The position numbers and the translations under genes were made by a program. From positions 1 to 49,707 of the IMG/VR virus record IMGVR_UViG_3300028585_000293: a stretch of DNA of 49,707 nt, one strand, 5' to 3'. Below are positions 1 to 49,707 of this stretch, piece by piece; positions within the stretch are counted from its first letter, which is position 1; every line of letters begins with the position of its first letter. Below the pieces are notes generated by a model. The model was not told the DNA's origin, did no database searches, and worked only from the letters and a program-made list of their open reading frames with translations. This DNA is from a virus. Taxonomy: Duplodnaviria > Caudoviricetes.

Positions 1-825
1 GATCCGGTCGAGCTGCTTGTCTTCGACGACCTCGGCCGCGAAATCGCCAGCGACGACGGCAGCGGCGCCTACGGCTACGACTACGCCCATTTTGTCGCAC
101 CGTACACGGGCTGGTATTACATCGATGCCTCGTGGAGCCAGGACTATTACGACACCTACGTCAGCCTGAACATTTATGAAGACCGGATTGCGGCCTACCC
201 GCCGACCAATACCATTGTCGGCGGCAGTGGCCACGACATATTGTACGGCACGCGCTCGGACGACATCGTGGATGGCAACGCTGGGATCGACACCTTCGTG
301 CTCGAGGGCTATCGCGACGAATACGACGTCAGCATCCGGGGTGGCACGATCTCGGTCAGCGACCGGCTTGGCCTGGACGGCGTGGACACCCTGCGCAACG
401 TCGAGCGGCTATCGTTCGAGGACGGGGTCTACATCTCCTTCGAGACCACAGGGTTTCCGGCACAAGCGTATCGCCTGTACCAAGCGGCCTTCGACCGCAC
501 GCCGGACCAGCTCGGCCTGGGTTTCTGGATCGGGAACATGGGTGAAGGGATGAGCCTGGACACTGTAGCGCATGCCTTCGCCGGTTCGTCCGAATTCAAG
601 AGCAAGTACGGCGCCGGGGCCAGCAACGCCGACCTGATCACGGCGATGTATGCAAACGTGCTCGACCGTACGCCGGATGCGACTGGATTTGCGCATTGGA
701 AGAATGCCCTGGACAGCAAGGCGCTGGACGTGGCCGATCTATTGGTGGCATTCAGTGAAAGCAGGGAGAATCAGCTCAAGGTCATCGGCTCGCTGGAAGC
801 CGGCTACGAATTCATCGTGACCTGA
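1..825 (+). CDS. Host DUF4214-domain / RTX-like surface or secreted protein (5' truncated by window edge)
   Basis: Frame 1 is open from base 1 (DPVELLVFDD...) to TGA at 823-825. It has GGSGHDILYG/GNAGIDT RTX-like motifs and two DUF4214-type repeats (RLYQAAFDRTPDQLGLGFW; MYANVLDRTPDATGFAHW...FSESREN). Confidence 0.85.
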   Translation, partial: DPVELLVFDDLGREIASDDGSGAYGYDYAHFVAPYTGWYYIDASWSQDYYDTYVSLNIYEDRIAAYPPTNTIVGGSGHDILYGTRSDDIVDGNAGIDTFVLEGYRDEYDVSIRGGTISVSDRLGLDGVDTLRNVERLSFEDGVYISFETTGFPAQAYRLYQAAFDRTPDQLGLGFWIGNMGEGMSLDTVAHAFAGSSEFKSKYGAGASNADLITAMYANVLDRTPDATGFAHWKNALDSKALDVADLLVAFSESRENQLKVIGSLEAGYEFIVT

Positions 826-852
826 TCAGGAAGGCGATTGAACAGCAGGAAG

Positions 853-897
853 TGGCCCGCCCTGAGGGAATCGAACCCCCGACCCACAGCTTAGAAG
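853..897 (-). other. Prophage att core: 3' half of tRNA-Arg(UCU)
   Basis: Minus strand reads CTTCTAA GCTGT GGGTC GGGGG TTCGATT CCCTC AGGGCGG GCCA (anticodon loop TCT, T arm, CCA). The 5' anticodon stem (TCTGA) does not pair with GCTGT and there is no intact 5' half. Confidence 0.88.
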
Positions 898-922
898 TCA
901 GATGCCCTATCGGCTTTTTCGG

Positions 923-1027
923 CAATCGAATCAAACTCTTGCGCTAAGGGCCCTGCGCTATTCGTTCACTGATTGTGCTTCGGTAAGTGCTTGATTCGAT
1001 TGATTGCGGCAACTTTGAATAGCGCAG
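923..1027. promoter_or_regulatory. att arm: two IHF-consensus sites and arm-type repeats
   Basis: AATCAAACTCTTG (929-941) and reverse AATCAAGCACTTA (984-996) match WATCAANNNNTTR. TGCGCTA occurs at 940-946 and 954-960, and inverted at 1020-1026. Confidence 0.65.
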
Positions 1028-1205
1028 CTTTTCGGCCGAGGGCGCCATGCCTGTACAGGCTATGAATCTAACCACGCTTCGGCATTTTTCCGTTTCCCGA
1101 CAACGACCTAGCAGCGGTCGCTTGTACTATGGATGAGGCGCAGGTGCCGCCGTAACCCATTGTTTCGATTCGGGTCGACCCTGCTCAATAGTACAGGTCA
1201 GGACG

Positions 1206-1457
1206 CTATAGCTTCGGTTGCTCCTGCACCACCGGCTCGGCGTTCAGGTCGCGGAGCAGCGCGTCACGCATGATGCCGGCGGTCGACGACTGCGGGTTGA
1301 CGCGCAGGTAGTCGTGCGTCCGGAGAGTTAGAGCGCGTAGGCGGAATAGCTCCCACAGCAGCGCGCGGCCATCCTCGGAACCGCGCAGCCGGCCCTGGAT
1401 ATCTTGCAGCTCAGCGCGGGTGAGTGGCTCGCGGCCGGCTTTCTTAATACTGTTCAT
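1206..1457 (-). CDS. Small hypothetical protein (83 aa), probably SOS-regulated
   Basis: ATG at 1457 (MNSIKKAGREPLT...ALLWELFRLR). A -10 hexamer and an SOS box lie at the start. Confidence 0.7.
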   Translation of the reverse strand: MNSIKKAGREPLTRAELQDIQGRLRGSEDGRALLWELFRLRALTLRTHDYLRVNPQSSTAGIMRDALLRDLNAEPVVQEQPKL

Positions 1458-1469
1458 CCATACAGTATA
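1448..1469 (-). promoter_or_regulatory. LexA (SOS) box overlapping a -10 element and start codon
   Basis: TACTGTTCATCCATACAGTA (1448-1467) fits CTGT-N8-ACAG. Minus-strand TATACT at 1464-1469 is 6 nt before the ATG. Confidence 0.8.
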
Positions 1470-1578
1470 GCAGCGCGTCCCGCCGATCAGCGTTGCGCCG
1501 CCGCATCGCTGAAATGCGCAACGCATAGTCTAACCTCTGACATATACCAGAGGTATCCGGCTCTGCCATACTGGCTGG

Positions 1579-1770
1579 ATGGACCAACGAACTGATCGCC
1601 TCACGGCAGTGCAAGTCGACCTGGCCGTAAACATTGCCGGAGTGTTCGGGATGGCCGCAGGAGTGCGATCGCTGCACGAGTGCGGCGTACCACTATCGGT
1701 TATCCAGCGCGTGCTAATTCAGGGCGGACGGCGGCGCGGTTCTATTTCGGCCCCGCCTGTGTCCACTTAG
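1579..1770 (+). CDS. Small hypothetical protein (63 aa)
   Basis: ORF MDQRTDRLTAVQVDLAVNIAGVFGMAAGVRSLHECGVPLSVIQRVL, fitting cleanly between its neighbours. Confidence 0.6.
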   Translation: MDQRTDRLTAVQVDLAVNIAGVFGMAAGVRSLHECGVPLSVIQRVLIQGGRRRGSISAPPVST

Positions 1771-1809
1771 CGAAGTAGGCAGCAAGAGAGCATGAAGATG
1801 TTGGCCGGA

Positions 1810-2301
1810 TCAGTCCTTGAACGTGATCTGGCCGTTCACTTTAATCGTACCCGCGCCGGTTGCCATGTCTTCGGCGCCAGTGAAATTGCCTCCACCAGCA
1901 GCCTTCTTGTACCGGCCGGTGCCACCGGTAATTTGGAATGTAGCGTTACTAAACACAAATTTCGCGCCCTCGCCGGTCGGAACAAACTGGCCGCTGTAGT
2001 TCAAGAAAATCTGATCGCTCTCTGTCGTGACTATCGTCATGCGACCCTCTGCGAAGTTGAACAGCGGGCCATTTTGCGTAATACAGTCAGTTCCGATGAA
2101 GGCGACTCGACCGATAAGAGCGCTGTTTCCTTGCCCGACAATCGTGCCTCCGAAATTCGAAGAGCATCGCGCAGATGGGCCGACGAACTCCTGTAGCACG
2201 CCTTCAATGACCAGCGGCTTTGTAGAAGCTGGCGCCGCGGTCGTCGACACAGAAGCGCAAAGCATCAGCGACAGAGTAGTAGCGCGGACAAGGTTTTTCA
2301 T
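1810..2301 (-). CDS. Secreted beta-rich protein, dirigent/allene-oxide-cyclase-like barrel (moron)
   Basis: Signal peptide MKNLVRATTLSLMLCASVSTTAAPA, FQITGGTGRY motif and two further Cys in the mature part. Confidence 0.65.
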   Translation of the reverse strand: MKNLVRATTLSLMLCASVSTTAAPASTKPLVIEGVLQEFVGPSARCSSNFGGTIVGQGNSALIGRVAFIGTDCITQNGPLFNFAEGRMTIVTTESDQIFLNYSGQFVPTGEGAKFVFSNATFQITGGTGRYKKAAGGGNFTGAEDMATGAGTIKVNGQITFKD

Positions 2302-2412
2302 AATGGTTGGCTTTCGTAGGGTGGGTAGTGCCAGCATACTAATATGGAAGAGTTAATACCCACGCACGAATGAAATCCCTGACGCTATCTGCCGGCTCGA
2401 CGCTCCTCTGGC

Positions 2413-2560
2413 CTACTTCGGCCAAGCCTGAACCGTCTTCACGTGCCGAGCGGCACATTCCGCATACTGGCGCAGCAGATCGATAACCCAGGCCTGCCAG
2501 GCGTCGAAGTCGTCGGCGCCTGATCGCGCCCCGGCGGGCACGGCGACGCCATGCTCGCTA
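2413..2560 (-). pseudogene. Probable remnant of a second o-spanin (Rz1-like) gene
   Basis: C-terminus DDFDAWQAWVIDLLRQYAECAARHVKTVQAWPK resembles o-spanin C-termini. An ASMASPCPP segment lies upstream in a shifted frame; no lipoprotein signal remains. Confidence 0.45.
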
Positions 2561-2629
2561 CTGAGCAGACAATATTGCCGCGATTGGAACACTGTCGCAA
2601 GCTCAGCCATCACTACATCTGCTATCGAT

Positions 2630-3721
2630 CTATTCCTTAACCGGAAATTTTTGCTGCAGTAGCCAATCCACTGGTTGCCGAAATCGGTTTTTGCGCCGCT
2701 CAGTCAACTGAGCCAATGCGATCGTCACTAGACCGATAGCAATGGTAATCCAGACCACGTCATAGAAGTTCTCACGCTCATACGGGTAGATCTTCAGCCA
2801 AGTTAAGACGACCAGCATGTGTGACAAGTACAGGGTGAATGTGTACGAAGCCACTGCGCGGATTTTCCCCTCATACTTCAGCAATCCGTTTAGCCCAGCG
2901 AAGCGAGCGCAAAGGAAGTTGGCGACCACCAGTGCGCAGACCACATAATCAGCCAAGAACCGCTCAGCACTAGCAAGAGGTAGCGAGGGAAATGGCCACT
3001 CTTCTACCGCTAAATTCCTTAACGCCAACTCCATACCCGTCACGTTGTAAACGACCAGTAGTGAAAGGGAAACTGCGAGTCCCAACCGAGCGGTGGACTG
3101 CGGCAAGGCTACCCTGAGCTGCAAATGGTATAGACCCACACCGCTGAGCCAGACCGGCAGCAAAAGCCACAATTTAAACCCCATCACTCCGAGTACGACT
3201 GCAACCGCAGTCATCCTGCGCCATCCCTTCAAGTAGTACGCCACACCAAACAGAACGTAGTACCACACCTCATAACATAGCGACCAAAACGGGGCCAACA
3301 TCGGAGGGACTTCGGACAAGGTCCAGCTTTGACCAAGAAACAATAAATGCAGCGGAATGTACACATGAGGCTTCGCTAGCTGGTACGTTGCGCCGTTATC
3401 AAAAGTGCTAGCGAGCATCCAGCCGAGGAGCAAAATTGGTAGCGCAACCGAGTAAATTCGCCCAGATCGGGCTGCTATATATTCTCGCGCCGTTGTCGTT
3501 CTGTTCTCAACAATATAGGCGATCACGAATCCAGATAGTACAAAAAATACAACGACGGCCTCTCTGCCCATGTTCGGGATAAATGAGGCCATACCGCCCT
3601 GAACAATGTTGTATTGCAGATAGTGGGCGAGTACCACGAGCAAAGCTGCGAAGAATCGTGTCAGGTCCAAGTAAAGCGAAAACTGTCCGTCGAGAGCCGA
3701 ATGTTTGTCTGTCGCACGCAT
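2630..3721 (-). CDS. Membrane O-acyltransferase (Acyltransferase_3 / OafA-like), lysogenic-conversion moron
   Basis: LDLTRFFAALLVVLAH, VFFVLSGFVI, RSGRIYS, WSLCYEVWYY and SYTFTLYLSH motifs, many TM segments and lower GC than the phage core. ATG 3721 is preferred to the longer ORF start. Confidence 0.9.
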   Translation of the reverse strand: MRATDKHSALDGQFSLYLDLTRFFAALLVVLAHYLQYNIVQGGMASFIPNMGREAVVVFFVLSGFVIAYIVENRTTTAREYIAARSGRIYSVALPILLLGWMLASTFDNGATYQLAKPHVYIPLHLLFLGQSWTLSEVPPMLAPFWSLCYEVWYYVLFGVAYYLKGWRRMTAVAVVLGVMGFKLWLLLPVWLSGVGLYHLQLRVALPQSTARLGLAVSLSLLVVYNVTGMELALRNLAVEEWPFPSLPLASAERFLADYVVCALVVANFLCARFAGLNGLLKYEGKIRAVASYTFTLYLSHMLVVLTWLKIYPYERENFYDVVWITIAIGLVTIALAQLTERRKNRFRQPVDWLLQQKFPVKE

Positions 3722-3997
3722 ATTTTCACCGTTAGTAATCCGGCAATAGTACGAGCAATGCTGATCGCGCGCAATAAATGTTGAACGCCAATCCGGCATT
3801 TCGAAGACTGTGTTGCAGAAGCGTCGCCATAGATGCATTCCGCCTCCCTGCCAACAAGGGTTTTTGCCTTCCATGCCTTGGCCCCTCGCGACCGCACTAC
3901 ATTCGGCTGCATCGCCAACTGTATCATTCCGGCACTTTTGTTGCATTTAGGATAAAAAAGCATTACCCTAAATCAACAATAGAGATTAGGAAAAAAT

Positions 3998-4258
3998 ATG
4001 TTGAAGGGACTTTTCAGAGCGAGACATTCCGCCCATGCGTGGGCCCCGGGGAAGGACGAGTGGCATCGGAAGTGCTCAATTTGCGGGGAGCAGCAGGAGT
4101 TCCTTCATGACGGCGATGAATTTCGCGGCCTTGTCTGGGAGACTTTTCATGTCGGCGATCGTAAGGCTCATGCCTTGCCCGCTACGGACCCGTCAAGCGA
4201 ATGGCCAGGCGTCTCCTCTGTCATTGCCTCTATCCGCTCAAGTCTTACAAGCCGCTGA
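3998..4258 (+). CDS. Hypothetical protein with HxW...CxxC motif (moron)
   Basis: 86-aa ORF after an AGGA RBS and an AT-rich upstream region. Confidence 0.55.
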   Translation: MLKGLFRARHSAHAWAPGKDEWHRKCSICGEQQEFLHDGDEFRGLVWETFHVGDRKAHALPATDPSSEWPGVSSVIASIRSSLTSR

Positions 4259-4361
4259 CGGCTGATTTAATGCAGCGGCCCTTCATCTTTGACATCCTGA
4301 TGAAGAGTGAGGACGTAGCCATCACCGGCCAGCGTAACGGCGTTGACGCAGAATACGCCAC

Positions 4362-4865
4362 CTATTTCTCGTTCACCGCCCTGCACTCTTCGAACCGCTC
4401 GACGACGCGGTCGTACTGCCGCACGATTCGCGCAATGTCAGCTCCGTCGGCGAGAATTTCAGCAGCAACCTCTGGCACAAGGTCCGGTCCTGTTCCGTCA
4501 ACACCAAGTGCGGCGGTAGCGGGTCGATCGCCGGGCGTGGCGCCGGCTGGTACTGGCCCTGTGGGGCAGCGCAGCCGGTCAGTGCCAGCGCGCACACGGC
4601 GCTGAGCAGCAGCGAGGTCTCGGGCATGTTCTTGTTCCTTTATATGCGCGGCCGAGTCACGCGCGCGCAACTGCGCGCGCAGGTCGGCCTCGGTAATGCG
4701 GTTGATCTCAGCGGCGGCGTCGCGCGCGGCTTTCCCCTCGGCGACGGCGGCCGCATAGCCTGCGCTGTAGCGAGTGCTGCCGTAGTGCATCACGCCGAGC
4801 CAGCCGACCACCAGCAGGCCAGCCAGCACGATCAGGGCGGCAAGGGATCGTTCGATGGTCGTCAT
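4362..4865 (-). CDS. i-spanin (Rz-like)
   Basis: ATG overlaps the endolysin stop (ATGA). N-terminal TM helix, Ala-rich coiled coil and RLRC motif. Confidence 0.85.
   Translation of the reverse strand: MTTIERSLAALIVLAGLLVVGWLGVMHYGSTRYSAGYAAAVAEGKAARDAAAEINRITEADLRAQLRARDSAAHIKEQEHARDLAAAQRRVRAGTDRLRCPTGPVPAGATPGDRPATAALGVDGTGPDLVPEVAAEILADGADIARIVRQYDRVVERFEECRAVNEK
4373..4627 (-). CDS. o-spanin lipoprotein (Rz1-like), embedded in Rz
   Basis: Lipobox LALTGC and Pro-rich linker, fully nested in another frame of Rz. Confidence 0.8.
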   Translation of the reverse strand: MPETSLLLSAVCALALTGCAAPQGQYQPAPRPAIDPLPPHLVLTEQDRTLCQRLLLKFSPTELTLRESCGSTTASSSGSKSAGR

Positions 4866-5356
4866 GGCTGTGCCAGCCCGGCCAGACACAGCTCCCGCTC
4901 GGCCTGGCGCCGGCGCGTGAGCCCGCGCACCTCCTTGCCGCCGACCCTGTTCCACATCAGCAGCGCATTGCAAGAGCCGACCATATCGCCGGCATTCGCC
5001 CGGCGCGCCATGCTCGAGCCACAGAATGCGCCGACGCCGATGTTATAGGCCGCGTCGACGAAGGCCACCTTCTGGCCATCCGTCATGCTGGCTAGCGGCA
5101 CGCAGCGCGCGATGCCGGCCGCGTGCCGCTCGAGGTCTCGGTCGAGCTGGGCCCGACACTGCTCCGGTGTGTAGGTCTTGCCCCACTGCGCGTTCTCGGT
5201 GGCACCGGTGCAGTACGTGAGCACGCCGCCCATGTCGCGGTAGGTCGAGAGTTTCGTTCCTTCCCATGCCGGCGTGAACGAGAGCAGCGCAGTTGCGGCG
5301 ACGGCGCCGACCAGCGCGACCAGGCCGCGCCGCTGGGTGATTGCGCGCTCAGCCAT
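4862..5356 (-). CDS. SAR endolysin, GH24 lysozyme
   Basis: Ala/Gly-rich N-terminal SAR segment, E-8x-D-5x-T triad (EGTKLSTYRDMGGVLT), AYNIG and GLTRRRQAE motifs. Confidence 0.93.
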   Translation of the reverse strand: MAERAITQRRGLVALVGAVAATALLSFTPAWEGTKLSTYRDMGGVLTYCTGATENAQWGKTYTPEQCRAQLDRDLERHAAGIARCVPLASMTDGQKVAFVDAAYNIGVGAFCGSSMARRANAGDMVGSCNALLMWNRVGGKEVRGLTRRRQAERELCLAGLAQP

Positions 5357-5561
5357 TGCCGGTCACCGACGGTTGCGCCACCACGCGCGCGATCGCGGCG
5401 CCCAGCGAGGTCAGGCCGGCCGCCACCACCAGCAGCGGAGCGGTGCCGGTGGCGTACAGATGCATGCCGGCCTCGACGGCCGAGGCGATGGCGGCCAGCA
5501 GCGCGAAGCGTACCGACCAGAGTTTGGGAAACTGCTTGCGTGCGTCTTCGATGAAATTCAC
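5349..5561 (-). CDS. Holin/antiholin-like small membrane protein
   Basis: Two hydrophobic segments with KLWSVR and ARVVAQ motifs, directly before the endolysin. Confidence 0.7.
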   Translation of the reverse strand: MNFIEDARKQFPKLWSVRFALLAAIASAVEAGMHLYATGTAPLLVVAAGLTSLGAAIARVVAQPSVTGNG

Positions 5562-5617
5562 GGTATGTCCTTTCGGATTGAGCGCCGGCGGCTGGCCAGC
5601 GCTAGGTGATTGCGGAA

Positions 5618-5872
5618 TTACGGCTTTACTTCCGGCGCCTGGAGCTGCGCCAACAGCTGCGCCAGGCGCACTTCCCGCTCGCGGCGGTCAAGGTCGGCGA
5701 GCACCCGCTCGCGCGCGTTCTTCTGGTGCGTGTACCAGGCGTTGAGCCCGAACGTCAGCAGCGCGGTCACGATGCCGACGATGATGCCGACCTGGGTCAG
5801 CGTGAGCGACGTGCCGATCGCGACGGCGCCGCCGGCGTAACTGCCGACTTCAGGCGGAGTGATCTTGCTCAT
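5618..5872 (-). CDS. Holin (HP1-like)
   Basis: TM segment VGIIVGIVTALLTFGLNAWY and a charged C-terminus; first gene of the lysis cassette. Confidence 0.75.
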   Translation of the reverse strand: MSKITPPEVGSYAGGAVAIGTSLTLTQVGIIVGIVTALLTFGLNAWYTHQKNARERVLADLDRREREVRLAQLLAQLQAPEVKP

Positions 5873-5892
5873 TCGAGCCTTTCAACGGGCGT

Positions 5893-5913
5893 AAAAAAAC
5901 CCGCCGAAGCGGG
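5893..5913 (-). terminator. Intrinsic terminator between tail and lysis genes
   Basis: CCCGC TTCG GCGGG followed by T7 on the minus strand. Confidence 0.8.
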
Positions 5914-5950
5914 CTGAAGTGATGGCCGCAAAACCTTCGCCGGCATCCTG

Positions 5951-6630
5951 TTACCACTGGATCTCGGCAATAGCATCGGGTGTCTCGGCGGACTCGAGCT
6001 GCTCCTTGAGCCGCTGGGAGTGGTTGAAATTCTCTGTGCCCTGGGCCGTCATACTGGCGAACAGGTCGCGAAATGCCTCGATGTCTGGAAGCGGAAAGAT
6101 CGAGTTGTCGACCGTCTTCCAGCCGCCTGGAAAGCCCTCCGGGTATGTCCCGAACAGCGCGATATGGTTAGCCACGGCATCGATATCGGAGCGCGAAAGC
6201 GTGTCGCAGGAAAAGTGCTTGCCCTCGAAATGGAAAGTCGAAAGGTTTGCGGCCGCGCGCCACGCATTGATCTCCTCGTTCTTCGCTGCCTTCAGCTCGC
6301 CCAGCGTAGGCGGCGGCTGCCGTGGTGATCCATTAACTACCTGACCGATCGCTACAATGGGCATTGGTGTTGGTATCGACGGATCCAGCACTGCATGCTT
6401 GAGGTCGAACCAATCGACCGGACAGTATTGCATGATGAAAGCCGCCAACTCATCGCCTTCGGGCGCCGGAATCGGCACAGTGATTGCATAATCTGTGCGA
6501 TAAGCGACCGGCGTGCGACCATCTGCAGCATACTCGGCCACGAGCTCTGATTCCGGCAATAAGTCGCTGAAGAAGCGGACGATGAGCTGCCGCTCCTTAT
6601 GGTTGACGTCGACGATACGAAATTTGATTG

Positions 6631-6634
<4 letters not shown>
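5951..6634 (-). CDS. DUF4376-like tail-fibre-associated protein
   Basis: C-terminal LKAAKNEEINAWRAAA...WKTVDN...LKEQLESAETPDAIAEIQW, located after the fibre genes. Confidence 0.75.
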
Positions 6635-7520
<886 letters not shown>

Positions 7521-7524
<4 letters not shown>

Positions 7525-8219
7525 TTCGTGAACCCCGGCAGGTAAGATCCGTACAGGTTCGTCCCGTCACAGATAAACGAGAACACGGTGCGTCGGTTGG
7601 CTGCCTTGGCAATCTCAGGCGGCACGTCCTCAATGAAGACAAAGGCCGCATTGAAAGTGAGATTGAAGTTGCCGGTGGCGTTCTGCTTGACGTGCAGGAC
7701 ATATACACCGGCCTGCATGTTGGTCGGCGCGGCCAGGGTGCGATTGCCCCCTAGGATGATGGTCGCGATCTGCACCGCACCGGCGTCCCACTGAATGGCG
7801 GTAGCGTTGTCGGCGAGCGTGGCCGCCACGGGTCCAACGTTACTGATGTTCTTCCAGTTGGTCGGATCATTGGCTGGGTCGATCGTGGTCGCGCTGGTGG
7901 CGGTTCGTTTTCGATAGGTGAGCTGATTCGACGGACTGACGCGTGCGGTATTGAGCGCATACGTACCGGCCGTCCAGGTCACGGCGCCAGCGGTCAAGGC
8001 GGCCTGTTCAGCAGCAGACGCTGAGTTCGCGGCTGCGAGAGCCTTGTCGTTGACATCTGCGGCCAGGGCATTTGCCTGCTCGCCAAACAGATCAATTGAC
8101 TCCTGCAGCGGTGGCAGCTTGCGGACCAAATCGTCTGCCAGATCGTCGAAGGTCTCCGGACTATCCGGGTCGGGTGCGCTGCCAAGCTGCGGCAATTTAA
8201 CGGTAATTTGTGAGACCAT
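7521..8219 (-). CDS. Tail fibre/spike protein
   Basis: ATG 8219 is coupled to the upstream stop. N-terminal APDPDSPETFDDLAD anchor, coiled coil, a CBM-like W...DPANDPTNW segment and a C-terminal GNRTLAAPTN beta domain. Confidence 0.7.
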
Positions 8220-9136
8220 CAGGTCAACTCCTGAATCTGAAGGTTGAGGAACGAGCCTTCTGGGCCCCTTATGACGATCTGGAAATCCTGAACAAAGCCG
8301 AATAGGTTCAGCAAGCCGAATAGCGGCGTTCCAAGCCATGCGCGAGGAGCAGACTTTGCCAAGGTCAGCAAGCGCAGCACCTCATCGACACTTTCATTCG
8401 CGATGAACAGATCGAACTCGACGACACGGACCGCGCGCCGAGGAGTGAACCTTGTATTTCCCCAAACATCCGTCTCGACTTTTGAATAGTCGACAGTCCG
8501 CACGCTCGGCTCCCACTGGACTTGGCCCAGATAATCGAATCGCCCGAGCTGTACTTCACCGACCTCTGGTTGCCTCCCCTGCCAGGACACGATGATTTCG
8601 ATGACGGCATTCCGGTACATCGGCAGGTCAGTGAAAGAAACGTCCCTGCGAAACGATCGAGGCTTCGTGAACCATTCGCTCCAGCTTCTGCAGTTTCGCA
8701 GGCGAAGACCCTGTGTCTTGTCGTACTTCACGACCCCGCCAACTGTCACGCGAACACGAACGCTGGCGGCGCGCACACCGAAGAGCACGACCGAGTCGAC
8801 ACGCACCACCGGCGTCAAGGTCCAAGACAAGACCTCACCGTCTCCCACGCTGGCCGTGCTCATTACAGAGTCGAACGCTGCGTAAAGATTAGTAGGTCGG
8901 ACTAGAATCCACTTCGCCGAAGTGCCCGCCAGGTTGTTCTCTGGGTAGTCCGCCGCAACATCAGCCGCAGTGTGCGGGGCAACGCATTCGTACACCCGAT
9001 GATCAGGCCGGCGTACGCGCTGGCCCTTTGTTTTCGCCCCAGGACTCCAGAGGGGTGCGTCGACGCTGTCACTTTCCGACAGCGTCGACGCCACCAATAC
9101 GGAGTCGGTGATCGCGATTGGAGCGATCAGTTTCAT
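8219..9136 (-). CDS. Tail tip / distal tail protein with N-terminal CBM5/12-like insert
   Basis: Immediately after the tape measure; WSPGAKTKGQRV...VYEC...W segment and DYSKVETDVWGN motif. Confidence 0.65.
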   Translation of the reverse strand: MKLIAPIAITDSVLVASTLSESDSVDAPLWSPGAKTKGQRVRRPDHRVYECVAPHTAADVAADYPENNLAGTSAKWILVRPTNLYAAFDSVMSTASVGDGEVLSWTLTPVVRVDSVVLFGVRAASVRVRVTVGGVVKYDKTQGLRLRNCRSWSEWFTKPRSFRRDVSFTDLPMYRNAVIEIIVSWQGRQPEVGEVQLGRFDYLGQVQWEPSVRTVDYSKVETDVWGNTRFTPRRAVRVVEFDLFIANESVDEVLRLLTLAKSAPRAWLGTPLFGLLNLFGFVQDFQIVIRGPEGSFLNLQIQELT

Positions 9137-12100
9137 GCATTCTCCTCATCTCGAATTTCGACGCCGACGCGGTCGATGTGCTCAAGGCTATTGGCGCTTC
9201 GGCCGGTGTTCTTGGCCGTTTGGTACATGGCCGTAAACATCTCTGCTCGCATGCTCTCGACCTCGCGAGTAAGCCGCTCAACCGCTGCGACCAGAACCTG
9301 ATGGTTCTCGAACGGACTGGTCAGGCGGCGCATCAGCTCGCGGTTGTCAGCCGCAGGGATAATGCGCTCGCCCTCGTGCGCCAAGATCGGCATCGTCGCC
9401 GGCAGGTAATTCGTACCCACCGCGAAGCCACGCAGTTTCTTTTTCGCCTCGTCGCTCGCGAGCATTGCCTCTCGAATGGTCCCAAGTGACATGCCGCTGC
9501 TGACTTTGTCGAGCCAGAACTGCAGGCCGCCAGCGTCAGCTGGGCGCCCGAGCACGTCCTTGTATAGCTTCTGCAGCTGCGCCTCAGGTGAGCCTTTGAT
9601 AGCGCCCACGATGGTGTCGAGTGAAATGCCCGATGCCGCCTTGTCCTTCCAGAAGTCGAGCCCGGCTGCATCCGGCGCCCGGCCCAGCGCCGACTTGTAT
9701 GCGTCGCTGATTGCCGAGCCGGCCGAGTTGACCGGGTTTACACCTGCGGCCAGCACCGCGCTGCGCACTGCCTCGAGTGTCTGCTCGATCGACAAGCCGG
9801 TAATAGAAATCCCTTTCAGGACGTCGATCTGCTCCTGCTCGCGCTCGAGCATCACGTCGAACTGCTTGACCTGGCCCTCCAACTGTTTGAGGCTGCGCTC
9901 TTCCACCGACAGCGCATCGTCGGTCAGACCCGCCAGATCTTCGATGCCGATCCGGGTGGCGTAGAAATCGCGCAGGTAGTCGGTCTGCGTTGCAAACTGG
10001 CTCGAGGCATCCTTACTGACCACTGACAATGCGTTCTTCAGGTCGTCAGCATTCGGCAGTTTGCCGCTCGCTTTCGCGATGGCCAGCGCCGCTTCGATCT
10101 GCGCCTGCGCGGCCTGGCGGTCCTCGGCCTCGCGGCCCTGTACCGTCATGCCATCCAGGGTCGACCGCAGCGATTGCGACAGCGCTTCGATCGTCTGGAT
10201 TGATTTCGTCCGGACGTTGATTTCCTCCTGCAGCGCCTTTTTCTGCCGCTCGACTACCTTTTGCAGCACCGAGAACGCACCATCCACGCCACCCATCAGC
10301 GCGGCCGCATCCGTTTTCACTTGTTCGGTCGCCTTGGCGGCGGCCTGCAAGCCCCACAGTTGCAGCGTGGCGCCGCGCAGCGCCGGGTCTAGCGCCGCCA
10401 GGGCGATGGCCTGCTGCTGCGCCAGCACCGCGGCCGCGCCGGCCTTGTCGCCGTTCAGCTCGTAAATCTGAGCCTGGAGCGACAGCAGCGAGTTCGCCGT
10501 GTCCAGCGCCGCCGCTTCATCCTGCAGGGCGTAGACCCGCTCTTGCAATGGGCGCAGCGAAGCGTCCAGACCGGCCAACTCAGCCGCCCGGCTTGCGGCC
10601 AGAGCGCCGGACTTATTGCCCAGCAGCTCCATAACCTCGATTTCCAGATCGCGCCGCGCTTCCAACCGCGCCGCATCGACGTCGGCGATCTGCTTGAACG
10701 CCGGCGCAATCTGCATCAGCGTGGCATAAGCACGCGCGCCGGCCTCGGTGGTCAAGTCCAGGCCGGTGACCACGCTGCGGAACTGCTGCAGCGAGTCGTC
10801 GGCGCCGGTCTTGATGCCGAACTGGTCGAGCGTCGGCGTGATGCGCGCACGCAGCGAGTTGGCCCGCTCCTGGTCGGTGTAGAAGTCGCTCAGGAACTGG
10901 TCAGCGCTCGAGGTGAATTCGTCCAGGCCACCGACCAGGTCGATCAGCCGCTCACGCGCGCCGACCGATGCCAGGCCCATGGCGCCGAACGTCATCCCCA
11001 TCGAATCCGTAACCACCGTCACAGCCTGGTAGTTGGTGGCCACCCGGGTCAGGGTCTCGAGGTAGCCTTCGCCCACCGCCTGGAACTGCTCCAGACCACC
11101 CACGCCGAACTTGGCCAGGTCGTCGCCGACCTTCGAGAACACCGCCGACAGCTCCTTCTGGATCTCGTCGTCGGACAGCCCTTTCAGGCTGACCTTACCG
11201 ATGTCGACCACGAAGCTATTGAGCTGCGCGGCAAACCCGTCGGCGCCGATGTCGAGCATCGTGCCGGCTTCCAGCACGGTGTCGTACAGCGACATCAGGA
11301 CACTGGCGATCTGGCGGTTACCCTCCAGGCCCAGGCCCTCGAGCGCAGGCTTGGTCTTGTTCTTGCCGAACCAGCCGCCCGACGTCTTGATGTCGGCATA
11401 CTGCATTGAACTGAGAGCGCCGTTCTGGATGCCCTGGAAGGAAATGGGGTCGATGGCGAAACCGGTGTCTTCGACGGTTTTCTTGCCACCGAAGACACTG
11501 GTCATGACTTTGCCGATCTGTTTTCCAAGCACGGCGCCCAATACCGCGCCGATAGCCATGCCGACCGGGCCGCCCAGCATGAGCCCGATCTGGCTGGCAC
11601 CCATACCAACATACGCGCCGCCCATCGCGCCCAGCACCGCTCCGCCGGCCGCGCCGCCGATCCCGATCTCTTTCGAGTCGAACACGTTCGTGCCCATGTC
11701 CTTGCCGAAGTCGCCGGTCACGCCGGTGGTGCGCACCAGCAGCGAGGCGAACTGCCCAATGCCGGCCTCGATGTTGCGCAGCGAGGTCAGCATGCCGTTG
11801 CTGATGCCCAGGCCCTGGAGCGTGGCACCCTCGATGCCATCGAGTGAACGCGCGATCGATTCCGACTTGGCGTCCGAGCCCAGCACCGTGCCGGTGCCCT
11901 GCCTCTCCTGCCGCTGCTGCGTCAGGCTGACCGATCCACCACCGCCGCCGAAAGCGCCGCCCAGAACCGCGGCAATAGCAACGGCCGCCGCTGCCATGCC
12001 CCACGGGCCCAGTGCGCTCATGAACGCCATGAACACACCAGGAACCTTGGCGGTGTTGCGCGCGGCCTCGCCGGCCATAACAGCGGCGGTTTCCACGCCC

Positions 12101-14799
12101 TGGCCGGTCGCCGTGGCGGTGGCCTTGGTAGTGGTCACGAAGAGGTGCGTGTACAGCGACTGCATCTGATTGGCCAGCTCGATCGCGCGATAAGTGCGCT
12201 CGGCCGCCTCCATCACCCGGTAGCCGGTGGAATTCTCCTTGAAGAACCCTTTTGCAGCACCAGCCATGTCCGCGTATGCCGACACGCGCTCACGCTCCTC
12301 AACTGCGTTGATCTTGCCGACCTCGCGTGCAAGGCGCTTCTCATCATCACCGTACTTCAGACGCACCTTGGCCCGGGCCATCCCCGCCGCGGCCTGCCTG
12401 TCGCTGTAGTCTTGGAACGCGCCGGTGAGCTCGCCCAGGGCGCTACCGGCGTTGCCGAACGCGGAGCGCAGCGCCTGGCCGAACGTTTCGACGCGGCCCG
12501 TTTCGAACAGGCTGTCGAGGTCATCACGCACATTCTGCAGCCCTTCCAGCTGCGTGAGCTTGTCGATCGAATCCATCACGGCCAGCATTTCAGTGCCGTA
12601 GTTGTTGGCCGCGATCAGGTCGGCTCGGCGCGCCTCGAGTTTGGCCAGGTTGTAGCGCGTGATGGCGGCGGCGCCCATGCCGTAAGTGTCGATCTCCTGC
12701 TGCATCTGGTCGATGCTGCCCTGCAGGCTGGACTGCTCCTGCGCTCGCGCTTCAGCCTGCGCCTTGATTGCGCTGTCGTACTGCTCGCGTGACAGCGTAG
12801 ACGCGTCGACTGCCTCCTTCTCCAGCGTCAGCGCCAGGGCGCTTTCCATGATTTCAAGCCTCAGTGAGGCTGTTGGAGCCAGAGCGGCTGCACGCGCCGC
12901 GTTTAGCATTCTCAGCTGATCACCACCCAGACCGAGTTCTTCGCGCTCGTGCTTAAGGCCAGCAATGAACTCGCCTGCCGCTTTGGTGGCCGACTCGTAG
13001 GCATTCTTCTGAGCGTCGGCGTGCTTCTTCGCTCTAGCCTCGGACTCCTTATACGCATCCGACGCCTTGTACGTCTCGCTTGCGAGCTTCGAGACAAGTT
13101 CGGTATATTCATCCTGGCTGACGGCGCCTTTATCAAGCGCAGATTTCAACACGCCAAGGTCTTTGATGTACTGCTGGTTGACACCGTTCAGACGCTCGCG
13201 GACTGCTACAACGTCTTTCGCGATCTGGCCGTTTGCTTCGCTTTCACGCTTGAGATCGGCGTTGTCCAGAATTTCTTTGTTCAAGGCGCTGTAGATTCCC
13301 TGCAGCGAGATGAGCCGGATCTGATCCGACGCGTCGAGTTGCCCGCCACGCTGTTTTAGAGCGTTGATTTCACGCAGGGTTTCCCGCAACTCCTCGGAGC
13401 CGGTCCCTTCGCCTGTAACGGCGCCGCTCGCTCCTGCATTCTGCAACGCGATCCGCTCGCGAAGCATCGCGTTCACCTTCGACAGGCTCTCGGTGATTTC
13501 GCCGGCACTGGCCTTGGTGTCCGATGCTGCTTTTTCGTTCGCCTTGGTCTGGGAGTACTCGTAGGCGCCCCAAGCCGTGGCCGCGATGCCAAGTGCAGTG
13601 ATGATCAAGCCGAATGGCCCGCCGGTCAGCGCTAGGAGCGCGTTCAGCGCGCGCGTGCTTGCCGCCGCTGCACTCTGCGCAGTGACCAGGCCAAACATCG
13701 CTGCGCTGTGCGTGGCTGCTGCGGCCGCTGCAGCGCGCTGCGCGGGCACAAGCCCATTCATTGTCAAGGCGAGACGAATATTGCTGGCAGCACCCACAGT
13801 GGCTGCGCGGATCTCAGCCAGACGCGCGTTAGCCAGAAGGGATGCTTGGGCGGTGGCCGTCGCATTTGCCTGTGCGGCTGCCACGTTCGACGCGATCAAC
13901 GCGTTATTTGCCCGTACCGAGGCTACCGTTCTGGTGACTAATGAGTCCAGGAAGTTGACCGCCTTGACGGCCACCACCGTCAGTAGCGCGCCGGCGACGA
14001 TATGCAGATTGTTCGCCAATCCTGTCATCAGCCCGGCGATGGCCGACACCGCGCCCGACGCTTGCGCGGTCGAACCGACGAACTCGATAGTGTTGTTTTT
14101 GAGCAGTACGAATGAGCCGGAGATGGTCTGAATATTCTTCGCTTCTTCACGCAGGGAAGCCAGCGCTTTCGGCAGAACATTGGCCATGATCTCTGAAGTG
14201 ATTAGGCCTTCCTCGGCCATTTTCTTGAGAGCGCCAACAGGCACGCCGATGCCATCAGCCAGCGCTTTCATGAGCCTGGGAGCCGCCTCGTTCACCGAGT
14301 TGAATTCCTCGCCGCGCAAGGTGCCTGATGCGAACGCCTGCGACAACTGCAGCTGCGCGGAAGCAGCTTCACTAGCAGTAGCACCGGATACCAAGAGAGA
14401 CAGGTTGACTGTCTCGACGATATTGCTAAGTTGCTTCTGCGACACGCCCAGCTCCCGCGTACCATTCGCAATCCGGGCGTAGAGGACACCTGTTTCCTGC
14501 AAGCCCTGCGTCGAGCCCGCGGCGATTCGCTTCACGTCCGCGTACGCCGTGTTGTATTCGCGCTGAGACTGAGTGGCGAGCTTTAGTTGAGAGGTAAATT
14601 TGACGTATTGATCGACCATAGTGGCCAACTGCTGCACGCCAACACCTGCGGCAATCGACGCAATGGCCGCTTTCGCTGCGTTGGCAGCGCGCTCCATGCC
14701 AGCCGTCGCATTACTTACGCTCTGGCGCGCTGCGGTCATGTCACGCTGCAGGCGCGCAATATCGGCCATCAGACGGATCTCGAGATTGCCAACGATCAT
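9133..14799 (-). CDS. Tape measure protein (1888 aa) with C-terminal DUF4214-like repeats
   Basis: Tape_meas N-domain (QLSQAFASGTLRGEEFNSVNE), long Ala-rich helices, TM-like Gly segments and terminal GFAVGTNY...AHEGERIIPAADN. Confidence 0.95.
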   Translation of the reverse strand: MIVGNLEIRLMADIARLQRDMTAARQSVSNATAGMERAANAAKAAIASIAAGVGVQQLATMVDQYVKFTSQLKLATQSQREYNTAYADVKRIAAGSTQGLQETGVLYARIANGTRELGVSQKQLSNIVETVNLSLLVSGATASEAASAQLQLSQAFASGTLRGEEFNSVNEAAPRLMKALADGIGVPVGALKKMAEEGLITSEIMANVLPKALASLREEAKNIQTISGSFVLLKNNTIEFVGSTAQASGAVSAIAGLMTGLANNLHIVAGALLTVVAVKAVNFLDSLVTRTVASVRANNALIASNVAAAQANATATAQASLLANARLAEIRAATVGAASNIRLALTMNGLVPAQRAAAAAAATHSAAMFGLVTAQSAAAASTRALNALLALTGGPFGLIITALGIAATAWGAYEYSQTKANEKAASDTKASAGEITESLSKVNAMLRERIALQNAGASGAVTGEGTGSEELRETLREINALKQRGGQLDASDQIRLISLQGIYSALNKEILDNADLKRESEANGQIAKDVVAVRERLNGVNQQYIKDLGVLKSALDKGAVSQDEYTELVSKLASETYKASDAYKESEARAKKHADAQKNAYESATKAAGEFIAGLKHEREELGLGGDQLRMLNAARAAALAPTASLRLEIMESALALTLEKEAVDASTLSREQYDSAIKAQAEARAQEQSSLQGSIDQMQQEIDTYGMGAAAITRYNLAKLEARRADLIAANNYGTEMLAVMDSIDKLTQLEGLQNVRDDLDSLFETGRVETFGQALRSAFGNAGSALGELTGAFQDYSDRQAAAGMARAKVRLKYGDDEKRLAREVGKINAVEERERVSAYADMAGAAKGFFKENSTGYRVMEAAERTYRAIELANQMQSLYTHLFVTTTKATATATGQGVETAAVMAGEAARNTAKVPGVFMAFMSALGPWGMAAAAVAIAAVLGGAFGGGGGSVSLTQQRQERQGTGTVLGSDAKSESIARSLDGIEGATLQGLGISNGMLTSLRNIEAGIGQFASLLVRTTGVTGDFGKDMGTNVFDSKEIGIGGAAGGAVLGAMGGAYVGMGASQIGLMLGGPVGMAIGAVLGAVLGKQIGKVMTSVFGGKKTVEDTGFAIDPISFQGIQNGALSSMQYADIKTSGGWFGKNKTKPALEGLGLEGNRQIASVLMSLYDTVLEAGTMLDIGADGFAAQLNSFVVDIGKVSLKGLSDDEIQKELSAVFSKVGDDLAKFGVGGLEQFQAVGEGYLETLTRVATNYQAVTVVTDSMGMTFGAMGLASVGARERLIDLVGGLDEFTSSADQFLSDFYTDQERANSLRARITPTLDQFGIKTGADDSLQQFRSVVTGLDLTTEAGARAYATLMQIAPAFKQIADVDAARLEARRDLEIEVMELLGNKSGALAASRAAELAGLDASLRPLQERVYALQDEAAALDTANSLLSLQAQIYELNGDKAGAAAVLAQQQAIALAALDPALRGATLQLWGLQAAAKATEQVKTDAAALMGGVDGAFSVLQKVVERQKKALQEEINVRTKSIQTIEALSQSLRSTLDGMTVQGREAEDRQAAQAQIEAALAIAKASGKLPNADDLKNALSVVSKDASSQFATQTDYLRDFYATRIGIEDLAGLTDDALSVEERSLKQLEGQVKQFDVMLEREQEQIDVLKGISITGLSIEQTLEAVRSAVLAAGVNPVNSAGSAISDAYKSALGRAPDAAGLDFWKDKAASGISLDTIVGAIKGSPEAQLQKLYKDVLGRPADAGGLQFWLDKVSSGMSLGTIREAMLASDEAKKKLRGFAVGTNYLPATMPILAHEGERIIPAADNRELMRRLTSPFENHQVLVAAVERLTREVESMRAEMFTAMYQTAKNTGRSANSLEHIDRVGVEIRDEENA

Positions 14800-14841
14800 G
14801 CGACACCTAAAAAGAGAATGCCCAGCAATGCCGGGCAGGGT

Positions 14842-15291
14842 TTAGCTGAAGAACACGCTCAGTGCGCGGTCCATTTCGGCCTGCTTGAGCCTTGCGGCGT
14901 CGGTCGATTCCGTGAACGGCGGCGGGCAATCCGGCTTCGTCGCCTTGAACGACTCGTTCAAGTACTCGATCGACAGCCTGCGCAGCGTCTTGCACTCCCA
15001 AGGCGATAAGCGGATGCCTTCGTTCTCCTGGTAGTTCCGCAGCTCAGTGTTGTCGATCGCCGCGTCGCCCAGCGTGGGGCCAACCTGCCACAGATGCGCG
15101 AGCAGGTACTGAGCGGCGCCGGGGTCCGGCATGTCCGGTTCGAAGTCCTCGTCCCGGGCGGCGTCTTTCAAGCGCTGCACCCTCGTCTTCGAAGGCGCCT
15201 TCGACTTGTCGGATTCCGGCTTGTCCGGCGCGGCGCCGAGCCACGCGCTGTGCCGGACGTAGAGGCTCAGATCATCGCCCGCCAGGGTTAG
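14842..15291 (-). CDS. Tail assembly chaperone, frameshift extension (gpT-like)
   Basis: The -1 frame is open from the slippery site (LTLAGDDLSLYVRHSAWL...) into ORF 14842-15180. Confidence 0.8.
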   Translation of the reverse strand, partial: LTLAGDDLSLYVRHSAWLGAAPDKPESDKSKAPSKTRVQRLKDAARDEDFEPDMPDPGAAQYLLAHLWQVGPTLGDAAIDNTELRNYQENEGIRLSPWECKTLRRLSIEYLNESFKATKPDCPPPFTESTDAARLKQAEMDRALSVFFS

Positions 15292-15692
15292 AAATTTCCC
15301 CAGTCACCGTGGAAGGCGGCCACCTGGTCGGTGATATAGCCGAGCTTCGGATTGCTGAACACTTCCTGCGGCGATGCCGGGAAGTTCTCGAAGCGAACCG
15401 TCACGGCCAGCAGCTTTTCGACGCGCTCGGCGCGCTTGCTTTCGACCGTTTCCTTGCTGGCCTTGCCGCGCATGGCCGCGTAGGTGCGGGTCGTAGCCGC
15501 GGTCTCCAGCTTGTGCTGGGCGCTCGATGCTTCCTTGGTGCCGGGGCTGCGAATTTCGACACGTACCGGCAGGCCGCCGACGAGCAGCGGGCCGTCGCCC
15601 TTGATGTTTTCCAGTTCCAGCCACGCGGTATCCGACGCCTCGAAATCGGCTAGGTTGAAAGCGGTAGCAGCTGCGGTGTTTTGGTATTCCAT
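15288..15692 (-). CDS. Tail assembly chaperone (gpG-like)
   Basis: ATG 15692 after an AAGGAA RBS; lies between the major tail and tape measure genes and ends GGA AAT TTC TAA. Confidence 0.85.
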   Translation of the reverse strand: MEYQNTAAATAFNLADFEASDTAWLELENIKGDGPLLVGGLPVRVEIRSPGTKEASSAQHKLETAATTRTYAAMRGKASKETVESKRAERVEKLLAVTVRFENFPASPQEVFSNPKLGYITDQVAAFHGDWGNF

Positions 15693-15802
15693 GATGATTC
15701 CTTTTTTCGCGGTAGAAATGAATGCCCGTGCCTGCCGCCGCTCCCCGCGAAAGGAAGACGGCGGCCGGTCGGTGCCAGGTGATGGCCAGGTGGCCGTGAT
15801 GA

Positions 15803-16267
15803 TTACGCGGTGACGGTGTCGGTCTGGCGCAGCAGCGTGAACTGGCCTTTGACAGCATCGTCGGAGGTGCCGTTGTTCTCGACGAACTTCGAAACTTGGG
15901 CGGTGAAGTAGCGGGTGGTCTCGGTGTCCTGCTTGATCAGCTTGAACGAGGGACTCGAGTAATTCTTGGATGCTGCCGCGATCAGGATCTGGCCGGCATC
16001 GTCTTCGGCCCATTCACACTCGAATTCGGCGTTGGGCAACTTGAACGAGCCCTTCTTTTCGCGTGTCTGCGCGTCCCCGATGGTCGTGCTCGAAGACGTT
16101 GCATATTCCCGGCCGACGACGCTGCCGATAGAGGTCAGCTGGCCAACCTCGACCCAGGTGAGCAGCGCGAATGCGGCTGGAGCGCCGGCGCCCTCGGTGA
16201 CAGTCGGCGCCGCGGTCGAGATGTACAACTTACTGCCGGCGACGGTATCGAAACCTTTTTCTGCCAT
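15803..16267 (-). CDS. Major tail tube protein
   Basis: TVAGSKLYIS...WVEVG...KGS...DDAGQ motifs, strong GGAG RBS and expected position. Confidence 0.85.
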   Translation of the reverse strand: MAEKGFDTVAGSKLYISTAAPTVTEGAGAPAAFALLTWVEVGQLTSIGSVVGREYATSSSTTIGDAQTREKKGSFKLPNAEFECEWAEDDAGQILIAAASKNYSSPSFKLIKQDTETTRYFTAQVSKFVENNGTSDDAVKGQFTLLRQTDTVTA

Positions 16268-16282
16268 GGTAAAACTCCTATG

Positions 16283-16356
16283 AAAAAAGCCCGCTCGCTG
16301 GATGCGATACGGGCGGGCTGCAAAATCAGGATGTAAAAAAAGCCGGCTGGGCCGGC
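16283..16356 (-). terminator. Two tandem intrinsic terminators upstream of the major tail gene
   Basis: GCCGGC-CCA-GCCGGC-T7 (16335-16356) and AGCCCGCCCG...CGAGCGGGC-T6 (16283-16319). Confidence 0.65.
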
Positions 16357-16375
16357 GTGACTGGATCTGCTGTTG

Positions 16376-16774
16376 CTACGGCTCGATGAACGTCACCTTA
16401 AAGTCGCGCGACTGTTCGAACGTCGGGATTGCTGGGTTGCCCATGTCGGGGCCGATCATGTCTCGTAGGACGCTACGCACGGCGAAGCCTGCGACCTGGC
16501 CGGTGAACACGCCGTTGCCTAGCTTGGCCGCCTTTAAGATGGCCTTCTGCTGCGGGTAGGACGCGGCATATACCGTCACCTGGACGCGCGACGTGATCAA
16601 CGTGTTGCCGGCGCGCGCCACCGTGTCTTTCTCGACAGCGCTAATTTCGCGGATGCCGATCGCCGGCAGGTCGCCATCCGGCACGTCGCCTGCGACAATG
16701 CGCACCGGCGGCACGAGCGCGACCAGGGGCGCGTGGCCAACCAGCAGCGCGCGCATGATCATGACCGCGCTCAT
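16376..16774 (-). CDS. Tail terminator/completion protein (DUF3168/gp17-like)
   Basis: LPAI...RVQVTVYAASY motif and synteny. Confidence 0.8.
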   Translation of the reverse strand: MSAVMIMRALLVGHAPLVALVPPVRIVAGDVPDGDLPAIGIREISAVEKDTVARAGNTLITSRVQVTVYAASYPQQKAILKAAKLGNGVFTGQVAGFAVRSVLRDMIGPDMGNPAIPTFEQSRDFKVTFIEP

Positions 16775-17019
16775 TTGCGCCGCCTGGACTTCAGGGGAAT
16801 TGGCTCAGGCAACTCGCCGGCTTCGGCGTCCGCCGACTCAGGCTCAGGCGTGACCGCAGCTACAACTACGGCTACCGCGACACGCTGCTTTATGTGGTGC
16901 CGGGCCAGGCGCTCGCCACGCGGCGAATCGACCGTCTCGTATTCGCTGCCTTCGACCAGTTCGCGCACGGTCTCGCCGTCGAGCGATCCCTGCACGGTTT
17001 GCGTCATGCGGATTTTCAT
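16771..17019 (-). CDS. Hypothetical phage protein
   Basis: 82-aa ORF with ATGA coupling on both sides. Confidence 0.7.
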   Translation of the reverse strand: MKIRMTQTVQGSLDGETVRELVEGSEYETVDSPRGERLARHHIKQRVAVAVVVAAVTPEPESADAEAGELPEPIPLKSRRRK

Positions 17020-17498
17020 TCTGCCTCCGGTGCCGGGACGTTGAGACCCTCTTTAGTGAGCCGTTCGCGAAGCTTCTGGCCGACCGCTTGGATCGCCGCT
17101 GGTGGTTTGGCATCGAACGCAGGCCGCATGAACGGGTGCGGCTTCGCGCCCGGGTGGTCGACCGAGAAGACAACACCTCCACCGACAGTGATCCCGCCGC
17201 CCTTCTTTGCTTTGAGCTGGTGCGGCTTGGTGCCGAACTCGACCAAATGCGCGTGCGGCGCGAGCTTGCCGCCAACCTTGAGCTTCGCGGTGACGCGCCC
17301 CTTCTTGGAGTTCGTCGAGACCTTGATGCTCCGGCGCAGCGCACCCGAATCGACCGGTGCCTTCGCTTTCGCCTCCTCGCGGAAGACGGCGGCGCCGGCG
17401 CGCAGTGCCGCGCGGAGAATATTTCGTTCCACCTTCACGGGAAGGGATTGCAGCATGGCGTCGAGCGCGCGCCCGCCCACGATTGTTTGGTCAGCCAT
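17016..17498 (-). CDS. HK97 gp10-family neck/tail protein
   Basis: APVDSGALRRSI, LVEFGT and PHPFMRPAFD motifs. Confidence 0.92.
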   Translation of the reverse strand: MADQTIVGGRALDAMLQSLPVKVERNILRAALRAGAAVFREEAKAKAPVDSGALRRSIKVSTNSKKGRVTAKLKVGGKLAPHAHLVEFGTKPHQLKAKKGGGITVGGGVVFSVDHPGAKPHPFMRPAFDAKPPAAIQAVGQKLRERLTKEGLNVPAPEAE

Positions 17499-17838
17499 TT
17501 TTGAAGCCCTCCAGCATAAATTCGATGTGTCGCCGGTCGTCCAGCAGCGCCGGCCCAGCGATGATCTGCATGATCCGATCGCGTTTGCCGTGCAGCGTGA
17601 CCCGCATGGCGGTCGTGATCCGGTCGTCGTTCTGGATCCGCAGGCGCGTCCGTGTCACTGATGTCGCCAAACCGTTGCTCACGAACTCACCGCGGCTTGG
17701 CAGCTGGTCCTGGGCATTGCACCAGATCTCGGCAGCGACGACTTCCCAGCTTTCGATCGGGGTGCCGTAATCCGGATCTTGGCCGACGACCCGCTGCTCG
17801 ATCGTCACCTGCTCGTCGAGTCGAAACGGCGCCGTCAT
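17491..17838 (-). CDS. Head-closure (head-tail adaptor) protein
   Basis: ATG 17838 overlaps the upstream stop; QVTIEQR...DYGTPIESW...ITTAMRV motifs. Confidence 0.85.
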   Translation of the reverse strand: MTAPFRLDEQVTIEQRVVGQDPDYGTPIESWEVVAAEIWCNAQDQLPSRGEFVSNGLATSVTRTRLRIQNDDRITTAMRVTLHGKRDRIMQIIAGPALLDDRRHIEFMLEGFKNG

Positions 17839-18380
17839 CCGTACACCATGAAGCGGTCGAGCCGCCGCGCCAAGTGGTGGGCGTTCGGGTTCGGGTAATA
17901 GTGGTGCTCGAGCATGCCCAAGATGTATTCCTTGATCGCGGGCGGCACACCGGCCTCGGTCAGCCCGTAGCCGCAAACGTACTGCACCCCGACCGCATGG
18001 ATGCGGCCCTGCGTCGATGGCCACCCACAGCCGGGCGCCCGCACGATCCAGCCGGGAGCGCTCTTCGTGTCCGCAAGGTAGTCTTGTGGATCCAAAGTGC
18101 GCTGCACACCGTCGACGTCGAAGAACTTCACGTGGTCGACGCTGGCCAGCGGCGCCATTGGCAACTTAATCGAGCCCGACACCGGGAAATAGTCGAGCGC
18201 CACCTCCCAGGTCTGGGTGATCAGCGCGCGGCCGATCTTGTGCTCCACCTCCTCGGTGATGCCGCGGACCTTGTCCTCGAGCTCGGCGTCCAGGGCTGTG
18301 CCGCTGGCGCGCGCGGCGCGGCGGGCCGCGTCGATGGACACCGCCATCGCGACCGGCGGAATGATCTGTCGTTTGGTCAT
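17835..18380 (-). CDS. Head-tail connector (gp6-like)
   Basis: GRALITQTW, LPMAPLASV and YVCGYG...VPPAIK motifs. Confidence 0.9.
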   Translation of the reverse strand: MTKRQIIPPVAMAVSIDAARRAARASGTALDAELEDKVRGITEEVEHKIGRALITQTWEVALDYFPVSGSIKLPMAPLASVDHVKFFDVDGVQRTLDPQDYLADTKSAPGWIVRAPGCGWPSTQGRIHAVGVQYVCGYGLTEAGVPPAIKEYILGMLEHHYYPNPNAHHLARRLDRFMVYG

Positions 18381-18523
18381 CGGGTCGTTCCCTGTATTGC
18401 TGGCGGCCGGCTGGTGTCCGCCGGTGCGCCGGATGCCTTTGGCGCGCGCACGTAGGCGGGCTCCTGCTGCTGCTTCTGCAGCTCAGCGTTCGGCACGCGC
18501 GGCAGTTTCGATGCGTCGATCAT
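18377..18523 (-). CDS. Small hypothetical protein (48 aa)
   Basis: MIDASKLPRVPNAELQ..., translationally coupled at both ends (TGATG, ATGA). Confidence 0.5.
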   Translation of the reverse strand: MIDASKLPRVPNAELQKQQQEPAYVRAPKASGAPADTSRPPAIQGTTR

Positions 18524-21500
18524 CAGTTATCCACCCTGTTGAAATGAATGGCACGGAAGAACTTCTCGCCGTTTGCGCAAAGAAACGGTAGGGTGCAGTG
18601 ATTAAGTGGGTCGGCTGAGACGTCCATCCCACCTAGCTTCACCATCAACAAGCTGCCCTGCGCGACCGGCTCCTCAATTACCGTGACGCCCACTGGCATA
18701 GCCTTCAGCGCAGCGGCTATTTCCGTGTTGCTGTCGGCCAAGATGTGCGTAACGTCTGCCACAAAGTACCGTCGGTCATCCGGGTCCTTGTCGACCCGCC
18801 ACACGCCCTGGCTTTTCGCAAACCAGATCGTCCGATCGAGCTGCTCTCCATTTGCGAGCGTGATACGCAGAGTGCAGAAGTTCAGGGCGCCGGGCACTTC
18901 GTCAAGCCCACCAATTTTCACTGGCACTAGCGCACCCTGCACTACAGGCGCCTCGAGAAGAGTCACGCCGCCTGTGATTGCAATGACGGATGCGGCGGTC
19001 GACACGCTCTCCGTCAAGTCAAAGCTGATATCTGCAACGCAATAGAACTCGTCCAGTGGATGCTTGTCGATGGTCCATCGGCCGCTCACTTGGTAGGGTC
19101 CGCCAGGGTAGGCTGACACCGGCCCGCCGAACGCTACGACCCTGGTCCCGCCGGGAAATACCACCTTCCTGCGTTCCGAGACCTGTGAAGCGTTCTGCTG
19201 ACCTGGCGTCGGCGGTTCGGCCAGGATTGCCCAGGAACGTGCGAAGTCTCGAGACACCTGACTCACGGCAGGCCCTTGGGCAAGCACCACCCAAGTGCGC
19301 ACGAAGTCCACAAAAACTTGCGACGTCACCGGGCCCGTTGAACCTTGAATCGCCCACACGCGCGAAAAGTCCGCCGACACCGCGACTGGAACCGGCGCCG
19401 TACCTGCTACGACGGGCTGGTAAATCGACGTCAGCATCGGCAGCGGGAACGGTGCGTCGTTGTAGTACGGCGTGCCGACTTCCGGCCCCTGCCCCTCGAG
19501 GTAGCGCACCGTGGCGGCCACGCTGCTGGTTGTAAAGCCGATCTGATTGCCCGACAGTCGACGGGAGTTGCTGATCGTGAGCGGGTTGCCCGCCAGGTCG
19601 TACGCGGTAAAGCCGGTGCCGCCAGTTGCCGGGGTGATGTTGTTCGCGCCCCAATGCGTGACCGAAACGACAACTTCCGTTCCATTGACGGCGATCTTGT
19701 TGATCTCGGGGCCGCGCATTTTGATGCCCTTGCGACCCTCGGCCCACACGAACTGAATGCGCTCGCAGCAGCCGCGGTAGCCCGCGCCGGTCAAGTGCGT
19801 GCCGTCTTCGCTCAGTTCAAAATCGAGCGATTGAACGTGATAGTTATTCGGGTAATCGGTCCCGCCGAACGCAACCTCGGCCATCCTGGCATTGTTAGCC
19901 GGGCCGTCGTTCGCGTTCGTGCGCCGGTTGATGCCCGACCACAAAATGCCGAGATTGGGCTGACCGCTGGCCGTGCGCGCGATTGCCGCCGTGGCCAGCA
20001 TCTTGTCGAGGTGAGCCTGCACGCTCGGCGCAGCCGATGCGCTGGTGATGTCGTTCGACCCAGCGGTGGAAAACATGCCGCCGATCTTGCCGCCGATATT
20101 CTCGATGGCACGCACAATACGACCGCCCAGGCTCGACGTATCCGCCCATTGCGATAGATTGCTGCCGCCGAGCGCAAGTGACGCCAGCGCTACTGGTACG
20201 CCCGTCGATTGCGCAATATAGGCCGCCATTGAGCTGGCCCGGCCATAGTGCGAGAACAACCCCCAATTGTGCGCAGGGTCGTGCGGATCGTTCAATTCGC
20301 TCGTTGAATTGTTGTCAGGGACGATATTGGCGCCCGAGCCCGAGCCGAACCAGCCGGCGGCCGACGACGACCCGATGACCACGATGACGTCGCCCACGCC
20401 GAAGCGATTGGTCTTAACGGCAGTAGTCACCGTTACGACGCCGGCCGCATTCTTGGCGCGCGCCTGGATGCGGTATTTCAGGCCGTTGCCCGGCTCGGGC
20501 ATGGCTGGCGTTGCGGTCCAGGTGTTGGCGCCAATCGTAGGGGCAATGGCAACCCATGGCTTTACGATCGTGACACCGTCCGGCGCGTACAGCTGGTATT
20601 CGATCGAGGTGGGGGCTTCGCCCGAAAACGTCCCGCTGATGGCCACGGGGGCGGTGCCAGATACGCGCTGGTAAATGCGCTCTGCAGTCAGCTCGTTGAT
20701 GCCGAACCCAACCGCGACAGTGCTAATAACGGCCGACGCACTGGCGAGGCTTGCCGTACCCTGCGAGTTGGTGGCGGTTTGCCGCACACGCAGTTGCTTG
20801 CCGCCGTCGGCAGCTTGCGGCGTGTAGGTGGCGCCAGTAGCGCCAGCAATGTCGGACCAGGTCGAGCCGTTGGTCGAAATTTGCCATTGCTGAGTGATGG
20901 TCGGAATAGGATTACCGACGACTTCGCCCTGCGCATAGCTGGACGCAACGCCCGTTTGCACGCCGCCAATGATGACTGGCGCGGCTTGAATTACAGGCGC
21001 GGTCGGGACCGAAACGAAACCGAAACCCGGATCGGTGCCGGTAGCCAGCGGGCCGTTTTTCGTGACCGTGTTACCCTGCGTGCCGACGTCGACAGCGTCG
21101 TCCGGCGTGTTCATCGGCAGATACCATACTGGCCGGCCGAACGCAGTGATTTCTTTGCCGTAGGCCAGCTGTGCGATCTGATGGTCGGTCAGCGCTTGGT
21201 CAATCCGGAACGCGCGGCACATCGAATGATCGAAGCGCCGGCTTAACGACGTACGGTCGCCGATGGTCATCAGGCCCGCACTCGGCAACGCCTTCGTGAT
21301 CGAACTTACACTCGTTGAGCCGGTGCCGGTAATGACAGAGGCGCCGTCGGCCGGATTGAATTTCAAGACCGGGCAAATTTTGGTCGTCAGCGCGTTGGCC
21401 GAACGCTGCACCACGACCAAGTACGCTTTGCCTGGCTCGATCGGGTCGCCGCCGTTCACGCCGCGGGTAGCTGTCGACGCGTCGTAGTTGAGGTAGAAGC

Positions 21501-21732
21501 GGCCGGCCGTGATGCCCGCGTCAAGTTGACCCCACAGCAGGGTCATATTGTTGCTCGATGTGGTGGCCGGGTCCGTACACATGACCCATTGCGGTTCGCC
21601 GGTGCCGGACGTGGTGCCGTCGAAGACGACAACCGCGCCCAGCGCCCAATCGCCGTTGGGCAACGAGCCCGCGGTCGGATCGCTCAGGACAAGCGACGTC
21701 CGAGTGCCGAGACGGTTAAATTTGACCGTCAT
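18523..21732 (-). CDS. Multidomain virion protein: LamG-like, Ig-like, SGNH/SASA-type esterase, two C-terminal adaptor repeats
   Basis: SGNH blocks GDVIVVIGSSS / LGGSNLSQW / AGSND / DGTHL; C-terminal duplicated DKHPLDEFYCVAD and DKDPDDRRYFVAD units. Confidence 0.75.
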   Translation of the reverse strand: MTVKFNRLGTRTSLVLSDPTAGSLPNGDWALGAVVVFDGTTSGTGEPQWVMCTDPATTSSNNMTLLWGQLDAGITAGRFYLNYDASTATRGVNGGDPIEPGKAYLVVVQRSANALTTKICPVLKFNPADGASVITGTGSTSVSSITKALPSAGLMTIGDRTSLSRRFDHSMCRAFRIDQALTDHQIAQLAYGKEITAFGRPVWYLPMNTPDDAVDVGTQGNTVTKNGPLATGTDPGFGFVSVPTAPVIQAAPVIIGGVQTGVASSYAQGEVVGNPIPTITQQWQISTNGSTWSDIAGATGATYTPQAADGGKQLRVRQTATNSQGTASLASASAVISTVAVGFGINELTAERIYQRVSGTAPVAISGTFSGEAPTSIEYQLYAPDGVTIVKPWVAIAPTIGANTWTATPAMPEPGNGLKYRIQARAKNAAGVVTVTTAVKTNRFGVGDVIVVIGSSSAAGWFGSGSGANIVPDNNSTSELNDPHDPAHNWGLFSHYGRASSMAAYIAQSTGVPVALASLALGGSNLSQWADTSSLGGRIVRAIENIGGKIGGMFSTAGSNDITSASAAPSVQAHLDKMLATAAIARTASGQPNLGILWSGINRRTNANDGPANNARMAEVAFGGTDYPNNYHVQSLDFELSEDGTHLTGAGYRGCCERIQFVWAEGRKGIKMRGPEINKIAVNGTEVVVSVTHWGANNITPATGGTGFTAYDLAGNPLTISNSRRLSGNQIGFTTSSVAATVRYLEGQGPEVGTPYYNDAPFPLPMLTSIYQPVVAGTAPVPVAVSADFSRVWAIQGSTGPVTSQVFVDFVRTWVVLAQGPAVSQVSRDFARSWAILAEPPTPGQQNASQVSERRKVVFPGGTRVVAFGGPVSAYPGGPYQVSGRWTIDKHPLDEFYCVADISFDLTESVSTAASVIAITGGVTLLEAPVVQGALVPVKIGGLDEVPGALNFCTLRITLANGEQLDRTIWFAKSQGVWRVDKDPDDRRYFVADVTHILADSNTEIAAALKAMPVGVTVIEEPVAQGSLLMVKLGGMDVSADPLNHCTLPFLCANGEKFFRAIHFNRVDN

Positions 21733-22190
21733 TCGGTGTAGCTCCCGCTTACGCGGATCGTGGCCGCGTCGCTCGGGTTAGCCGAGGCGGCGGCGTTCAC
21801 GGTGCGGCGCTCCCAATAGGCGCGATGCCCGCCAGCCGCGATGGTGCCCAGCGTGGCCGACGTGCCAAACGTGACCCCTACCGGCGCGGTGGTTTCGGCG
21901 GCGATAGTCTGTTCAACGCCATTGGCGGCGCTCGTTCCGACCCCGACCGCGAGCGCAGTTTGGCTGCTCGGCGTGTCGCTTTGGACGACGACGACCGCGC
22001 CGTCAAGCGGCAGCGAAGGGTCGGCATTCTTGACATAGACGCAGCGGTACTCCACGCGGCCTGCTGCGGCCTCGTTCGCGCTGACGGTATCGAAAAGGTC
22101 CGCCCCCGCTTCGGTAGTCGAGATTGCGCCGCCGAGCGAACCGGTCGCCGACGAGCGCATCTGTTTGATTTCGAACGACGTGATTGGCAT
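21729..22190 (-). CDS. Virion structural protein (head-fibre base/decoration-like)
   Basis: SLGGAIS...LFDTVSANEAAAGRVEYRCVYVKN motif; coupled to the 1069-aa gene. Confidence 0.7.
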   Translation of the reverse strand: MPITSFEIKQMRSSATGSLGGAISTTEAGADLFDTVSANEAAAGRVEYRCVYVKNADPSLPLDGAVVVVQSDTPSSQTALAVGVGTSAANGVEQTIAAETTAPVGVTFGTSATLGTIAAGGHRAYWERRTVNAAASANPSDAATIRVSGSYTE

Positions 22191-22246
22191 CGCGGATTCT
22201 CTCTTTAATGGCAGAGCAGTTTGGCGGTGCGCCTGTACCGCGCGCG

Positions 22247-22501
22247 CTACAGCTCGATGGTTTTCATTTGCCCGCGGCGCTCGTACTGCACCGTGGTGAC
22301 ACCGCGCTCGCGCAGCATGGCCATGGCCGCCGCATGGGCGGCTCGATCGATCTGGCCGACTGCGCTATGCAGGTAGGCGACCTGTTCCGACAGGAACGTG
22401 ACCCTCAGGATTGCCCTATATGGCCTCCGGGCCTCGTAGCCGCCCGGCGCGTCGTATAGTCGGATGACGGCGACCTCGGTGGCCATATGCAAGTGGGTCA
22501 T
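22247..22501 (-). CDS. Hypothetical phage protein
   Basis: 84-aa ORF, co-oriented within the head operon. Confidence 0.6.
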   Translation of the reverse strand: MTHLHMATEVAVIRLYDAPGGYEARRPYRAILRVTFLSEQVAYLHSAVGQIDRAAHAAAMAMLRERGVTTVQYERRGQMKTIEL

Positions 22502-22519
22502 GGCGGTCGGCCCAGGTGG

Positions 22520-22792
22520 TTATTGCTTCGCGCGGCCGCGTTTTGGCGCAGCGGGAGTTTCGGCCGTGTCTGGGGGCTCAACGTCCAGCACCGGATCGGC
22601 TGGAGTTTCTTCAACCGGTTCGGCCGAAGTCGCTGCCGGCAGTACCGCCCCGGCTTCCACTGTCCAACCCTCGGTCATCGACACCCTGATCAGGTCTTCG
22701 TCTTCGGTCTCGATCTCGGCGCCGACCGGGAAGTGCTCTACCTTCACGCCAGCATGTGCCCAGTCGAAGGGCAGAATCGTCTTGAGCTTCAT
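22520..22792 (-). CDS. Small capsid-adjacent protein
   Basis: GGAG RBS and an acidic Pro-rich tail ending PKRGRAKQ, typical of genes just after the capsid gene. Confidence 0.7.
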   Translation of the reverse strand: MKLKTILPFDWAHAGVKVEHFPVGAEIETEDEDLIRVSMTEGWTVEAGAVLPAATSAEPVEETPADPVLDVEPPDTAETPAAPKRGRAKQ

Positions 22793-22845
22793 CGCTACTC
22801 CATAAATGGGCAGGCCGATAAACGGCCCGCCGTGGGATGAGTGGA

Positions 22846-24081
22846 TTAAGCTGCTGCGATCTTCAGCTTGCGGCCGGCTTCTGCTTGGCGAACGCCGCCG
22901 CCAACACGACGACGAGCGCGGAAGACCACCAGGCCGTCATCAGCGCCAGTGGTGTAGTCGGCTTGCAGGGACACGTTCACGCGGTCGACGATGACGTACA
23001 GCTTCTTGAAGTCAGCGAATACGATCGGGAAAGCGTTGGCAGCGACGTTCGGCATGTCAGCCATTTCCGCATATGCACCGCCCAGGATGGTGTTCGGTGC
23101 GCCGTTCGCAATGCCAGGAGCCCACAGGTATTGGTTGCTGGCGTCTTTCAGCTTGCGGACCTGGCCCAAGGTGTTGCGGTTCAGACCCCAGATGGCGTTG
23201 CGTGCGTGCGCCGTTTTCAGGTCATGGAACAGCGAGATCAGGCCGTCGGCCGTGAGCTTTGCAGCATCGCCACTCAGCGTGAACCCGACTCCTGTATTGG
23301 TCAGAATGCCTTCCATCTGCGCCGAGCCGCCGGTGCCGCTAATCGATTCCTGACCTTCGCGCACCGCGAACTGCTCCGAGGCGTCTTCACGCAGCTCGGC
23401 GAACAGGTCGTAATCGGCGTCTTCAAGCATCTGCTGGGAAACTTCGATCCGGGCAAACATCTCCGGCGCGAAGAACTCCAGCATGCCGTATTCCGGGTCA
23501 CCGGTGTTGGTGCGCTTGGCGGTCTCGCCGACGCGCGATGCGGCGCCGTTGCCGGTCTTCTTCGGCATCTTCAGGCTGCCGACACCGATCGTGCGCACGG
23601 TCGCCAGAGCGCGGATCGGGGTCAGTTCGATCACGTTTTTGATGATCTCTTTCTGCATTTCGGGCGGCGCGAGCAGGTAGCCAGCACTGGCGTCGTCGCT
23701 CTTGACCAGGGCGGCTGAACGCTCGCGCAGCAGACTGACGTCCGCAGGATCACGATCGCCCGCAGCACGGCGCATCGCGCGGTTGAATGCGTCCATGTAT
23801 TCCTGCGCCGCTTTTGCCTGCGGATCGGTGGCGCCGCCCAGGCCAGCGCGATTCGCGATCTTTTCGATCGCATCCAGCTGGTCCTGCATCGCTTTGTTCT
23901 GCTTCTCGATCAGCATCAGCTGCTGGTTCGAGCCTTCGTGCTTGTCGAGCGCGGCGTTGATTTTGTCCAGCTTCGCGTCCAAGTCCGAGCTGCGCTTCGT
24001 CTGGTTCGCGTCGTTCGTTTTCTTGAACTCGGTGAACGCTTCCATTACTTCTTGAACGGCGTCTTTGTCTGCCATGATCAT
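22846..24081 (-). CDS. Major capsid protein, HK97 fold
   Basis: N-terminal coiled-coil delta domain; AGYLLAPPE, LKDASNQYLW, FADFKKLYVIVDR and RRRVGG motifs. Confidence 0.96.
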   Translation of the reverse strand: MIMADKDAVQEVMEAFTEFKKTNDANQTKRSSDLDAKLDKINAALDKHEGSNQQLMLIEKQNKAMQDQLDAIEKIANRAGLGGATDPQAKAAQEYMDAFNRAMRRAAGDRDPADVSLLRERSAALVKSDDASAGYLLAPPEMQKEIIKNVIELTPIRALATVRTIGVGSLKMPKKTGNGAASRVGETAKRTNTGDPEYGMLEFFAPEMFARIEVSQQMLEDADYDLFAELREDASEQFAVREGQESISGTGGSAQMEGILTNTGVGFTLSGDAAKLTADGLISLFHDLKTAHARNAIWGLNRNTLGQVRKLKDASNQYLWAPGIANGAPNTILGGAYAEMADMPNVAANAFPIVFADFKKLYVIVDRVNVSLQADYTTGADDGLVVFRARRRVGGGVRQAEAGRKLKIAAA

Positions 24082-25091
24082 TCCTTGATGGTGGAGGTAA
24101 GTTGTTTGATGCCCTGCGCCAGGCGGCGGGCCGCCGAGCGCTGCTCATCCGCAGGGTCCCCACCATCACGGAGGGGCTGTACTGACGGTTTCGGCGGATC
24201 GTCGCGATTCGCCTTTGGCATCGCTGCTGCGATGCGCTTTGCTTGCGCGTGTGATAGGCCCTCTGCATCGCGCAGAAAGACTTCGAACTCGCGGATTTCG
24301 GGACCGCCGGCGGACGCCAGCAGGTTCTGGGGGGTGTTCTTGAAGAGGTTCAGCATCGCCGAGTTGGCCGCCTTCTTCTTCTTGGCCGCGACAAGCACGT
24401 CGGCGAAGCCGGCATCGACAGCCTGCTGCCCGAGGAACCAGGTTTCCGCGTTGACCCAGGCCTCCAGGTCGGCGCGCTTCGCATCGGTGCGCGCCTCGTA
24501 AATGTTGATCAGTCCGGCCTGCAGCTGGTCGAGGATGTCCGCCTCCTTGCGCATCGCGTCGGCATCGCCCCACATGCCGGACCACGGCTTGTGGATCATC
24601 AGATTGGCGCCCTCGCTGATGCGAATCTCGTCGCCAGCCATCGCAATGACGCTCGCGATCGAGGCTGCGATGCTGTCGATGTGGACGATGATCTTGGCGT
24701 CATGCCGGGCGAACGCCTGGTATATAGCCAGCCCTTCGAACACCAGGCCGCCGCCGCTGTTGATGCGGACATGGATCTCGTCGACGTCCAGAGCGGCGAT
24801 CTGGTTCGAGATCGACTCACCGGTGATGCCTTCGTCGTACCATCCGCCGCCGATGTCGCCGTAGATCAGGACCTCGGCAGGACTGTCGCCGGAGGCAGCG
24901 TTGATCCGGACCTGGCCAGGCTTCAGCGCCATGCGGTTGACGTAGCGGAAAGAGCCGGCGTCCGCAGGATCCTCCTGCGCCAGTTGCGAGAGGACGGAAT
25001 CGAGACTATCCCGCGCCTCGCGCAGCGCGCGCTCATTGGCAGCGGACAGCACTCGTCCTGCAGCCAGTGGCTGCATATTCGTTTTTGGCAT
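24078..25091 (-). CDS. Head maturation protease, ClpP-related
   Basis: RINSGGG, AASIASVIAMAGD, LMIHKPW and ETWF...AVDAGFAD motifs. Confidence 0.93.
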   Translation of the reverse strand: MPKTNMQPLAAGRVLSAANERALREARDSLDSVLSQLAQEDPADAGSFRYVNRMALKPGQVRINAASGDSPAEVLIYGDIGGGWYDEGITGESISNQIAALDVDEIHVRINSGGGLVFEGLAIYQAFARHDAKIIVHIDSIAASIASVIAMAGDEIRISEGANLMIHKPWSGMWGDADAMRKEADILDQLQAGLINIYEARTDAKRADLEAWVNAETWFLGQQAVDAGFADVLVAAKKKKAANSAMLNLFKNTPQNLLASAGGPEIREFEVFLRDAEGLSHAQAKRIAAAMPKANRDDPPKPSVQPLRDGGDPADEQRSAARRLAQGIKQLTSTIKE

Positions 25092-25097
25092 ACGGGG

Positions 25098-26330
25098 TTA
25101 CTCCTGGGGAGCTGGTGGTGCGGGCTCGGCGGGCTTCTGCTCGCCGACGATGTTTGCAGGAATGCGCAGGAGGTTGCTGGCAGGGTCGTCGTCGGGGTTT
25201 CGGTCGAGCAGTCCTCGACCTTCGTTCGGCGTCAGAATACCGCCGTTCACATAGCCCAAGATGATGTCCTTCGTATCCTTCGCGGATCCGCGCAACATCC
25301 CTTCTTCGGTGAAATTCGTGTAGTATCCTTCTTCGATCTCTCCCTCGGTCAGCAGGTTGATCACGGCAGACTGCTCGAACGCCTCCCATCGCGGCGCAAG
25401 GCAATCCTCCCGGTGCGCTCGGTTCATCTCCTCGGCACTAGCAAAGGTTGCAGTTTTATCTGAGAACCCGACCTTGATCGGCAAGACCCCGAAGAACGAG
25501 CAGATCTGCTCGATCTGCAGCTTGCGTGTCTCATTAGCCTGAGCGTCTACGCTGCTCATGGACGTGTTGAGGAATTTTGCGTTGCGGTCAAGGATCATCG
25601 GCCGGCCGGCATTCTGCGCACCGGCGAATTGCTTGATCACCCACGCACTCAGCTTTTCGTGCTGCTCCTTGTCCAACGTACCTTCGACCGAGTAGATGCC
25701 TGAGTTCCGAATTCCGTTCTTGTGCAGTTGAGCTGCGGTTTCCTCGGTTGCCAGCGCCAGTCCGATCGCCTCCCGCGCCAACTTGATGACCTCCAGCCCC
25801 TCGACGCCATCCATAGTTGGGCCGCGCAGATGCCAGATGTGCTTCCGCGTGAATGTCTTAAAGGTGCCATCGGCACCGTAGACGTCGTAGAAGACTTCCA
25901 ACGTCTGCGTATCGCGGCGCACCAGCACTTGACCGGGCGCGAACGGGATGAGCTCAAGGATCTTGCCGGTTATGCTGAGATTCTTGAACACGAATGCCTG
26001 GCCACACAGTTCGATGTGCCAGGCCAGCATTTGTCGAAATTCGAAGCTGGTCTGCCAGTCGTTCGGCTTGAGCGACAGCATCCGGTAAAGCTTGTGCCAC
26101 TTCGCCGGCATGCGGCGCCCGCGCACCTCCTGCATCAGCTTGAACGGAACCTGAGCCATACCATTGCCGATCACGCGGCAGCAGGAGAAGACGGTAGCAA
26201 CCTGGATCGCAGTGCGCACATTCACCGCACGGCCTGTAGCGGATGAAAGCCATCCCGCCATCTCCTGCCAGAACGGCTCCTTGAACGCCTGATTTCGCTT
26301 GGCTGCGCCCGTTCGGACGAAGATCGACAT
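25098..26330 (-). CDS. Portal protein, HK97 family
   Basis: ATG 26330 (MSIFVRTG); KPNDWQTSFEF, IWHLRG and GILTPNEGR motifs. Confidence 0.95.
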   Translation of the reverse strand: MSIFVRTGAAKRNQAFKEPFWQEMAGWLSSATGRAVNVRTAIQVATVFSCCRVIGNGMAQVPFKLMQEVRGRRMPAKWHKLYRMLSLKPNDWQTSFEFRQMLAWHIELCGQAFVFKNLSITGKILELIPFAPGQVLVRRDTQTLEVFYDVYGADGTFKTFTRKHIWHLRGPTMDGVEGLEVIKLAREAIGLALATEETAAQLHKNGIRNSGIYSVEGTLDKEQHEKLSAWVIKQFAGAQNAGRPMILDRNAKFLNTSMSSVDAQANETRKLQIEQICSFFGVLPIKVGFSDKTATFASAEEMNRAHREDCLAPRWEAFEQSAVINLLTEGEIEEGYYTNFTEEGMLRGSAKDTKDIILGYVNGGILTPNEGRGLLDRNPDDDPASNLLRIPANIVGEQKPAEPAPPAPQE

Positions 26331-26506
26331 CAGTCTTCCACCTTTGCGCGCGCGCTGTTCACACTCGCCAGCACGCCTCCAGTCATCATCAGCATGCCAG
26401 CGGCAATACAGCCGGCAGCAGGATGCAGCAGCCCAACGCCGAAAGACAATGCCGAAGCGCCGGCGATGATCAGCGCATCGGGGGCGAAATTCATCAGTTT
26501 TTTCAT
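26330..26506 (-). CDS. Small two-TM protein between terminase and portal
   Basis: MKKLMNFAPDALIIAGASALSFGVGLLHPAAGCIAAGMLMM; its stop overlaps the portal ATG. Not in the supplied ORF track. Confidence 0.7.
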   Translation of the reverse strand: MKKLMNFAPDALIIAGASALSFGVGLLHPAAGCIAAGMLMMTGGVLASVNSARAKVED

Positions 26507-26508
26507 TC

Positions 26509-28221
26509 TTATTCCCAGAAGGATTTTGCTTCCGACGCAACCTTACTCACTAGGCCGGCCGCCATCACTGCCGCAATGATCAAGTCGATGCGGCCGGTAG
26601 CCTTTTCCTTGTCGAGCTTGCGACTCCCTGTTCCATCCTGAACCGTCACCGCGTTACCGGCACACATCGTCAGCACCTTGTGCCCGTTGTGCGCCAGCTC
26701 GCCGTTCAGCAGCATCGTTTCAAAGCGCTCAATGGCTGGGCTCATGTCTTTGTAGCCCTGACCGAACGCTTCCATGGGTGGCAGGCTGATGCCGTCGTCG
26801 GACGCCATCTGCTGCAGGTCCTCGATGCGCCAGCGGTCGTATCCGCATATGGTGAGGTCGAAGAAATCGCACATCGCCGACAGCTTTTGCAGAATGATCC
26901 GCTTGCTGATCGCGCGGCCTGGGGTGGTATCAAGCAGCCCTTCGGCCTTCCACTCCACATAAGGGACCATGTCCTGTTGCGCGCGGCGAGCGAGGTCGGC
27001 ATCTGGAAGCCAGGCGTAAGGCACCAGCTTCCACGGTTCGCCTGGCTCGACAGGCTGCACCAGAAAGACCAGTCCCGTAAGGTCAGTCGTACTCGACAAG
27101 TCCAGCGCCGCAACTGCACGGCGCCCACGCAGCGACTCAACGTCGTAATCGAGCTTGGCGCCCTTCCAAACCTCGTGACTGATCCAGGGCGACTCGGCAT
27201 CCGTCCACTGGCAGAAGTTCAGCCTGCGAACGAGCGCCTCCTTCGATGGCATGCCTTTCGCTTCCGTTACCTGCTCTCGGATGTATTTGTATCCCGGTAG
27301 GTCCGCATCCTGAAGGCTCGGGTTGGCCTTCGGCCAGCAGTATTCGCTCTCGAATGGATCATCTTCCTCATCAAGCGCGCAAACGTAGGGGAAGAATGCG
27401 TCGTCGACCAGCTCGCCGGAAGCAACCTTCGCGGCATATTCGTGCGAATTCCAACACGGTGACTTGCGGCTCGCGCCAGCGTTGGTGATCACAAAGATCA
27501 GCGCCTGGCGCCGGCTCTTTGTGCCAGCCCGTAGCATCTCGAGCACGGTCGCCGTCTTGTGTTCGTGGTACTCGTCCACGAGTGCGACGTGCGGGCGCGG
27601 CCCAGACTGACCGTCATCACTACTGATCGGACGGAAAAACGAGCCGGTCTGAAGGAATGCTAGGTTCCAGGCCTTCTCGCCGGTACCGCTTTTCGTCAGG
27701 CGCTTCTCTAGCTCTGGCGACTGGTCGTACATGGCGACCGCGTCCCGGAACAGGATCATCGCCTGGTCTTTCTTGGTCGCGGCCGAATAGATCTCGGCAC
27801 GCGGCTCGCCATCGGCAACCAAGCCCTTCATGCCAACGCCGGCGGCCAACGGTGACTTGCCGCTGCCCTTCGCCGTTTCGACGTAAATCACGCGGAAGCG
27901 GCGGTATCCATCGGCGCCTTTCCAGCCGAAGATGCTACCGACAACAAACTTCTGCCACGGCAGCAGCTCGAATGGCCGGCCTTCGAAGTCGCCGCCATTC
28001 AGCTTCAGAATGTCGCGATAGAACCCGATGGCCTTCAGCGCTTCGGCGACATCCCATACCAGGCCGCGCGCGGCGCCGGTCGCGATGTCGGCCAGGTGGC
28101 GCGCGCACTGGGCGCGCACGTGCGGGCCAGCGATGCGCACATCGTCGACGACAGACTGCGCATATTCAGTAACAGGGTCAGCCGAAGTATCCGGCGAGCG
28201 GGTCTTTTTTCTCGTCGCCAT
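26509..28221 (-). CDS. terL: Terminase large subunit
   Basis: LLPWQKF, Walker A AKGSGKS, Walker B LVDEYHE, WPKANPSL, DLSSTTDLT and GRIDLIIA motifs. Confidence 0.97.
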   Translation of the reverse strand: MATRKKTRSPDTSADPVTEYAQSVVDDVRIAGPHVRAQCARHLADIATGAARGLVWDVAEALKAIGFYRDILKLNGGDFEGRPFELLPWQKFVVGSIFGWKGADGYRRFRVIYVETAKGSGKSPLAAGVGMKGLVADGEPRAEIYSAATKKDQAMILFRDAVAMYDQSPELEKRLTKSGTGEKAWNLAFLQTGSFFRPISSDDGQSGPRPHVALVDEYHEHKTATVLEMLRAGTKSRRQALIFVITNAGASRKSPCWNSHEYAAKVASGELVDDAFFPYVCALDEEDDPFESEYCWPKANPSLQDADLPGYKYIREQVTEAKGMPSKEALVRRLNFCQWTDAESPWISHEVWKGAKLDYDVESLRGRRAVAALDLSSTTDLTGLVFLVQPVEPGEPWKLVPYAWLPDADLARRAQQDMVPYVEWKAEGLLDTTPGRAISKRIILQKLSAMCDFFDLTICGYDRWRIEDLQQMASDDGISLPPMEAFGQGYKDMSPAIERFETMLLNGELAHNGHKVLTMCAGNAVTVQDGTGSRKLDKEKATGRIDLIIAAVMAAGLVSKVASEAKSFWE

Positions 28222-28651
28222 CCGGTAGGTCCACGTTCACTTTCGATCGCGCGGCCGGCGTCAGGCCGAATTCCACCAGGTAGCTTTTGAATTGCGCGTC
28301 GGCGGCGCGCAGCTGGTTGACCGCGGGGTTGTTCTTGATAAGGGTGTTGGAGTTCTGGTCGATGGTGGTGTACGTGCGGCCGTCGCGTTCAATCAGCTCG
28401 CGGCACGCCAAGATGTCGGCGTAGCAGTCGCACAGCCGCTCGAGCGCCAGGCCGTCGGCCTCGGTCATCACCCCCATTCGCCGCAGCAGCGTGCACAGCT
28501 TTTTCCACACCGCCTTGCCCTTCGCATCGAGGTGCGGGGGGCAAAGTGGTGCTTTTGTGCGCGGTTTTGGCTCTTTTTTGTTCAGTGGCCGCTTGCCCGG
28601 ATTACCCGTGACCAGCTTGAGCGCACTGGGTGTCGGGCGCCTTCCGGCCAT
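28178..28651 (-). CDS. terS: Terminase small subunit, P27 family
   Basis: GRRPTPSALK..GNPGKRPLN, NPAV and EFGLTPAARSKV motifs. Confidence 0.95.
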   Translation of the reverse strand: MAGRRPTPSALKLVTGNPGKRPLNKKEPKPRTKAPLCPPHLDAKGKAVWKKLCTLLRRMGVMTEADGLALERLCDCYADILACRELIERDGRTYTTIDQNSNTLIKNNPAVNQLRAADAQFKSYLVEFGLTPAARSKVNVDLPDGDEKKDPLAGYFG

Positions 28652-28659
28652 GATTTCAG

Positions 28660-28755
28660 TCCCAGAAAAAAAGTTTCATTTCGCGGTTCTGCGCAAAGAG
28701 GGGGCATGCGGTCCCCTTGGGCGAAGGCCCCGAAGATTTGATGCCCCCCGGCACT
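28660..28755. other. Putative cos packaging region
   Basis: Non-coding gap between HNH and terS containing GGGGGGCATCAAATCTT on the minus strand. The position is typical of HNH/P27 cos phages; the exact cut site cannot be determined. Confidence 0.45.
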
Positions 28756-28804
28756 ATTTCAAAGGAGAAACAAATTCCATCGGAGAAATGTTACTCTCAA
28801 TGCA

Positions 28805-29122
28805 TCAAACCGGCCATCCATCCGGCCCCGGCGCGCGCTTCACGCGCTTTGCCTTGCCCTGCTCGGCCTCGGTCTTGACCGCGTGGCATGGATCGCAGAT
28901 GGCTTCCAGATTGGACGGGTGATCGATCTGCGCGCGCGTCCAGCGCAGCGTTGCGGCCTTGGCCTTGCTGACGATATGGTCGACCGCGCGAGCCAGCGTC
29001 ATCCGGCCTGCTCGCTTGCACAGCTGACACTGGCCGGCGTCGCGCGCCATCACCTGGTTGCGGACCTTGACCCAGGCGCTGTCGTAACCGCGCTCGTGGC
29101 GACTCTTCGTGCCCCAGACCAT
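28805..29122 (-). CDS. Terminase-associated HNH endonuclease (HK97 gp74-like)
   Basis: RGYDSAW...RD..CQLC...VDHI...NLEAICDPCHAVKT; ATG coupled through TAATG. Confidence 0.93.
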   Translation of the reverse strand: MVWGTKSRHERGYDSAWVKVRNQVMARDAGQCQLCKRAGRMTLARAVDHIVSKAKAATLRWTRAQIDHPSNLEAICDPCHAVKTEAEQGKAKRVKRAPGPDGWPV

Positions 29123-29271
29123 TACGCCGCGTCCGTTTCGATCTTGATCCCGCAGTCGACGATGGCGTCGATCCAGCGATCTGCCAGCATGGCCAGCACG
29201 AATACCGCTGCCAGGGATGGCTGAACCCACCAAGCAACGCGTGTGCGCATCTTGATTGTCACCGTTGCCAT
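29122..29271 (-). CDS. Small membrane protein (49 aa)
   Basis: MATVTIKMRTRVAWWVQPSLAAVFVLAML..., coupled at both ends (TGATG, TAATG). Confidence 0.55.
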   Translation of the reverse strand: MATVTIKMRTRVAWWVQPSLAAVFVLAMLADRWIDAIVDCGIKIETDAA

Positions 29272-29576
29272 CAGCTCGCCTTCCATGGCTCGTGAGCCTC
29301 GGAGATTTCAGCTGGACCCGTAGGCGGCCTGGACTTGAAGATGTCGCGCAGGATCTGCTTGACGTTCTCCGGCACGCTGCGCGCGATCTCGACGAACGAC
29401 ATGCCGCCGCGGCCGTGACCCTTGGCACGAAGGATCGTCTGCGCTTCCTCGCACTCAGCCAGGTGCTCAGCGATCTGGTTCAGGCGCGTGAGGTTTTGCG
29501 CTCGGTTCGGGTGCGGACTGCCGCCTAGGACGGCGCGCAGGATCTCAGCGCGGTACTTAAAGGCGAGGTCATTCAT
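29271..29576 (-). CDS. Hypothetical phage protein
   Basis: 101-aa ORF in a translationally coupled chain. Confidence 0.65.
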   Translation of the reverse strand: MNDLAFKYRAEILRAVLGGSPHPNRAQNLTRLNQIAEHLAECEEAQTILRAKGHGRGGMSFVEIARSVPENVKQILRDIFKSRPPTGPAEISEAHEPWKAS

Positions 29577-29660
29577 GCTCCACCAATCCCTTCCTTGGCC
29601 TGCTCGCGCAGGCGGTGTACGGTGTAGCGCAGCCAGGCCAGTTCCTGCTCGACGCTCATG

Positions 29661-29873
29661 CTACTTCTCCCCGAAGCCAGGCACATCCCTGAGTACCGCC
29701 TTGCGCATGCGATGAATGAACACAGCAGCCAGGATCGCCACCCACGTCCACACAACGCCGTGGACCCAGCCCGGCACGTCGAGACGGTCGAGCAGGAGCC
29801 AGAGGACGATCGCAAACAGAATCGGTGGCCGCGGCGGCAGCGAGCTGTGCTTAATGAGAACTTCTTGCGACAT
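29661..29873 (-). CDS. Small two-TM membrane protein
   Basis: GAGGTG RBS, ATG 29873 and two hydrophobic segments. Confidence 0.65.
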   Translation of the reverse strand: MSQEVLIKHSSLPPRPPILFAIVLWLLLDRLDVPGWVHGVVWTWVAILAAVFIHRMRKAVLRDVPGFGEK

Positions 29874-29885
29874 GGCGCACCTCGG

Positions 29886-29925
29886 AAAAAGAAAAGCCGC
29901 CCGGCGCATTGCTGCGAGGGGCGGC
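29886..29925 (-). terminator. Intrinsic terminator closing the structured late leader
   Basis: GCCGCCC...GGGCGGC followed by TTTTCTTTTT. Confidence 0.7.
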
Positions 29926-29962
29926 GAAAGACCAGCGTTGGAGCTGATCGAGGAAACTGGTA

Positions 29963-30101
29963 GTGGTGGCCGGTGCTGACCTCCGGCATTCCCTGGCAAG
30001 CGGGCGTTTTACGTGAGCGACACTGGCGGTAAGGGCGAGGGAATCGCCGTCATCTTTACGCTTGCCTTGCTGTGCTGCGCATCAGCCTGCGCATTCACCA
30101 C
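29963..30101 (-). ncRNA. Cloverleaf-like RNA with complementary (kissing) loops
   Basis: Closing stem GTGGTG/CACCAC; hairpin TGCGCA-GGCTGA-TGCGCA; arm GGCAAGCG/CGCTTGCC; hairpin GCCGG-AGGTCAGCA-CCGGC. Loop segments GCTGA and TCAGC are complementary. Confidence 0.65.
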
Positions 30102-30210
30102 ACACCCGCCAGCAGGAGTTGAACCTGCGACCTCTCCTTTCCATCCGGCTGTTGTTCAATCCGGACTACGGGAGCGCTCTAACCATCTGAGCTATGGCGT
30201 GTGTGTGGTG
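30096..30210 (-). ncRNA. tRNA-like element with extended acceptor stem and 24-nt anticodon insertion
   Basis: TA GCTC AGATGGTTA GAGC D arm, AGGTC variable loop and GCAGG TTCAACT CCTGC T arm. The anticodon loop is replaced by 31 nt and no CCA is encoded. Confidence 0.75.
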
Positions 30211-30491
30211 ACTCGTTCTCGGGAATCAGGCGGCCAACCCCAAGGCTATCTGCCAAGTGGGCGGCTTGCCGGTTACAGCGTCCGGCGTCGGTGCGCGCTG
30301 GGTGCGCTCGACTGTTCTGGCCGATGCCAGATCGCGCTCTCGTATTCGTGTGCGCCGTCTTCGAAGTCTCGCCGGGCGGGCGCTCCGGCACTTCTCTGGC
30401 AAATATGATCCCGTGCGCGTTTCGTCGCGCTTCTACGTGATGACCAGGCCGGGCGGGATCTAGCGCTTCATGGCACACCTCCTCGGGGCGT

Positions 30492-30520
30492 AAACGACAA
30501 AGCCCGCCGAAGTGGCGGGC
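30492..30520 (-). terminator. tR'-like terminator downstream of the late promoter
   Basis: GCCCGCC ACTTC GGCGGGC TTTGTCGTTT. Confidence 0.65.
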
Positions 30521-30650
30521 CAAGATGTAGGGTACTGCACATATTTCAGGGCGAGCGCCGCCTTTACTGCTGGCTGGACTGCTCGACTGCCTCGGGTGAC
30601 GTTGGCGCCAAGGCGCGCATTACGTGGATCGAGGGATATGTGAAGACCGT

Positions 30651-30679
30651 AGTTTACGCCCGGTTCGTGCGCTTTGCAA
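30651..30679 (-). promoter_or_regulatory. Late promoter (pR'-like), sigma70 type
   Basis: TTGCAA-17 bp-TAAACT, just downstream of the Q-like operon. Confidence 0.7.
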
Positions 30680-30689
30680 TACTGTTCAG

Positions 30690-30893
30690 CTACAACACTA
30701 CGCGCGCCACAACAGCGTCCACCACATGCTCATCGGGAGCACCCAGACTGCGACAGGTGATCATCCGAATGTCGATATCGACTGGAGTCGCGCCCGTTGC
30801 AGCCTTGAAATCAACCACAGCCTTTGCAGCAGCCATCAGGATCGAGTGCTCCATCTCCCGCTTCGCCTGGAGCATTGCCTCGGCCGCACTCAT
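30690..30893 (-). CDS. Hypothetical protein (67 aa)
   Basis: ATGA-coupled to the Q-like gene. Confidence 0.6.
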   Translation of the reverse strand: MSAAEAMLQAKREMEHSILMAAAKAVVDFKAATGATPVDIDIRMITCRSLGAPDEHVVDAVVARVVL

Positions 30894-31435
30894 GCTGCCC
30901 TCCGCATCTTGGCGGCGGCCCGCGCGCTGTGCGCCTGGTACATGCCTTCCAGCTCCGACACCATGTCGGCAATACGCTCACGCTCCAGCGCTCCGCCCTG
31001 GATTGGCTCACGCCCAGGGGACGCGGCGCAATGGGTGCACGCCCGGCCGGAATCGATCTTGGTGCCGTTGCATGCGCTGCATTCGCCGCCCAACCAGTGA
31101 GCCAGCGAGTGCACCGCGATCTTCTTGTAGATGCCGTACGCCGCCCCGATGTCCCATTCGTGCTTGATGTTGATCCACTTGCGGGCAAAGCCCCTGCGCG
31201 CCACTTCGCCGGTCCAGATGCGCAGCAGCACGCCCAGGTCGTGCGCGTTGCTCTCGATAGCCTGGCGCGGCACGCCAGCGATGTGCGCGCGCAACAGCAT
31301 CGACCCGAAAAGCTCACCCGAGCCACCGGACAGGTCGGCCAGCGCCGCGGCGACGAGCGGCTCCGTTTGGTGGTGCTGATCGTCGTCCTGCAGGTTGGAA
31401 GTGCTCAGTGCGTTGAGGTAGCGCTCAGCGAACAT
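30890..31435 (-). CDS. Late antiterminator Q-like zinc-finger protein
   Basis: CSACNGT...CTHC zinc finger, GGAG RBS and position upstream of the late promoter/terminator. Confidence 0.7.
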   Translation of the reverse strand: MFAERYLNALSTSNLQDDDQHHQTEPLVAAALADLSGGSGELFGSMLLRAHIAGVPRQAIESNAHDLGVLLRIWTGEVARRGFARKWINIKHEWDIGAAYGIYKKIAVHSLAHWLGGECSACNGTKIDSGRACTHCAASPGREPIQGGALERERIADMVSELEGMYQAHSARAAAKMRRAA

Positions 31436-31590
31436 AGGTTTCTCCGTGGAATTTCCAAGAGATTACCAGCTGGAATGGATGGCTGAGTTGCGTCCGAGAT
31501 TTTCCAAATTGCAATCCGGCGTGCTTGTACCACACGTCACGCGCCGAAGCTCTTGCAATCAGGTGTCAGCATCTCCATATCAGATTAGCA

Positions 31591-31890
31591 ATGCCACTTC
31601 ACCCTCCTATAACATTCAAAGGAACTATCTTGAAAATTCCACTGACTATTGAAGACAAAACCCTTTCGATCAGCGAAGAAACCTGGATTGATCTGAAGAG
31701 CGGGAAAGATTCTACCGCTTACTCCAGCGTCAAAGCTGCTGCCACCGCCTTCGTTGCAGCCGACGGCAACTTTGTCATCCAACGCGAGCAAGAGAATGAT
31801 TCCTCGGTAATCAATCACTTCCACCGGAGACAGGAGCTTCAGAAATTCTTCGATAACGTGGATCAAGAGCGCGCCGAGAAAGGCCTCTAA
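31591..31890 (+). CDS. Hypothetical moron protein, opposite strand
   Basis: AT-richer ORF; start at ATG 31591 or TTG 31630 (AAGGAA RBS). Confidence 0.6.
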   Translation: MPLHPPITFKGTILKIPLTIEDKTLSISEETWIDLKSGKDSTAYSSVKAAATAFVAADGNFVIQREQENDSSVINHFHRRQELQKFFDNVDQERAEKGL

Positions 31891-31999
31891 CGGCAACTTT
31901 ATCGCAACAATCATTGGGCGGCATTACGGCCCTATTGGACCTCATGGCTTCTGCCTCGCCCTGGTTATCAAGCTTGGGCGAGCTTTTCGTCTGCGCCCC

Positions 32000-32350
32000 C
32001 TAGAAGTTCTCAATGGACCACCCGCCCCCTTCCTTTTTTGGCTTTGCTTTTACAGCGATAAATCGGAAGGGATACAGATCGGCCGCAATCTTGATCTTCG
32101 CTCTAGCGTCGTCGGCCCAGAACCCCTTCACTTCGTGCGCTTCTAGGGCGCCGTCGGCGAGCATGACGGCGAAGTCCGGGGTGTAGAAAGTGTTGTCCGC
32201 CAGCCTCAGCTTGATGCCCTCGAACTTGAACCAGGCGACCTCACCAGCATGGCGCCGCGCATTCAGCGTCGCAGCGTACGCGGCCTCGGTCTTGTTCATG
32301 GTGCCGGTCTTAAGCCGTCCCAGCGCCTGGAGCGCGCGCTGGTTGCTCAT
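32000..32350 (-). CDS. DUF1064-like PD-(D/E)xK nuclease (candidate resolvase)
   Basis: MNKTEAAY...YTPDF...HEVKG; ATG 32350 overlaps the upstream stop. Confidence 0.8.
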   Translation of the reverse strand: MSNQRALQALGRLKTGTMNKTEAAYAATLNARRHAGEVAWFKFEGIKLRLADNTFYTPDFAVMLADGALEAHEVKGFWADDARAKIKIAADLYPFRFIAVKAKPKKEGGGWSIENF

Positions 32351-32601
32351 TGGCGAGCCTCGATCGAAGATGCCACAGCGGTCGCCAGCCTGTGCAGCCG
32401 GGCGTTGAACCACCGGCGTACGGCATATGACCGAACCACGCTGATCACGGTATAGATCAGGCCCAGGGCGAAGTTCGCGCCAGGCGTGATGTGGAACCCG
32501 AACAGCGGGAAGATAAACATGTTGGCCGTGAAATTGATCCCGAATCCGATCAGGACGTTGATGATGGCCTCGATGAACGAGCCGAGCCGGGTCTGAGTCA
32601 T
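32347..32601 (-). CDS. Conserved phage two-TM membrane protein
   Basis: QTRLGSFIEAIINVLIGF...FPLFG...ISVVRSYAVRRWFN. Confidence 0.8.
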   Translation of the reverse strand: MTQTRLGSFIEAIINVLIGFGINFTANMFIFPLFGFHITPGANFALGLIYTVISVVRSYAVRRWFNARLHRLATAVASSIEARQ

Positions 32602-33071
32602 TTGGCCAAGTCTCCGTAGGTGATGGTGTAGTGGGTCGGATTGCGATCGGCGTAGCGGTCAATGATATTGGCCGCGCCAGCGTTCAGGGCCGGATAGAAC
32701 GGCAGCGCGCGGGGCGGCCGGTCGTCGGTGAATTTCCCCTGCATCATGGCGTCGCGCAGGACCACGAGCGAGGTGATGGCCTTCGTCACGTGCGACATGC
32801 CCGAGTCCGGGTCGATGTCTTCACCCTCCCACCATGCCATCAGGTGCCGCATCACGCCGTCGTAATAGACCGAGCCGCGCACGCCCACCGCGCGATAGTT
32901 GTGGCGGCCATACTTGCTGGCGCCCTCCAGCATCGCCACTCCAATCTCGGCCAGCACAGTTGCCGGCACGGTCGACATCGGCGCCTTGCGCACGCCGACC
33001 AGGTCCTTCGGGTTCGTCGGCTTCTCATCGTCCAGCGTGTGGAACGTCAGCATTTCGTGGGAATCGCTCAT
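32598..33071 (-). CDS. dATP/dGTP diphosphohydrolase N-terminal domain protein (DUF5664-like)
   Basis: NPKDLVG..K, GASKYGRHNY and RHLMAWWEGEDIDPDSGMSH motifs. Confidence 0.8.
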   Translation of the reverse strand: MSDSHEMLTFHTLDDEKPTNPKDLVGVRKAPMSTVPATVLAEIGVAMLEGASKYGRHNYRAVGVRGSVYYDGVMRHLMAWWEGEDIDPDSGMSHVTKAITSLVVLRDAMMQGKFTDDRPPRALPFYPALNAGAANIIDRYADRNPTHYTITYGDLAK

Positions 33072-33072
33072 T

Positions 33073-33327
33073 TCATCCTTTCGTTTTGGGTTGTGCTGCA
33101 TTCTTGTTTTGGTCAGCCTGGGCACGCTTCTCGGCCCAGGCCTTGCGATCGTCGAGGTTGGTCGGCAGCGTGTATCGCTCGCACGCCGGCCGGTTCCATG
33201 GCACGAAGGGCTTGATCACATCGACCCGGCGGGCACCACCCTCGCAGCGCCCTATCCCGACCTTCGCGTGCTCAGGGAATTCCTTCATCTTGAAGTGACC
33301 GCGCAGGGCGCACGCCTTTTCGCTCAC
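33073..33327 (-). CDS. Hypothetical Cys-containing protein
   Basis: 84-aa ORF with ATGA coupling. Confidence 0.6.
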   Translation of the reverse strand: MSEKACALRGHFKMKEFPEHAKVGIGRCEGGARRVDVIKPFVPWNRPACERYTLPTNLDDRKAWAEKRAQADQNKNAAQPKTKG

Positions 33328-34007
33328 GCCGCTCTCGCCGGCGGCGGATCACGGCGCACCAGGTCCCTCAGGGCGCCGATCCCCTCGGGCTTGCGCGCGC
33401 GCTGCTCGGGCTGGGCCTGCGCCGGCGACGTGGCGACCGGACGGATGGGCGCAGCTGCAGTCGGCGGCGCCAGCCCAGGATCTAGGGCCAGCTCGATCCG
33501 GGCCTTGAACTGCCCCATGTATTCGCCTGACCGCGGCGACAGGCCCAACTCAGCACCCTTGGCCAGGATGGTGGCGTCGGTCGCCCACCACACGGCACCA
33601 GCTGTTTTCTTCTGCATTTCGGGCGGCGTCCAGTCAGCCACATACCGCTCGCTGGGCCCGAAGAAGGTGGCTGACAGCAGGATGTACATCGGCTCGGTCT
33701 TCATTGCCTTGACGAACGCGGCATACGCCTGCGCGCCTGCGAGCATCTCGGCCACGGTGGCGCCCGCAGCGAGCCGGGCAGCCCATGCCTTGTGCGCCGC
33801 CTTCTTGCTGTCGCCAGGACGTGCGGGGTAAACTTCCCAGACCACTTCGAAGTCGGCCGGGTAGTCGTTGCGCTTCGCCTTGGCCGGGGCGGCGCCGGCA
33901 GAGCGCAGGCGGTCGAGCTCGTCGAGCAGCTCCACCACCGTGGTCGACTTCAGGTGCACAGTCGGGCCGACGGCGGCAAGCCCGCGCAGAGGGGAGTAGT
34001 CACGCAT
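33324..34007 (-). CDS. Protein resembling the C-terminal domain of phage replication initiators
   Basis: YPADFEVVWEVYPARPGDSKKAAHKAW...ATFFGP; no N-terminal HTH is evident. Confidence 0.6.
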   Translation of the reverse strand: MRDYSPLRGLAAVGPTVHLKSTTVVELLDELDRLRSAGAAPAKAKRNDYPADFEVVWEVYPARPGDSKKAAHKAWAARLAAGATVAEMLAGAQAYAAFVKAMKTEPMYILLSATFFGPSERYVADWTPPEMQKKTAGAVWWATDATILAKGAELGLSPRSGEYMGQFKARIELALDPGLAPPTAAAPIRPVATSPAQAQPEQRARKPEGIGALRDLVRRDPPPARAA

Positions 34008-34704
34008 GGCCACCCTCCCCGATATTCGCGTACCGCTTCGCCAGAAATACCTGGCCAGCCCCCGTAACCATGGTGGTGAAGGTCGCGTGCGTCACGCCTT
34101 TGCTGTCGGTATAGGGCTGCTGCTCGACCACAGTGAAATACTCCCGATCGATGTACTTCTGATACGGCAGGTTGTTTTCCAGCAGGATGCCGTCGGCGCG
34201 CAGGCGCTTGAAGAACTTGTTGCGGCCGTGCCCGAGCGTCTTCGCGATCTTCTCGATGTGACAGGCGCCGTCGATGGCGCGCACCGCCTCGGCAAACGCA
34301 ACCTTCGGCGCGTCGGCTGCCACCTTGATCTCTAGCGCCTCGCGCGCTTCGAACTGCGCCGCCCACGCTCGAGCTGCCTCGGCTGGGTTCGCGAAGTCTG
34401 GGAGCGCGATAGTGGCGCGCTGCTCCAGCTCTTGCCAGCGATCCACCAGCCTGGCGGTGAACTGCGGCGAGAGCTGCGCCACGATGACGTAGCTGTCGCG
34501 CTTTCCGACCTGATAGACCTTCTCGACCGTGTTATTTCCGGCTTTGTCGCCATCCACCAATGGTGGACGGGCAATTGCCTGCGCGCCGGCCAGCCGCTCA
34601 ATGGTGCGCTTCACGCTGTCGTGCCGCGACTCGACCAGGTCGGCGATCTCGCGGCTGGTCATCGTCAGCGCGGCGCCGGACTGTAATTTCAGCATGCTTC
34701 CCAT
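34000..34704 (-). CDS. Rha-family / KilAC (ANT) antirepressor
   Basis: TMTSREIADLVESRHDSVKRTIE N-domain and PKVAFA...PYQKYIDREYF...VTGAGQVFL C-domain. Confidence 0.9.
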   Translation of the reverse strand: MGSMLKLQSGAALTMTSREIADLVESRHDSVKRTIERLAGAQAIARPPLVDGDKAGNNTVEKVYQVGKRDSYVIVAQLSPQFTARLVDRWQELEQRATIALPDFANPAEAARAWAAQFEAREALEIKVAADAPKVAFAEAVRAIDGACHIEKIAKTLGHGRNKFFKRLRADGILLENNLPYQKYIDREYFTVVEQQPYTDSKGVTHATFTTMVTGAGQVFLAKRYANIGEGGHA

Positions 34705-34733
34705 GTCGTTTCCTTTCCAGTACCGGAGCCGCG

Positions 34734-35222
34734 TCAAGCGGCCTCCCTCGCCAGCTCGCGCACGACGCTGGTGGAATTGATGTGATGGCGAACCCGGCGA
34801 TCGACCTCTCGGCACGCCCGCTCGACGTCGATGGCGCGGACGTTCTCCAGCTGCGCGTCGTGGCACTCCAGCGCCTCGCGGATGGAGTTGAGTTCGCCGC
34901 CCTTCATGATTACCCGGTCGAGCTTCAGGATTCGCTTGCCCACTTCCAGCAACGCGTCACGCGCAGCGATGGTCACCCGGCGGAACTCGTCACCGATCCC
35001 CTGCTCGCACATGACGTTCGCCATGTTGATCGCGCCGACCAACAGATCCCAGCCCTCCCGCGTGCCGGCGCCCTTGGCCATGTCGGCGAGCGCCTTGTGG
35101 CTGCGGATCTGGATGAGGCGTAGGTGCTCGATGTGATCGCCACTCATCCCGCCGAAGACGGTTGTCAGGACGTTGCTGGCGACGTATTTCGGGCGGTATT
35201 TCTTGTTTCTCACCTTTTTCAT
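34734..35222 (-). CDS. Conserved hypothetical phage protein
   Basis: 162-aa ORF with a basic N-terminus, coupled to the methyltransferase gene. Confidence 0.7.
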   Translation of the reverse strand: MKKVRNKKYRPKYVASNVLTTVFGGMSGDHIEHLRLIQIRSHKALADMAKGAGTREGWDLLVGAINMANVMCEQGIGDEFRRVTIAARDALLEVGKRILKLDRVIMKGGELNSIREALECHDAQLENVRAIDVERACREVDRRVRHHINSTSVVRELAREAA

Positions 35223-37834
35223 GCTGCCTCCCGCTCCGGCTGCGCCGCGTCGACCGCCTCGAAATCGAACAGCGTCGGCATGCTGACCTCGCGCTCCATC
35301 GCCCGGCAGTAGTGCACCTGGTCGGCGAAATACGCAGGGTTGAGTTCCGAGCCGGCGCCGCGCCGGCCCAGCTTCATGGCGCGCACCGGTACCGTGCCCA
35401 GGCCGCAGAATGGGTCATACACCACATCGCCAGGGTTGCTATAGCGATTGATCAGGCGGTCCACAATGTCGATCTGGAATGGGCAGACGTGCTTCTCGAC
35501 CGCGCGCGCCGACTGCTCGCCGTTGAGGGTGCGCATGCGAACAATGTCGTGCCAGACCATCGGATCGGCGCTGCCCGGCGCCAGGCTCAGGTAGTCGGCC
35601 GGCAGAGCCTTGTTGGCCAACATCTGCTCGCCGACAGCGACGTGCAGCTCATAGTTGTAGACGTTGGCCAGGGACATGTCGGTGAACATCTTGGCCAGCT
35701 TGGCCGGTCCATAGGCGGCGATCTCCTCCGCACCCATCAGACGGTCACCGCTCGAGCGCCAGAACGCATGGGCGTCGACCTGCCAGCGCGCGACGCTGTA
35801 GCCGGTACCGGGGATTGGCGCCAGCTTTCGGTCGAAGCCGACCGGCTGGCCGTCTTCGGTCTCGCACAGCGGCTTCGCCTTGGTCACCGGCACGTCGGCA
35901 TAGCCGCGGCTGCGATCGGTCTGCGGCTTGTGGAACAGCAGGATGTACTCCGGCGAGCCGACACCCATCTTCGTGCCGTCCTTGCACACCTCGGAATAGC
36001 CCAGGCGATAGGTCTGATTGTTCTCGCGGACCACATCGGTGACGACCGTGATCATGCCCAGGTAGTCGAAGCCGTGCTTCATTCCGTGAAACAGCGCTTC
36101 GGCGTGGAACGGGCTGACGGTCGGCACGCCGGCGCCGGTCACGTTGCCGAAGTTGATCCGGTCCTTTACGTGGCAGGCGTAGATGCGACCCGGCTGCAGT
36201 ATCCGGTGCAGCTGCGGCGTGAGGAAGTCCATCTGCGCCCAGAAGTGACCGTTGTCCTGGGTATGGCCGAAATCGTTGTAGCTGGGCGTGTATTCGTAGT
36301 GGTTCGCGAACGGGATGCTGGTCAGGATCATGCCCACCGAGTTGTCCGGCTGCTCGAGCGCCTCCAGCACGCAGTCGTTGTTGGCCACGGTGAAGCGCTC
36401 GCCCTTTACGACGTGCCGCTCGACGCCGATCGTGCGCGCCAGGCTGTCCTGCATCGACAGCTGGTCCAGGCCAAAGTGGCGGATGATCTCGCCCATCTTC
36501 TCCTGCATCTCGTCGTGCCGGCGCCACTTCTCCTGCAGCTCGGCCAGAACCGCGCGCTCGACTTCGGTATGGATGATGTCGATCCGGACCGGGTGCGTCT
36601 GCTGGAAGCGCTGGATCCGGTGGATGGCCTGGATGAAGTCGTTGAACTTGAACCCGATGCCGGCGAAGATCGCGCGGTGGCAGTACACCTGGAAGTTGCA
36701 GCCCGAGCCGGCGATGATCGGCTTGGTCGACAGGATCGGGAACTTGCCATCGCTGAAGTCGGCGATCCGCTGCTCGCGCTCGTCGAGGTCTTGCGTGCCC
36801 CACACGCTCATGGCGTTCGGCAGCGCCGCCTGGATGGAGTGCCGCTCGTCCTCGAGGTCGTGCCAGACCACGAAGTGGTCAGAAGGATCCGCCGCAACGA
36901 TCTCGGCCACCTTGGCGACGCGCGCGGCCATGCTCTGCCGCTTCTCGCCGGCGGCGGCCGACAGGCCCATGGCCACGTTCGGTATCAGCAGGCCCTGGCC
37001 GTTCTTCTCGGCGCCGGCCGCCTCATAGTCGCTCGGCACCTCGTGGTAGTGCACCTCGAGCGGCGGCAGGTCATAGCCTTCGTCCGAATGTCCCAGGTCG
37101 CTCGGGCGGCGAATGAAGCACGCCCAGCTGGCCACCCAAAGCCAGAACTCGGTTTCCTTGTGCGGGTACAGGGTCAGATTGCCCGCCTTCTCGCTGTCGC
37201 GCTGGAAGAAGCGGGTCAGTGCCTGGCCGGTGTCCATCACACCCAGGAAGCCGGCGTAGTGGATTAGCTCCTTGAAGCGGTTTGGGCTCGGCGTGGCGGT
37301 GAAGACGAACTTGAACTCGACCTGGTCGAACAGCGGCAGGAACTCCTGATAGGTCTTGCTGCCGAAGCTGCGCAGGATGCTCGCCTCGTCCAGTGACGCG
37401 GCGCCGAAGCGGCGGACGTCGACCTTCCCGTCCCGCACCGATTCGTAGTTCGTCATGTAGACGGTGTCATGGCCGGCGATCTCAGCGTCCGAGCGGATGA
37501 ACTTCAGGTCGACCGCGCAGTCGCCGGTGAAGCGTTTCGCCACCTCGCGGGTAAATTCCTGGCGCACGCCCAGCGGCAGCACGATCAGGCGCAGGCACGG
37601 GCGGTGGATGCCGATCTGGCGCATCACCTCGAGGTTCGTGCTGGTCTTGTGCAGGCCGAACGAGGCAAATACGGCGCGCTGGCCACCCTGCAGCGCCCAC
37701 CGGACGATGTCGCGGGTGTGCGGCTTGAGGCCAGGGTTGATCTGCTTGAGCGGGACGTCGAAGCCCTTGCGCGGCGCCAGCTTGATCTTGGCGCGGAGAA
37801 AATCGTTGTAATCGCTTAAAATATTGGCAGACAT
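35219..37834 (-). CDS. SNF2-like helicase domain fused to an amino (N4C/N6A) DNA methyltransferase
   Basis: FGLHKT, LDEAS, TATPSPN and QAIHRIQR helicase motifs; TSIPF, KHVCPFQ and YDPFCGLGT MTase motifs. Confidence 0.9.
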   Translation of the reverse strand: MSANILSDYNDFLRAKIKLAPRKGFDVPLKQINPGLKPHTRDIVRWALQGGQRAVFASFGLHKTSTNLEVMRQIGIHRPCLRLIVLPLGVRQEFTREVAKRFTGDCAVDLKFIRSDAEIAGHDTVYMTNYESVRDGKVDVRRFGAASLDEASILRSFGSKTYQEFLPLFDQVEFKFVFTATPSPNRFKELIHYAGFLGVMDTGQALTRFFQRDSEKAGNLTLYPHKETEFWLWVASWACFIRRPSDLGHSDEGYDLPPLEVHYHEVPSDYEAAGAEKNGQGLLIPNVAMGLSAAAGEKRQSMAARVAKVAEIVAADPSDHFVVWHDLEDERHSIQAALPNAMSVWGTQDLDEREQRIADFSDGKFPILSTKPIIAGSGCNFQVYCHRAIFAGIGFKFNDFIQAIHRIQRFQQTHPVRIDIIHTEVERAVLAELQEKWRRHDEMQEKMGEIIRHFGLDQLSMQDSLARTIGVERHVVKGERFTVANNDCVLEALEQPDNSVGMILTSIPFANHYEYTPSYNDFGHTQDNGHFWAQMDFLTPQLHRILQPGRIYACHVKDRINFGNVTGAGVPTVSPFHAEALFHGMKHGFDYLGMITVVTDVVRENNQTYRLGYSEVCKDGTKMGVGSPEYILLFHKPQTDRSRGYADVPVTKAKPLCETEDGQPVGFDRKLAPIPGTGYSVARWQVDAHAFWRSSGDRLMGAEEIAAYGPAKLAKMFTDMSLANVYNYELHVAVGEQMLANKALPADYLSLAPGSADPMVWHDIVRMRTLNGEQSARAVEKHVCPFQIDIVDRLINRYSNPGDVVYDPFCGLGTVPVRAMKLGRRGAGSELNPAYFADQVHYCRAMEREVSMPTLFDFEAVDAAQPEREAA

Positions 37835-37836
37835 AA

Positions 37837-38364
37837 TTACTCCACTGTGATTTGTTCAGAGGCCGCGCCGGGTGCAACCGTCGCGGCTTCGCTATTTGGG
37901 AGCAGGCCCTTGGCCCGCAGGATGTTCTGGCTTTCGGCTCGCGCAGCGTCGAAGCGCGCATCAACCGTCTTGCGCGGCGCCTTCCCGGCATATCCGCCAT
38001 CGAGCCAGGCGTGGCAGTCCGAGCAGCCGTAGCAACCCTCTTCGTCTCGCGCTTTAATGCCTAGGCCTTTCCCATCCTCCGAGCGGTTCGAGTGGCACCA
38101 CGCCGTGGTGTCGGGATTGCGATTGCAGATCCCGACGAACCGCAACGTGCAAGCCTCACCGCGCGCGGACTTGCGGATCGGGGTCATTACCGGCCGAGAT
38201 GCCTTCAGGGGCTTGCGGGGCTTTTGCTCGCGGGCGCGAGCCTGGACTGCGGCGACGCGCAGCACGCCGGCGCCGGCGACTGGCGACTTGAAGCCGGTGC
38301 CGCGCGCCATCGGCGTCTTGCGCCCCAGCGACTTGCCCTGCTTGAGGGGTGAGCGGCTCAGCAT
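37837..38364 (-). CDS. DUF1364/YbcO-like zinc-binding nuclease-domain protein
   Basis: SARGEACTLR..GICN......CH...GLGIK......GCSDCH..LDG. Confidence 0.85.
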   Translation of the reverse strand: MLSRSPLKQGKSLGRKTPMARGTGFKSPVAGAGVLRVAAVQARAREQKPRKPLKASRPVMTPIRKSARGEACTLRFVGICNRNPDTTAWCHSNRSEDGKGLGIKARDEEGCYGCSDCHAWLDGGYAGKAPRKTVDARFDAARAESQNILRAKGLLPNSEAATVAPGAASEQITVE

Positions 38365-38378
38365 GTTACGATCGCCTG

Positions 38379-39059
38379 ATGAGAACCGAAATTACCCACT
38401 TCAGCAGGTACAAAGCCCTCTACATACTCGGCGCCATCGATGTCGCGGCTCTCATTGCGGCGCGGGGTATTTTTTCGGAGAACTTCGACTGGCCGGCATG
38501 GGTTCAAGCCGTTGGGTCGATTTCCGCCATCCTTGCGGCAGTTTGGGTAAGCTCGGACCAGGCGAGCCAGCAGCGGCGTCTGGATGAGATTCGCGAATCG
38601 AACGAAGTGGACGGCGTTCTTCGCAGCATCAAGTCGGAAGTCGAGACAAGCCTGGAATATCTGAAGCGCGAGGTCGCTCCCGCGCTTGCGCAAGTACCCC
38701 GCGGTGACCCCATTCGATACACGTTCAGACTTCCTGAGTACCCGTTCCCTATATTCGACGGCCTGATCCCCAAATTGGGAATCTTGCCAACCCCGCTTCG
38801 GAGCCAAGTCATCCGCGCTTACGCCCAGGCCAAAACTCTCGCAGTGACCACCCAGGTGCATGACGATCTTGCCAGCGCCTTCGAGCGAGTTGAAATTCGA
38901 TTCCTGGCAAAGCCGCCTTCCGCTGGCGATCTTGAATTGCGAGGAGCACTTCAGTCCTTGACCGATTACAGCAATGCGTTTCGGCTGGCCTTTGACAACA
39001 CCATGCGGGAATTCGTGGGGCTTCACGAAGACCTGTCCCAGGCGTGCCCAGAAGAATGA
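38379..39059 (+). CDS. Membrane-anchored moron protein, opposite strand
   Basis: Two N-terminal TM segments (WPAWVQAVGSISAILAAVWV) followed by a helical domain; lower GC than its flanks. Confidence 0.75.
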   Translation: MRTEITHFSRYKALYILGAIDVAALIAARGIFSENFDWPAWVQAVGSISAILAAVWVSSDQASQQRRLDEIRESNEVDGVLRSIKSEVETSLEYLKREVAPALAQVPRGDPIRYTFRLPEYPFPIFDGLIPKLGILPTPLRSQVIRAYAQAKTLAVTTQVHDDLASAFERVEIRFLAKPPSAGDLELRGALQSLTDYSNAFRLAFDNTMREFVGLHEDLSQACPEE

Positions 39060-39073
39060 TGGCGCGCTCATGG

Positions 39074-39604
39074 TCAGGCTTTCGTGTGAAATGACGCGCC
39101 AGTGCGCACCGACCAGTCCGGAACGTCCAGGCGGGTGCCGCGCGGGTTGGGAATGTACTTCTCGCTCAGCGGCGGGCGCGCGAAGATGTCGGGCGGAGTG
39201 CGCACCGCGGCGATCTGGCCGACGTACTCAACCGCTTCCAGGCCAGCAAGCCTGTCGTAGTGCGCGCGTGCAGCCGGGCTCAGGTTGATCCGGCCGTCGG
39301 CCTGCTCAGTCAACCAGCCGCTGGTCACAGCGCGCTGCAGGGCGGCCTCCTTGGTCGTTTTGTCGGTGCCGAACTCGACGGCGGCGAAGAGCTGGTGCGC
39401 CAGGAGCGGGCCCATCCTGTACAGATGTTCGCCGGCGATCGCCGCGGCGTAGCCTTTGTTTGGGACGCGAATGTTTTGATGTGCGGGCATTGGGCGCCCC
39501 TCTGGATGATGGATTTTTTGTGGACTGATTGCTGGCAGCGCAGGGGTAGCCCGGGGGTGGCCGCAGTCGACGCATTGCAGCTTGGAGTGGCGAATGCAGG
39601 TCAT
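39074..39604 (-). CDS. Hypothetical protein (winged-helix-like)
   Basis: ATG overlaps the methylase stop; an internal start (MPAHQN) is also possible. Confidence 0.6.
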   Translation of the reverse strand: MTCIRHSKLQCVDCGHPRATPALPAISPQKIHHPEGRPMPAHQNIRVPNKGYAAAIAGEHLYRMGPLLAHQLFAAVEFGTDKTTKEAALQRAVTSGWLTEQADGRINLSPAARAHYDRLAGLEAVEYVGQIAAVRTPPDIFARPPLSEKYIPNPRGTRLDVPDWSVRTGASFHTKA

Positions 39605-41709
39605 GCAGCCCTCCCGACGATGTGCCTCTCGTGCGCGAAGTTCGCGCGGATGAGCGCCTCCGACAGCGGCGGGCACACGCTATTGCCGCACATGCGCACC
39701 TGGGCCGACTTGGTCAGAGGGATTCGCGGGAGCGACAGCGGATCGCCGTCGACCTGCTCGCCGCCGACGAACAGCAACTCAGGATCCGGGATCTCGTCGA
39801 TCACATAGCCGTCCGGGAAGCCCTGCGCGCGATACAGCTCGTGCGGCGCCAGCATGCGCAGGCCGATATCGACGATCTCGTAGTCCTGGCCGTGGATGGT
39901 GACCAGGCCGAAGCGATCGCGGCTCGTGACCGTGTTGAGCGGATCGGCGACGTTGTTCGTCTCGCTCGCGCCGTAGTAGGCCAGCAGGAAGGCGCGCACC
40001 TCGGCGTGATGCTGGCCTCCGGCGCTGATCGTGTGCAGCGGCTCGTCGGCGCCGGCCGCGGTGCTCGTGCCGCGCAGCTTACACAGGTGGCTCGACACGA
40101 GCGCCGACTTCCCTCCGCCGCCGGCGGTGACCGTGCCCAGGGGAGCGTCTGCCGCGTGGCCAATGCTCTTGCCCATGTCGCGCTGGATGTGCGCGGTGAC
40201 GATGCCCAGCGCGTGCGGCGCGCCGGCCGGGTTTTCCTTCGGGCCGGCCGTGATGGTCGGCACCGGCTCGGCCAGGTCGCTGCCGGTCGAGTCGGTGCGG
40301 AACTTGGTCAGGTGGGCCGTCACCAGCGACTGCTGCGAGCCAGAGGCGGTGAGGGTCGAGATCGGCGCGTCTGCTGGTCGACCGGCCTTCACGCCGCTGC
40401 GCTCCTTGTTGTGCTGCGCCATGAAAGCGGTAACGACTGCGGTATCGCCTTTCGCGGTGATCGTCGCGGTCGGCTCGCCGGCCGCGCGCGGGCGGCTGTC
40501 GCCAGCGCGGCCGCCAACGCCTACCAGCGCCGCAGAGACCATGCTGAAGTGCCCGCCCTTGACCTGGGCGCAGATCGTGCGCAGCGGCACGTCGGCTGGC
40601 ATCACGCGTTGGTTGCTGGCGTTCGCATGCTCGTTGAGGAAGGCGGTGACCAGCGCCTTATTGCCACTGGCGACGACGGTGCCGAGCGGAATATCCAGCT
40701 CTTTCACGCCAGAGCCCCAGCGCTTCACGCCACCTGGCGAAACCTCGCCGTGTGCAGCGTCGACGAGAAGTGCAGAAGCCGCTGGCGCGAGCGTTGGCAC
40801 CACGACTGCGCGGTGATTCTCCGTCGTCAGAGTGCCGAACGGCTGCCGGGCGGTGACCGGCTTGCCGGCGTAGATCGGGCCGCCCTGCCCCACGATGAAC
40901 GGATCCGCCGCGTCGACCACGTAACGCATGATGCCCTTGGCGATGCGCCGCAGCGTGGCCTCGGCCAGCGGCCGCTTGCGGGTGAAGATCGACGGGCACT
41001 CGAGCGACCAGTCGATGCATTCCGCCGCGGTGCGGTACGGCTGCAGCTTGCCGGCGCGGACGGCCGGCGAGTCCGGCGCGCCGTTGGTCGGCGCTGGCCA
41101 GGTGATCGGCAACCCGTCGCGGCGCGCTACCAGGAAGAAGCGCTTGCGGATCGTCGGAGTGTCGTAATCGCTGGCGCGCAGCTCGCGGTGGTCGACCTTG
41201 TAGCCCTGCGCCTCCAGCTGGCGCACGAACGATTCGAACGTCTTGCCGCGGCGCGCCGGGTCCGGATTCCAATGGCCGTGCTCGTCCTGAATGAGCGGCC
41301 CCCACGTCTTAAATTCCTCAACGTTCTCGAGCATGATGACGCGCGGCTTGCACTTCGCCGCCCAGCGCAGCGTCACCCAGGCTAGTCCGCGGATCTTCTT
41401 CTCGACCGGCTTGCCGCCCTTCGCCTTGCTGAAGTGCTTGCAGTCAGGGCTCAGCCAGACCAGGGCCACCGGCTGGTTGCCTGTCACCTCGATCGGGTCG
41501 ATGTCCCAGACGCTCTCGCACAGGTGCTTCGTGTGCGGGTGGTTGATGGCGTGCATGGCCAGCGCCTCGGGATCGTGGTTGATCGCGATGTCGACCGGGC
41601 GTCCGAACGCGGCCTCCAGGCCGGTGCTGGTCCCGCCGCCGCCAGCGAAGTTATCGATAATGAGTTCGTGACCCAGGTCCAACTGCATGGTGATGAGGTC
41701 GGGCTTCAT
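39601..41709 (-). CDS. DNA (cytosine-5) methyltransferase with repeat-expanded variable region
   Basis: Motif I FAGGGG, IV SPDC, VI ENV, VIII RKRFF, IX ELYRAQGFP and X CGNSV. Confidence 0.93.
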   Translation of the reverse strand: MKPDLITMQLDLGHELIIDNFAGGGGTSTGLEAAFGRPVDIAINHDPEALAMHAINHPHTKHLCESVWDIDPIEVTGNQPVALVWLSPDCKHFSKAKGGKPVEKKIRGLAWVTLRWAAKCKPRVIMLENVEEFKTWGPLIQDEHGHWNPDPARRGKTFESFVRQLEAQGYKVDHRELRASDYDTPTIRKRFFLVARRDGLPITWPAPTNGAPDSPAVRAGKLQPYRTAAECIDWSLECPSIFTRKRPLAEATLRRIAKGIMRYVVDAADPFIVGQGGPIYAGKPVTARQPFGTLTTENHRAVVVPTLAPAASALLVDAAHGEVSPGGVKRWGSGVKELDIPLGTVVASGNKALVTAFLNEHANASNQRVMPADVPLRTICAQVKGGHFSMVSAALVGVGGRAGDSRPRAAGEPTATITAKGDTAVVTAFMAQHNKERSGVKAGRPADAPISTLTASGSQQSLVTAHLTKFRTDSTGSDLAEPVPTITAGPKENPAGAPHALGIVTAHIQRDMGKSIGHAADAPLGTVTAGGGGKSALVSSHLCKLRGTSTAAGADEPLHTISAGGQHHAEVRAFLLAYYGASETNNVADPLNTVTSRDRFGLVTIHGQDYEIVDIGLRMLAPHELYRAQGFPDGYVIDEIPDPELLFVGGEQVDGDPLSLPRIPLTKSAQVRMCGNSVCPPLSEALIRANFAHERHIVGRAA

Positions 41710-42176
41710 GGGCGGGCCTCCGCAGCGCGCTGGCCGAAGAACGCAGCGACCAGCGGGTCGCGCGCCGGCGGCGCCGTGTGAAGCCGCACCGCGTAATGGG
41801 CGTCGTCTACCATGACGTGGATGTGACGGGATGGATCGTTGGCGGCGGCGCCCATTGCGGACCGCTGCCCTTTCGCTGCGCGCGCACGTGGCATGCCGCC
41901 GAGCTGCTGCAGGTACGCCTGGGCCTGCTCGATCGAGATCGCCAGGCAGTAGACCGGCGTGCCGCGCGACAGCGGCGTCTCGTCTTCAAAGCGAGCGATC
42001 ATGATCCTGGCGCCCAGCTCGGCCACGTACTTGCGCACGCCCGATGGGCTCAGCTCCAGCATGTCGGCGATCTCGTCGCGGCGAAGCGCGCGCACCATCA
42101 GCGTGGAGACCAGGATGCGCATGCGCTCGAGGCGAGCGGTGGTCTGGCCAGGGGTGACGTAGCTGGCGCGGGTCAT
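41706..42176 (-). CDS. Winged-HTH domain protein
   Basis: RRDEIADMLELSPSGVRKYVAEL helix-turn-helix. Confidence 0.7.
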   Translation of the reverse strand: MTRASYVTPGQTTARLERMRILVSTLMVRALRRDEIADMLELSPSGVRKYVAELGARIMIARFEDETPLSRGTPVYCLAISIEQAQAYLQQLGGMPRARAAKGQRSAMGAAANDPSRHIHVMVDDAHYAVRLHTAPPARDPLVAAFFGQRAAEARP

Positions 42177-42877
42177 GCCGGCACCTCATCACCCTCGGCA
42201 GCGCCGACCATTGCTTTCGATCCGTCGTATTGCTTGATCCCCCAGGCCAGGGCAAAGCAGCACCACACGAAGCGATGCGTCCATTCGGTAACATCCACCT
42301 CCCAGAAGTCGCCGAACTCGAAGCAGGCCTTCTCTCCGAAGTAAGCCTGCCACGCCTCGCCACGATGTTCGAAGTCGTTGGCAGCGTCATAGGCGCGCAC
42401 TTCGTTGTCATCGCAACTGAGGACCTCGGCCTCTACTGCCGCGAGCAGTTCGGCACATGCTGCTGCGTGCAGGGCACGATCCTTCGCGTCCTCCTCGTCG
42501 GGGCAGCTTTCTTCACGGCGGCGGTCGACCCAGTCCCGGATCTCGCGCTCGAACTTCTCGAGGCTGAATTTCTTCAGGCCATCGCAACGGTCGCCTGCCT
42601 CGACCTTCTCCGCCCAATATCGAAGATCGATGCGGAACAGATCCTTCTCCTCCGATCGGCGGAAGAATTCGAACATGTCGCGCAGGCGGGTGAACACGTA
42701 AGTGCCCATGTCGCCGGTGTAGCAGAGGTAGCCGGGCCAGGTGATCAGGTCGAAGTGCATGCAGATGGTATCTGGGCGCTTGAAGCGCACATGGCGATAG
42801 ATGCCGTCATCGCGGACCACGGTCATCTGGTGGCCAGCGACATCCTGGAGGAAGCGCTCAGGAGTGAGGTGCGTCAT
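42173..42877 (-). CDS. Conserved hypothetical phage protein
   Basis: HQMTVVRDDGIYRHVRF...FDLITWPGYLCYTGDMG...YWAEK. Confidence 0.8.
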   Translation of the reverse strand: MTHLTPERFLQDVAGHQMTVVRDDGIYRHVRFKRPDTICMHFDLITWPGYLCYTGDMGTYVFTRLRDMFEFFRRSEEKDLFRIDLRYWAEKVEAGDRCDGLKKFSLEKFEREIRDWVDRRREESCPDEEDAKDRALHAAACAELLAAVEAEVLSCDDNEVRAYDAANDFEHRGEAWQAYFGEKACFEFGDFWEVDVTEWTHRFVWCCFALAWGIKQYDGSKAMVGAAEGDEVPA

Positions 42878-43122
42878 GACCCACCGCCGATCACGGCGCG
42901 CGCAGCCACATTCAGGTCCGACTCGGTGAGGGTGTGGCGGCGGACGTCAACGGTGTAGATGACATCGCCTGGACGGAGCCACTGGTGTGCGCTGGCCAGC
43001 TCGGACAGCGAGTGCGCCTCTGGTTCTGGTGGCTCGGTCGACCACTGGCGGATTGCCGCCTCGGCGCCGGGCGAAGACTGGGCCTCACCGGCGTGCACCG
43101 CCGGCGTATTGTGTTGTGCCAT
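42874..43122 (-). CDS. Hypothetical protein (82 aa)
   Basis: GGAG RBS, ATG 43122 and ATGA coupling downstream. Confidence 0.55.
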   Translation of the reverse strand: MAQHNTPAVHAGEAQSSPGAEAAIRQWSTEPPEPEAHSLSELASAHQWLRPGDVIYTVDVRRHTLTESDLNVAARAVIGGGS

Positions 43123-43196
43123 AATGCGTTCTCCAAGTAGTTGCTTTACTAAGCCCGGTTGCAGCCGGGCTTCTTCATTTCTGCTGTCGCCTACTT

Positions 43197-43400
43197 CTAT
43201 TTCGCCAGCTCGCGGATTTCTTTGACCGTGACGCCCAGGCGCTCGTGGATGCTCAGGATCACGCTCGGACCCATCGTCGCGCCGCCGCGCAGCTTGCAGA
43301 TTTGCGGTGGCGAGATGTCGAGCGCACGCGCCAGCGCCGCATCGTTTTTGATCTGGAAGCGATCGCGCAGCGCGTCCAGCAGCTTCGGTACGTTTTTCAA
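43197..43400 (-). CDS. Small XRE-type HTH protein
   Basis: LLDALRDRFQIKNDAALARALDISPPQICKLR; AGGAG RBS before TTG 43400. Confidence 0.75.
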   Translation of the reverse strand: MKNVPKLLDALRDRFQIKNDAALARALDISPPQICKLRGGATMGPSVILSIHERLGVTVKEIRELAK

Positions 43401-43450
43401 GTTCACTCCTTCTTGTTGGTGACGGCGCCATCCCGCCGCCTGGGTGCTGC

Positions 43451-43648
43451 CTACGTCGCCCCTTGCCGGAAGCCCTTCTCGAGCTTTTCGACCGCCTCGG
43501 CCAGTTCGTTCCCGTCCTGACGGTGGCGCGATTGCGCACGCTCCTTCTCGGGGCCGGTGGTGGCGACGGCCTTGGCGCGCCGGCTGGATACCCACCGCTG
43601 TGCTTTCGCCACCACCTTGTCCTTGTCCCTTTCACTCTGTTCGTCCAT
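43451..43648 (-). CDS. Hypothetical protein (65 aa)
   Basis: AAGGAG RBS; helical ORF in the early operon. Confidence 0.65.
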   Translation of the reverse strand: MDEQSERDKDKVVAKAQRWVSSRRAKAVATTGPEKERAQSRHRQDGNELAEAVEKLEKGFRQGAT

Positions 43649-43695
43649 GCACTTCTCCTTATTCGCTTTTCGATACGCCCAGCACCCGAAAGCCT

Positions 43696-43980
43696 TTAAA
43701 CCCGCATGAAAGGCTTGGGGGCGCCGCCGCGTGCCCGGCGCGCGCTCGACAGCGGCCAGGCCCGTACTGGGCCCGTTTTGGGCATACGCCCTGCGCCCTC
43801 CCGCCGGGTACGATGTGCAGGGTGGAGATCGCGAATCGAAGCGGCCAGCTGCTGGAGGCCCAGGCCGATCGCGGCGCTCATCGACAGGCCCACTGGATCG
43901 AAGATCGCCTTGTTGGCCAGGTACACATCCGGCGACAGGTAGCCTTTGACCGAGATGGTTTTGGCGTTCGGGTTGTTCAT
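43696..43980 (-). CDS. Hypothetical regulator at the cII position
   Basis: AGGAG RBS; follows cro; ribbon-helix-helix-like pattern (KTISVKGYLSPD). Confidence 0.55.
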   Translation of the reverse strand: MNNPNAKTISVKGYLSPDVYLANKAIFDPVGLSMSAAIGLGLQQLAASIRDLHPAHRTRREGAGRMPKTGPVRAWPLSSARRARGGAPKPFMRV

Positions 43981-44040
43981 GGTTTTCTCCTAGTGATGCG
44001 GGTTACAGGAATGGGTGGAACGTGATACTTGGCTGATCGG

Positions 44041-44325
44041 TTACGGTGCAGGAAACTTCGCCACCTCACCATCACCAGGAACCGGGTTGGCCATCCGGCG
44101 GTTGGTGTGAGCGAGTTCGGGCCAGATCGTCGACCAGTCTTCAGGGAAGAGCTCTTTCCGTGACACTGCTCCATCAGTCGCTTTCTCAATTGGCGCACCG
44201 AAGTGAACCGGCACGGGCCGAGTTCCATCAGCCCAGCGACTGATGTCAGGCGGATGCGCGCCAATGGCTTTCGCGAGAGCAGCGCCGCGTCCACGGCCTT
44301 GGGTGAGATAAGTTTTGAGGTCCAT
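44041..44325 (-). CDS. cro: Cro-like repressor (YdaS/Cro family)
   Basis: AALAKAIGAHPPDISRW...IEKATDGAVSRKELFPEDWSTIWPEL; divergent from cI. Confidence 0.9.
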   Translation of the reverse strand: MDLKTYLTQGRGRGAALAKAIGAHPPDISRWADGTRPVPVHFGAPIEKATDGAVSRKELFPEDWSTIWPELAHTNRRMANPVPGDGEVAKFPAP

Positions 44326-44332
44326 GCCCACA

Positions 44333-44405
44333 AGTATAGCGAATCGCTAAAGTTTTGCAATAGCGAATCGCACATTCTCAACTTTAGCGTTTTGCTATTT
44401 AATCT
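44333..44405. promoter_or_regulatory. OR-like switch: three operators and divergent PR/PRM promoters
   Basis: TAGCGAATCGCTA (44337), TAGCGAATCGCAC (44361) and TAGCGTTTTGCTA (44385) at 24-bp pitch. PR is TTGCAA-16-TATACT on the minus strand; PRM -10 is TAATCT at 44400-44405. Confidence 0.85.
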
Positions 44406-44410
44406 TGGCT

Positions 44411-45454
44411 ATGAGAACGAACGATGAAATCCGGCGCCTGAACATGCTGGTCGCAATAGGCAGGCTGGGAAGTGCAGCGAAGTTGGCGGACTTGGTTGAG
44501 ACCTCTCCCGCCTATATAAGTCAAATCAAAAACCGGGTTGCAGATAGTAAAAGCGGCACGCCCAAGGCGATGGGCGACGAGCTAGCGCGCCGCATTGAGG
44601 TGGCATTGCATTTGCCGAAAGGCTGGATGGACGCCCCGCACCATGGTGACTGGCACGTGGCCGGAATTGGCGCGACAGAGGCCCCAGAAACGCCACAACC
44701 TACAGATGCGCGCGTAATCGAGCACATTCGCCGAGAGAATGCTCAACGGCTTGCAAAAGATGAGACTGCCCAGACTCACTTCGCACGCCTAGTCGGCATC
44801 GACGTTTCGCAAGTGAAGCGGATCGCTGGCTTGAGTCCGACGGAGGCCATCAGCTATCCAATGGCACGGCAGATCGAGCAGGCTCACCACCTCCCTAAAG
44901 GCTGGCTTGACGACCCGCATCCGGAGTTTGCCAAACCGCAGGCGCTTGGCACCAATGTGCCGCTGTCGGCTGAAGAAGTACAGCGACTTATGCCTGGGGC
45001 CAAGCCGGTTCGAGTTGTCGATAGCGACGATCCATCACTCACGCACATCCCAAAAGTAAAGCTGCGCTTGTCGGCCGGTATCAGTGGCTTCGAAGTTGAG
45101 CCTGAACGTTTTGATGGTTCCACAACTACAGTGCCTACCCACTGGATCGAGCGGAATGGTTACAAGCGAGAGCAGCTAATTGCGATCCGCGTGAAGGGTG
45201 AGAGCATGGAGCCGACCCTCTATGAAGATGATCTGGTCGTGGTGAACTATGGCGATGTGCACCTGGTCGATGGCAAAGTGTACGCCGTCAACTACGAGGG
45301 CGAAGCAGTGGTCAAGCGCCTGACGCGGGACGCTGGCCAATGGTGGCTCACATCCGACAATCCTGACCAGGTCAAGTTTTACAGGAGAGTTTGCAAGGGG
45401 AGCGACTGCATCATTGTCGGCCGCGTGGTGCGAAAGGAAAGCGAAAGGCTGTAA
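44411..45454 (+). CDS. cI: CI-like repressor: two N-terminal HTH domains and an S24 peptidase domain
   Basis: LSAG cleavage site, VKGESMEP catalytic Ser and VVKRL catalytic Lys; duplicated N-terminal units ending LPKGWMDAPH and LPKGWLDDPH. Confidence 0.93.
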   Translation: MRTNDEIRRLNMLVAIGRLGSAAKLADLVETSPAYISQIKNRVADSKSGTPKAMGDELARRIEVALHLPKGWMDAPHHGDWHVAGIGATEAPETPQPTDARVIEHIRRENAQRLAKDETAQTHFARLVGIDVSQVKRIAGLSPTEAISYPMARQIEQAHHLPKGWLDDPHPEFAKPQALGTNVPLSAEEVQRLMPGAKPVRVVDSDDPSLTHIPKVKLRLSAGISGFEVEPERFDGSTTTVPTHWIERNGYKREQLIAIRVKGESMEPTLYEDDLVVVNYGDVHLVDGKVYAVNYEGEAVVKRLTRDAGQWWLTSDNPDQVKFYRRVCKGSDCIIVGRVVRKESERL

Positions 45455-45726
45455 TGCAGTATGCGGTTTTGCGCGTGCGCGGACAGCGCACGGTTGTGGC
45501 GCTAGTAGAGCGCTGGCAGTTGAACAGCAGGTACGCACCGAGCTTGGTGGATCACCTCGAGGACGAGTTCAGTCTTCCGGCCGTCCTCGTGGCCCGGGAT
45601 GACTCGACGTGGCGCACGGCCCGTGCCTATTCTGCAGGGGATTCGGAACGTGCACTGTTCGAGCTACTCGCTGCCGGGGCGGATATTGAGTGGGACGAAG
45701 TCGAAATAAACAGTTCTAGCATGTGA
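45454..45726 (+). CDS. Hypothetical protein coupled to cI (90 aa)
   Basis: TAATG overlap with the cI stop; MQYAVLRVRGQRTVVALV. Confidence 0.7.
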   Translation: MQYAVLRVRGQRTVVALVERWQLNSRYAPSLVDHLEDEFSLPAVLVARDDSTWRTARAYSAGDSERALFELLAAGADIEWDEVEINSSSM

Positions 45727-45909
45727 TCCGACACCCACGGTCTCCGAGGATCTATCAGCCAGGAGCTCTAGCGCAACTTCAATAGCTATCCCTGCCTCAA
45801 ATAGAAACGCCGCCGCGCTTCTTACCCCATGAGCGCGCTGCAGCGCGATCGCCGTAGCGAGGACCGAGCGGCTATTGCCAATTTTTGTGGCGTCTCTACT
45901 CATCCTCAT
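45664..45909 (-). CDS. Small hypothetical protein, divergent from the recombinases
   Basis: GGAG RBS; AIALQRAHGVRSAAAFLFEAGIAIEVALELL resembles ORF 1579-1770. Confidence 0.5.
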   Translation of the reverse strand: MRMSRDATKIGNSRSVLATAIALQRAHGVRSAAAFLFEAGIAIEVALELLADRSSETVGVGSHARTVYFDFVPLNIRPGSE

Positions 45910-45964
45910 ATAGTCTCCCAGAACAATCGGGGCGTATTGCGCCACATCAAACACTGGAGGCTTT

Positions 45965-47482
45965 ATGGTCAACCGTGCTGTCATGTACGTGCGCATGTCG
46001 ACCGAGAGCCAGGACTACTCCACAGACCATCAGCGGGCCAGTATTCGGGAATACGCGGCCGCGCGCGACATCTCGATCATCCGAGAGTACGTCGACGACG
46101 GCAAGAGCGGCCTGGACATTCGTCGCAGGGCCGGCCTTCTGAGTCTCATGCAGGACGTCCAGTCGCAGGATCCCGACTTCAGCCGCATCCTCGTGTTCGA
46201 CATCAGCCGATGGGGTCGATTCCAGGACATCGATGAGGCCGCCTACCACGAGCATACCTGCAGGCGCGCCGGGATCGAAGTCACCTATTGTGGCGAACGC
46301 TTTGCCGACGACGCAGGGCCGTACGCTTCGCTACTCAAGAGCATGAAACGCGTTATGGCAGCCGAATACAGCCGCGACCTATCCGAAAAGGTATTCGCAG
46401 CCCAGGCTAGGTTCATTGAAATGGGATTCAAGCAAGGTGGCCATGCTGGGTATGGCCTCCGGCGCTTGGCGCTTAAGGCATGCGGCACACCGCGCGCCAT
46501 CCTCGAATATGGCGAGTCGAAGATATCCGCAACGGACCGCGTTGTGCTGGTCTGGGGCCCTGAGCACGAAGTGGCTACGGTGCAGCGCGTGTATGCCCTC
46601 TACCTCGAGCAAGGCGCCAGCGAGGCCGGCTTAGCGCGCATGCTCAACAACGAAACGGTACCCAGCGAATTCGGCCGGCCCTGGACGCAGGCAATGATCA
46701 ATTCGCTACTGACCAATGTGAAGTACTGCGGCGCCCTCGCCTACAACCGGCGCTCGGGCAAGCTATCTACCCGTCGCACTCGCAACGCTACCGACCGATG
46801 GATCGTGAAGCAGGAGGCGGTAGCACCGATCATCAGTGCCAGGGTCTTCGCTCAGGTCCAAGCGGAGCGCGCGCGACGGATGAAGCGCTATAGTCGGGAT
46901 GAGCTGGTCGCCCTCCTCCAGTCCTGCCACGGCCGGCACGGAGCGGTGAACGCGAAGATTATCGCCGCCGACGAGCAGTTGCCAGATCCGCAGCTGCTGG
47001 TACGCACGTTCGGCTCTCTCATGAACGCTTACGAGGCTGCCGGCATACCGGCCTCGCCGAAATATGCGTTCGTGGCGACAAAAAGATTGCTCGCCGCGGC
47101 GCGCACCGGACTCCTACAAGAGGTGGAAGCGCTCGCCCGGGCCGCTGGCGGCGCCACCGATCCTGGAGACAAGCAGAACACCATTCTGATGAATGGACAT
47201 CTCCGGGTGCGGATCGAGATCACTGTCCCACGAAACCCGCGGCGCGGCCAGCGGAACTGGAGAATTCACGGCACACCGGATGCCGACTTCACGATCGTGG
47301 GCCGTATGGAGCCGCTCACAGGAGCCATTGCCGACTACTTTCTTTTCAGCCGGAATGACCTGGCGCCAAGGGTGATCTATCTGAAGGATTCGAATCTCGA
47401 CCAGTTCGCTCGCATGCGGTACCCGACTGTGCGCGGGATGTTTGGTCTTGATGCGCCCAGCTCGCTGGAGTCCACGTGCTGA
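45965..47482 (+). CDS. Large serine recombinase 1 (resolvase + recombinase domains)
   Basis: YVRMST catalytic Ser, DDGKSG, DISRWGRFQD, MAAEYSRDLS and GGHAGYGLRR motifs; GGAGG RBS. Confidence 0.93.
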   Translation: MVNRAVMYVRMSTESQDYSTDHQRASIREYAAARDISIIREYVDDGKSGLDIRRRAGLLSLMQDVQSQDPDFSRILVFDISRWGRFQDIDEAAYHEHTCRRAGIEVTYCGERFADDAGPYASLLKSMKRVMAAEYSRDLSEKVFAAQARFIEMGFKQGGHAGYGLRRLALKACGTPRAILEYGESKISATDRVVLVWGPEHEVATVQRVYALYLEQGASEAGLARMLNNETVPSEFGRPWTQAMINSLLTNVKYCGALAYNRRSGKLSTRRTRNATDRWIVKQEAVAPIISARVFAQVQAERARRMKRYSRDELVALLQSCHGRHGAVNAKIIAADEQLPDPQLLVRTFGSLMNAYEAAGIPASPKYAFVATKRLLAAARTGLLQEVEALARAAGGATDPGDKQNTILMNGHLRVRIEITVPRNPRRGQRNWRIHGTPDADFTIVGRMEPLTGAIADYFLFSRNDLAPRVIYLKDSNLDQFARMRYPTVRGMFGLDAPSSLESTC

Positions 47483-49017
47483 AGGCGTACGCCGACCGGG
47501 CCGCACTGTACCTACGAGCCTCAACCGAGCACCAAAACTACTCGACCGAGCATCAAGAGGCGGCGCTGCAGGAATACGCAGTGGCGCACGGTTTCACAGT
47601 CGTGACGGTGTATCGGGATAAGGGGCGCAGCGGTCTCACCCTAGGCGGGAGGGCTGGGCTGCTCGAGCTGCTCACCGACATTCAGGCCGGCCGCGCCGAC
47701 TTCAATGTGGTTTTGGTCTACGATGTGAGCCGCTGGGGCCGCTTCCAGGACGTCGACGAGAGCGCATACTACGAATATGCCTGCCGCCGGGCCGGCATCG
47801 CCGTTGCATACTGCGCCGAGCCATTCACCAACGATGGATCGCCCCTCGCCGCCGTGCTCAAGGGCCTCAAGCGAGCTATGGCCGCCGAGTACAGTCGCGA
47901 GCTTTCAGCGAAGGTATTTCGAGCGCAGTGTCGCCTTACCGAAGCAGGGTTCAAACAAGGTGGCCTGGCTGGATACGGTCTCCGCCGTGTTGTGATCTCG
48001 GCGACTGGCCAGCCAAAGGGCCTGCTCGGCGCCGGCGAGCGCAAATCCATGCCGACGGACAGGGTCACCTATTCCATAGGGCCTGATGATGAAGTGGGCG
48101 TGATTCACCGCATCTACGACATGTACCTCGGCGAGCGCATGTCCGACACCGGTATTGCACGCCGCCTCAACAATGAGGGAATCGCGAACGAATTCGGCCG
48201 CTCCTGGTCGCCGCACCATGTCAAGCAGGTCCTGACGAACGACAAGTACGCCGGCACGCTGGTGTTCAACCGCAGCACGCAGCGGTTAAAGAGCTCTCGC
48301 CGCGCGAACGCGCAGACCTCCTGGGTGAAGGTGGACGATGCATTTGACGCAATCGTGTCGCGCGAGAAGCTGGATGAAGCGCGTGCCGAACGAAACCGCC
48401 GGCGTCGGCAATGGTCCGACGATGAAATGCTCGACGTTCTCCGTCAGATATTCGTCGAGCACGGCAAGGTGACGCCCGACCTCATCAACGCTAGCGGCGG
48501 CCCGGCGGTGAAGTCATATGCCTTCCGGTTCAACGGCATCACATCCGCTATGGGACTCGCCGGCGTCACCTGGCCATCGCTCACCCGCAGCACGATCACC
48601 AGGTACCGCATGCGGTGCATCACCCGCGACATGACGATTGAGGTCGAGCGATGCGCGGCCGCGGCGAACGCCCAGATTGAGAAGCTCAGCCCGCGCACCT
48701 ACCGGCTGAACGGTGTAACCGCCCGCTTGCTGTGCACTCGGTGCCGCTACGAGCGAAGCCACCCGTGTTGGAAGGTCGCGCTGGCGCACACGCCAGCGGT
48801 CGACTTCATCATCTGGGTGCGGGCAGATGCTCTGAACGAAGGGATCGAAGGAACCTACCTGCTCCCGGTCGCCGACTTCCCCGACCACCTCTACATCTGG
48901 CCGTCCGCTCGAACACTGGCGAAGTATGAACAGTATGCGCACTCGTCAATTGTTGCGATCTTTGGACTACCGGTGGCCGGGCGCCCCAAAGGCAACAGCA
49001 CTTTGAACGCGAAGTAA
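47476..49017 (+). CDS. Large serine recombinase 2
   Basis: YLRAST catalytic Ser, DKGRSG, DVSRWGRFQD and MAAEYSRELS motifs; GTG start overlaps gene 1, with a GGAG RBS. Confidence 0.93.
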   Translation: MLKAYADRAALYLRASTEHQNYSTEHQEAALQEYAVAHGFTVVTVYRDKGRSGLTLGGRAGLLELLTDIQAGRADFNVVLVYDVSRWGRFQDVDESAYYEYACRRAGIAVAYCAEPFTNDGSPLAAVLKGLKRAMAAEYSRELSAKVFRAQCRLTEAGFKQGGLAGYGLRRVVISATGQPKGLLGAGERKSMPTDRVTYSIGPDDEVGVIHRIYDMYLGERMSDTGIARRLNNEGIANEFGRSWSPHHVKQVLTNDKYAGTLVFNRSTQRLKSSRRANAQTSWVKVDDAFDAIVSREKLDEARAERNRRRRQWSDDEMLDVLRQIFVEHGKVTPDLINASGGPAVKSYAFRFNGITSAMGLAGVTWPSLTRSTITRYRMRCITRDMTIEVERCAAAANAQIEKLSPRTYRLNGVTARLLCTRCRYERSHPCWKVALAHTPAVDFIIWVRADALNEGIEGTYLLPVADFPDHLYIWPSARTLAKYEQYAHSSIVAIFGLPVAGRPKGNSTLNAK

Positions 49018-49110
49018 CAATGCGGTGAATATTGATGAGGATTTCCGCATCCCCGCCCAGCTATACTCGCGCAGCGAAACGGCACGCAGAGATGCCGAAA
49101 TCACACCTCC

Positions 49111-49707
49111 ATGTATAAATACGCTATCCCAACTCTAGCCTTCCTTTTAGCCGGATGCGGCGAAAAGCCTGCCGCTCCAGTACCGACAACTGGTAAGTCA
49201 GCTGCGCCCCATAAAATTTCCCTGCGGCTTGCCAGCCCAGATCAAACCATCAAGACTTGGTGGAATATTCGCGATCTTGAAGAGATTGAAAATAAAGAGA
49301 GGTGTGAAACGCGGCCAGTCGCCGAAGAAGACGAATCCGAGAAATATGGTAAAACGATTTCTATTGGCGCGGCACTAGCAAGCTATGACATGTCGCCTCC
49401 CAAGTGTCGAGCAGACATATACAGTCGCGACATTATCGAAGTCAAAGTCGAAAGTGAGACCCGAGCTGTTGTCCTGGCTCGCATTAAACCAGCGACACCC
49501 GTCCCTGAGGGAGTCAGCCTTGCAGCCAGCCAAGAGAAGGAGCGGAGTGAAGGAGCACTTTACCGTTATGTGTTGGAGAAAGTAGATAGCGAGTGGAAAA
49601 TCGAGCAAATGTACCGTCGTTCCGATTATGGCGATAACGCTTGGAGACCGGTGTTTGAAGGCAATGCGCCTGAGTCTGCACACACTTTTGTGTATGGGCC
49701 GCAGTAG
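49111..49707 (+). CDS. Lipoprotein of unknown function
   Basis: Lipobox LLAGC; lower GC; stop codon at the last base of the window. Confidence 0.8.
   Translation: MYKYAIPTLAFLLAGCGEKPAAPVPTTGKSAAPHKISLRLASPDQTIKTWWNIRDLEEIENKERCETRPVAEEDESEKYGKTISIGAALASYDMSPPKCRADIYSRDIIEVKVESETRAVVLARIKPATPVPEGVSLAASQEKERSEGALYRYVLEKVDSEWKIEQMYRRSDYGDNAWRPVFEGNAPESAHTFVYGPQ

What the first reader, a model, noticed from the sequence alone, without database searches (positions are those of the whole stretch)
29963..30210. The two RNAs compete for one shared GTGGTG strand: a possible conformational or processing switch
Seen: the minus-strand hexamer GTGGTG (30096-30101) is both the 3' end of the tRNA-like extended acceptor stem (partner 30205-30210) and the 5' strand of the cloverleaf closing stem (partner 29963-29968), so the pairings are mutually exclusive. 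A terminator follows at 29886-29925, ahead of the packaging genes. Inference: RNase P cleavage at tRNA +1 would remove the upstream partner and release the second RNA, coupling host tRNA processing to late-gene control.
Basis: inference. Interest (0 to 1): 0.7.

Follow-up and report, generated by a model that had tools for sequence, protein, structure and literature searches.

The report
Shared-strand handover in phage RNA array
Two neighbouring tRNA-shaped RNA genes of this phage compete for one short strand, an arrangement that recurs in many unrelated phages and likely sets the order in which the RNAs fold and are cut apart, while the proposed switch for the packaging genes is not supported.

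Summary
The three hexamers are where stated and the two pairings exclude each other. The downstream RNA (B, 29963-30102) belongs to a widespread tRNA-shaped phage family with no Rfam match (about 1200 IMG/VR stretches), with a covarying closing stem and loop-loop kiss. The upstream RNA (A) is a tRNA body whose anticodon loop is replaced by a hairpin. The shared strand is a family trait: an upstream helix invades B's 5' strand in 24 of 82 unselected loci by a strict test (shuffles 0.3) and 54 of 82 by a loose one (shuffles 21.8); nothing invades the 3' strand (0 of 103); all three strands covary. The terminator link fails: the hairpin is predicted to form in both states, and it is kept in 18 of 19 sister phages, 13 of which have no B. 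RNase P cutting A first is doubtful (leader paired over 9-10 bp, no CCA). Best reading: a one-way precursor hand-over during RNA maturation; enzyme and order are untested, and no RNA ends were obtained. This scan has noted the family, and once this hairpin, on other DNA.

The parts
30890..31435 (-). 181-aa ORF at the place of a lambdoid Q antiterminator; identity inferred
   Evidence: No PHROG or Pfam hit; ESM Atlas neighbours include a cluster with PF03589 Antiterm on 11% of members, a lead only; 19 relatives at 74-91%
30651..30679 (-). Late-promoter-like site, TTGCAA-17-TAAACT (inferred)
   Evidence: Sequence; below the threshold of the scan; the -10-like hexamer recurs in most sister loci (by eye)
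30550..30640 (-). Highly conserved leader element right after the promoter-like site
   Evidence: Its first 18 nt found in 19 of 19 sister loci; no Rfam match
30498..30521 (-). First terminator-like hairpin
30210..30227 (-). Short hairpin flush against U
   Evidence: Sequence; such a hairpin precedes U in 40 of 68 shared-strand loci against 7.9 in shuffles
30205..30210 (-). U: upstream CACCAC, outer end of A's 17-nt closing helix
30105..30201 (-). RNA-A: tRNA body (acceptor 6 of 7 pairs, D stem 4 of 4, T stem 5 of 5) without anticodon loop and without encoded CCA
   Evidence: ARAGORN and Rfam silent on the window; 4 homologues score 32.6-52.5 bits as RF00005, L383 with a 29-nt insert for the 7-nt loop
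30134..30174 (-). Expanded anticodon arm of A: 4-bp stem carrying an inner hairpin
   Evidence: Predicted in all 10 copies folded, with differing sequence
30096..30101 (-). S: shared GTGGTG strand (with T30102, the 5' strand of B's 7-position closing stem)
30077..30092 (-). RNA-B 5' hairpin; loop GCUGA is one half of the kiss
29988..30076 (-). RNA-B variable middle (cargo)
   Evidence: Core-to-core length 72-250 nt in 103 loci; cargo unrelated in L381 and L386, nearly the same in L384
29969..29987 (-). RNA-B 3' hairpin (5 bp, 9-nt loop); loop UCAGC is the other half of the kiss
29958..29968 (-). D: CACCAC, then U, then ACCA (tRNA-like 3' end in this copy)
   Evidence: CCA at this offset in only 9 of 103 family loci
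29886..29926 (-). Terminator-like hairpin and U-run, independent of the A/B pairing
29661..29873 (-). 70-aa ORF behind the hairpin, first of four small ORFs before HNH, terS and terL

Best explanation
The shared strand pairs either with the upstream or with the downstream CACCAC and likely works as a one-way hand-over during RNA maturation, not as a gene switch. Shown: A and B lie back to back in a non-coding array; the 3' end of A's long closing helix is B's 5' closing strand; this overlap recurs with unrelated upstream stems and covaries three ways. Predicted: U:S forms first, as transcription passes 30096, and holds S while B's variable middle is made. Inferred: once B's 3' hairpin appears, its loop kisses the 5' hairpin loop, which places D at the open end of the U:S helix, and D replaces U by strand exchange; a host RNase (RNase P at about 30102 is the candidate, B then showing 7+5 stacked pairs and ACCA) cuts between the two RNAs and makes the change permanent. 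The mature RNAs are inferred to act in trans as tRNA look-alikes; their target is not known.
For: Asymmetry fits transcription order: strict upstream helix into S in 34 of 103 loci (24 of 82 unselected, 10 of 21 chosen for a nearby T loop) against 0.4 shuffled, downstream helix into D in 0 of 103. Overlap is all or none: of 70 long stems near B, 13 do not overlap, 3 overlap 1-3 nt, 54 overlap 4-9 nt. Nine different S heptamers among the strict loci. G-U wobbles fall independently in U:S and D:S (42 only U, 21 only D, 3 both), as expected for selection on RNA pairing, with U the weaker partner (p 0.011, loci not independent). In 35 of 68 loci 1-5 nt of S stay free at the junction end, a possible toehold. 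Kiss covaries: GCUGA/UCAGC changes to ACUGA/UCAGU (10 loci), GUCGA/UCGAC (3), GAUGA/UCAUC (5), GGUGA/UCACC (5) among 67 loop-variant loci with a 3' arm. Without the kiss the two states are within 2 kcal/mol or favour S:D in 33 of 68 loci; in the window hand-built structures differ by 4.1-7.4 kcal/mol and the kiss duplex scores -6.8. RNase P processes polycistronic pre-tRNA 3' to 5' and paired leaders inhibit it (PMC10731613, passages). In sister phages the same slot holds real tRNA-Gly or tRNA-Thr in 8 of 19 loci.
Against: In the window the ensemble model favours U:S by 10-17 kcal/mol and S:D never forms in the intact RNA (14.1); U:S is favoured by more than 2 kcal/mol in 35 of 68 loci; the window has no free toehold nucleotides. 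The kiss energy is a crude duplex value, not a tertiary energy. After exchange B's leader would still be paired in A's inner stem, and leader structure slows RNase P. CCA is not conserved in B (9 of 103), B has no TPsiC loop, and 28 of 82 unselected B copies show no overlap even by the loose test. The loose test has a high shuffle background (21.8 of 82). No RNA end was observed.
Confidence: 0.5

Rival explanations
1. Cut-first gate: B stays open until the upstream stem is cut (RNase III in long DicF-like stems; RNase P or RNase III in A), after which D takes S.
For: P(S:D) rises from 0.00 to 0.91 after a cut at 30201; loci with tRNA-like upstream units favour U:S strongly (window 14.1, L141 12.9, L168 12.3, L190 9.2 kcal/mol). 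DicF is released by RNase E and RNase III (PMC9438474, passages), and phage P1 has B behind a region annotated dicF-like.
Against: A+1 lies inside a helix and A lacks RCCA; the 7-bp acceptor register is broken in L384/L388 and L387 while U:S is kept; a cut near the top of a long stem would leave U paired to S (inference).
Confidence: 0.25
2. By-product of cassette shuffling: U and D are short direct repeats that arise because phage RNA cassettes are swapped at CAC-rich ends; the overlap has no job at RNA level.
For: Cargo between U and S is swapped freely in sister phages (L258, L259, L257); 28 of 82 B copies lack the overlap.
Against: Independent wobbles in U and D argue against DNA copying; the overlap is one-sided; it follows S when S changes.
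Confidence: 0.12
3. The precursor state is itself the functional shape: flush hairpin + U:S helix + B's 5' hairpin form a circularly permuted tRNA-like domain around cassette A, which a nuclease reads.
For: Hairpin flush with U in 40 of 68 loci against 7.9 shuffled; U has no partner further upstream (2 of 50 against 3.4).
Against: The flush hairpins differ in loop sequence and, by eye, none complements GCUGA; the helix runs on past the would-be cut site.
Confidence: 0.08
4. Attenuator-like switch: the state of S controls read-through at 29886-29926 into the packaging genes.
For: A terminator-like hairpin starts within 70 nt of B in 23 of 81 unselected loci against 2.4 shuffled; predicted terminator probability differs between states in L029, L050 and L097.
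Against: No overlap between D and the hairpin; probability 0.89-1.00 in both states; unchanged in 22 of 25 loci; hairpin kept without B in 13 of 18 sister loci, and in L257 a whole tRNA lies between them. Termination is decided within seconds of synthesis, and a Q-modified polymerase would read through (established lambdoid biology, recalled; Q identity here inferred).
Confidence: 0.05

Closest known systems
Pre-tRNAs with leader-trailer pairing and dicistronic pre-tRNAs processed 3' to 5' by RNase P (E. coli valVW; PMC9433436, PMC10731613, passages read)
   Same: Back-to-back tRNA-shaped units a few nt apart; structure around the 5' unit is placed to delay its processing.
   Different: Here the blocking helix is 9-10 bp longer than an acceptor stem and is built from the next unit's own closing strand; neither unit is a decoding tRNA.
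DicF/dicB operon leader of prophage Qin (PMC9438474, passages read)
   Same: Small RNAs cut out of a prophage leader by host RNases; many upstream partners of B are long stems of this look, and P1 has B behind a dicF-like region.
   Different: The upstream unit in this window is tRNA-derived, in a late-type region; no strand sharing is described in the passages read.
T4 RNAC and RNAD (PMC9697503, passages read)
   Same: Stable phage non-coding RNAs of unknown function made late; their place in the tRNA cluster is recalled and given in note e1-254143.
   Different: No sequence relation shown: no record named as T4 among the rows listed, not tested directly.
C4 / CI antisense RNAs of P1, P7, P4 (RNase P substrates; C4 named in PMC10731613)
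   Same: Phage RNA closed by an acceptor-like stem and matured by a host tRNA enzyme (works-like candidate).
   Different: No C4 family hit in Rfam; B has a kissing pair of loops and a freely variable middle.
Two-piece (permuted) tmRNA precursor (PMC3978253, passages read)
   Same: An acceptor-like helix formed by an upstream 3'-type strand and a downstream 5'-type strand, enclosing an insert.
   Different: B also has its own downstream 3' strand; weak Rfam tmRNA scores in L005 and L019 lie upstream of B, not on it.

Membership tests
tRNA (RNA-A) | 7-bp acceptor, D arm, T arm with UUCRA loop | tested here: met
   6 of 7, 4 of 4, 5 of 5 pairs in the window; D and T stems full in 10 of 10 copies; homologues score as RF00005
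tRNA (RNA-A) | 7-nt anticodon loop on a 5-bp stem | tested here: not met
   About 30 nt with an inner hairpin instead; ARAGORN calls none in the window and 2 of 9 homologues, as 98-nt tRNA-Pro
tRNA (RNA-A) | 3' CCA, aminoacylation | tested here: inconclusive
   CCA not encoded; addition after processing cannot be tested
Canonical RNase P substrate (A+1) | Single-stranded 5' leader and 3' RCCA | tested here: not met
   Leader paired over 9-10 bp, no RCCA; criteria from PMC9433436 and PMC10731613
Canonical RNase P substrate (B+1) | About 12 stacked bp, T loop, RCCA, free leader | tested here: inconclusive
   7 positions (6 paired) + 5 bp and ACCA in the window; no TPsiC loop; CCA in 9 of 103; leader paired in A
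Transcription attenuator / riboswitch expression platform | Alternative structure overlaps or changes the terminator stem | tested here: not met
Transcription attenuator / riboswitch expression platform | Switch and terminator inherited together | tested here: not met
   13 of 18 sister loci keep the hairpin without B
C4 / CI antisense RNA | Match to the Rfam C4 models | tested here: not met
C4 / CI antisense RNA | Loops complementary to targets in the same operon | not tested
   No target search was run for B's cargo
tmRNA, one- or two-piece | tRNA-like domain plus tag reading frame; Rfam or ARAGORN call | tested here: not met
   No call on A or B
RNase III processing stem | Long helix cut in vivo, dependent on rnc | not testable with these tools
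   Stems of 12-38 pairs predicted upstream of B; no reads with ends

The most novel reading that the evidence does not exclude
Phages of Proteobacteria build modular RNA arrays with a standard joint: each swappable upstream cassette ends in the closing strand of an uncatalogued tRNA-shaped RNA, and a loop-loop kiss acts as a remote toehold that drives strand exchange, so folding order and release of the RNAs are programmed by the joint alone. This would be a natural strand-displacement device for ordered RNA maturation.
Probability: 0.25. Interest if true: 0.75.

Novelty: new variant of a known kind. Interest (0 to 1): 0.52.

Why it matters
RNA-B sits unannotated in phage P1, HK633 and many other cultured phages, and a 421-nt stretch of one locus that carries it matches 1767 of 5426 complete E. 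coli genomes, 461 of them over at least 80% of its length. A conserved, one-sided strand overlap gives a direct handle on how these RNAs are matured and a cheap experiment in laboratory lysogens. The result also removes an attractive but unsupported idea, control of packaging genes by host tRNA processing.

Tried and rejected
RNA ends: four raw-read RNA runs laid on the related locus L010 gave 0-10 reads, none over A or B; four contig runs covered the stretch but cannot show ends, strand or level. No evidence either way. A genome-contig scan for A returned 49 matches, none with a T loop behind it, taken as chance. The genome search draws no relatives for a virus record. One search used a mis-registered structure string and is discarded; pairs were recounted. 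The pairing-probability test (61 of 82 against 24.3 shuffled) was set aside as unspecific because S is G/U-rich. A chain in which U closes a further upstream module was rejected. A conserved encoded CCA for B was rejected. Rows dropped: of 184 B hits, 157 had a 3' arm, 132 were unique with enough upstream DNA, 105 remained after clustering, 103 had a closing stem of 5 bp or more; 29 of 96 loop-variant loci had no 3' arm found, and 7 ACUGA loci keep UCAGC, losing one kiss pair. Literature: searches found no description of B or of the overlap; one search looked for the motif letters and found 0 papers. The alignment archives of Fremin et al. 2023 (PMC10690425; listing and 3 of its supplementary files searched) could not be read and may hold the motif. 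Subscription papers are not in the library.

Full report
Setting. The window is a 49.7-kb lambdoid-type phage record; its terminase is 60.6% like that of a Ralstonia phage, so a proteobacterial host is inferred. On the minus strand, between a 181-aa ORF at the place of Q (30890-31435; no family hit; weak Atlas lead to antiterminators) and four small ORFs, HNH, terS and terL, lie about 770 non-coding bases: a promoter-like site (30679-30651), a conserved leader, a terminator-like hairpin (30521-30498), further folded elements, RNA-A, RNA-B and a second hairpin with a U-run (29926-29886).

Observation. U (30210-30205), S (30101-30096) and D (29968-29963) are as reported. U:S is the outer part of a 17-nt helix with 16 pairs that closes A. 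S:D closes B when B is folded alone. Both cannot form at once. Neither RNA is called by ARAGORN or Rfam in the window.

RNA-A. It has intact D and T arms, but about 30 nt with an inner hairpin stand where the anticodon loop should be, and no CCA is encoded. Nine viral homologue loci were found; the acceptor part varies with kept pairing, D and T stems are full in all, and four score as tRNA in Rfam with a long insert. In L384/L388 and L387 the 7-bp acceptor register is broken while the U:S helix stays. All nine are followed by B or a shortened B.

RNA-B. One 22-nt word of its 5' hairpin matches about 1200 IMG/VR stretches and the element occurs in P1, HK633 and many cultured phages. Among 103 non-redundant loci the closing stem has 25 different 5' heptamers with matching 3' strands, the middle varies in length and sequence, and the loops of the 5' and 3' hairpins covary as a kiss (four alternative pairings in 23 of 67 loci; 7 loci lose a pair). 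No Rfam family covers it. Earlier notes of this scan describe the same family on other DNA; I treated them as leads.

The overlap is a family trait. A strict ungapped helix from upstream into S occurs in 24 of 82 unselected loci (shuffles 0.3) and 10 of 21 loci chosen for a nearby T loop (0.1); into D from downstream in 0 of 103. A looser folding test gives 54 of 82 against 21.8, with overlaps peaking at 6-8 nt and almost none at 1-3. The upstream partners are unrelated to each other: long DicF-like stems, tRNA-like bodies, other cargo. When S changes, U and D change with it, and wobble pairs fall independently in the two helices. Loci sharing DicF-like ends are not independent, so the counts overstate the number of events. 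Note e1-5948039, read after these calls, reports the same hairpin in about a fifth of the family and also rejects a reversible switch.

The terminator is not coupled. It begins about 37 nt after D, behind a further small hairpin. Its predicted probability is 0.89-1.00 with either pairing forced and 1.00 with any hexamer replaced. It shifts in 3 of 25 loci that have both features. Among 19 sister loci found by the Q-like protein it is present in 18 (17 by pattern, L243 by eye; L245 ends too early). The slot before it holds a real tRNA in 8, B in 3, shortened B in 2; 13 have no B-type RNA. B is often the last unit before a terminator (23 of 81 against 2.4), which fits the end of an RNA operon.

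Which state comes first and what ends it. The model keeps U:S at 0.87-1.00 through all transcript lengths. In the intact window RNA U:S wins by 10-17 kcal/mol in the ensemble and by 4.1-7.4 between hand-built structures; the kiss, which the model cannot see, scores -6.8 as a duplex. In the family the median gap is 2.65 kcal/mol, with 33 of 68 within 2 or favouring S:D, and 35 of 68 leave part of S free at the junction end. After a cut at A+1 B closes (0.91). But A+1 is a poor RNase P site: two leader pairs lower kcat/Km 13-fold (PMC9433436, abstract and passages), A has nine or ten and no RCCA, and polycistronic precursors are cut 3' to 5' (PMC10731613, passages). I therefore put kiss-assisted exchange followed by a cut at B's 5' end first (0.5) and a cut-first gate second (0.25). 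For this particular copy the energies lean more towards the gate than they do in the family. No experiment or read set decides it.

Comparison with what is known. It works like leader-paired, ordered processing of pre-tRNA clusters and like RNase-cut prophage leaders such as dicB/DicF (PMC9438474, passages). A is not a decoding tRNA; B is not tRNA, tmRNA or C4 by the tests run; the locus is not an attenuator. T4 RNAC/RNAD are late RNAs of unknown function (PMC9697503, passages) and only an analogy. PMC3978253 was read in passages; other papers were seen as search listings only. The label DicF-like for the long stems rests on the P1 annotation, earlier notes and recall, not on an Rfam score above threshold. 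The listed searches found no paper on B or the overlap; unread supplements of PMC10690425 may hold the motif.

Verdict. New variant of a known kind, on an uncatalogued RNA family that this scan has met before. Interest 0.52.

Noticed in passing
Candidate for an antitermination site or a short late-promoter RNA.
   Followed up: partly
window about 30480-30230, minus: Further recurring folded elements before A (for example the hairpin around 30290-30267 and the CAGATAG element near 30255), shared in varying sets with sister phages.
   Followed up: no
L242, L258, L382, L383: Shortened B variants of about 45-75 nt that keep the GC-rich 5' hairpin and a closing stem but lack the kissing loops and cargo.
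   Followed up: partly
L249, L250, L252, L254: A second degenerate tRNA-like unit with a T-arm-like hairpin in the slot before the terminator, not called by ARAGORN.
   Followed up: no
L244, L245, L247, L248, L251, L252, L253, L259: Opposite-strand two-gene cassettes that look by eye like toxin-antitoxin pairs (HicAB or HigBA type, label recalled, not scanned) inserted in the same non-coding array.
   Followed up: no
L079:729-777: The cargo of this B copy is itself a tRNA body with almost no anticodon arm (Rfam tRNA 34.2 bits).
   Followed up: no
L010 about 565-545 and 885-868, minus: The loop of the terminator behind B is partly complementary to a conserved motif 300 nt upstream in the same leader (by eye), as in antisense immunity systems.
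   Followed up: no
L121:2501-2530 (phage P1): B lies behind trnA and trnT on the strand opposite the annotated gene plp, 1 kb behind a dicF-like region; plp may be a shadow ORF.
   Followed up: no
window 32598-33125, minus: 175-aa ORF with PHROG hits to a dATP/dGTP pyrophosphohydrolase family among the early genes.
   Followed up: no
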